A stretch of DNA of 10,949 bases. Origin: a virus (taxonomy: Duplodnaviria > Heunggongvirae > Uroviricota > Caudoviricetes). Shown here one piece after another: positions 1-10,949 of this stretch. Every line of letters begins with the position of its first letter. Positions within the stretch are counted from its first letter, which is position 1. The notes under the pieces are model-generated. The model saw nothing but the letters and a program-made list of their open reading frames with translations. It made no database searches and was not told where the DNA came from. Where the stretch lies: the IMG/VR virus record IMGVR_UViG_2630968911_000004, positions 1 to 10,949 of that record; one strand, written 5' to 3'. The translations under genes were made by a program, and so were the position numbers.

Positions 1-201
1 TTACCCATTGGCGCGGCTTAAGAGCTTATTTTTGAATTCACAATGGTCACGATATAACCATCTTGCTCGCCCGTGGATAACTTTGGCTTTTGGCAGGTCG
101 CCTGACTTAATCCGGTCATAGATGAAGGTTTTACCAAAGCCAGTATCAGCCATGATGAATTTCAAATCAACCAGTGAATCAGGCTGTAGTTCGTGTTGCA
201 T
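1..201 (-). CDS. torI: Xis-like recombination directionality factor (excisionase) TorI, 66 aa, winged-helix
   Basis: ATG at 199-201 and TAA at 1-3 on the minus strand; GGAGA SD about 9 nt upstream. The 66 aa product matches my recollection of KplE1 TorI in length and sequence and is AlpA/Xis-like. The gene is complete and ends exactly at the window edge. Confidence 0.85.
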   Translation of the reverse strand: MQHELQPDSLVDLKFIMADTGFGKTFIYDRIKSGDLPKAKVIHGRARWLYRDHCEFKNKLLSRANG

Positions 202-220
202 GAGTGCTATCTCCGAATAG

Positions 221-236
221 GGAATCGAACCTGCAA
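221..236 (-). other. tRNA T-arm-like 16-mer (minus-strand TTGCAGGTTCGATTCC) in the torI upstream region
   Basis: Read directly. It contains the GGTTCGATTCC T-loop signature and matches the T-arm segment of argW tRNA-Arg as I recall it, but the flanks are not tRNA-like and the acceptor/CCA end is absent. Confidence 0.3.
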
Positions 237-332
237 ATCAGGTAATAAAAATACGCTCTATGACGGCGATGGTAGATCAGGATATTTTAAGAAACTGACA
301 GGCCTCATCGAGTGTGAGGCTGTATGGCTCCA

Positions 333-677
333 TTATTTCACCTCTTGCTGTGACATTGTTGAAAAACGGATACCAGCTCGTTGCTGCCAGACGATCCAAC
401 CGAGAGTCATATCCCATGCCATGTATTCGTTATCGCCGTTTTTTGCTCTCCGACGATCGACTGTTTTACCGAAACGCTTTTCCATAAATAATTCATAGGC
501 TGCGCGTTCATCTGGCTCAACTTCCAGAGATGCCAGTGCAATCCGTGCCAGTTCTAAATCATTTTCAAGCTCAGCGCGAATCTCAGCGAATGCACTCTGT
601 GTTAAGGCGAACTCAATGCTCTGCACTTTATTCCGTGCGCGCTCAAGCAGTGCATGGTAGTTAATTTCGGTTGTCAT
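333..677 (-). CDS. hypothetical protein, 114 aa
   Basis: Its ATG at 675-677 overlaps the TGA of the upstream PAPS-reductase-like gene (ATGA overlap), supporting translational coupling. No recognisable domain. Confidence 0.65.
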   Translation of the reverse strand: MTTEINYHALLERARNKVQSIEFALTQSAFAEIRAELENDLELARIALASLEVEPDERAAYELFMEKRFGKTVDRRRAKNGDNEYMAWDMTLGWIVWQQRAGIRFSTMSQQEVK

Positions 678-1552
678 ACCCCTACCTCTTCGAATTCCAA
701 TTCCAATTGATCACCCCAGATTTCACATGACTCTGAACACGAACCGGTATCGAATCGCCTGGCCTGTACCATCGCCTGATACAAATTTCTGTAGTCGCTG
801 TTGGCAGACATTCTGGCAATTCCGTCAAGCGTCAGGTGACCACGGTACATAATGTCTTTACCTGTTCTGCGATGACCATCCCTGACGTGTTTGCCTGTAA
901 CCAGCTCATTAAAAACTCGCATCAGACCTGGTTCGTCTTTACATGCAAGCTCCAGCTTTTGCGTTGACTTTTTGATGCAGAAAACACAGTTCCCGAGATG
1001 CTCCGGGATTTGCAAATCAAAAGGTTGTTTTCGCCACCACCGGATAACATCCGACTTATCAAAATCTGACAGCTCGGCAAGATACCGGACGCCCGATTTC
1101 GGTTTCAGCCTACGGGGTTCGTCTGCACGAATACCCAGCCATGTGATGTAATTACCTCGCCCGAAATGGTTATCGCAGTATTTCGTGAAAGGGATGAGTT
1201 TTAGCCTGTCAGTACAGAACGCGCCGCCGATGTATGGCGTGCCGTACTTTTTAACCATGTCCATAAACGGTTTAAGCACCGGCATTCGTGTCTGAATATC
1301 CTTTGGCTCCCATTCTGTATAACCATTTGGCTGCCCAAGCTCAGGATTTATATCGACTTGTAACACAGTTAGTGGTATGTCCCAGAACTTTACAACCTCC
1401 CGGATAAAGCGGTATGTCAGCGGATGTTCGCAACCGGTATCCATAAAGATGTAGCAGACGTTATTGCCAGCCTTTCTTTGTTCTTCCATCAGGTGAACAA
1501 GATATGCGGATGTTCTCCCGCCAGAAAAACTAACTACATGAGTTATGCACAT
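674..1552 (-). CDS. PAPS reductase-like / PP-loop ATP pyrophosphatase family protein, about 292 aa
   Basis: N-terminal VVSFSGGRTSAYLVHLM is a PP-loop SGGxxS-type motif typical of the PAPS_reduct fold; C-terminal Cys clusters (GNCVFC, CSESC). Start chosen at ATG 1550-1552, which overlaps the stop of the upstream HD gene (ATGTGCATAA). The 331 aa track ORF's upstream extension is read through the preceding gene and rejected. Confidence 0.75.
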   Translation of the reverse strand: MCITHVVSFSGGRTSAYLVHLMEEQRKAGNNVCYIFMDTGCEHPLTYRFIREVVKFWDIPLTVLQVDINPELGQPNGYTEWEPKDIQTRMPVLKPFMDMVKKYGTPYIGGAFCTDRLKLIPFTKYCDNHFGRGNYITWLGIRADEPRRLKPKSGVRYLAELSDFDKSDVIRWWRKQPFDLQIPEHLGNCVFCIKKSTQKLELACKDEPGLMRVFNELVTGKHVRDGHRRTGKDIMYRGHLTLDGIARMSANSDYRNLYQAMVQARRFDTGSCSESCEIWGDQLELEFEEVGV

Positions 1553-2079
1553 TTGCGTAATTCCGATAACTCGTTGAAGCGTTCCATAAACATCCCGTAG
1601 GCATGGCCCGGTGCCAGTGGAATAACTTTGAACATCTCTGTTGCCGGGATACCTTCCAGTACAGGCCATAAAGAGCCATCATCAAGCCCGAGATCACGGC
1701 GTTCGGTTGCCAGCATAATGAGATCGGCATATTTCACTGGCGTGCTCATAACAGGAGGTAACCCGTATTTCTCACGGATTACTGCATCTATTTTTTCTTC
1801 CATCCGTTTATAGTCAGGAAGAAGGCGTTTCAGTGGTGCGGGGATGTCCTGGCAATACGCTTCTGTTGCATCATGCATTAACGCTTCAAAAGCAAATTCC
1901 TGCGGCACCAGCTGGCTGCAAAGCACCGCATGTTGGGCGACACTGTAGAAGTGAGAAAGATGACCGGCAAAGCGACAGATATTTGAAAGGGAAACCGCGA
2001 TATCGTTAATCACGATGTCGTCTTTATTTATCTTGTCATAATAAAAATGCTTCCCGGAAAAAGTTTTAATAAATGACAT
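1543..2079 (-). CDS. yfdR: HD-domain phosphohydrolase, 178 aa (YfdR-like)
   Basis: H...HD metal-binding motifs (SVAQHAV, LMHDATEAY). Start set at ATG 2077-2079, preceded by GGAG with 6 nt spacing; this gives 178 aa, the length of K-12 YfdR. The track's longer ORF begins at a non-ATG codon at 2104-2106. Confidence 0.8.
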   Translation of the reverse strand: MSFIKTFSGKHFYYDKINKDDIVINDIAVSLSNICRFAGHLSHFYSVAQHAVLCSQLVPQEFAFEALMHDATEAYCQDIPAPLKRLLPDYKRMEEKIDAVIREKYGLPPVMSTPVKYADLIMLATERRDLGLDDGSLWPVLEGIPATEMFKVIPLAPGHAYGMFMERFNELSELRKCA

Positions 2080-2172
2080 TTTGTTCTCCACGTATATGCG
2101 CTGCACCGCGCTGAGTTTGGGTAAAAGGAAGCCCTCACCATCCGGTGATTATTGAGTTAATTACGTTTCCAT

Positions 2173-2194
2173 AAATGCCCCCGCAGGGGCATTT
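2173..2194 (-). terminator. GC-rich hairpin (AAATGCCCC-CGCA-GGGGCATTT) between yfdQ and yfdR; possible attenuator or intra-operon terminator
   Basis: Perfect 9 bp stem with 4 nt loop read directly. The downstream U-tract on the minus strand is weak (AUUUAUGG), so function is uncertain. Confidence 0.35.
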
Positions 2195-2206
2195 GCAGTA
2201 ATGAAA

Positions 2207-3031
2207 TCAGGCGGTGAAAGTACCAATAAAGGTTTCTACTTTGCTGTCTTTGAATTTCTCAACAAGCAGATCACGAAATTCGTTAGCCATATCTTCCTGC
2301 ACCGCTTCCAGCTGAATAATGCGCAGAACCAGTACAGGACGATCGCCAGTGATAATGCTGAGGCGTAATTTAAACGGACGTTCTTTCAGACCTTCAAACG
2401 GAACGCATTTAAATTCAAATGCCACTGGCATAATGTCTTTGGTCTTCGCTTCGACAGATTCCATCAGGGAGCGTTTGCCGCTGAAGTCATTATCTTCAAA
2501 ATCAGCGGTCTGGTTTGCTTCAATCGTGATTTTACGGATTGCCGCAGCCGCTTTTGTTGCCTGAATGGCGTCACCATTAGCATCAAAGCCCACAAGGTAG
2601 TCGGCCCAGTCTTCAATCCATTCTGCCAGTGATTTCTGGGAGTTACGCTCGCCGTTAACAGACAACAGGGCAGAGAACGGTGCTGTCTTTTTCAGTTTGA
2701 GAGTGGCGGTGTTATCTGCGTGACCTGGTTCATCAATAGTACCCAGGTTAAGCACACTGACGGCACGCATATTATCAGCATCGATAAAGCAGCGGGTGCC
2801 TTCATCTGCAAGATCTTTAGAATAACGGGTAAAGTCATCGATGCTGGCAGTGGAAAGCGCACCACGGAAACGGAAGCGATTTAAATTAAATTTTTCCAGA
2901 TCATGAATGCGGAAATTCTCAGGCAATGCCACAGCATCGGCACCAATCTTACTGATAATTTCATTAACACCCTGAGCAGAAATAAGGGCATGGATTTGAT
3001 TAATTGCGGTTGCGTCTAAGTTCTGAGACAT
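2207..3031 (-). CDS. yfdQ: uncharacterized prophage protein, 274 aa (YfdQ-like)
   Basis: Clean 274 aa ORF with ATG at 3029-3031 and GAGGA SD 7 nt upstream. Length and position (between yfdP and yfdR) match K-12 KplE1 YfdQ as recalled. Confidence 0.8.
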
Positions 3032-3096
3032 AATAAGTCCTCACTATATTAAGATATTCAGTGATGAGATAAATAATCAGTTAATTAAGAACGATA

Positions 3097-3459
3097 TTAA
3101 TGACCTGCTGCGCGGAGTTTTCCGTCAGGCTCACCGGCAAGAGTCAGTAATTGTCCCTGGTCTTCCTGCAGAATAGTCAGGCGACCACCGCGATTGACAT
3201 ACATCGGCGTTTCGGTGGTGTCTTCTTCGGAAATTTTCCCACGGTTAGTCGGGCGAACATATGAGAGTTTGTGTTTGATTTTCACACGGTTCTCATCAAA
3301 TGGTTCGATTTCCAGGTTGAGTGAGACCTTACCTTTGGTTTTCGTGTTCATCACACCGGAAGCGACTTCACTGAGAACTGCGCCGATTTTGGTTTCAAAT
3401 ACGCCGCCGTCCAGCTCCCCGATAAATGCCTGCACATCAGTACTGCGTTCGCTAGCCAT
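3097..3459 (-). CDS. yfdP: uncharacterized prophage protein, 120 aa (YfdP-like)
   Basis: Internal ATG at 3457-3459 preceded by GAGGAG SD; product MASERSTDVQAFIGELDGG... is 120 aa. The track ORF's upstream extension to 3777 is Arg-rich, lacks an RBS and is rejected. Confidence 0.75.
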   Translation of the reverse strand: MASERSTDVQAFIGELDGGVFETKIGAVLSEVASGVMNTKTKGKVSLNLEIEPFDENRVKIKHKLSYVRPTNRGKISEEDTTETPMYVNRGGRLTILQEDQGQLLTLAGEPDGKLRAAGH

Positions 3460-3479
3460 TTTGCTGCTCCTCATCATAT

Positions 3480-3896
3480 CGACCCTGCAAGGCCGATTAG
3501 TTTCTCCACAAAACAGAGAAGAACACCTGCGGTGGCAGCCGCCCGGATGGATTGGGTTATGAGCCCGTCGTCCGGTGATGCTCTTCTCTGTTTTGTAAAA
3601 AGGACGGTACCAGCCGGAAGCAAGGGTACAAACTGGTACCGCCAGGACTACACACAGCATAAAGTTGTGGTGCCGGGTGCCTCCCGGTGCCTGGCGAAGG
3701 TTGCACACCAGACGGGTGGGTATCCACAGAAGGTCGACTGTCAGCCTCAACCTTAACCCGCGTGCGCTGAGCCGCATTCACCACAACGCCAAGGATTCTC
3801 TTTGGTTGAAAATACTTAGCTGTTATGTGCCTGTCTTTTCACCACTTCAGGCTCGGTGGTATCCTTTTAAGCCCGTATACATAAAAGGAAAATCAA
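3480..3896. other. GC-rich non-coding island with nested inverted repeats; candidate structured RNA or cis-acting site
   Basis: No protein-like frame on either strand. 15 bp perfect inverted repeat 3508-3522 / 3582-3596 encloses a 59 nt GC-rich segment with internal GCGG/CCGC and CCGGA/TCCGG pairings; 8 bp stem GGTACCAG / CTGGTACC at 3606-3613 / 3633-3640; tandem CCGGGTGCCT / CCCGGTGCCT. Confidence 0.3.
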
Positions 3897-4142
3897 ATGA
3901 CTTTTGATGAAAAAGAACTTGATAATGCAATTAATAAAATCATCGTAACGTCGCTCTTTTCCTGTCTCAGCGACACTCAGCAGAAACAGTTCTACGAATC
4001 GGCTTTCAACATGATCGAGAGTTGTTGTTTCTGCGATGCCGACGAGTTACCTGAAATAATCAGGAAACAGTTGGCTGATGCTCTTCGAGTGCGACTTTCT
4101 GACCAATTTTCTGAAATGTGCTCTCCGAATTTGGACAAATAG
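3897..4142 (+). CDS. hypothetical small acidic Cys-containing protein, 81 aa
   Basis: ATG 3897 preceded by AAGGAA SD at 6 nt; plausible helical C-terminus. Its 3' end overlaps the convergent minus-strand ORF 4060..4335 by 83 nt, so one of the two may be mis-called. Confidence 0.5.
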   Translation: MTFDEKELDNAINKIIVTSLFSCLSDTQQKQFYESAFNMIESCCFCDADELPEIIRKQLADALRVRLSDQFSEMCSPNLDK

Positions 4143-4335
4143 AAAAAGGCCATTTCCATTCAGGGTCTGATGGAAATACTTCAGCCTGTTCCAAAGCACG
4201 GCGTAAAGAGAATACAACTCCAGCCATAGCCTGATGTTTCCCATTGGTCCAGCTATCGCCGCTCTGATCTACAGGAGCGGCTATGTCGTATGACCAAACG
4301 ACTTCACCACTATTGTTTAAAATCTGGACTTTCAT
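4060..4335 (-). CDS. hypothetical protein, 91 aa
   Basis: ATG 4333-4335 with GGAGG upstream (spacing about 12 nt) and 8 nt downstream of the ClpX-ZBD-like gene, so operonic. N-terminal 60 aa look protein-like; the C-terminal 28 aa are antisense to ORF 3897..4142. Confidence 0.5.
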   Translation of the reverse strand: MKVQILNNSGEVVWSYDIAAPVDQSGDSWTNGKHQAMAGVVFSLRRALEQAEVFPSDPEWKWPFSICPNSESTFQKIGQKVALEEHQPTVS

Positions 4336-4343
4336 TTTGTTCT

Positions 4344-4547
4344 TTAACCTCCAGATTTCCGCGCATCTAAAGGTGCATTCTCATTTGGTGTGAACTGAAT
4401 AGTTGTGCTGATATTGATTAATGCTCCGACACACAAGACTACGCACTCAGAGCAGATAGCAACTTCATCTTTTCCGCCTTTGGCGATGATTTTTTTTGCC
4501 TGCAGCTCGTTTGCGCCACAAAACGAGCATGTGAAATAACGGTTCAT
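4344..4547 (-). CDS. stand-alone ClpX-type zinc-binding-domain (zf-C4_ClpX-like) protein, 67 aa
   Basis: FTCSFCGANELQAKKIIAKGGKDEVAICSECVVLC aligns with the ClpX N-terminal zinc-binding domain as recalled ([32 protein letters not shown]), including all four Cys. Start set at the second ATG (4545-4547), which has a weak GAGAG SD; the first ATG (4565) has none. Confidence 0.65.
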   Translation of the reverse strand: MNRYFTCSFCGANELQAKKIIAKGGKDEVAICSECVVLCVGALINISTTIQFTPNENAPLDARKSGG

Positions 4548-4649
4548 TTGCGCTCTCTTACACATAGTATTTAACGAATCATCCGGTCATTCATACGCCA
4601 CCGGCGGCTACTTCGTGGGCGTCCTGCCTGTTCGTTATCTTTGACATAA

Positions 4650-4678
4650 AATCTAACTTAACTTAGTTATTATGGCAA
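4650..4678 (-). promoter_or_regulatory. candidate leftward early promoter (PL-like) with an overlapping CTTAGTT operator-like repeat
   Basis: Minus strand: -35 TTGCCA (plus 4673-4678), 17 nt spacer, -10 TAGATT (plus 4650-4655). The spacer contains one copy of the CTTAGTT heptamer that recurs in the OR region. No experimental support; sigma-70 fit is moderate. Confidence 0.3.
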
Positions 4679-4709
4679 GAGAAAACACCAAACTTTTCTT
4701 AGTTCGGTG
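4676..4709 (-). terminator. candidate intrinsic terminator downstream of the cI-like repressor
   Basis: Minus-strand RNA CACCGAACU-AAGAAA-AGUUUGGUG (9 bp stem with one G-U pair) followed by UUUUCUCUUG, beginning about 22 nt after the repressor stop. Confidence 0.4.
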
Positions 4710-4731
4710 CCTTAGTTAGAGAAGAGAGGTC

Positions 4732-5358
4732 TTAGAGTTCGTATTGAACTCCTTTGACTACACCAATGATAAGGCAATTACCATTGATAGGGATGTTGGG
4801 ATACCGAGGATTTAATGGCACTAAAAACTTTTGAGGGCCATCGATGACTAATTTTTTTACTGTAGCTTCGTTTGTTCCATCAAGTCGAGCGATGACTATT
4901 TTTCCATGACGAGGTTCTGCATCTGGATCTACAATCACTGTTGCGCCTTCTGGTATTGTTGGGAGGCCATTAGGGTTAGTCATGGAGTCACCTTTAACCT
5001 CTAATGCAAATGAGTTATCACCAATCTTTAATGATGTATCTACCCACTTGTCCACTTCACTAAACACTTCTGCTGCCCTGCACTCAGTAAACTGCCCAGC
5101 CTGAACCCACGATATTACAGGAACTCTGCGCATGTTTGTGACGAGTTTGCCTTCAAACTCAGCACCATAAAGAATGTAATCTATTGACGTATTGAAGAAC
5201 TTCGCTAATTTCGAAAGTGCCTCCCCACCAGGGGTATTGATGTCTTTCTCCCAGTACCCCACAGCAACGTCGCTTACTCCACAAAATTTACCCAATTCTT
5301 TCTGGGACGTTCTGGTAACTCTTCTCAGAGCTTTTATACGCTGACCAACCGTTTCCAT
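4732..5358 (-). CDS. CI-like prophage repressor, 208 aa (N-terminal HTH, C-terminal S24/LexA-type autopeptidase)
   Basis: N-terminal HTH_XRE-like segment (QKELGKFCGVSDVAVGYWEKD) and C-terminal GDSM catalytic-Ser motif with a downstream Lys. Divergent from the Cro-like gene. Confidence 0.9.
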   Translation of the reverse strand: METVGQRIKALRRVTRTSQKELGKFCGVSDVAVGYWEKDINTPGGEALSKLAKFFNTSIDYILYGAEFEGKLVTNMRRVPVISWVQAGQFTECRAAEVFSEVDKWVDTSLKIGDNSFALEVKGDSMTNPNGLPTIPEGATVIVDPDAEPRHGKIVIARLDGTNEATVKKLVIDGPQKFLVPLNPRYPNIPINGNCLIIGVVKGVQYEL

Positions 5359-5455
5359 AGGAGCACCATTTCTTGAATTGCTAAGTAATCTTAGTTTTTA
5401 TTGACCAAAGATAGATTTGTAATTAGCATCTAATAAAACTTAGTTTGGAGGGCGT
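5359..5455. promoter_or_regulatory. divergent OR-like regulatory region between repressor and cro-like gene, with a PR candidate and a palindromic operator candidate
   Basis: Plus strand: -35 TTGACC (5401-5406), 17 nt spacer, -10 TAGCAT (5424-5429), GGAGG SD at about 5447-5451 before ATG 5456. Palindrome CTAAG-TAAT-CTTAG at 5381-5394; further CTTAGTT at 5438-5444. Confidence 0.5.
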
Positions 5456-5656
5456 ATGACAACTGACGATATCGAAAGCTACTTCGGCAGTATTGAGAAA
5501 GTTGCTGCTTTTTTCGGCATAACAACTGAAGCCGTTTATCAGTGGCGAAACCGTCCGGGCCAGTTAATTCCAAAAGGACGTGCAGCAGAAGCTGCATATA
5601 GAACTTGCGGACGGTTGCCATTTAAACCTGAGCTTTATGAAAAATCTAATGGATAA
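5456..5656 (+). CDS. Cro-like HTH regulator, 66 aa (YdaS/Cro family-like)
   Basis: Small basic protein immediately downstream of the PR candidate, divergent from the repressor. Central segment (SIEKVAAFFGITTEAVYQWRNRPGQLIP) resembles the YdaS/Cro-type HTH. Confidence 0.8.
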   Translation: MTTDDIESYFGSIEKVAAFFGITTEAVYQWRNRPGQLIPKGRAAEAAYRTCGRLPFKPELYEKSNG

Positions 5657-6251
5657 ATCGATTAACAGAAACCACAGAACGATGAGGCTAACCGTGGGTA
5701 AGCATCACTGGAAAGTAGAAAAACAGCCTGAGTGGTACGTGAAAGCTGTCAGAAAAACTATCGCAAAGTTGCCGGGTGGTTACGCTGAAGCAGCTGACTG
5801 GCTGGATGTAACAGAGAACGCATTATTTAACCGCCTTCGTGCTGATGGCGATCAGATTTTCCCGCTGGGATGGGCAATGATTTTGCAACGTGCTGGTGGA
5901 ACTCACTTCATTGCTGATGCTGTGGCGCAGTCTGCTAATGGCGTCTTTGTGTCTCTTCCTGACGTCGAGGATGTGGACAACGCCGATATTAACCAGCGTC
6001 TGCTGGAAGTCATTGAACAGATCGGCAGTTATTCAAAACAGATTCGTTCAGCAATCGAAGACGGTGTAGTGGAACCGCATGAGAAGACAGCAATTAACGA
6101 CGAGCTGTATCTCTCAATTTCGAAGCTGCAGGAGCATGCAGCACTTGTCTACAAAATTTTTTGCATTTCAGAAAGTAATGACGCCCGCGAGTGTGCAGCT
6201 CCGGGCGTCGTGGCGTCGATTGCTTCTGGTTGTGGAGAAACTAACGCATGA
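5637..6251 (+). CDS. CII-like regulatory protein (phage 186 CII / Phage_CP76 family-like), about 204 aa
   Basis: Located immediately after cro. Segment [36 protein letters not shown] follows the pattern of the phage 186 CII core as I recall it. Start is uncertain: ATG 5637 or 5649, or the GTG 5580 used by the track; none has a strong SD. Confidence 0.65.
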
Positions 6252-6586
6252 ACAGTTTAACAACACACTACCGTCGCTCGCAACTGATTGCGCTTCCTGT
6301 ACCGGGTGGAAAAGCGAAGGTGGAGTATTGCTATGCAGTAAATGTACCAGGTGACAGGGAAATTGTAACCCACAGCTTTGCAGAGTGGGCTGTGGGTGAT
6401 TTCAACCGGCAGAAGGAGACAGTCCTTTGCGACAAGTTAACCGCTGGTTCAAAGATCACTACGGAGTGCCCGTCAGAGTCATTCGTTGGGAGCCGGAAAC
6501 ACAACGGGTTATCTACCTCCGCGAAGGCTATGAGCATGAGTGCTTCAGTCCGCTCGAACAGTTTCGTCGTAAATTCAGGGAAATAG
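6248..6586 (+). CDS. hypothetical protein; 3' portion is probably out of frame (frameshift or pseudogene)
   Basis: ATG 6248 overlaps the TGA of the CII-like gene (ATGA). The first 60 aa look protein-like but the C-terminal third is Ser-rich and junk-like, while a different frame is clearly protein-like from about 6430 to 6603. Confidence 0.35.
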
Positions 6587-6603
6587 AGGTCGGTCATGAG
6601 CAC
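6427..6603 (+). CDS. candidate small protein, 58 aa, TTG start (not in the supplied ORF track)
   Basis: AAGGAG SD at 6413-6418, 8 nt spacer, TTG at 6427-6429; product [59 protein letters not shown]; TAA at 6601-6603 overlaps the next gene's ATG region. It may instead be the frameshifted C-terminus of the 6248 gene. Confidence 0.35.
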
Positions 6604-6856
6604 TAAATTAACCGGCTATGTATGGGATGGTTGCGCAGCGTCAGGCATGAAATTATCCAGCGTGGCAATTATGGCCCGCCTGGCTGATTTCAGTAATGAC
6701 GAAGGTGTGTGCTGGCCATCAATTGAAACCATTGCCCGCCAGATTGGCGCGGGGATGAGTACCGTCAGAACGGCTATCGCACGGCTGGAAGCAGAAGGCT
6801 GGTTAACGCGTAAGGCGCGTCGCCAGGGTATCCGGAGTAATCCATGCATCGTATAG
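6596..6856 (+). CDS. winged-helix (HTH_36-like) phage replication-protein N-terminal domain protein, 86 aa; possibly truncated
   Basis: AGAGG SD 6 nt upstream of ATG 6596. Segment [50 protein letters not shown] is the wHTH seen at the N-terminus of phage replication initiators. The ORF ends 13 nt into the tail fiber gene, with no replication or structural genes between. Confidence 0.65.
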
Positions 6857-7776
6857 ACACGAAAACCGCGCAGAAGGATAAGTTCGGCGCGGGTAAGAAC
6901 GGTTTTACCCGTGGTAACCCCCAGACCGGCACACCTGCCACCGATCTGGATGATGACTACTTTGACATGTTGCAGGAAGAACTTTGTAGCGTGGTGGAGG
7001 CCTCCGGTGCCAGCCTGGAGAAGGAGCGGCACGACCAGTTGCTTACCGCGCTTCGTGCGCTGCTGTTAAGCCGCAAGAATCCGTTTGGTGATATCAAATC
7101 GGATGGCACGGTGAAAACGGCTCTCGAAAACCTTGGTTTGGGAGATGGCTCGGGGCGTTACAGCAAAACTGTCGTTTTTTCATCGTCGGGTTCATATACG
7201 TGGCCAGCTGACGTAAAACGAATTGACGTTATTCTGACTGCGGCGGGCGGCGGTGGCGGTGGATGTAACGCGGAGAACGCAAATCAGACATTTTCAGGGG
7301 CTGGCGGAGGAGCCGGAGGTACTGTTTTTGCCACTATTTATGCGACAGACAACGATGCCGGGCCAGGAACCTATACAGTGACAATTGGCAGCGGTGGTAG
7401 TGGTGCCAATGGGTCAGGGTCTGGAAATAATGGCGGTAATAGTTCGTTCATGACATTAACTGCGCTCGGCGGCCAGGGTGGGCAATGGGGCGGCGCTACA
7501 AATACCGCTGGCGGGCGCGGTGGCTCAGGCTCTGGCGGTTATAAAACTGAACAAGGCGGAGACGGTTCAGACGGACAGGCGGGCCAGGCGCTATTAGTAG
7601 GCAATGGGGCATCGAGCTATTGGGGTGGCGGCGGCCGCGCTGGGCAACTGAGCGGTAATCCTGGAGTTTGCTCTGGCTCCGGCGGCGGGGGTGCATACGA
7701 TAATAGCTATTCACACACGTCAGGACGTGGCGGGCACGGAGCTAATGGCGTGCTGGTAATTCGGGAGTACATGTAA
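6844..7776 (+). CDS. phage tail fiber protein, 310 aa, Gly-rich C-terminal repeats
   Basis: GGAG SD 6 nt upstream of ATG 6844; the frame has a stop immediately upstream, so there is no hidden N-terminal extension. Long Gly/Ser/Ala/Asn-rich repeats are typical of side tail fiber distal domains. Followed directly by a tail fiber assembly gene. Confidence 0.85.
7121..7146. other. Hin/Gin/Pin-family invertase crossover-like site inside the tail fiber gene
   Basis: CTCTCGAAAACC-TT-GGTTTGGGAGAT with a perfect 12 bp palindromic core AAACC-TT-GGTTT. By my recollection it resembles hixL (TTCTTGAAAACC-AA-GGTTTTTGATAA) and gix, matching about 10 of 12 positions in the left half and 8 of 12 in the right half against hixL. 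Confidence 0.35.
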
Positions 7777-8181
7777 ATGAATGATATCTATGCAGTTGTT
7801 GATAATAACGTTGTTATTAATGTCATTATCTGGGACGGAATTTCTGAATGGAAACCAGAGGCTGGTAATTTAGTTCCGTTAAACGGCGATGCTGGCATCG
7901 GTTGGTCATATTCAGACGGAGTATTTACCGCGCCACCTCCCCCAGAACGCTCTCACAACGCGTTAGTTGCGGAGGCTGAGCTGCAGAAATCAGCACTACT
8001 GACCGTAGCAAATAACGCAATAGCACCGCTGCAGGATGCCGTTGATTTGGAAATGGTGACAGACGATGAACAGGCGTTACTGCTGGCGTGGAAAAAATAC
8101 AGGGTACTGCTGAACCGTGTTGATACCTCAGCGGCACCCGAAATAGAGTGGCCTACGCAACCGGGGGAGCGGGCCAGTTGA
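7777..8181 (+). CDS. tail fiber assembly protein (Tfa/Caudo_TAP family), 134 aa
   Basis: C-terminal [44 protein letters not shown] closely matches the lambda Tfa C-terminus as recalled. ATG 7777 immediately follows the tail fiber stop. Confidence 0.85.
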
Positions 8182-8302
8182 TATCAGGCGCAGCGTCAGC
8201 ATCAACTGCTGTCACTGCGTCGATGTAGTCGAGTACCGCATTCAGCCGCGTTTTTTCATCATCAGTCAGTTTGCGGCCTGCACTTCTCCGTTGACATCTT
8301 TG
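8153..8302 (-). pseudogene. remnant of a second, inverted tail fiber assembly gene (tfaS-like), C-terminal about 40 codons only
   Basis: Minus-strand frame encodes ...[38 protein letters not shown], with the Tfa C-terminal signature (APDI-WP). It has no start codon and is bounded upstream by TAA (plus 8303-8305). It converges on and overlaps the intact tfa 3' end by about 29 nt. Confidence 0.5.
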
Positions 8303-8522
8303 TTATATGGTACAACTGCGCAGAGGCCTGTCTCTTCAATTGTGCCAGTTGAATACTACGATACAACGCTCGGCCTTCCTGTTTGGTGGAACATTACCAC
8401 ATCTACGAGGAAAAGAGCTTACGGTACTAATACTTAGACTTTAAATTTATTTTCGTTTATTAATCATTGAAGTAAAACAAATTATTAGGCGAAAATGTAG
8501 CGAATTTATGTACTTATACATG

Positions 8523-8569
8523 TTACCCTGAAGGAAAATTCTTTTAATAAACCTTCTCCTTCAGGGTAA
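8523..8569. repeat. 13 bp perfect inverted repeat (TTACCCTGAAGGA / TCCTTCAGGGTAA) with a 21 nt AT-rich loop, just 3' of gtrC
   Basis: Read directly. It sits 6 nt downstream of the gtrC stop, at the junction between the AT-rich gtr module and the tail fiber module. Could be a bidirectional terminator or a protein-binding site; no clean U-tract. Confidence 0.4.
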
Positions 8570-8574
8570 AATAA

Positions 8575-10032
8575 TTATTTGACGTAAATGTGGTTTCTGT
8601 ATTTGACAAAAATCACATCACACACACTTTCAATATCTTCAGGTTGACCATAAATTTTCTTCACAATATTCAATTGTTCTTTATTCTCAAGAATAAAGAA
8701 ATTATTTCCTTTGTTATACCATTCGCTATTTGTAAGCCAGTTGTCTCTTTTAATTTCATTGTTATTAAAAAGTATATTTGCTATTTTTATGTCTCCATTC
8801 ACACCAACAGAGTTGGTAAATGCAAAAGGGGCATATCCATAATTTACTTTGTGCTCGTTGATTTTTTCTCTAATACATGATATCTGATTGTATCTATTAT
8901 CAGTGGAGCCATTAATATTTATTGTTTTAATTCCTGATATGATGCCCAAAAAAGCTATTAATAAAATAATGCTTTTTTTATTAAATTTAGATCTTGACAA
9001 AAGAATTACTGCCATAATGAAGACGGGAACAAGGTATCTTATTGTCCATATATTTCTTGGGAGGTTACTACCAATATAAGCAGATGTCATGATTAAAATA
9101 GACAATGACAAACATATATCAATAACGCTTCTGTTTTTAAAAAGATTTCTGAAAGTGAAGTAAATTAATGCAACAACACCAGCAAAGCGTATTGCTTTAG
9201 ATAATAGATGCAGTGATGGTGTTATCTGCTCACCAAATATGTCTGCATTAAAAAACAATAAAGTTCCACTTACTGCGGTATTTATATTAACTAAAATATT
9301 GTCATACTCAACAATCTTTACATCTGTTAGTCCTGGCAATGTAAAGCTTCCAAGGTTTAAAAACAAAAAACCGATCGCCTTGGAAATTAAATATGAAGAA
9401 AACAATCCAGCCATTATAATAAGGTATTTCTTTTTTCTTTCCTTGTGCAACAAAAACATTGCTGCTAATGTTAGCGGTGCAACGTATATATAGACTGAGA
9501 TATTATCGCTAAAAATAGCCATAGAGGACAGTATGGTTGAAAAGTATACAAATAATATTTTTTCTGTTTTAATATACTTTTCTGTAAATATTAAGCATCC
9601 AATGATAAATATGTATGTACCCATGTGAATGCACGCTGAAAGCATTGATGTAACAGCCATGTCAGCAGGAAAAACAAAGTAGAATATAATTAGCGCTAAT
9701 GCTAATGATTTATTTGTAGACAGCCTGTATATCAAAAATATCACAGTAGCATACATCGCTGGTGGTATTATATATGCAAGCTCACTGCTGTAGCCAAATA
9801 ATATAGAGGCGATCGCATAAAAAGATACTTCTGTAAAGTAAAAAGGAACCGTGGATAGCATCCATCCATGAAGTAAGTAATTACCTTCTGACATATCCTT
9901 ACCAAGCAAAAGCACTGTTGCCGCATCTGTATTTGGTGGGAATATGTTTAAGCTGGCAAAGTGATATAGCATAAATAATGACGCAAATAATAAAATTACG
10001 AATATAAATTTAATTTGTTTTTTGAAAATCAT
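8575..10032 (-). CDS. GtrC-type serotype-specific O-antigen glucosyltransferase, polytopic membrane protein, 485 aa (YfdI-like position)
   Basis: Very AT-rich, highly hydrophobic with many predicted TM segments. Its ATG (10030-10032) overlaps the gtrB stop (TAATG), so it is translationally coupled downstream of gtrB, the canonical position of gtrC. Confidence 0.8.
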   Translation of the reverse strand: MIFKKQIKFIFVILLFASLFMLYHFASLNIFPPNTDAATVLLLGKDMSEGNYLLHGWMLSTVPFYFTEVSFYAIASILFGYSSELAYIIPPAMYATVIFLIYRLSTNKSLALALIIFYFVFPADMAVTSMLSACIHMGTYIFIIGCLIFTEKYIKTEKILFVYFSTILSSMAIFSDNISVYIYVAPLTLAAMFLLHKERKKKYLIIMAGLFSSYLISKAIGFLFLNLGSFTLPGLTDVKIVEYDNILVNINTAVSGTLLFFNADIFGEQITPSLHLLSKAIRFAGVVALIYFTFRNLFKNRSVIDICLSLSILIMTSAYIGSNLPRNIWTIRYLVPVFIMAVILLSRSKFNKKSIILLIAFLGIISGIKTININGSTDNRYNQISCIREKINEHKVNYGYAPFAFTNSVGVNGDIKIANILFNNNEIKRDNWLTNSEWYNKGNNFFILENKEQLNIVKKIYGQPEDIESVCDVIFVKYRNHIYVK

Positions 10033-10949
10033 TATTTATTATCCTTTAATATATACTTTGGACGCTGCTTAACCTCAACGTAGATACGCCCTATGTACTC
10101 ACCTAGCACTCCAATACCAATTAACTGGATGCCGCCAAGAAATAATATTGATACAAGAATTGAAGGGTATCCAGGTACATTATTACCAAAAATTAATTTA
10201 TCAATTATCATCCATGAACCGTATGTAAATGATATACATGCAATAAATAACCCAATATAGGTCCACATGCGCAGCGGGAATGTTGAGAAGCTAGTGATCC
10301 CTTCCAGCGCCAAGTTCCAGAGCTTCCATCCATTGAACTTTGTGCTTCCTGCAACGCGTTCTGCTCGCGCATATTCTACGACTTCGGTTCGACCACCAAC
10401 CCAGCTCAGCACACCCTTCATAAACAGGTTTCGTTCTGGCATGAGCTTAATGTTTTCCACTACTTCGCGAGACATGAGCCGGAAGTCGCCAACATTCTCT
10501 TCTATCTGAGGGTTGCTGATTTTGTTATGAAGTTTATAGAACCACTCAGCAGATTTACGCTTCAGCCTGCTGTCAGTGGAGCGGTCAGAGCGTTTAGCCA
10601 GAACCATATCTGCACCGGCCTGCCATTTCTCTATCAAGTGAGGAATAACTTCGATAGGGTCTTGCAGATCAACGTCAATCGGGATAATTGCCTCCCCGGT
10701 AGCATGGTCCAGACCTGCGAACAGGGCGGGTTCTTTGCCGAAGTTACGTGTGAACGACAGCGAAACAACAAGCGGGTCGGCAACAGCAAGCTCGTTGATA
10801 ATTGATTCTGTAGCGTCTTTGCTGCCATCGTTTATGAAGACTATCTCGACTTCATGCTGCTGAAGCCCTTCAAATTCGCGCACAGTTTTATAAAAAATAG
10901 GTATCGTGGCCTCTTCGTTAAAGACCGGAACGACTAAAGAAATTTTCAT
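10032..10949 (-). CDS. gtrB: bactoprenol glucosyltransferase GtrB (GT2 family), 305 aa
   Basis: Near-identity over the full length to E. coli YfdH/GtrB as I recall it ([13 protein letters not shown]..., DGSKDATE..., C-terminal TM helices). ATG at 10947-10949, so the gene is complete and starts exactly at the window edge. Confidence 0.9.

Follow-up and report, generated by a model that had tools for sequence, protein, structure and literature searches.

Two neighbouring genes of an Escherichia coli cryptic prophage, yfdR and an ortholog of lambda ninC, are probably separable accessory genes of one early operon

YfdR is a weak Co2+-type 5'-deoxynucleotidase that binds domain I of DnaA, and yfdQRST in multicopy inhibits initiation (PMC4776307); the binding and the inhibition had been correctly stated in the initial annotation of the DNA described here. 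DndC is a PP-loop enzyme with a three-cysteine 4Fe-4S centre and a Cys dyad (PMC10853773). Among phages, the transfer of genes p0018 and p0019 of Vibrio phage 44E38.1 allowed a Dnd-sensitive phage to grow on a Dnd+ host, and the recipient phage already had the Dam domain alone (bioRxiv 10.1101/2021.05.05.442762, cited as accepted in PMC10945359). Vibriophages with a PAPS-reductase gene have been reported to infect Dnd+ and Dnd- hosts alike, with no clear role seen for the gene (PMC10945359). Finally, ninC of phage lambda has had no assigned function from the publication of the lambda sequence onwards, and is one of the last lambda genes in this position. Lambda nin5, which lacks the nin region, shows normal growth on K-12, and we know of no unusual modification of lambda DNA. 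Our literature searches for a functional study of lambda NinC found none; what they returned instead were surveys of essentiality or interactions and papers in which the acronym means something else.

The window, i.e., the whole stretch of 10,949 nucleotides that was analysed, is a cryptic E. coli prophage of the CPS-53/KpLE1 type, and a 100% DNA match to it is found in the E. coli G4/9 prophage located between dsdC and argW. Both ORFs under study lie on the minus strand, a point that the initial annotation had left out, the yfdR-like gene at 2079..1543 and the PP-loop gene at 1552..674, within the following leftward arrangement:

3097..3459, minus strand: yfdP (phrog_204), from its PHROGs match and annotation
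2207..3031, minus strand: yfdQ (DUF2303), upstream in the same leftward operon, from Pfam (E 4e-93) and annotation
1543..2079, minus strand: yfdR, HD-domain 5'-deoxynucleotidase / DnaA-binding protein, 178 aa plus stop
674..1552, minus strand: lambda-NinC ortholog, PP-loop ATP-pyrophosphatase-fold protein, 292 aa plus stop
333..677, minus strand: YfdT-like gene downstream of ninC, 114 aa, phrog_660

Both yfdR and ninC are real, intact genes, and purifying selection acts on the two alike (dN/dS about 0.09).

The first protein (RefSeq WP_000008187.1; phrog_318 in PHROGs, E 2.6e-109) is equal in length to K-12 YfdR (b2361) and 98% identical to it (175/178 residues). Pfam returns weak YfbR-like and HD_3 matches, and the closest solved relative is Atu1052 (PDB 2gz4, E 5.5e-13), a protein of unknown function. 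YfdR resembles the YfbR-type 5'-deoxynucleotidases in its HD-domain fold and in the dNMP phosphatase chemistry that has been reported; however, it falls under both curated thresholds, scoring 24.3 bits against 25.9 for PF12917 (Pfam) and 19.9 bits against 122 for NF003009 (NCBIfam). The H...HD...D motif is intact (H50, H69-D70 and D119), and by analogy with HD-domain enzymes its residues are putative metal ligands:

1870..1875, minus strand: HD dyad of YfdR, H69-D70, read as CATGAT in the sequence
1930-1932 and 1723-1725, minus strand: the other putative metal ligands of YfdR, H50 and D119, respectively

As in K-12, yfdR has yfdP and yfdQ as upstream neighbours and carries an overlapping ATG at its 3' end. 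The loci differ downstream, where K-12 has yfdS (DUF551) followed by yfdT, whereas the window has ninC followed by the YfdT-like gene. The initial annotation had implied that the PP-loop gene is a member of the K-12 yfdQ-R-S-T cluster; this was mistaken, as K-12 YfdS is a DUF551 protein and the PP-loop gene is a NinC ortholog.

The orthology of this second gene to lambda ninC is established by a gap-free alignment of 285 aa with 79% identity and 92% positives, and by membership in the same PHROG (phrog_424, E 3.2e-91). The window protein and lambda NinC (nin region ORF-290) have the motifs SFSGGRTS, CTxxLK, GNCxFCxKK and SCSESCE in common; the genes differ in position, lambda ninC following ninB in the rightward nin region and the window gene lying behind yfdR in a leftward early operon. 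The domain calls made from the letters alone, namely a PP-loop protein of PAPS-reductase fold next to a YfdR-like HD phosphohydrolase, are thus upheld by Pfam, PHROGs and the comparison with K-12 YfdR. The family was examined in an alignment of 52 sequences reaching down to 28% identity, and the main conserved elements are:

1508..1531, minus strand: PP-loop motif SFSGGRTS (residues 8-15), found in almost every representative
1214..1216, minus strand: Cys113 in the CTxxLK motif, invariant in the 52-sequence alignment
977..988, minus strand: C189-x-x-C192 in G-N-C-x-x-C-x-x-K, invariant in the same alignment
725..739, minus strand: C272-x-x-x-C276 dyad on a low-confidence C-terminal tail, likewise invariant

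Within the PP-loop, S10, G12 and S15 do not vary across this alignment, and E42, T46, K118, R142, D144, E145, R148, N188 and K195 are also invariant in the family. All the family motifs (SGGRTS, C113, NCxxCxxK and CxxxC) are present in window NinC; degeneration of the motifs in close homologs, which had been named as a possible refutation of the initial reading, is not what the alignment shows. The invariance of these motifs makes it probable that the PP-loop protein is enzymatically active. Along residues 261-290, which include the Cys dyad, pLDDT declines from 79 through 54 to 43.

The junction between the two genes was read directly from the sequence and contains the following elements:

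1543..1552, minus strand: 10-nt overlap ATGTGCATAA, with the ninC start codon inside the last yfdR codons
2086..2089, minus strand: Shine-Dalgarno sequence GGAG of yfdR, 7 nt upstream of the yfdR ATG

On the minus strand the junction reads ...CGC AAA TGT GCA TAA, with ATG TGC ATA in the +1 frame, and the first three codons of ninC (M-C-I) are set by the 3' end of yfdR. The ninC ATG is preceded at this junction by GGA only and by no canonical Shine-Dalgarno sequence, while yfdR possesses GGAG; translational coupling of ninC to yfdR is therefore plausible. To this extent the overlap and the co-translation proposed initially find support. The further step from overlap to shared function does not, because this overlapping ATG is the start codon of one gene at some loci and of another elsewhere. 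Indeed, the overlap is not special within this operon: the ninC stop and the downstream YfdT-like gene share ATGA (674-677), the 10-nt overlap of K-12 yfdR/yfdS is identical to that of the window, and lambda ninB and ninC overlap by 4 nt. The alignment with K-12 is near-identical through the yfdR stop codon and unrelated beyond it, and the ATG embedded in the yfdR 3' end starts yfdS in K-12 and ninC in the window. Among 78 prophage contigs with a YfdR at least 98% identical, the gene after yfdR is yfdS in 47, ninC in 19 and another gene in 12, and all the junctions examined (K-12, the window and the 12 'other' contigs) use this overlapping ATG. We show here that the 3' end of yfdR is a cassette junction, whose ATG serves whichever cassette follows. 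A start/stop overlap in a mosaic phage operon should accordingly not be taken as proof of common function.

Our preferred explanation, to which we assign a probability of about 0.6 with the NinC mechanism described below included, is that yfdR and ninC, both accessory genes in the leftward early operon of a cryptic prophage of the CPS-53/KpLE1 type, are separable. Lambdoid mosaic recombination would have put them side by side, and the shared operon would be the sole reason for their co-expression. YfdR would act independently of its neighbour, with dNMP pools, the initiation of host replication or both as its targets.

The reading proposed initially, in which the genes form a dedicated two-enzyme module, appears unlikely. 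In such a module YfdR would supply or remove a nucleotide intermediate and the PP-loop enzyme would adenylate or thiolate, with nucleotide depletion or nucleic-acid modification as the outcome. The 10-nt overlap in front of a ninC lacking its own Shine-Dalgarno sequence, with ninC translation probably yfdR-dependent, would suit this arrangement, as would the purifying selection on both genes and the fact that both folds act on nucleotides. Moreover, YfdR lies immediately upstream in about 62 of the 80 loci with close NinC alleles (at least 92% identical), i.e., about 78%, so that a cooperation specific to this lineage is conceivable. Against it, yfdR is followed by yfdS or another gene in 59/78 contigs, with the inspected junctions overlapping identically. 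Of the complete E. coli genomes, 3007 match part of 674-2079, but at least 80% of this segment is found in only 282 of 5426; in the sampled rows with YfdR only, the overlapping gene is listed as 'phage protein', 'YfdS' or 'hypothetical'. The pair occurs in none of the records of the phage collection. The co-conservation on which the initial reading depended fails outside Escherichia prophages, YfdR being found within about 4 kb of divergent NinC loci in 0 of 69 viral and 0 of 80 bacterial cases. NinC also occurs without YfdR in lambda (ninB-ninC-ninD) and in Stx phages, where the order is yfdP-yfdQ-[147-aa protein]-ninC and the unrelated gene in the YfdR slot is separated from ninC by a gap of about 107 nt instead of overlapping it. 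We considered whether this 147-aa gene encodes a cryptic HD protein and rejected the idea; Pfam gives no match for it, and its PHROG, phrog_1363, has no assigned function. The immediate neighbours of NinC include DnaB, NinB, helicases and DNA methylases in Pfam, with no HD family among the 25 of 56 neighbour families listed. Likewise, the ten longest NinC homologs contain no HD domain, and the 270 homologs include eight methylase fusions and no HD-NinC fusion. The yfdR-ninC arrangement itself is ordinary: both genes are annotated in RefSeq, and about 5% of the complete E. coli genomes have it.

The resemblance of the PP-loop protein to DndC/SspD-type enzymes, also noted initially, is seen in PADLOC, whose best match is SspD (E 1.2e-14), confined to residues 5-152 of the protein and to positions 2-125 of the 277 in the profile. 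BrxP and DndC are weaker matches in this defence library, DndC giving E values of 0.005-0.006 with no stretch passing alone. NinC belongs to the same superfamily as these proteins, and its PP-loop, cysteine set and Cys dyad fit the description of DndC; as judged from the sequence, the five invariant cysteines (C113, C189, C192, C272 and C276) are compatible with a DndC-type centre plus dyad. On the other hand, the alignment to DndC, SspD and BrxP covers only the N-terminal half of NinC, which is much shorter than DndC and BrxP (profile lengths 468-481 and 779, respectively) and is phage-encoded, whereas those proteins reside in defence islands. Nor does the window locus provide the partners DndA/B/D/E or SspA/B/C: the 27.8 kb examined contain no dnd genes, the neighbours there being yfdP, yfdQ, yfdR, the YfdT-like gene and torI, and no sspA/B/C genes are annotated at the locus. 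The fold of NinC is nearest to APS reductase and the Fe-S tRNA thiolases. The best profile match of the family is PptA (PDB 21fy, E 9e-7), which has the CTxxLK motif in common with it and for which our literature searches found no paper.

NinC is also linked to DNA methyltransferases. Eight fusion clusters were found among the 270 NinC homologs, in both domain orders and with two methylase families: Dam-NinC (P0122 and P0124), NinC-Dam (P0076, P0090, P0123, P0128 and P0158) and NinC-D12 methylase (P0130). At about 16 of 69 viral and 16 of 80 bacterial loci, NinC is fused to a Dam-family or D12 methylase or has one close by; adjacency alone is weak evidence, because Dam genes are common in nin regions, and it is the fusions that carry the argument. 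One of them (P0076) is the p0018 protein mentioned above (PAPS-domain::Dam; Piel et al.), which is 55% identical to window NinC over 96% of the query. Its N-terminal 290 residues are a NinC-family domain with all the invariant motifs; unlike window NinC, which stands alone, ends at residue 292 and shows no methyltransferase domain in a Pfam search, it continues into a C-terminal N6-adenine methyltransferase. Nor was a Dam gene noticed among the ORFs of the window. The p0018 gene is located in a nin-like region (O-like replication gene, DUF6475, p0018, NinB-like, NinG). A contribution of the p0018 fusion to anti-Dnd activity has been shown genetically, for a fused protein and with two genes moved together. 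The co-transferred p0019 encodes a DUF6475 protein (phrog_10105), and we rejected a relationship to YfdR or to the gene that follows ninC. We also rejected JSS1_004 as a NinC homolog, this being a published anti-Dnd kinase/shutoff protein that is unrelated.

From these elements we consider NinC a probable counter-defence enzyme, DndC/SspD-like and directed at DNA. It would hydrolyse ATP to AMP and PPi and adenylate its substrate; C113, C189 and C192 may be the ligands of a metal or [4Fe-4S] centre, and the mobile dyad C272/C276 may be a sulfur carrier, as in the analogous cases of DndC, SspD, APS reductase and TtuA. NinC would act on DNA with an N6-adenine methyltransferase, which in many phages is fused or adjacent and which here could be host Dam, or absent. 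Its role would be phage counter-defence against phosphorothioate-linked (Dnd-type) restriction. More tentatively, we propose that this extends to the whole family, lambda ninC included, as a DndC/SspD-like, probably Fe-S, PP-loop enzyme acting on DNA together with an N6-adenine methyltransferase partner and either writing a protective mark or erasing that of the host. Such a family would represent a widespread phosphorothioate counter-defence, in which the prophage copy works via host Dam or alone and YfdR is irrelevant. The fusions, the invariant PP-loop, the five invariant cysteines and the anti-Dnd homolog together provide a concrete hypothesis for lambda ninC, cheaply testable in the phage and host that have been studied best.

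A different idea is that NinC modifies host or phage tRNA by thiolation or lysidine-like amination, tuning translation or evading anticodon-targeting defences, with the methylase fusions incidental. We regard this as quite unlikely: the eight fusions to DNA adenine methyltransferases look independent and come in both orders and two families, the gene context of NinC is DNA replication and recombination, Pfam detects no RNA-binding accessory domain in NinC, and Dnd, the defence that the genetic evidence points to, is DNA-based.

It is very unlikely, in our estimate, that NinC is a non-catalytic DndC/SspD mimic that titrates IscS/DndA, DndD/E or the DndFGH sensor and leaves the DNA unmodified. 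Its likeness to SspD and DndC would be expected of a mimic, and the anti-Dnd phenotype of the fused homolog was reported without a mechanism. However, the PP-loop serines and glycine, K118, D144, E145 and the five cysteines do not vary even in sequences as distant as 28% identity, and a decoy should need less; moreover, the family is widespread where Dnd is rare, including lambda on K-12.

Least credible of all is a true PAPS/APS reductase that would boost sulfate assimilation during infection as an auxiliary metabolic gene. CysH has a C-terminal catalytic ECGLH-type motif; this is absent from NinC, whose tail is GSCSESCE and which, while retaining the SGGxxS PP-loop, differs from CysH in the C-terminal third and in the cysteine pattern. 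The idea follows the RefSeq/PHROG name 'phosphoadenosine phosphosulfate reductase', the APS and PAPS reductases that are the best PDB sequence and fold matches of NinC, and a reading put forward in PMC10945359, but the superposition covers only about 164 of 292 residues at 21-23% identity, Pfam PAPS_reduct (PF01507; E 1.5e-8, 35.3 bits against a gathering cut-off of 22.5) is matched by residues 5-71 only (profile positions 2-65 of 175), the CysH equivalog NF002537 (NCBIfam) reaches 20.5 bits against a cut-off of 154, and recurrent fusion to a DNA methyltransferase would make no sense for sulfate assimilation. The label 'PAPS reductase' in phage genomes is thus not to be taken as the sign of a sulfur-metabolism auxiliary gene.

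At the level of the operon, a promoter and terminator scan of positions 1-3900 revealed nothing particular to the yfdR-ninC pair. The spacer between yfdQ and yfdR contains one structural element:

2173..2194, minus strand: stable hairpin with a 9-bp GC-rich stem, without a U tract

Further upstream, yfdP is the first gene of a yfdP-yfdQ-X-ninC arrangement that is common to Stx phages as well.

The two genes lie on the minus strand and overlap by their ends; the features discussed are the following.

Features of the window
2079..1543, minus: yfdR (HD-domain gene), 178 codons plus TAA
1552..674, minus: PP-loop gene (ninC), 292 codons plus TGA
333-677, minus: gene 3′ of ninC, 114 aa, phrog_660, related to K-12 YfdT
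2173-2194, minus: strong hairpin with a 9-bp GC-rich stem, AAAUGCCCC-UGCG-GGGGCAUUU, in the yfdQ-yfdR intergenic spacer (127 nt from the yfdQ stop to the yfdR start)
10032-10949, minus, continuing past the window end: GtrB-type bactoprenol glucosyltransferase

Reading the junction in both frames confirms the 10-nt overlap ATGTGCATAA claimed by the initial annotation, at 1543-1552: the yfdR frame ends with ...TTA CGC AAA TGT GCA TAA, and the +1 frame reads ATG TGC ATA ACT CAT GTA GTT AGT TTT TCT GGC GGG. A GGAG is found 7 nt 5′ of the yfdR ATG; since inspection of the sequence revealed no comparable Shine-Dalgarno before the PP-loop gene, coupling of its translation to that of yfdR by termination-reinitiation is plausible. 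YfdR has the HD dyad H69-D70 and the PP-loop protein carries SFSGGRTS at residues 8-15. The domains originally assigned (PP-loop/PAPS-reductase-like, and HD, YfdR-like) agree with the family scans: PHROGs returns phrog_424 "PAPS reductase" (E 3e-91) and phrog_318 "dNMP phosphatase" (E 3e-109), respectively; Pfam matches PAPS_reduct at residues 5-71 only of the former and YfbR-like/HD_3 below threshold in YfdR; PADLOC matches the PP-loop protein to SspD (E 1.2e-14) and, weakly, to BrxP and DndC. RefSeq already annotates both proteins, so that the finding of the pair is not itself novel.

The PP-loop gene had been tied to the yfdQ-yfdR-yfdS-yfdT cluster, an assignment which does not hold: in K-12 the position directly after yfdR is occupied by yfdS, encoding a 120-aa DUF551 protein, and the PP-loop gene is lambda ninC, its product being 79% identical to lambda NinC without gaps and approximately 93% identical to proteins annotated NinC in 933W-like Stx phages. 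Cultured phages with the two families have different host distributions: NinC is found mostly in Stx2a phages and in phages of Vibrio, Salmonella and Escherichia, YfdR mostly in those of Bacillus, Caulobacter, Escherichia, Vibrio and Rhizobium.

The two genes are best read as separable accessory genes brought side by side at a mosaic junction, a reading to which we give a probability of about 0.6. The alignment of the window with K-12 is near-identical up to the end of yfdR (AAATGTGCATAA versus AAATGCGCATGA) and unrelated directly beyond it, and the ATG embedded in the 3′ end of yfdR is the start of both yfdS in K-12 and ninC in the window. In 78 prophage contigs with a YfdR at least 98% identical, the next gene is yfdS in 47, ninC in 19 and another gene sharing the yfdS 5′ end in 12. 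Likewise, 3007 complete E. coli genomes match part of 674-2079 and only 282 of them hold at least 80% of it; in the sampled YfdR-only matches the overlapping gene is listed as "phage protein", "YfdS family" or "hypothetical protein", never as PAPS reductase. Start/stop overlap is, moreover, the rule within the yfdR-ninC operon, whose order yfdR-ninC-yfdT-like has overlaps at both successive junctions (at 674-677, ATGA joins the ninC stop to the ATG of the YfdT-like gene). The yfdS/yfdT overlap of K-12 measures 1 nt and that of lambda ninB/ninC 4 nt; in Stx phage PA2 a computed gap of ~107 nt, with no overlap, separates ninC from the gene 5′ of it. What the initial annotation observed is confirmed, and its interpretation is partly supported: it is right on the domains, on the coupling and on the published work, but its inference from overlap to shared function lacks support and its yfdQRST assignment is wrong.

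A cooperation of YfdR and NinC specific to this lineage keeps some residual probability, the arrangement being common among close NinC alleles: YfdR lies 5′ of ninC in about 62 of 80 viral contigs with a NinC at least 92% identical. In about 11 of these 80, the place of yfdR is taken by an unrelated gene encoding 147 aa and lacking any Pfam match, in the same order yfdP-yfdQ-X-ninC. With tblastn, YfdR, YfdQ and YfdP were found at none of 69 viral loci with a NinC of 29-80% identity, and YfdR at none of 80 NinC loci from bacterial species-representative genomes; the association vanishes outside this Escherichia lineage. Outside one prophage lineage the pair is therefore not co-conserved, which is the outcome that the initial annotation had named as refuting its reading. 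No record of the phage collection contains the pair. A Pfam scan of 118 immediate NinC neighbours gave DnaB, NinB, helicases, C5 and MT-A70 methylases, NinG, NinE and RdgC; 56 families were detected, and among the 25 that were listed none is an HD family.

At least three distinct proteins (116, 192 and 229 aa) encoded by YfdR prophage contigs (L159-L232, e.g., L173, L180, L226) begin with the first ~35 residues of YfdS (MRMNVFEMEGFLRGKCVPRDLKVNETNAEYLVRKF) and then differ, which suggests a second recombination hotspot ~100 nt into the cassette 3′ of yfdR. A chimeric protein, the 294-aa NinC-homolog cluster P0021 (20 contigs), joins NinC residues 1-230 to a DUF551 (YfdS-like) C-terminus and no longer has the invariant CxxxC tail. 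It probably arose by a deletion that fused ninC to a downstream yfdS-like gene, and would hence be an inactivated NinC.

As the window YfdR is 98% identical to that of K-12, the published K-12 data apply to it. In these, YfdR binds DnaA via domain I Phe46, and initiation at oriC is inhibited when yfdQRS or yfdQRT is present in multicopy; deletion of the yfdQRST cluster gives no phenotype (PMC4776307). What the initial annotation says of this literature is correct.

NinC falls below the CysH equivalog threshold (20.5 versus 154 bits) and is not a sulfate-assimilation PAPS reductase. In an alignment of 52 sequences with identity down to 28%, the PP-loop residues S10, G12 and S15 are invariant, as are E42, T46, F49, C113, K118, G140, R142, D144, E145, R148, G187, N188, C189, C192, K195, C272 and C276; SGGxxS, CxxC and CxxxC occur in nearly all 88 representatives inspected. 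The dN/dS of ninC against the PA2 allele is 0.088, and the AlphaFold model (pLDDT 91.9) is confident except for the C-terminal tail with the Cys dyad. DndC has been described (PMC10853773) as an ATP pyrophosphatase of the PP-loop type, in which three cysteines hold a 4Fe-4S centre and a Cys dyad accepts sulfur; the 3+2 invariant cysteines of NinC fit this template. NinC matches DndC profiles only marginally, its match to SspD is confined to the N-terminal half, and the partner genes of both are absent at the locus. NinC is therefore a member of neither family, but probably works like them, by ATP-dependent adenylation and sulfur transfer onto DNA, where we infer cofactor, activity and substrate. 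The best solved-structure match to the NinC family profile is "PptA" (PDB 21fy chain C, 270 aa, E 8.7e-7), for which a literature search found no publication; the motifs CTxxLK and NCVxCxK are common to PptA and NinC, but the PP-loop of PptA is degenerate, FSCGAPSA.

Homolog searches also revealed NinC domains fused, in either order, to N6-adenine DNA methyltransferases of two families.

Fusions among NinC-homolog protein clusters
Dam(PF05869)-NinC: P0122, P0124
NinC-Dam: P0076, P0090, P0123, P0128, P0158
NinC-D12 class (PF02086): P0130

In the viral locus set the fusions are confirmed by continuous ORFs of 482-599 aa; a Dam-family/D12 gene is fused or within ~3 kb at ~16 of 69 viral and 16 of 80 bacterial NinC loci. 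P0076, which is Vibrio phage 44E38.1 p0018, has a gene neighbourhood resembling the lambda nin region (O-like initiator, DUF6475, NinC::Dam, NinB-like, NinG). When p0018 and p0019 were moved to a related phage already holding the Dam domain alone, the recipient grew fully on a Dnd-carrying host (Piel et al., bioRxiv 10.1101/2021.05.05.442762); a later paper cites this anti-Dnd role as accepted but did not see the effect in the phages that it studied (PMC10945359). The lead worth keeping is a testable hypothesis for lambda ninC.

Over bases 1-3800, the window shows 100% identity to E. coli G4/9, in which the region is a prophage remnant with dsdC on one side and tRNA-Arg(argW)/intS on the other, i.e., at the K-12 CPS-53/KpLE1 position, and reads torI, a hypothetical gene, "PAPS reductase family protein", yfdR, yfdQ, yfdP. 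Most of the prophage, including replication and structural genes, is deleted, and it is thus a cryptic remnant. The hairpin at 2173-2194 has no U tract, and the folding z-score of the whole spacer is only -1.6; it may be an RNA-stability/processing element or a weak attenuator. For the ORF 5′ of yfdP (3465-3784, minus), the G4/9 record, which is identical here, gives a hypothetical gene with a frameshift, and the ORF listed in the window at 3097..3777 is an artefactual read-through from this region into yfdP. At 6596-6856, a truncated replication/regulatory-type HTH gene continues directly into a glycine-rich tail-fibre-like ORF (6844-7776); the G4/9 counterparts of 6596-7776 are annotated as partial or pseudogenes in RefSeq. 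Positions 8575-10949 (minus) are the O-antigen-modification (gtr) module of CPS-53-type prophages, in which a 485-aa polytopic membrane ORF follows the GtrB-type gene with a 1-nt overlap and differs in length from the K-12 YfdI gene (1332 nt).

Finally, lambda-type NinC matches lie beside 96-100% identical lambda NinB and NinD (loci L233-L243, L247, L258, L290, L296, L297) in assemblies of Pseudomonas, Kitasatospora, Oceanobacillus, Bradyrhizobium, Shewanella, Enterococcus and Segatella MAGs. Several of these contigs are ~48.4-48.5 kb long with very low coverage, and their presence in unrelated organisms looks like contamination of public assemblies with phage-lambda control DNA.

Follow-up and report, generated by a model that had tools for sequence, protein, structure and literature searches.

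What is the function of a GC-rich island that interrupts the early genes of a prophage and is crossed by several long perfect stems? The window analysed here (the whole stretch of viral DNA, 10,949 nt) contains such an island, placed at 3480–3896 by an initial annotation. We find that it is a conserved non-coding RNA cassette, read from the minus strand within a prophage early-left operon and composed of three modules: a structured core (3789–3662), a linker with an intrinsic terminator (3663–3597) and a three-way-junction hairpin (3601–3503). The features of the locus, in the 5′ to 3′ order of this strand, are as follows.

4650–4678, minus strand: putative early-left promoter (TTGCCA, 17 nt, TAGATT), sited downstream of the cI-like repressor gene and presumed to drive the cassette transcript
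3820–3860, minus strand: 5′ boundary module, a hairpin ACCACCGAGCCUGAAGUGGU (3860–3841) and then conserved GAAAAGACAGGCACAUAAC
3662–3789, minus strand: STnc100/PasD-type structured core, from an Rfam match and covariation
3787–3779 with 3672–3664, minus strand: helix P1 of the core, from covariation
3778–3776, minus strand: junction J of the core, AAU
3775–3760, minus strand: helix P2 of the core with loop UCAGC, from covariation
3754–3748 with 3703–3697, minus strand: pseudoknot of the core, AAGGUUG with CAACCUU inside the P4 loop, from covariation
3713–3689, minus strand: helix P4 of the core, from covariation
3687–3673, minus strand: helix P5 of the core, CCGGG-AGGCA-CCCGG, from covariation
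3642–3663, minus strand: conserved single-stranded linker or seed, UUUAUGCUGUGUGUAGUCCUG, from invariance among phages
3597–3643, minus strand: intrinsic terminator, stem GGCGGUACCAG / CUGGUACCGUC with a 19-nt loop, then CCUUUUU (U-tract 3601–3597)
3503–3601, minus strand: three-way-junction RNA with a basal stem of ~25 bp that includes the terminator U-tract, from folding and covariation
3480–3507, minus strand: conserved GGAGAAAC (3507–3500), the first bases of which pair with the U-tract (columns 2–5 with 124–127)
3495–3480, minus strand: small hairpin CGGCC-UUGCAG-GGUCG with a conserved GCA-containing loop, recurring with different stems
3457–3472, minus strand: yfdP translation start (RBS GAGGAG 3472–3467, ATG 3459–3457), the downstream edge of the non-coding island

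The island is indeed richer in GC than its surroundings (0.54–0.59 over 3400–3800, against 0.36–0.50 in the flanks), and an inverted-repeat search recovered every stem position that the initial annotation had listed. The 15-bp perfect repeat (3508–3522/3582–3596) turned out to be the outer part of a longer one (3508–3532/3572–3596, 25 nt pairing at 84%), and the second stem, given as 8 bp, has 9 perfect bp (3605–3613/3633–3641). A third inverted repeat of 9 bp, overlooked at first (3664–3672/3779–3787), closes a multi-helix domain. The reported tandem decamer exists (3673–3682/3683–3692) but is not a functional tandem repeat, being the P5 hairpin plus repeated GGCACC around it. The boundaries also had to be redrawn: the actual unit is a mosaic cassette of ~3860–3470, and 3862–3896 differs between the window and the copy in K-12 e14. 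By contrast, the 5′ boundary module has the same sequence in e14, is conserved in phiES15, 118970_sal3 and Qin, and reaches 95% identity in Klebsiella phages; its hairpin and U-run also score as terminator-like on the plus strand. The RNA strand is the minus strand, as for the cI-like repressor gene and yfdP. ARAGORN found no tRNA or tmRNA in the window or in five related loci. The suggestion that the island encodes a structured non-coding RNA is borne out by an Infernal family match, by covariation of the core helices, the pseudoknot and the long hairpin, and by the lack of a conserved reading frame among relatives.

The family had gone unrecognised. Infernal aligned 3809–3594 of the minus strand end to end with the STnc100 model (RF02076, positions 1–206; 38.7 bits, E 5e-7), a score below the gathering score of 47 bits, and related copies scored 40.6 (phiES15), 35.1 (ST64B), 34.1 (Qin) and 29.2 bits (e14); a weak DicF-like 3′ module was found as well. 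A 2026 preprint groups PasD1 and PasD2 with STnc100 (bioRxiv 10.64898/2026.05.13.724894), and both are northern-validated, Hfq-dependent small RNAs in EPEC (PMC8550237). The window holds an exact copy of the family's invariant 21-mer, ACCGGGAGGCACCCGGCACCA, at 3688–3668; this 21-mer and the inner motif of the long hairpin each occur once in the window, with ~0 chance matches expected. It also carries the core sequence and helices of STnc100, namely UGGUGAAU, the P2 hairpin and CACCGGGAGGCACCCGGCACCA closing P1, and shares with STnc100/PasD the same P1, GAAU junction, P2 (loop UNNGC) and P5, the 3′ terminator and residence in lambdoid prophages of enterobacteria. What sets it apart, besides the sub-gathering score, is that its P3 region, linker and seed differ and that P2 has been rebuilt by full compensation (GCGGC/GC-CGC versus CCCCC/GG-GGG).

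Such compensated changes recur in P2 among STnc100-type sequences. Across 59 sequences including the window, P1, P2 and P5 were 98% paired, with 73 doubly changed cells, a level reached by none of 500 shuffles. P4 and the pseudoknot covary as well: we counted 41 duplex types (0/2000 permutations as high), and self-complementarity averaged 6.06, as compared with 4.29 when loops were permuted, a mean that none of 2000 permutations attained. The one paper on the STnc100 family that was searched makes no mention of this pseudoknot. The fold energy of the core plus terminator is unexceptional on either strand (z −1.4), and the support for these elements comes from covariation rather than from energy alone. 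The family gains a testable fold, with a covarying pseudoknot and a 21-nt invariant arm. This 21-nt stretch is invariant across many enterobacterial genera, whereas linkers and terminators vary freely. Such invariance exceeds the constraint that a simple 5′ stabilising scaffold would need, and suggests that the arm has a specific conserved partner.

Downstream of the core, the conserved single-stranded stretch UAUGCUGUGUGUAGUC leads into the intrinsic terminator. Within it, UGCUGUGUG and AGUC are invariant in SfV-like phages, ST64B, phiES15 and phiNP, and position 3650 varies (U/A). The terminator stems that adjoin this conserved linker are entirely different between phages, yet fully compensatory, and in other phages the same slot is filled by other seeds. 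In the window, the stem has 9 perfect bp and is present in the minimum-free-energy (MFE) fold; as in STnc100, the 3′ end consists of a 9–11-bp, G+C-rich stem (3643–3603) and then CCUUUUU. The resemblance of this module to DicF (RF00039) reaches 15.7 bits in the window (E 0.17, over a 91-nt stretch) and 28.5 bits in the e14 copy (E 1e-3), both below the gathering score of 48. DicF is characterised by base pairing with ftsZ, xylR or pykA mRNA. RNAduplex energies between the window seed and the ftsZ leader were no better than those of shuffles, in a test that does not discriminate, as authentic DicF failed it equally.

The likeness to DicF extends to the surrounding architecture. In the dicBF operon of Qin, as here, a single-stranded 5′ part runs into a terminator with a 5′ arm that begins GGCGGUAnCAGUUU, at the same early-left type of position ahead of delayed-early genes; an STnc100-type core adjoins, and a long helix follows the terminator. 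The seeds differ, and the order of modules is reversed (core, then small RNA in the window; small RNA, then core in Qin). A 72-nt form of DicF with a 3′ end made by RNase III has been reported (PMC5069750). By arithmetic, its end maps within P1 (12 bp; NC_000913, ~1649451–1649462) of an STnc100-like core that comes immediately after dicF in K-12, and this core is apparently where RNase III generates that form. STnc100/PasD and DicF, studied apart so far, appear as interchangeable modules of one early-left cassette.

The genomic setting separates this subfamily from canonical members. In SfV, ST64B, phiES15, 118970_sal3 and phiNP, the repressor gene precedes the cassette and shares its strand, and the window copy likewise sits in the early-left operon after the repressor gene. 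Canonical STnc100/PasD units, by contrast, lie between Q and holin or NanS genes; in sampled loci, Pfam matches placed Q upstream and holin downstream of the core. A clear TTGACN-17-TAAATT stands immediately before many canonical members, whereas no promoter of its own was found for the window copy. Over 5700–3000 of the minus strand, our promoter scan picked out the site at 4650–4678 and no other, and hence none near the core or at 3820–3860; a weak promoter with 8/12 matches (AAGACA 3837–3832, 17 nt, TATTTT 3814–3809) may nevertheless exist there. The upstream sequences of the early-left subfamily share no −35/−10. A sigma-54 promoter at CAGGCACAUAAC was considered and rejected by eye (GG/GC spacing off by one; motif unconserved in 118970_sal3). 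The core-plus-terminator stretch is present in ~2,077 of 5,426 complete E. coli genomes. In Qin, only the core is present, as a copy in the dicF–dicB spacer; it sits in the dicB 5′ UTR with no terminator after it, and therefore cannot belong to a terminated small RNA there.

We propose that the cassette is read on the minus strand as part of a prophage early-left (PL-type) transcript, a reading to which we assign a probability of about 60%. Transcription would start at the promoter adjoining the cI-like repressor gene, pass two small ORFs and enter the ~125-nt pseudoknotted STnc100/PasD domain; it would then traverse the conserved single-stranded stretch and end at the intrinsic terminator, with a 3′ end at ~3597–3601. 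By analogy with DicF, a cut by RNase E would be expected just past the structured domain, near 3664/3663 (between AAC and UUUAUG), releasing a DicF-like, Hfq-type small RNA of ~65 nt that carries the conserved stretch as its seed, may depend on Hfq and may regulate in trans, as a counterpart of DicF in Qin. The terminator would also gate entry to the yfdP–yfdQ–yfdR accessory operon. In read-through transcripts, the next 100 nt would fold into the three-way junction with its 25-bp stem, U-tract included; RNase III would probably cut this stem, separating the small RNA from the yfdP mRNA and leaving the latter with a defined 5′ end. Because K-12 carries copies, these proposals can be tested in a standard laboratory strain.

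The core might instead act mainly in cis, either on the transcribing RNA polymerase, like put of HK022, or by setting the efficiency of the terminator that follows, with the small RNA as a by-product. We consider this unlikely, even though several observations fit it. It would place the passage from immediate-early to delayed-early genes under the control of the core here, and, in canonical copies, that from the late promoter to the lysis genes. With Qin as the exception, all phage early-left copies examined have an intrinsic terminator downstream of the core, at the operon boundary, and the core also precedes a terminator in the canonical copies with downstream sequence listed and in two Klebsiella phages (between Q and holin). 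The invariance of the 21-mer beside freely varying linkers and terminators would fit a conserved host partner such as RNA polymerase. Moreover, no N-like arginine-rich protein is encoded upstream in the early-left operon, Qin retains the core without a terminator as a 5′ UTR, and in the Stx2a phage WGPS2 no ORF is annotated over the ~680 nt that separate the cI gene from the yfdP homologue. Set against this, family members are detected as stable, Hfq-bound small RNAs, and canonical copies stand beside Q genes of two unrelated Pfam families, where read-through is already explained by Q. Nor did we detect any conserved pairing of the core with the terminator as an alternative fold: the 7-bp complementarity of CGCCAGG (P4) and CCUGGCG (terminator), a candidate antiterminator of the riboswitch type in the window, is absent from the sequences of ST64B and phiES15.

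The put elements of HK022 and HK639 are likewise structured RNAs of a lambdoid early-left operon, ahead of terminators and with no N-like gene found upstream. Their architecture differs: put, which brings about terminator read-through that depends on the beta-prime zinc-binding domain, measures ~70 nt and consists of two stem–loops directly after PL, whereas the core is a multi-helix pseudoknot of ~125 nt that lies ~900 nt from the promoter, with no second copy in the rightward operon within the window. In a comparison by eye, the put regions of HK022 (putL and putR) and HK639 (putL) showed no evident sequence likeness to the core and no shared motifs. Short leader transcripts of late promoters that serve as small RNAs (lambda 6S RNA and StxS of Stx phages) occupy the same place as canonical STnc100 members, with a structured RNA set between a promoter and a terminator in the interval from Q to the lysis genes; the window copy is not at a late promoter, and its RNA is not known to resemble lambda 6S or StxS. 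The invariant arm, the pseudoknot fold and the canonical position between Q and lysis genes suggest that the domain does more than carry a seed. A bolder proposal, which we also judge improbable, is that the core is a widespread, compact pseudoknotted domain that has a specific and conserved partner, the likeliest one being the transcription elongation complex, and that lambdoid phages use it to set termination or read-through at terminators between temporal gene classes (PR′–tR′, PL–tL). If true, it would be a second class of RNA element controlling phage temporal transcription, unrelated to put and present in ~40% of complete E. coli genomes, K-12 included.

In the reading that we prefer, an early-left transcript processed into a small RNA, the long hairpin would act on read-through transcripts. 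The stretch 3490–3604 folds at −51.2 kcal/mol (z −6.5), and none of 200 shuffles was as stable. Across 17 diverse relatives, its 38 pairs were 96.4% paired, compared with 38–53% when the pairing was slid; 8 pairs show compensatory change, and the covariation score was reached by 0 of 500 shuffles. The inner arm of the junction is invariant (CCGGA-CGAC-GGG(CUCAUAA)CCC-AAUCCA-UCCGG) and the apical hairpin GCGG...CCGC is variable. At least 120 viral contigs carry the hairpin, and of 123 copies 116 are preceded by a terminator U-tract; the first genes after it differ, and GGAGAA follows it in nearly all relatives. This element, which has no Rfam family, is thus newly defined as a conserved structure that almost always stands directly after a terminator. 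Both the MFE and the centroid folds contain 25 consecutive stem pairs, longer than the ~20 bp expected of an RNase III substrate, and the suggestion of processing signals is reasonable for this hairpin: stem length and the analogy with DicF make it a probable RNase III site of read-through transcripts, and it is a candidate 5′-UTR element. In a phage early transcript, it separates cistrons by a double-stranded stem of no less than 20 bp, as do the RNase III hairpins of the lambda N leader and sib and the R sites of T7. Those simple sites lack the three-way junction and the invariant inner arm seen here, and cleavage by RNase III leaves this arm unexplained.

Could a protein antiterminator instead recognise the long hairpin and the small one after it as a nut-like site, with a boxA and a boxB? 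The position ahead of delayed-early genes would suit this role, a boxA-like run (UGCUCUU in most relatives, UGUUCUU in the window) lies on the 3′ arm of the stem, and the small hairpin with its conserved GCA-containing loop lies ~25 nt downstream. We nonetheless regard such a site as quite improbable: the boxA-like run is locked inside the 25-bp helix, the loop of the small hairpin varies in size from 5 to 9 nt, the early-left operon shows no N-like ORF and the rightward operon no second site, and the element comes after, not before, the first terminator.

PGAP offers yet another explanation by annotating 3474–3784 of the minus strand as a ‘frameshifted hypothetical protein’, in effect a decayed gene of the ymfH family. 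The entire cassette is present in K-12 e14, where the homologous DNA is annotated as the CDS ymfH, open over 103 codons; copies in K-12 bear either this protein label or no annotation. The initial annotation had named a protein-level hit across a frameshift as evidence against an RNA, and such hits formally exist in the PGAP pseudogene and ymfH; the evidence indicates, however, that it is the protein family, and not the RNA, that is the annotation artefact. The ymfH ATG is the AUG within the conserved GGUGAAUGCGG of the core, and the ORF runs through the intrinsic terminator and the 25-bp hairpin. Some mechanically called ORFs do span island sequence (yfdP with a 226-aa in-frame extension upstream, and others of 49–80 aa), so that the claim of no protein-like frame holds only after comparison: relatives share no frame, in some of them (phiES15 and others) stops interrupt all six frames, length differences are not multiples of three, and substitutions compensate at the RNA level. 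No ORF across the island has a Pfam match. Window ORFs do match phrog_33599 (minus strand) and phrog_3651 (plus strand); matches on both strands are what one expects of families compiled from ORFs that were predicted in conserved non-coding DNA. Searches of the literature on ymfH as an RNA and on small RNAs of ST64B returned nothing relevant. A decayed gene is very improbable, and DNA now labelled as protein, including K-12 ymfH and many PGAP calls of the same wording, should be reassigned.

The long perfect inverted repeats in a GC-rich island would also suit a function in DNA, as an origin of replication, a site for attachment or recombination, or an operator that forms a cruciform. Such a site is hardly credible, because iterons and multi-copy direct repeats are absent, the pseudoknot and the terminator U-tract are RNA features, int and xis lie at the operon end rather than at the island in the homologous SfV and K-12 e14 operons, and the G–U pairs, many of them conserved and including those of the long hairpin, occur on the minus strand only and would be A–C mismatches in a cruciform or on the other strand, which argues for an RNA.

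The 81-aa and 91-aa ORFs of the window are not homologous to YmfI and YmfJ of e14, so the RNA cassette alone is shared between the two loci. For the plus-strand ORF at 3897–4142, tblastn returned near-identical copies only, in 4 phage records. On the downstream side, PGAP places yfdP at 3097–3459, and identity to K-12 yfdP starts ~25 nt upstream of its ATG.

The GC-rich island reported in the initial annotation is a real feature, and it combines two known kinds of prophage sRNA with an undescribed hairpin element. All of the stems listed there are found in the sequence, together with an additional 9-bp pair (3664-3672/3779-3787) that had been missed, and the island is richer in GC than its flanks (0.54-0.59 versus 0.36-0.50). 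The tandem decamer at 3673-3692 is present as a repeat, but it consists of a hairpin together with a repeated GGCACC and not of a functional tandem repeat. E. coli strain G4/9 is 100% identical to the window, which is a CPS-53/KplE1-like prophage adjoining dsdC/torI. In minus-strand order, followed by cro on the other strand, the modules and their neighbours are:

4732-5358, minus strand: cI/LexA-like repressor
4344-4565, minus strand: ClpX-type zinc-finger ORF
4060-4335, minus strand: annotated 91-aa ORF
3789-3662, minus strand: STnc100/PasD-type core of the island
3663-3597, minus strand: DicF-like linker and terminator of the island
3601-3503, minus strand: three-way-junction hairpin of the island
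3097-3459, minus strand: yfdP, directly after the island, then yfdQ and yfdR
5456-5656, plus strand: cro

This minus-strand gene order, with cro on the plus strand, places the island within the early-left operon. Phage SfV is 99.8% identical over 3470-3900, and there the stretch lies between orf33 and orf32.

The initial annotation recognized no known RNA family, which holds for the hairpin (no Rfam match) but not for the core. Infernal aligned the STnc100 model (RF02076) end to end to the core at 38.7 bits (E 5e-7), below the gathering score of 47 bits. The window has an exact copy of the family 21-mer ACCGGGAGGCACCCGGCACCA, which is also present on at least 120 IMG/VR contigs; in species-representative genomes, at least 120 stretches contain it, nearly all of them from Enterobacteriaceae and Erwiniaceae among the matches listed. 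In a 59-sequence alignment (58 representatives less than 90% identical to each other, including the window, plus the copy in prophage Qin), helices P1, P2 and P5 were 98% paired, compared with 42-52% with slid partners; there were 73 doubly changed cells, and the covariation score was reached by 0 of 500 shuffles. In the window, P2 reads GCGGC-UCAGC-GC-A-CGC, and its departure from the canonical CCCCC-UGUGC-GG-A-GGG is fully compensated. The P4 loop pairs with 5-11 nt directly after P2 to form a pseudoknot, for which 41 duplex types were found, including:

AAGGUUG/CAACCUU, in the window
AAGGCUG/CAGCCUU, in phage phiES15
CCAGUC/GACUGG, CCAGAC/GUCUGG, CUGGUG/CACCGG and AGACUGACAAA/UUUGUCAGUCU, elsewhere

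Mean self-complementarity was 6.06, compared with 4.29 when loops were permuted among sequences, and 0 of 2,000 permutations reached the observed mean in this best-duplex search with permutation control, which is not a curated structural alignment. The 2026 preprint relating PasD to STnc100 (bioRxiv 10.64898/2026.05.13.724894) mentions neither a pseudoknot nor a promoter. Across the family, P5 (window 3673-3687) holds a perfect Shine-Dalgarno-like GGAGG, and in around 40% of canonical members the 3' strand of P1 is CACCAUG, placing an AUG 11 nt after it. Tandem cores, in two or three copies about 220-950 nt apart, occur at the compared loci L266 and L267 (Superficieibacter), L014, L043, L017 and L029.

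PasD1 and PasD2 are Hfq-dependent, northern-validated sRNAs (PMC8550237), and STnc100 has been detected by RT-PCR, with one copy 75 nt downstream of stx2B. In many canonical members, P1 follows 7-10 nt after the end of a textbook promoter (TTGACN, 17 nt, TAAATT); clear sigma-70 promoters directly before P1 are seen in the units at L131 (~3465-3640), L132 (~3501-3634) and many IMG/VR loci (L014, L027, L041, L079 and others), and several units have GGAATG in common within the promoter spacer. Canonical members lie between a Q antiterminator gene (PF06530 or PF03589) and a holin or NanS-type esterase gene, the slot where the late promoter and the first terminator after it are situated. Because of this position, canonical STnc100/PasD 'sRNAs' look like short late-promoter leader transcripts, presumably comparable to lambda 6S RNA or StxS. 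The subfamily of the window (ST64B, 118970_sal3, phiES15, several viral contigs, Qin and the K-12 prophage e14) begins GUUGUGGUGAAUGCGG; no shared promoter was found upstream of its cores, and in every annotated case the core follows the repressor gene on the same strand.

The main rival reading is that the core exerts put-like control over RNA polymerase, which would raise the interest of the finding. The core is always near boundary terminators, its 21-mer stays unchanged from genus to genus, no gene for an N-like protein lies upstream, and a divergent core (GUUGUGGUGAAUGCG...ACCACAAC, missed by Rfam) sits in a ~680-nt ORF-free leader of the Stx2a phage WGPS2. We nevertheless consider this reading unlikely, given that sequences compared by reading had no put resemblance, the rightward operon has no copy and canonical copies lie beside Q genes. 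The WGPS2 leader (L133 2000-2685) runs between PL and a yfdP homologue, and upstream of its core are two T-loop-like hairpins, CUGGUUCAAUUCCAG and GUCCGUUCGAUUCGGUC, with counterparts CUGGUUCGAUUCCAG and GUCCGUUCAAUUCGGAC in 118970_sal3 (such a locus lies at L006 ~3100-3170); ARAGORN found no tRNA at these hairpins. In ST64B (L003 407-595), a C4 antisense RNA (79.7 bits) stands beside IsrK (64.3 bits) on the other side of the immunity region.

The second sRNA kind in the island is DicF-like. Directly after P1 comes UUUAUGCUGUGUGUAGUCCUG, of which phages of E. coli, Salmonella, Cronobacter and Citrobacter keep UGCUGUGUG and AGUC invariant. The stems of the terminator beyond it differ entirely in sequence between phages but retain the U-tract, and in other phages the linker slot is filled by other sequences, such as AGCCACUGCUUUGGCGG in Stx2 phages, ahead of a terminator of the same kind. 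The window terminator arm GGCGGUACCAGUUUGUAC resembles GGCGGUAUCAGUUUUAC of DicF, and the Rfam DicF model scored, sub-threshold in both, 15.7 bits in the window and 28.5 bits (E 1e-3) in the e14 copy. DicF derives from a polycistronic early-left-type Qin transcript, its 5' end the product of RNase III and RNase E and its 3' end that of termination. Because the 5' cut between CAA and UUUUCUG is resembled by the P1/linker junction of the window (AAC then UUUAUG), we infer by analogy that a DicF-like cut may occur there.

The terminator U-tract is also part of the 25-bp basal stem of the hairpin, and a helix of 25 continuous base pairs is the usual kind of substrate for RNase III. In Qin, the spacer from dicF to dicB holds an unannotated STnc100-like core (34.1 bits, E 1e-5), located 25 nt ahead of the dicB start (L130 2947-3087; NC_000913.3 ~1649446-1649586), with a 12-bp P1 (L130 2952-2963 with 3074-3085) and a compensatory CCUGG/CCAGG change in P5. 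A 72-nt DicF form is reported to have a 3' end made by RNase III; taking that length as quoted in the introduction of the paper (PMC5069750) and counting from the dicF start, it would end at ~L130:2954, inside P1. On that quoted length, the site at which RNase III appears to cleave read-through transcripts is the structured element lying immediately beyond the DicF terminator. This element is the STnc100-like core in Qin, whereas in the window the same position is taken by the long hairpin, which, by analogy, may likewise be cut by RNase III.

The hairpin folds at -51.2 kcal/mol (z -6.5) on the minus strand and -47 kcal/mol (z -4.1) on the plus strand. Across 17 diverse copies, its 38 pairs were 96.4% paired, compared with 38-53% when slid; eight showed compensatory change (for example, C-G in nine and G-C in eight), and 0 of 500 shuffles reached the covariation score. 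The apical hairpin varies freely; the inner arm is nearly invariant and reads CCGGr-CGAC-GGG(CUCAUAA)CCC-AAUCCA-yCCGG. The inner motif occurs on at least 120 viral contigs; among the matches listed, 116 of 123 copies have the terminator U-tract just upstream, and the first gene downstream varies (yfdP, xisE in e14 and others). A boxA-like run might suggest a nut-like site, but this reading is weak because the run is buried in the hairpin stem. Frequent U-G and G-U pairs mark the minus strand as the RNA strand, and this one-strand G-U covariation speaks against the DNA site (ori or recombination) initially considered.

The initial annotation saw no protein-like frame, yet ORFs cross the island and PGAP annotates 3474-3784 (minus strand) as a frameshifted pseudogene, so its non-coding status needed testing. 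It was upheld by frame comparison of relatives: in several core members, phiES15 among them, all six frames contain stops, and core length varies between 108 and 144 nt with no 3-nt periodicity. On this frame analysis and the one-strand G-U covariation, both the decayed-gene and the DNA-site readings were rejected. The 226-aa ORF at 3097-3777 (minus strand) is an in-frame upstream extension of yfdP over the hairpin and core; the real yfdP start is the ATG at 3459 (RBS GAGGAG), with an in-frame AUGAUG 18 nt upstream.

The core and terminator (3594-3809) are present in 2,077 of 5,426 complete E. coli genomes. In K-12, e14 carries the whole cassette, 92% identical to window 3860-3470, annotated as a CDS:

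L239 5070-5381 (NC_000913.3 1201069-1201380), minus strand: ymfH, the cassette copy in e14

As its ATG, ymfH uses the AUG within GGUGAAUGCGG, in the GAAUG of the core, and the ORF passes through the terminator and the 25-bp hairpin; ymfH is probably not a protein gene. P5 (CCGGG-GGCACCCGA) and the inner-arm motifs are damaged in this copy. The genes flanking the cassette are non-homologous between e14 and the window, which makes the RNA cassette the conserved, mobile unit; it has been lost from the CPS-53 of K-12 itself. Several Klebsiella phages with nothing else of the island carry the boundary hairpin plus GAAAAGACAGGCACAUAAC (window 3820-3865) at ~95% identity, and it is seen again after ydfC in Qin. 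An 81-aa plus-strand ORF (3897-4142), unannotated by PGAP, shows a full-length match in PHROG (phrog_3311) as well as a good RBS; it is convergent with the 91-aa ORF, overlapping it by 83 nt, and ymfI/ymfJ in e14 form an analogous but non-homologous convergent pair.

Follow-up and report, generated by a model that had tools for sequence, protein, structure and literature searches.

The prophage gene examined here, which we call ZF, encodes a 67-residue protein that, as judged from its sequence and a predicted structure, is a stand-alone ClpX-type zinc-binding domain (ZBD) and no more, and upstream sequence comparison places it as the first gene of a leftward, repressor-controlled early operon. 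By analogy with characterized ClpX docking interactions, we tentatively propose, with a confidence that stops somewhat short of even, that ZF is a free competitor that would keep ClpXP from degrading phage proteins, for example the replication initiator. The window, meaning the whole stretch of 10,949 nucleotides that was analyzed, matches E. coli G4/9 (CP060073) at 100% identity and represents a defective CPS-53/KpLE1- or SfV-like E. coli prophage located between dsdC and argW that carries torI, yfdPQR, gtr genes, and intS. Its own replication gene (6596-6856), which is of the HTH_36 type, breaks off after codon 86, next to a gene for a tail-fibre or glycine-rich protein (6844-7776), so that the prophage has lost everything from the replication to the tail-fibre genes. 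The cI, cro, and PL region is intact in this prophage, and ZF could still be SOS-inducible in this host.

The translation of ZF (67 residues plus stop) is MNRYFTCSFCGANELQAKKIIAKGGKDEVAICSECVVLCVGALINISTTIQFTPNENAPLDARKSGG. A second in-frame ATG at 4565, 18 nt upstream of the ZF start, would give a 73-residue product if used; a Shine-Dalgarno-like GAGAG precedes the ATG at 4547 only, and the RefSeq/PGAP coding sequence comprises the same 67 residues. The corresponding record (WP_001083098.1) already carries 'ClpX C4-type zinc finger protein' as its PGAP product name, so the domain had been recognized before this analysis. The sequence-only reading had described the protein as a ClpX-type C4 zinc ribbon with all four cysteines kept and had named a search against the Pfam family zf-C4_ClpX (PF06689) as a check, and the description was borne out: ZF matches this profile with 41.3 bits (E = 1.4e-10) against a gathering cut-off of 27 bits, covering 33 of its 39 positions, and homologues of ZF score 26-53 bits. 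Across 47 stand-alone homologues the zinc-ligand cysteines C7, C10, C32, and C35 (CxxC...CxxC) are invariant or nearly so, and F9, A22, I31, C39, and V40 are also conserved. When ZF was compared with the sequences in the PDB using phmmer, ClpX alone was matched (2DS5, 1OVX; E ~3e-4). An AlphaFold2 model generated with the 47 homologues as input was confident for residues 1-49, with a block-mean pLDDT of 78-95 for residues 1-50, and predicted a helix at residues 33-49 and one short β-strand, followed by disorder from residue 50 to 67. A Foldseek search of the PDB with this model returned ClpX or its ZBD, and no other protein, as the best six matches, with target-normalised TM scores of 0.80-0.84 for four crystal chains (2DS5, 2DS6, 2DS8) and 0.68 for the NMR entry 1OVX; five ClpX ZBD entries superposed on the model with an rmsd of 1.4-1.8 Å at 36-41% identity, and every PDB match outside ClpX had E > 1. 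ZF has no AAA+ module, as the NCBIfam ClpX equivalogs TIGR00382 and NF003745 score 23-26 bits against cut-offs of 359-371 and match ZF through their N-terminal 40-45 positions only. The PHROG families of ZF (phrog_5259 and phrog_20296) carry no function annotation, and PADLOC defence profiles gave no match to the ZF protein or to neighbours of interest. On the strength of these similarities ZF probably binds zinc and dimerizes. The coordinates of ZF and of the elements surrounding it are given in Table 1.

Table 1. Features at and around the ZF gene (positions within the window).
Feature	Position	Strand	Remarks
cI-type repressor gene (HTH_3 + Peptidase_S24, LexA-like)	4732-5358	-	directly upstream of ZF, same strand
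Three AACTAAG operator-like (OL-like) half-sites	4662-4717	-	
PL-like sigma-70 promoter (TTGCCA, 17 nt, TAGATT)	4650-4678	-	~95 nt upstream of the ZF ATG
5' leader of the PL transcript (61 nt), two small hairpins	4575-4635	-	also in SfV
ZF cassette (ribosome-binding region, CDS, and spacer; 235 bp)	4338-4572	-	insertion/deletion relative to phage SfV
ZF CDS (67-aa stand-alone ClpX-type ZBD protein, WP_001083098.1)	4344-4547	-	stop codon included
ZBD core, residues 1-49 (β-hairpins and helix 33-49)	4401-4547	-	from homologue alignment, AlphaFold2 model, and Foldseek
Codon of C7	4527-4529	-	zinc ligand
Codon of C10	4518-4520	-	zinc ligand
A8 homopolymer within the ZF CDS	4490-4497	-	A7 allele is a frameshift in some prophages
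Codon of C32	4452-4454	-	zinc ligand
Codon of C35	4443-4445	-	zinc ligand
Codon of C39	4431-4433	-	invariant fifth cysteine
Disordered C-terminal tail, residues 50-67	4347-4400	-	length and sequence differ among homologues
Next operon gene (91 aa, phrog_3195, SfV orf33 homologue)	4060-4335	-	starts 8 nt past the ZF stop

Lambda O, MuA, FtsZ, and the adaptors SspB and RssB all dock on the ZBD of ClpX (PMC5415555, PMC7804408). Lambda O, the textbook example of a ZBD-dependent ClpXP substrate, is not degraded when the ZBD is missing, and its site, like those for trigger factor, SspB, and RssB, overlaps a hydrophobic pocket at F16 and I46 (PMC7804408). ZF shares with this domain the C4 zinc-ribbon pattern CSFCG...ICxEC...LC, the predicted fold, and the equivalent of F16, which is F9 and is invariant in the 47 homologues. 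In contrast, Y34 of ClpX aligns with A30, I46 with A42, which is variable in the family, and L42 with a variable position, while Asn44 is replaced by an invariant valine, the β-hairpin contains a three-residue insertion (AKGGKDE), and an unrelated, disordered tail of 18 residues stands in place of the linker that leads to the AAA+ motor of ClpX, which ZF does not have. We take Y34 and L42 to be part of, or next to, the hydrophobic docking pocket, and Y34 and I46 are conserved among ClpX orthologues. As the equivalents of Y34 and I46 are alanines and the hairpin carries an insertion, the same adaptor specificity (SspB, RssB) should not be assumed for ZF. A protein of this kind might instead target ClpX itself, retargeting or poisoning the enzyme through mixed dimers with nascent ClpX N-domains or through docking on the hexamer, or it might be an adaptor or anti-adaptor that delivers one specific protein to ClpXP or withholds it. 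The ZBD is a dimerization domain (PMC5415555), the helix and core residues C39, V40, I31, and A22 are conserved in ZF, and anti-adaptors are an established means of regulating delivery to ClpXP (IraD; PMC7226468). The short, variable, and disordered tail of ZF, however, has no recognizable tethering motif. ZBD dimers are also very stable, making exchange into existing ClpX unlikely, and we consider roles of this kind improbable.

Upstream of ZF, the three AACTAAG half-sites at the PL-like promoter have only two counterparts elsewhere in the window, at 5390-5396 and 5439-5445 in the intergenic region between cI and the P22-type cro that lies opposite the repressor gene, giving a count of five where 1.2 would be expected. 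For the promoter and operators, the comparison set consisted of 83 placeable loci with the window-type ZF subfamily. This revealed that in all 83 loci ZF follows an S24 repressor gene that shares its strand, and that sequence upstream of ZF is 100% conserved to 88 nt before the ATG, beyond which it is unrelated between immunity types, each with its own -35/-10 pair in the unrelated part. The promoter-side repeats recur in the cI-cro region of the same phage in four of the five repressor types examined, and in loci with 1-2.3 kb of extra genes between cI and ZF the promoter and operators still adjoin ZF. The promoter and operators of ZF thus change together with the cI allele over at least five immunity types; the leader, which is transcribed, and the gene itself do not. 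As the resulting mosaic junction falls approximately at the predicted transcription start, ZF is the first cistron of the repressor-controlled early operon, and the earlier claim that it is the first gene after PL holds across immunity types. ZF would be silent in the lysogen and expressed early, under repressor control, in at least five immunity types.

Two other relationships to the repressor were considered. Co-transcription of ZF with cI in the lysogen, which would suggest a rex-like role, was rejected for the window subfamily because the immunity-specific promoter and operators always adjoin ZF, even when it is separated from cI; such co-transcription is possible at a single Mu-like locus. 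A tie between ZF and one repressor allele was likewise rejected, as an identical ZF gene accompanies repressors of 208, 224, 228, 230, and 253 aa, at least five sizes in all.

Several observations were made on genes further along the same arm. The open reading frames 3897-4142 (+) and 4060-4335 (-) converge and share 83 nt at their 3' ends, and each has a strong PHROG match (phrog_3311, E = 2.5e-53, and phrog_3195, E = 6.9e-63, respectively); PGAP annotates the minus-strand frame only, and the two are either a true antisense pair or the product of one PHROG family having been built from spurious calls. An early gene of the PAPS-reductase family (674-1552, -) matches the PADLOC profile SspD (E = 1.2e-14) and, weakly, BrxP and DndC, which hints at a DNA-modification or anti-defence role within the PL operon.

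The leader between the promoter and ZF keeps 95-100% identity in loci that have diverged on both sides of it, in the promoter and operators as well as in the ZF gene (dS saturated), and it is present in SfV (L002, 4586-4643) and in all SfV-like loci (L003-L004, L009-L012, L019-L098). Its two hairpins contain compensatory pairs of substitutions (G:C to U:A, and U:A to G:C along with G:C to U:A), with 98% of cells paired and the changes tracing to few independent events. Folded alone, the leader has an energy that is not significant (z = -0.8); it had no match in Rfam, and no second copy was found near PR. Possibly it acts as a nut- or put-like element, or as another kind of leader RNA, in a phage group without a known N. 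ZF stands where lambda N or HK022 Nun would be, behind this strongly conserved leader with covarying hairpins, SfV-like phages have no evident N homologue, and ZF has a weak match to an Elf1-type zinc ribbon (E = 0.069), all of which would suit a transcription factor of the early operon, either an N/Nun-like antiterminator or excluder or a DksA/TraR-like zinc protein that binds RNA polymerase. However, SfV has the same leader and operon without ZF, indicating that ZF is not needed for operon expression, and related ZF subfamilies are located in PR operons, where one such phage has its own N_peptide gene. ZF also has no arginine-rich motif (pI 7.6) and no Pfam match to N, Nun, DksA/TraR, or Q, and its fold match is specific to the ClpX ZBD. 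We therefore regard a role in transcription as very unlikely.

Comparison with SfV further showed that ZF is carried on a discrete cassette: SfV lacks the sequence equivalent to window positions 4338-4572, yet has the same promoter type, leader, and next gene (orf33). Of 5,426 complete E. coli genomes, 98 (1.8%) carry the cassette, versus 1,924 with the prophage arm that surrounds it. In addition, an A7 allele of the homopolymer within the coding sequence frameshifts ZF in the viral-contig loci L062-L066, and several complete E. coli genomes (e.g. the ST167 group, H6-H15) contain ZF matches that are one base shorter (234 nt) with the CDS unannotated, consistent with the same A7 allele. This A8/A7 variation could reflect recurrent inactivation or homopolymer slippage. 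By its distribution the cassette is accessory and dispensable, and the link to host-takeover genes drawn in the sequence-only reading was therefore overstated.

Nonetheless, ZF behaves in codon comparisons as a real gene that is under purifying selection. Between three enterobacterial ZF subtypes, the 46-codon core has a dN of ~0.2 with dS saturated, and dN/dS is 0.09-0.29. These values bear on whether ZF is no more than the decaying 5' end of a captured clpX gene, without function and carried along passively by a mosaic prophage, as could be supposed from the defective state of this prophage, the frameshift alleles at the A8 run, and the low prevalence. Decay would be difficult to reconcile with such low ratios across subtypes, with the zinc ligands and core residues kept in 47 homologues, with the presence of a ribosome-binding site belonging to ZF itself, or with the conservation of this ZF subfamily in many seemingly complete prophage contigs of 35-50 kb, and we give this explanation very little credence.

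Stand-alone ZBDs extend well beyond this prophage. A profile-free exhaustive search yielded 154 representatives at E ≤ 1e-3, nearly all of which are short proteins with 1-4 ZBD copies and not ClpX, and a profile search yielded 413 family members, many of which bear the name 'ClpX C4-type zinc finger protein' in Enterobacteriaceae. A tblastn search of GenBank phages gave four matches only; gene contexts for the family were drawn from metagenome and prophage contigs. The window-type subfamily lies first after PL, is not beside the initiator, and occurs with different replication modules (HTH_36, Phg_2220_C). In the other ZBD subfamilies, ZF is directly upstream of the replication initiator in 46 of 46 viral-contig loci (L103-L148), and in two further genome contigs, which are lambda-like (L015, L100), it overlaps the initiator start by 38 nt. 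The order in 38 of the 46 loci is a YdaT-like gene, ZF, a gene of ~200-355 aa in the initiator position, and a DnaC/IstB-like loader. Six have cII, ZF, an HTH_36 initiator, and P, the order of the Citrobacter type, in which a lambda-P homologue follows the initiator and ZF overlaps the initiator start, and two have cII, ZF, Phage_rep_O (PF04492, E = 2e-33 and 9e-38), and a DnaB-like helicase. The initiator families beside ZF genes (HTH_36, Phage_rep_O of the lambda-O family, and an unnamed type) are mutually unrelated. In one Mu-like prophage, ZF is beside the repressor and near a MuA-type transposase. As far as can be told, the placement of stand-alone ZBD genes either first after PL or directly before an initiator is new.

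Over the ZBD core, identity to E. coli ClpX is lowest for the window type (53% over 30 aligned residues), reaches 60-67% in the replication-adjacent types, and extends to 70-79%, which suggests that stand-alone ZBDs descend from proteobacterial ClpX and have diverged progressively. Members of phrog_5259 and phrog_20296 and the cII-ZF-O types of Citrobacter, Salmonella, and Enterobacter prophages resemble the window ZF in domain, size, and location in an early regulatory region. The other subfamilies, however, are in the PR operon directly before the initiator and are nearer to ClpX (60-79% identity), whereas the window ZF adjoins the repressor gene, is first after PL, and has the loop insertion.

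The family also includes a range of structural variants. The fourth cysteine is lost in some (ICQKW or ICQKY; L129, L130, L134), and the hairpin is partly lost in L135-L148. Metagenomic proteins with two to four tandem ZBD copies are found among P0016, P0018, P0024, P0027, P0028, and P0167, and one metagenomic protein of 2,505 aa has 22 ZBD-matching stretches. Other viral ZBD proteins have a conserved N-terminal 'KAKKYDxL' helix (L150, L153, L155, L164, L168, L174). Long PL-first versions of ZF, of 112-127 aa, occur in Salmonella and E. coli prophages (L079-L098, P0013, P0021), and their extra C-terminal region of ~70 residues had no Pfam match; P0013 is on at least 1,000 contigs, with the source name Salmonella enterica serovar 4,[5],12:i:-.

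Linkage to initiators can be read in two ways. One is that the fold serves as a compact binding module with the initiator, or another phage or host protein, as its direct partner, for example as an assembly or solubility chaperone or a regulator of origin firing, without competition for ClpX ligands. The tight and often overlapping linkage fits a partner as well as a protector, the ClpX docking patch has diverged in ZF, many stand-alone or tandem ZBD proteins exist outside phages, and the C-terminal tails and extensions are variable, in proteins of up to 127 aa. This reading is less easily extended to the window subfamily, which is at PL, away from the initiator, and accompanies differing replication modules; moreover, one host factor common to all of them, ClpX, would account more simply for the association with unrelated initiator families, and several subfamilies are still 60-79% identical to the host ClpX ZBD. 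We consider a direct partner unlikely, though it is the alternative to which we give the most weight. The other way is to see the initiator as a protected client, as suggested by the placement of family members before unrelated initiators, true O proteins included.

In the competitor mechanism that we favour, S24-type CI bound to operators overlapping PL would keep ZF off in the lysogen, and upon infection or SOS-induced repressor cleavage the leftward early operon would yield ZF before any other protein. The product would be the ClpX docking domain in free, zinc-bound, and probably dimeric form; having no AAA+ motor, it could not unfold anything itself. ZF would bind the peptide signals that tether N-domain-dependent substrates and adaptors to ClpX and so would compete with ClpX, allowing an O-like replication initiator, as the most probable beneficiary, and perhaps other early proteins to escape ClpXP. 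Isolated ClpX ZBD supplied in trans inhibits RssB-mediated sigma-S degradation in vitro, and excess SspB likewise blocks it (PMC7226468). Together with the docking role of the domain, these precedents lead us to expect that an early, free phage ZBD would compete for ClpX ligands, and it is by this route that we infer the ligand of ZF and its effect on ClpXP. Removal of the CI N-terminal fragment at induction needs ClpX in S. aureus (PMC10584840); as ZF would be expressed only after derepression, a role in CI-fragment removal is unlikely.

The competitor mechanism is favoured by the sequence and fold match to the ClpX ZBD alone, the retention of F9, the purifying selection on the core, the predicted early, repressor-controlled expression, the linkage of sister subfamilies to initiators, the HTH_36 type of the prophage's own truncated replication gene, and the Mu-like locus near a MuA-type transposase. 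It is disfavoured by the partial retention of the docking surface, by the window subfamily being the most diverged and lying away from the initiator, and by the dispensability of ZF, which is absent from SfV, rare in E. coli genomes, and frameshifted in some carriers. The many small non-phage proteins with 1-4 ZBD repeats also mean that the fold may serve uses unrelated to ClpX, and, as ClpX has positive functions in replication as well (remodelling of the Mu transpososome, disaggregation of lambda O), the sign of the effect of ZF is uncertain. No publication on a free-standing ClpX zinc domain from a phage, or on a ClpX inhibitor of phage origin, turned up in the searchable full-text literature, and viral structure predictions contained neither a characterized stand-alone phage ZBD nor such an inhibitor.

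Small early phage proteins that shelter phage regulators from a host AAA+ protease are known: lambda CIII, from the PL operon, inhibits FtsH, and T4 PinA and T7 gp4.5 inhibit Lon. As a small early protein proposed to shield phage products from a host AAA+ protease, ZF would be analogous to these, but their targets are FtsH or Lon and none of them copies a protease domain, whereas ZF is proposed to mimic the docking domain of the protease itself. By a similar analogy, IraD, IraM, and IraP resemble ZF in the proposed control of ClpXP substrate choice through docking competition; these are host stress proteins of unrelated folds that bind RssB, whereas ZF would imitate the ClpX side. A wider proposition, that enterobacterial and some other temperate phages repeatedly carry a captured and since remodelled ClpX N-domain as a decoy, and that these form an undescribed class of anti-protease that shields the initiator and possibly a Mu-type repressor or transposase, is one that we hold as possible but more doubtful than the competitor role of ZF.

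ClpXP sets the lifetimes of lambda O, MuA, the Mu repressor, and repressor fragments, as well as of host sigma-S, UmuD', and ssrA-tagged proteins, and a phage-made copy of its docking domain would be a simple and widespread means of control over these clients. The sister genes that adjoin initiators make the decoy idea a specific, testable hypothesis, and natural ZBD variants could be used for mapping docking specificity and are a possible tool against N-domain-dependent degradation. If ZF is unrelated to ClpX in function, a fold that recurs beside initiators would still point to an unrecognized replication accessory factor. If the wider decoy proposition is correct, ZF might transiently rewire the traffic of host ClpXP adaptors and clients (SspB, RssB/sigma-S, UmuD) on induction, and a prophage that is defective, like the present one, would then use it to modulate host proteolysis in an SOS-inducible manner.

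Follow-up and report, generated by a model that had tools for sequence, protein, structure and literature searches.

An orphan pix-type crossover site, very probably the relic of an invertible switch, at the module junction of a tail-fiber gene in a decayed CPS-53/SfV-type prophage

Introduction

Hin and Gin belong, with Cin and Pin, to the Din family of serine DNA invertases, and they need two crossover sites and an enhancer in cis on supercoiled DNA. For Hin, Gin and Cin, this recombinational enhancer depends on Fis and is contained in the 5' portion of the invertase gene itself, and in a functional inversion system the second, inverted site is present in cis, typically 1-4 kb away. The hix sites of Salmonella control a promoter, not a fiber gene. 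The gix and cix sites lie within a tail-fiber gene, at the boundary between its conserved N-terminal part (Sc) and its variable receptor-binding part (Sv), which is also the location of the site described here.

The closest described system is the P segment of the e14 element of Escherichia coli K-12. Its sites are inverted repeats that end a segment of 1,797 bp, and the segment is inverted by PinE, PinQ and PinR alike (PMC12529663). The same study found that Pin enzymes act in trans on the e14 fiber genes, blocking phage adsorption (PMC12529663). The curated sites are pixL (TTCTCCCAAACC-AA-GGTTTTCGAGAG) and pixR (TTCTCCCAAACC-AA-CGTTTATGAAAA), both with the AA/TT core that likewise occurs in hixL and cixL (PMC3241671 Table 3).

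Here we describe a stretch of DNA of 10,949 nucleotides from a tailed-phage record (IMG/VR record IMGVR_UViG_2630968911_000004, positions 1 to 10,949; hereafter the window), in which a pix-type site lies within an intact tail-fiber gene. We conclude that this site is very probably vestigial: an orphan orthologue of pixL that marks a junction in a fiber gene descended from an invertible switch.

Results

The nearest complete genome is that of E. coli G4/9 (NZ_CP060073.1), with which the window is 99.8% identical over positions 1,423,355-1,434,286. In G4/9 the region is a prophage of the CPS-53/KpLE1 type (SfV-like), situated beside intS and tRNA-Arg (argW in K-12). Upstream, the fiber gene is preceded by genes for an S24/LexA-like repressor and a CII-like protein (ymfL in the G4/9 annotation) and by a replication HTH gene that is truncated. 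Downstream, the minus strand carries two genes: one of 485 aa, which occupies the place that yfdI has in K-12, and one for a family-2 glycosyltransferase (gtrB-like). The complete version of the prophage is present in strain T-HYM1, where this fiber gene comes after Mu-like baseplate genes and ymfQ. From the window, some 25 kb of late genes have been lost, including all the morphogenesis genes. The junction of this deletion (6826..6835) fuses the HTH gene to the fiber gene: the left parent reads ...GGGTA/ACCGC, the right parent ...AAATA/TCCGG, and the window ...GGGTA/TCCGG..., with the break at ~6830/6831. Between the break and the fiber ATG there are 13 nt, and the ribosome-binding site, GGAG, is retained. 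The window is a decayed, deleted CPS-53/SfV-type prophage at argW.

Several further features of this region were observed. The truncated HTH ORF (6596..6856) now ends 13 nt inside the fiber ORF, and after the deletion the fiber and tail fiber assembly genes may be transcribed from the repressor-controlled early-right operon. Directly past the stop of the 485-aa minus-strand gene (8575..10032), an inverted repeat of 19 nt, 89% complementary and with a loop of 15 nt (8520-8572), is probably the terminator of that gene. The G4/9 genome has many annotated frameshifts (for example in the gtrB-like gene and in the ycgH, bluF, ariR region), while the gtrB-like and 485-aa ORFs of the window are intact, so that much of the 0.2% difference may be assembly error in G4/9. 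In two other E. coli genomes (NZ_AP045805.1 ~2918626-2919905, H88, and NZ_CP042893.1 ~2673567-2674723, H90), the same DUF4222 and HTH early genes adjoin a gp53-like fiber fragment and pinE, a layout suggesting that e14-like elements have undergone large deletions of their late region independently of one another.

The palindrome that concerns us spans 26 bp at 7121-7146, CTCTCGAAAACCTTGGTTTGGGAGAT, and consists of two 12-bp half-sites around a TT dinucleotide (CTCTCGAAAACC-TT-GGTTTGGGAGAT). It covers codons 93-101 (A-L-E-N-L-G-L-G-D) of the 310-aa tail-fiber ORF at 6844..7776 (+). Sequence and reading frame thus agree with the first-pass annotation, which had described a 26-bp site with a perfect core embedded in frame in the tail-fiber gene. 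The perfect core, AAACCNNGGTTT, is present once in the window compared with 0.02 copies expected from shuffled sequences. With up to three mismatches allowed, the full 26-mer did not occur at all in shuffles of 26 kb or of 12.5 kb. The core pattern with two mismatches is at the level of chance (6 in the window against 6.3 expected) and is uninformative.

The reverse complement of the site reads ATCTCCCAAACC-AA-GGTTTTCGAGAG and is equal to pixL at 25 of 26 positions; it is nearer to pix than to gix, cix or hix (PMC3241671 Table 3). At the sequence level it is a Din-family crossover site. Its sole departure from pixL and from the dix consensus is position 1 of this strand (A for T). Read along the gene this is the outermost base (T for A), and it turns codon 101 into Asp, not Glu. 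The left P-segment site of K-12 e14 also matches at 25 of 26 positions, and the site aligns with K-12 e14 stfP together with 302 nt of the flanking gene; its orthologue there is one end of the 1,797-bp segment that PinE, PinQ and PinR have been shown to invert (PMC12529663). By sequence comparison, 7121-7146 is a genuine copy of the crossover site on which Pin of E. coli acts, and it is the orthologue of pixL in the P segment of e14. The TT at 7133..7134 (AA on the other strand) is, by analogy with the cores of known sites, the predicted point of cutting and strand exchange by a Din enzyme.

The gene that harbors the site is a single ORF with two modules, StfP-type at the N-terminus and Gly-rich at the C-terminus (PF21722 at residues 114-307). 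Its N-terminal domain (residues 1-75, 6844..7068, +) is common to e14 StfP, SfV orf21, Yersinia YeP1 and Edwardsiella EPP-1 according to protein alignment, and presumably serves for baseplate attachment, since it opens the fiber gene. Next come a linker cassette of ~80 bp (7069..7146, +), at the end of which the site lies, and the variable Gly-rich module (7147..7776, +), which is presumably receptor-binding. The next gene (7777..8181, +) encodes a tail fiber assembly protein (Tfa) of 134 aa (Pfam Caudo_TAP, E = 1.8e-32). A genome-contig search with the Gly-rich module returned no relatives.

Several lines of evidence place the site at the junction between the constant and the variable part of the gene, where the first-pass annotation had put it. 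Homology of the fiber gene to e14, SfV, SfI, SfII, SfIV, the viral locus L056 and phage 606R2 breaks at 7145/7146. In the BLAST search against phage genomes, SfV, SfI, SfII and SfIV match only up to query position 302, which is window position 7145. The e14 stfP gene, which carries CTCTCGAAAACCTTGGTTTGGGAGAA at the same codons as the window site, aligns over the first 302 nt with scattered differences only (~96% DNA identity), and the similarity collapses right after; e14 and SfV homology stops before the Gly-rich module. The Pfam domain Gly_rich_2 (PF21722) starts at residue 114. The location is therefore that of the Sc/Sv boundary. The RefSeq/PGAP annotation of G4/9 (1430198-1431130) splits the intact 310-aa ORF into a 'StfP pseudogene, missing C-terminus' and a 212-aa 'glycine-rich domain-containing protein'. 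The point of division coincides with the crossover site, and all genomes examined show this split. As a division of an intact fiber ORF it is an annotation artefact.

The distribution of the linker cassette follows that of inversion systems. Both the cassette and the site are missing from YeP1 and EPP-1, in which the N-terminal ~75 residues are present and no invertase is found. Phage 606R2, on the other hand, combines an invertase with an unrelated N-terminus, and its fiber gene contains the cassette at ~95% DNA identity. The site-bearing segment thus goes with inversion systems or their relics, and not with the N-terminal domain.

Downstream of tfa, the window retains part of a second assembly gene in the opposite orientation (tfa'). 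This stub (8153..8290, -) comprises the last ~45 codons of a TfaE-like gene: 8156-8290 on the minus strand matches residues 156-200 of the 200-aa e14 TfaE at 67% identity (E = 2e-9), and PGAP annotates the same stretch in G4/9 as a tail fiber assembly pseudogene without its N-terminus. The inverted tfa remnant previously suspected downstream of the fiber gene is thus real. The stub is convergent with tfa and overlaps its 3' end by 29 bp. An equal overlap of 29 bp is found between tfaP and tfaE in e14, between yfdK and tfaS in K-12 CPS-53, and between the two tfa genes of the intact locus L056. The same stub accompanies this Gly-rich module in every genome or contig, irrespective of what lies downstream (gtrABC variants or an acyltransferase), which indicates that the truncation is old and fixed in the lineage.

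The other parts of an inversion system were not found. The window contains no second site or half-site in either orientation, and no second site is present in 26 kb of the near-identical sequence of G4/9. Six-frame tblastn searches of the window with PinE and a relative 56% identical to it gave a best E value of 0.7, and no invertase is annotated in G4/9 within 12 kb on either side of the site. The window has one variable fiber end and one complete tfa only, and no remnant of an alternative fiber end (stf') was found in it. The locus therefore has no inverted second site in cis, no adjacent serine invertase and no pair of opposed fiber ends with tfa genes, which are parts of a functional inversion system. 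All complete genomes and viral contigs with this Gly-rich module are collinear. Within the sequences searched, the loss of the invertase and the second crossover site proposed in the first-pass annotation is borne out.

Orphan sites of this kind are common. We surveyed 120 IMG/VR loci with an exact 20-mer of the site, 56 of which have at least 2.7 kb of sequence downstream. In 38 of these 56, an inverted partner site lies 1.5-2.1 kb away with a pin gene ~80 bp beyond it (complete in 21 loci, partial in 17), and 16 have neither the partner site nor a pin gene. A second sample was picked by the 92 N-terminal residues alone and contained 66 loci with enough downstream sequence: 34 of them are orphans and 21 intact, and the remaining 11 have an invertase with a partner site off the search pattern. 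The exact 26-mer of the window is carried by 10 of the 34 orphans. Several other orphans have degenerate right halves, while intact systems almost always keep GGTTTGGGAGA, a comparison that is descriptive because the loci are phylogenetically clustered. Orphans of this kind make up about half of the related viral contigs.

In the 120 site-bearing loci we also observed that 11 (L018, L021, L024, L033, L035, L041, L081, L104, L107, L121 and L128) end ~2-3 nt past the 20-mer. L018 at least is a true contig end, and the pattern is as expected when assemblers break at an inverting or repeated segment.

Intact relatives show the layout from which the locus could have been derived. In e14 the second site is inverted and lies just upstream of pinE, so that the two sites bracket stfP'-tfaP-tfaE-stfE'. 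L056 is a complete segment built on the N-terminus found in the window: it has a 287-aa fiber gene with a 145-aa tfa, then in inverted orientation a tfa' of 200 aa and an stf' of 165 aa, and also the partner site and a 187-aa invertase. The Gly-rich module of the window (96% amino acid identity) is itself found with its tfa in L157, as the promoterless inner copy in an intact invertible segment of 1.9 kb. One border of the L157 segment is TTTTCAAAAACG-TT-GGTTTGGGAGAT, beside a 193-aa gene 84% identical to PinE; the other is an inverted TTCTACAAAACC-TT-GGTTTGGGAGAT inside a 504-aa fiber gene, whose N-terminus, in our own reading of the sequence, presumably resembles that of P2 gpH. Together with the stub and its 29-bp overlap, L056 and L157 bear out the earlier suggestion that the tail-fiber gene once sat in an invertible segment. 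As a separate observation, L157 (5336-8700) has two different Gly-rich ends for the 504-aa fiber gene and one tfa, which would be co-oriented with one end only.

The right half-site of L157, GGTTTGGGAGAT, is identical to that of the window, with its unusual terminal T included. The window site is therefore a chimera of a StfP-type left half and the right half that belongs to the Gly-rich module. Such a chimera is the pattern expected from module exchange at or around sites of this type.

We explored the possibility that the site is still live, that is, that an enzyme of the Pin family such as PinQ pairs it with a distant or incoming dix-type site, producing a large chromosomal inversion or acquiring a new receptor-binding module from a different prophage or from a phage that infects the cell. 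In its favor, the site is nearly identical to the working pixL and is itself chimeric, with a StfP-type left and a Gly-rich right half. Mosaic breakpoints in many lineages also lie at or inside the site, several of them right at the core dinucleotide. PinQ, PinR and PinE all act in trans on the e14 sites (PMC12529663).

The nearest complete genome does contain such an enzyme. We searched G4/9 with a specific anchor of 3.2 kb, alone as a baseline and with an invertase query added, and counted the matching places in BLAST. The addition of pinE raised the count from 3 to 4, and the extra match is an intact pinQ at 2,244,784-2,245,374, in the Qin remnant and 0.81 Mb from the site. This remnant (2240905-2245374 of NZ_CP060073.1, L133) has pinQ beside tfaQ and a 5'-truncated fiber gene, an orphan invertase in a genome with an orphan site. 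No dix-type site was found beside pinQ. Genome-wide, junction-anchored queries detected no second copy of the StfP N-terminus with the site in G4/9, and they indicate that the sole extra match is a paralogous HTH gene; counts of this kind would overlook a 26-bp site standing alone, or an invertase so diverged that blastn does not match it. The icd gene of G4/9 is uninterrupted, indicating the absence of e14, and so is ttcA, indicating the absence of Rac. Of the proposal that partners elsewhere in the genome could act in trans, the part that concerns the invertase is thus upheld by pinQ, but the part that concerns a second site found no counterpart in G4/9. The enzyme is probably available in this strain, yet no partner site was found for it.

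Further evidence against a live site comes from K-12. The strain MG1655 has the orphan site of CPS-53, the e14 sites and three pin genes, but in a whole-genome inversion screen of an MG1655 derivative the e14 segment alone was inverted (PMC4272514). BLAST surveys with CPS-53 as query likewise gave no inversions (PMC12529663). An orphan site would also be at a disadvantage if Pin enzymes share the requirement of Hin and Gin for two sites and a cis enhancer on supercoiled DNA. Taken together, continued activity of the window site appears improbable.

Discussion

Our results support the reading that the site at 7121-7146 is very probably a vestige of an invertible switch. The ancestral layout would have comprised a constant fiber N-terminus, the site, a variable end with its tfa, an inverted tfa' with an alternative end, an inverted site and pin. 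Pin would have flipped the ~1.5-2.1 kb between the sites and thereby swapped the receptor-binding end of the fiber. In the lineage of the window, a deletion would then have taken most of tfa', the alternative fiber end, the second site and the invertase gene, and, by analogy with Hin and Gin, a Fis-dependent enhancer was presumably lost along with the latter. What is left would be one site and a tfa' stub of 45 codons, beside genes for O-antigen modification. The order of these events is inferred. With no partner site detected there is nothing for an enzyme to invert, and the remaining site can invert nothing.

One observation counts against a fossil: the palindromic core is still perfect, and the outermost base alone has changed, so that the sequence by itself does not mark the site as inactive. 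The whole N-terminal module is ~96% identical among the E. coli and Shigella copies, and 0-1 changes in 26 bp are expected from recency alone, which makes the conservation of the site uninformative about any constraint beyond that of coding. The site probably persists because the ALENLGLGD linker is encoded there and because the lineage is young, with recent shared ancestry.

The history could also have been different if the SfV/CPS-53 lineage never had a working inversion system, and instead received the block (site, Gly-rich end, tfa and tfa' stub) in a form already truncated, through recombination with an e14-like or P2-like element. The stub is identical in all argW-type prophages with this module that were sampled, SfV has the site but neither the stub nor an invertase, and the ~80-bp cassette, ~95% identical between unrelated fiber genes, would offer ample homology for such an exchange. 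K-12 CPS-53, however, has a longer stub of 101 codons and a different variable module, which speaks for separate, independent stages of decay inside the lineage and against a single imported fragment. We consider the import of a truncated block to be improbable, slightly more so than continued activity of the site. As the block descends from an invertible segment either way, it would alter the history and not the identity of the site.

That the palindrome is a mere coincidence of coding LENLGLG, unrelated to invertases, is effectively refuted: the site does lie wholly in a conserved coding segment, much of which protein constraint alone could conserve, but 25 of its 26 positions agree with those of a functionally defined site, its segment is absent from the invertase-less homologues of YeP1 and EPP-1 and present in an unrelated fiber gene with an invertase, and in 38 of 56 loci the same 20-mer is accompanied by an inverted partner site and a complete or partial pin gene.

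Orphan sites of this type could be docking points at which Pin-family recombinases acting in trans, here PinQ, occasionally join the conserved fiber N-terminus to a new receptor-binding module brought by another prophage or an infecting phage, or make large chromosomal inversions, an idea to which we give very little credence. If true, it would mean that site-specific recombination, besides homologous exchange, drives the mosaicism of tail fibers and possibly an adsorption-blocking defence based on Stf. The finding that Pin enzymes act in trans (PMC12529663) makes the use of orphan sites a reasonable question; the evidence presented here argues against it.

As a vestige of an inversion system, the locus is a well-documented example of the decay of a host-range switch, in which one site and the stub of an opposite tfa survive in and beside an intact fiber ORF. 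Orphan sites are common, in about half of the related viral contigs and also in K-12 CPS-53, and a dix-type site alone is therefore no evidence of phase variation.

The comparison with known systems clarifies what kind of element this is. Like gix (Mu G), cix (P1 C) and hix (Salmonella H), the window site has inverted half-sites of 12 bp and a 2-bp core, and it follows the dix consensus except at position 1. Those sites, however, are paired and functional with an adjacent invertase, and in sequence the window site resembles pix more than it does any of these. Shigella phage SfV (orf21/orf22) shares the N-terminal module, the absence of an invertase and the gtr genes downstream, and its site is identical to pixL. 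In contrast to the window, SfV is a phage that is complete and viable; its variable end is a different one, and an inverted tfa stub is not annotated in it.

The K-12 prophage CPS-53 (KpLE1) agrees with the window in prophage type, in integration site and in the order of an orphan site in a fiber gene, tfa, an inverted stub and gtr genes, with no invertase. Its site, identical to pixL, lies in the yfdL pseudogene, followed by yfdK and the 101-codon tfaS stub. The fiber gene of CPS-53 is 5'-truncated and has an SfV-like end, whereas that of the window is a full-length ORF with a Gly-rich end, and the window differs further in its 45-codon stub and in its other large deletion.

To the e14 P segment with its pixL and pixR sites, the window is similar in the site itself (25 of 26 positions, with the TT/AA core), in the StfP N-terminus (~96% DNA identity over 302 nt), in the position of the junction and in the 29-bp overlap of tfa and tfa'. 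It differs from e14 in the absence of pixR, pinE and the alternative fiber end, in a tfa' reduced to a 45-codon stub, in its Gly-rich variable module, and in belonging to an argW prophage of the SfV/CPS-53 type instead of an element at icd. The site in the window adds one more instance to a well-known kind of element.

Follow-up and report, generated by a model that had tools for sequence, protein, structure and literature searches.

The minus strand of positions 8153-8281 in the 10,949-nt stretch of DNA analysed here (the window) carries the last 43 codons and the stop codon of a TfaE-type tail fibre assembly gene, which encodes about 200 aa when whole. This remnant, tfa', is very probably the dead relic of a Pin/Gin-type invertible tail-fibre segment, fused by one rearrangement to the end of a tailspike gene, with the fibre locked thereafter. 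The remnant itself is already known, being a RefSeq pseudogene and the positional counterpart of tfaS in prophage CPS-53 of K-12. Already annotated, and with a named K-12 pseudogene as its counterpart, it is therefore an ordinary feature.

The minus strand was translated from position 8308; the frame terminates at a stop codon (8153-8155) and is bounded upstream by an in-frame stop (8303-8305). Residues 11-47 of the peptide align to positions 94-130 of the 131-position Pfam profile Caudo_TAP (PF02413), with an E-value of 6.1e-11 and a score of 43 bits, above the curated cut-off of 22.1. When the intact 200-aa Tfa of a phage-plasmid was searched against the window by tblastn, its residues 159-200 matched 8281-8156 at 83% identity (E=1e-18), and TfaE of the e14 prophage matched the same stretch at 71% identity (E=7e-15). 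The similarity to Tfa is confirmed and lies far beyond chance. The original prediction of a Tfa C-terminus on this strand, which would have fallen had tblastn with Tfa proteins detected no such similarity, is thus borne out by both the profile and the tblastn matches. It had placed the remnant at 8153-8302; the Tfa homology accounts for 8153-8281, while the other 21 nt (8282-8302), encoding the seven codons QRCQRRS, are an open frame without similarity to Tfa. When the 49-aa remnant was used as the tblastn query on the phage collection, no match at E<=1e-3 appeared, probably owing to the short query and filtering; DNA and profile searches did succeed. Two large protein searches yielded nothing beyond short entries, labelled 'partial' or hypothetical, with sequences identical to the remnants, and no closer intact tfa' or tailspike.

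Complete Caudo_TAP genes among the relatives have a start codon and an N-terminal part and encode about 135-200 aa. The tfa' remnant has neither: about 157 N-terminal codons are absent, leaving only residues 158/159-200 of 200. No ATG occurs in its frame, and the sole start-like codon is a GTG that would yield 20 aa. Since the start and N-terminal part are lacking and a stop lies upstream at 8303-8305, tfa' is a pseudogene fragment and not a functional member of the family, as had been predicted from the same two deficiencies. The PGAP annotation of an identical genome in RefSeq agrees, marking exactly this interval as a pseudogene, 'tail fiber assembly protein, incomplete, missing N-terminus'.

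The remnant converges on an intact tail fibre assembly (chaperone) gene, tfa, on the plus strand at 7777-8181, which encodes 134 aa, matches Caudo_TAP at E=1.8e-32 and is annotated as a tail fiber assembly protein. The 3' ends of the two genes overlap, as originally proposed; the overlap measures 29 nt (8153-8181), and these bases double as the final nine or so codons and stop codon of the intact tfa. An overlap of the same 29 nt is found between tfaP and tfaE of e14, between yfdK and tfaS of K-12, in an intact segment with a recombinase gene on a phage-plasmid (L005) and between gp21 and gp22 of SfIV. When six viral-contig copies, a small sample, were aligned to window positions 8100-8460, variable sites were found in the non-overlapping part of tfa' and none in the end of tfa. 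At the centre of the segment there are thus two convergent chaperone genes, one an intact tfa and the other a 43-codon remnant overlapping it by 29 nt, with the second tip absent. This arrangement is consistent with the relic of an invertible segment and not with a working one. The view that a tail-to-tail pair of tfa genes marks the centre of a G/P/C-type invertible segment, also put forward in the original prediction, is supported by the same overlap in e14 and the phage-plasmid. Within the intact tfa, window positions 7944-8132 on the plus strand match the Rfam family IS009 at 44.9 bits (E=7e-9) against a gathering score of 117; this sub-threshold match most likely reflects similarity to tfa sequence and not an RNA gene.

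Independent support for an invertible-segment origin comes from the fibre gene. This gene (6844-7776, plus strand) encodes 310 aa; its N-terminus is constant and StfP-like, while the variable tip after it is rich in glycine and matches Gly_rich_2 over residues 114-307 (E=1e-18). It is 96% identical in nucleotide sequence to e14 stfP, up to position 7148 only. Homology to both e14 stfP and K-12 yfdL stops at 7145-7148, at a Pin/Gin-type crossover site, CTCTCGAAAACCTTGGTTTGGGAGAT, which occupies 7121-7146; beyond it lies a different tip. Such a division of the fibre gene into constant and variable parts at the crossover site is characteristic of Gin/Pin/Cin-type segments. Its sequence agrees with the left repeat of the e14 P segment at all but one base, and it is the single such site in the window, where none is expected by chance. 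It lies within conserved coding sequence (…LENLGLG…), and its conservation is therefore no proof of past use by a recombinase. No second crossover site was found in the window with up to three mismatches, nor by searching for the AAACCNNGGTTT core with one mismatch, so the pair of inverted sites that bounds a Gin/Pin/Cin-type segment is absent. Upstream, an early region at 5670-6829 (ymfL/ymfM/oweE-like, 98% identical to e14) is fused straight to the start of the fibre gene (6829-6844), and the left breakpoint of this join coincides with the oweE/aaaE fusion point of K-12 e14 (L004, position 1404). The window copy lacks any head, tail or baseplate genes, which relatives such as strain C4 possess.

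Gin/Pin/Cin-type segments also have an adjacent serine invertase gene. Searches of the whole window by tblastn with PinE and with the phage-plasmid recombinase found no PinE-like gene (best E=0.87), and a tblastn search for an alternative tip in the window likewise found none. The segment in the window cannot invert on its own. Relatives of the remnant are encoded at 80 loci in viral contigs, 63 of which carry other alleles (<=76% identity) and 17 this remnant. The other alleles are mostly ORFs of 197-206 aa, and a PinE-like gene lies within 4 kb at 45 of the 63 loci, against none of the 17 remnant loci, which again favours descent from an invertible segment. None of the 17 has an ATG, and two contain an extra stop. 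The 29-nt overlap is present at 45 of the 63 intact-type loci and at 15 of the 17 remnant loci. The fibre/tfa allele of the window was found with an intact far half in none of the complete E. coli genomes, phage records or plasmid records, and the nearest intact copy of tfa' matches the remnant at 83% in protein and about 75% in DNA sequence. Cousins, and not a direct ancestor, therefore provide the basis for the ancestral state; the comparison with intact relatives that had been suggested as a check gave a layout, though not a same-allele intact copy.

The G segment of Mu and the C segment of P1 are homologous to the P segment of e14. The repeats of the P segment have been reported and its inversion documented (PMC12529663). 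Like the window, e14 has a constant fibre N-terminus (96% identical between stfP and the window gene up to the crossover site), a crossover site whose sequence differs from that of the window by one base, and convergent tfa genes with the 29-nt overlap. At 71% identity, the C-terminus of TfaE matches the remnant. In e14, but not in the window, tfaE is complete and is accompanied by the alternative tip stfE, a second site in inverted orientation and the invertase gene pinE. The phage-plasmid segment shows the full layout of fibre, tfa, a 200-aa tfa', two alternative tip genes and a recombinase gene, and its tfa' is the closest intact relative of the remnant.

The remnant corresponds most directly to tfaS of K-12 (b2353, CPS-53/KplE1, at argW), which belongs to the same prophage family. 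Both are C-terminal fragments of a TfaE-type protein that lie between an intact tfa and gtr genes, and both are followed by a tailspike-like 3' remnant; tfaS converges on yfdK with the 29-nt overlap. However, tfaS retains 100 codons against 43 in the window, and the fibre tip, tfa allele, tailspike remnant and gtrS type all differ. Given these differences, the breakpoints in K-12 and in the window do not represent the same event. The K-12 gene yodE (RyeG RNA), which encodes a translated and toxic protein of 48 aa (PMC7498339), lies in frame inside an open frame of about 100 codons adjoining tfaS (L003, NC_000913.3, 6498-6827, minus strand). This open frame resembles a podovirus tail fibre/tailspike protein at its extreme C-terminus (E=2e-12), and from this similarity YodE appears to derive from a tailspike remnant next to tfaS. 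The passages on yodE, tfaS and CPS-53 in the Grad-seq paper (PMC7498339) do not state a tailspike origin for YodE.

The Shigella serotype-converting phages SfIV and SfV carry the same kind of Mu-like module for baseplate and fibre, with gtr genes and an integrase gene after it, and both have an orphan crossover site in the fibre gene. In SfIV, gp21 and gp22 are convergent tfa genes without an invertase, but 174 codons of tfa' remain, ended by an IS element. A tblastn search of the SfV locus with TfaE, PinE, StfE, two tailspikes and the Tfa', recombinase and tips of the phage-plasmid gave no match at E<=1e-2, and SfV therefore has no detectable tfa' remnant. Retention of tfa' thus ranges from the intact gene in e14 through 174 aa (IS-cut) in SfIV, 100 aa in K-12 tfaS and 43 aa in the window to none in SfV, while all five keep the crossover site in the fibre gene.

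Beyond tfa', the minus strand continues through a junction (8282-8305) made up of the QRCQRRS codons and the in-frame stop, where the plus strand is the start of a 3' remnant of a tailspike gene. The tailspike remnant spans 8279/8309-8437 (plus strand), that is, the last 41-51 or so codons and the stop (8435-8437). In a tblastn search against the whole phage collection it matched the BUCT789 tailspike and CBA120 orf212 at their extreme C-termini (E=2e-7 to 1e-6), with local alignments over 8309-8431 and 8279-8431. A TTG-started ORF of 48 codons occupies 8291-8437 on the same strand. The tailspike remnant (…GTTAQRPVSSIVPVEYYDTTLGLPVWWN…stop) is unannotated in the RefSeq records inspected. The original prediction held that a deletion had removed the alternative fiber tip; the tip is indeed absent, and the break can now be described more precisely as a junction to the 3' remnant of a tailspike gene.

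A strong hairpin with a 13-bp stem (UUACCCUGAAGGA…UCCUUCAGGGUAA) at 8523-8571, detected as an inverted repeat with a fold z-score of -5.0, lies between the tailspike remnant and the stop of a convergent gtrS-like gene. It is likely a bidirectional transcription terminator. A simple consensus terminator scan did not call this hairpin. The remainder of the window (8575-10949, minus strand) is O-antigen modification cargo, as judged by its ORFs, nucleotide identity to K-12 yfdH and gene context. It comprises a serotype-specific glucosyltransferase-like ORF of 485 aa (8575-10032) and gtrB (10032-10949), which runs off the window and is 76% identical in nucleotide sequence to K-12 yfdH over 10075-10949. 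For the 485-aa membrane protein encoded in the gtrS position, Pfam gave no match at E<=1. Relatives encode in this position either a protein only about 32% identical to it or an acyltransferase. In strain G4/9 the annotation shows the gtrS region in broken form, as a short hypothetical protein and a frameshifted GT2, which suggests that the window derives from another carrier in which this region is intact.

E. coli G4/9 and strain 135 match the remnant region at 100% identity. In G4/9 it belongs to a degraded prophage between dsdX/torI and intS/argW, the position of CPS-53/KplE1, and the window matches K-12 CPS-53 at torI-yfdT, yfdR-yfdP and yfdH, with the same order of genes as in K-12. Every one of the 69 complete E. 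coli genomes that carry this allele has the same junction, as do all 17 viral contigs, several of which are about 40 kb long; the QRCQRRS codons, despite their lack of homology to Tfa, are kept in 17 of 17 viral-contig copies. Carriers include prophages with complete baseplate and tail/fibre modules, both at argW and near bioA/ybhB, so that the same junction occurs at two integration sites, and at least five different cargo genes lie 3' of it. The junction is therefore old and common to all carriers, and is not a lesion peculiar to the window. Only one arrangement occurs across the 69 genomes and 17 viral contigs, which is consistent with a locked segment. Copies of the junction are near-identical to about position 8370; from there on they diverge within the tailspike remnant, mostly in frame. 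This divergence is in step with the at least five different downstream O-antigen-modification genes, a pattern that suggests recombination within a conserved tailspike tail. The tail allele and the cargo are not strictly linked.

From the homology, truncation, overlap, orphan site, shared junction, and missing invertase and alternative tip, we infer both an ancestral layout and its loss in a single event. The ancestor would have contained, in order, the constant fibre part, a crossover site, tip 1, a rightward tfa, a leftward tfa', tip 2, a second crossover site and an invertase gene, a layout still retained by e14. The serine invertase would have flipped the segment, swapping the fibre tip together with its chaperone and so changing host range. 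One rearrangement then probably joined tfa', at about codon 158, to the last 45 or so codons of a tailspike gene that would have stood ahead of the phage end with the O-antigen-modification and integrase genes. In this event the phage would have lost the N-terminal part of tfa', the alternative tip, the second crossover site, the invertase gene and most of the tailspike gene, after which the fibre would have been locked in one orientation. The event could equally have been an internal deletion or an illegitimate join of two phage modules. The remnant is probably not translated into anything useful, and selection would act only on its last 29 nt, since these also encode the end of the intact tfa. 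The fusion is old and was inherited by a whole lineage of SfV/e14-like prophages, of which the window holds a further degraded, CPS-53/KplE1-like copy at argW.

One alternative would remove the need for a second tfa gene altogether, by treating the minus-strand similarity as a chance open frame or as a mirror effect of the intact tfa read backwards. The two genes do overlap, and the surroundings of the overlap are partly palindromic (TGGCC…GGCCA), but only 29 of the 129 homologous bases are shared with the plus-strand tfa. The remaining 100 nt lie outside that gene and are still 71-83% identical to Tfa C-termini, with E-values down to 1e-18, and we therefore reject such an artefact as wildly improbable. 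It is also improbable, if to a lesser degree, that the region has been co-opted. By analogy with RyeG/YodE, which lies between tfaS and gtrS in K-12 CPS-53, either the remnant or the 48-codon plus-strand ORF at 8291-8437 might yield a small RNA or protein; yodE occupies part of the tailspike-like 3' remnant beside tfaS, in the same frame, and the TTG-started ORF of the window occupies a matching position. Yet the two 48-aa sequences, compared side by side by eye, share no evident similarity. Consensus promoter and terminator scans around the remnant gave nothing convincing, Rfam matches in 8182-8440 did not rise above noise, the 48-codon ORF is frameshifted in one lineage, and the tfa' frame has no ATG.

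A third reading is compatible with descent of tfa' from an invertible segment and differs from our preferred account only in how the far half was lost. Here the tail module of an SfV/e14-like myovirus would have been joined illegitimately to that end of a P22-like podovirus which carries the tailspike, gtr/oac and integrase genes, with breakpoints in the dispensable tfa' and tailspike genes, and the conserved C-terminal motif of the tailspike would then have provided a homologous 'adapter' for swapping O-antigen-modification cassettes. The tailspike 3' remnant directly adjoining tfa' points in this direction, as do the variety of cargo genes and integration sites behind one junction and the mostly in-frame divergence of its copies after about 8370. 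So does K-12 CPS-53, where the same architecture recurs with a different tailspike-like remnant and a different length of tfa'. Against this, no full-length tailspike donor close to the remnant was found, the best matches being 41-49% identical, and the loose linkage between tail allele and cargo also tells against such an exchange. We judge it to have a little less than an even chance of being correct.

Relic of a locked invertible segment though it very probably is, the tfa' fragment is in itself of little weight, recording a host-range switch that a prophage lineage once held and then lost. Its identical breakpoint is of use as a marker that ties together SfV/e14-like prophages at different chromosomal sites and with different O-antigen-modification genes. 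The graded retention of tfa', from e14 through SfIV, K-12 tfaS and the window to SfV, illustrates the erosion of invertible fibre segments. More speculatively, the tfa'/tailspike scar might be a conserved recombination adapter: through homologous recombination at the short conserved C-terminal motif of the tailspike (GTTAQRP…YYDTTLG), kept beside the dead tfa', myovirus prophages of the SfV type would trade cassettes for O-antigen modification, among them several gtr types and an acyltransferase, with phages that bear tailspikes, and tailspike remnants of this sort might also give rise to small genes like RyeG/YodE; we regard this as unlikely on balance. The adjacent tailspike remnant is more informative than tfa' on the movement of serotype-conversion cassettes between phage types.
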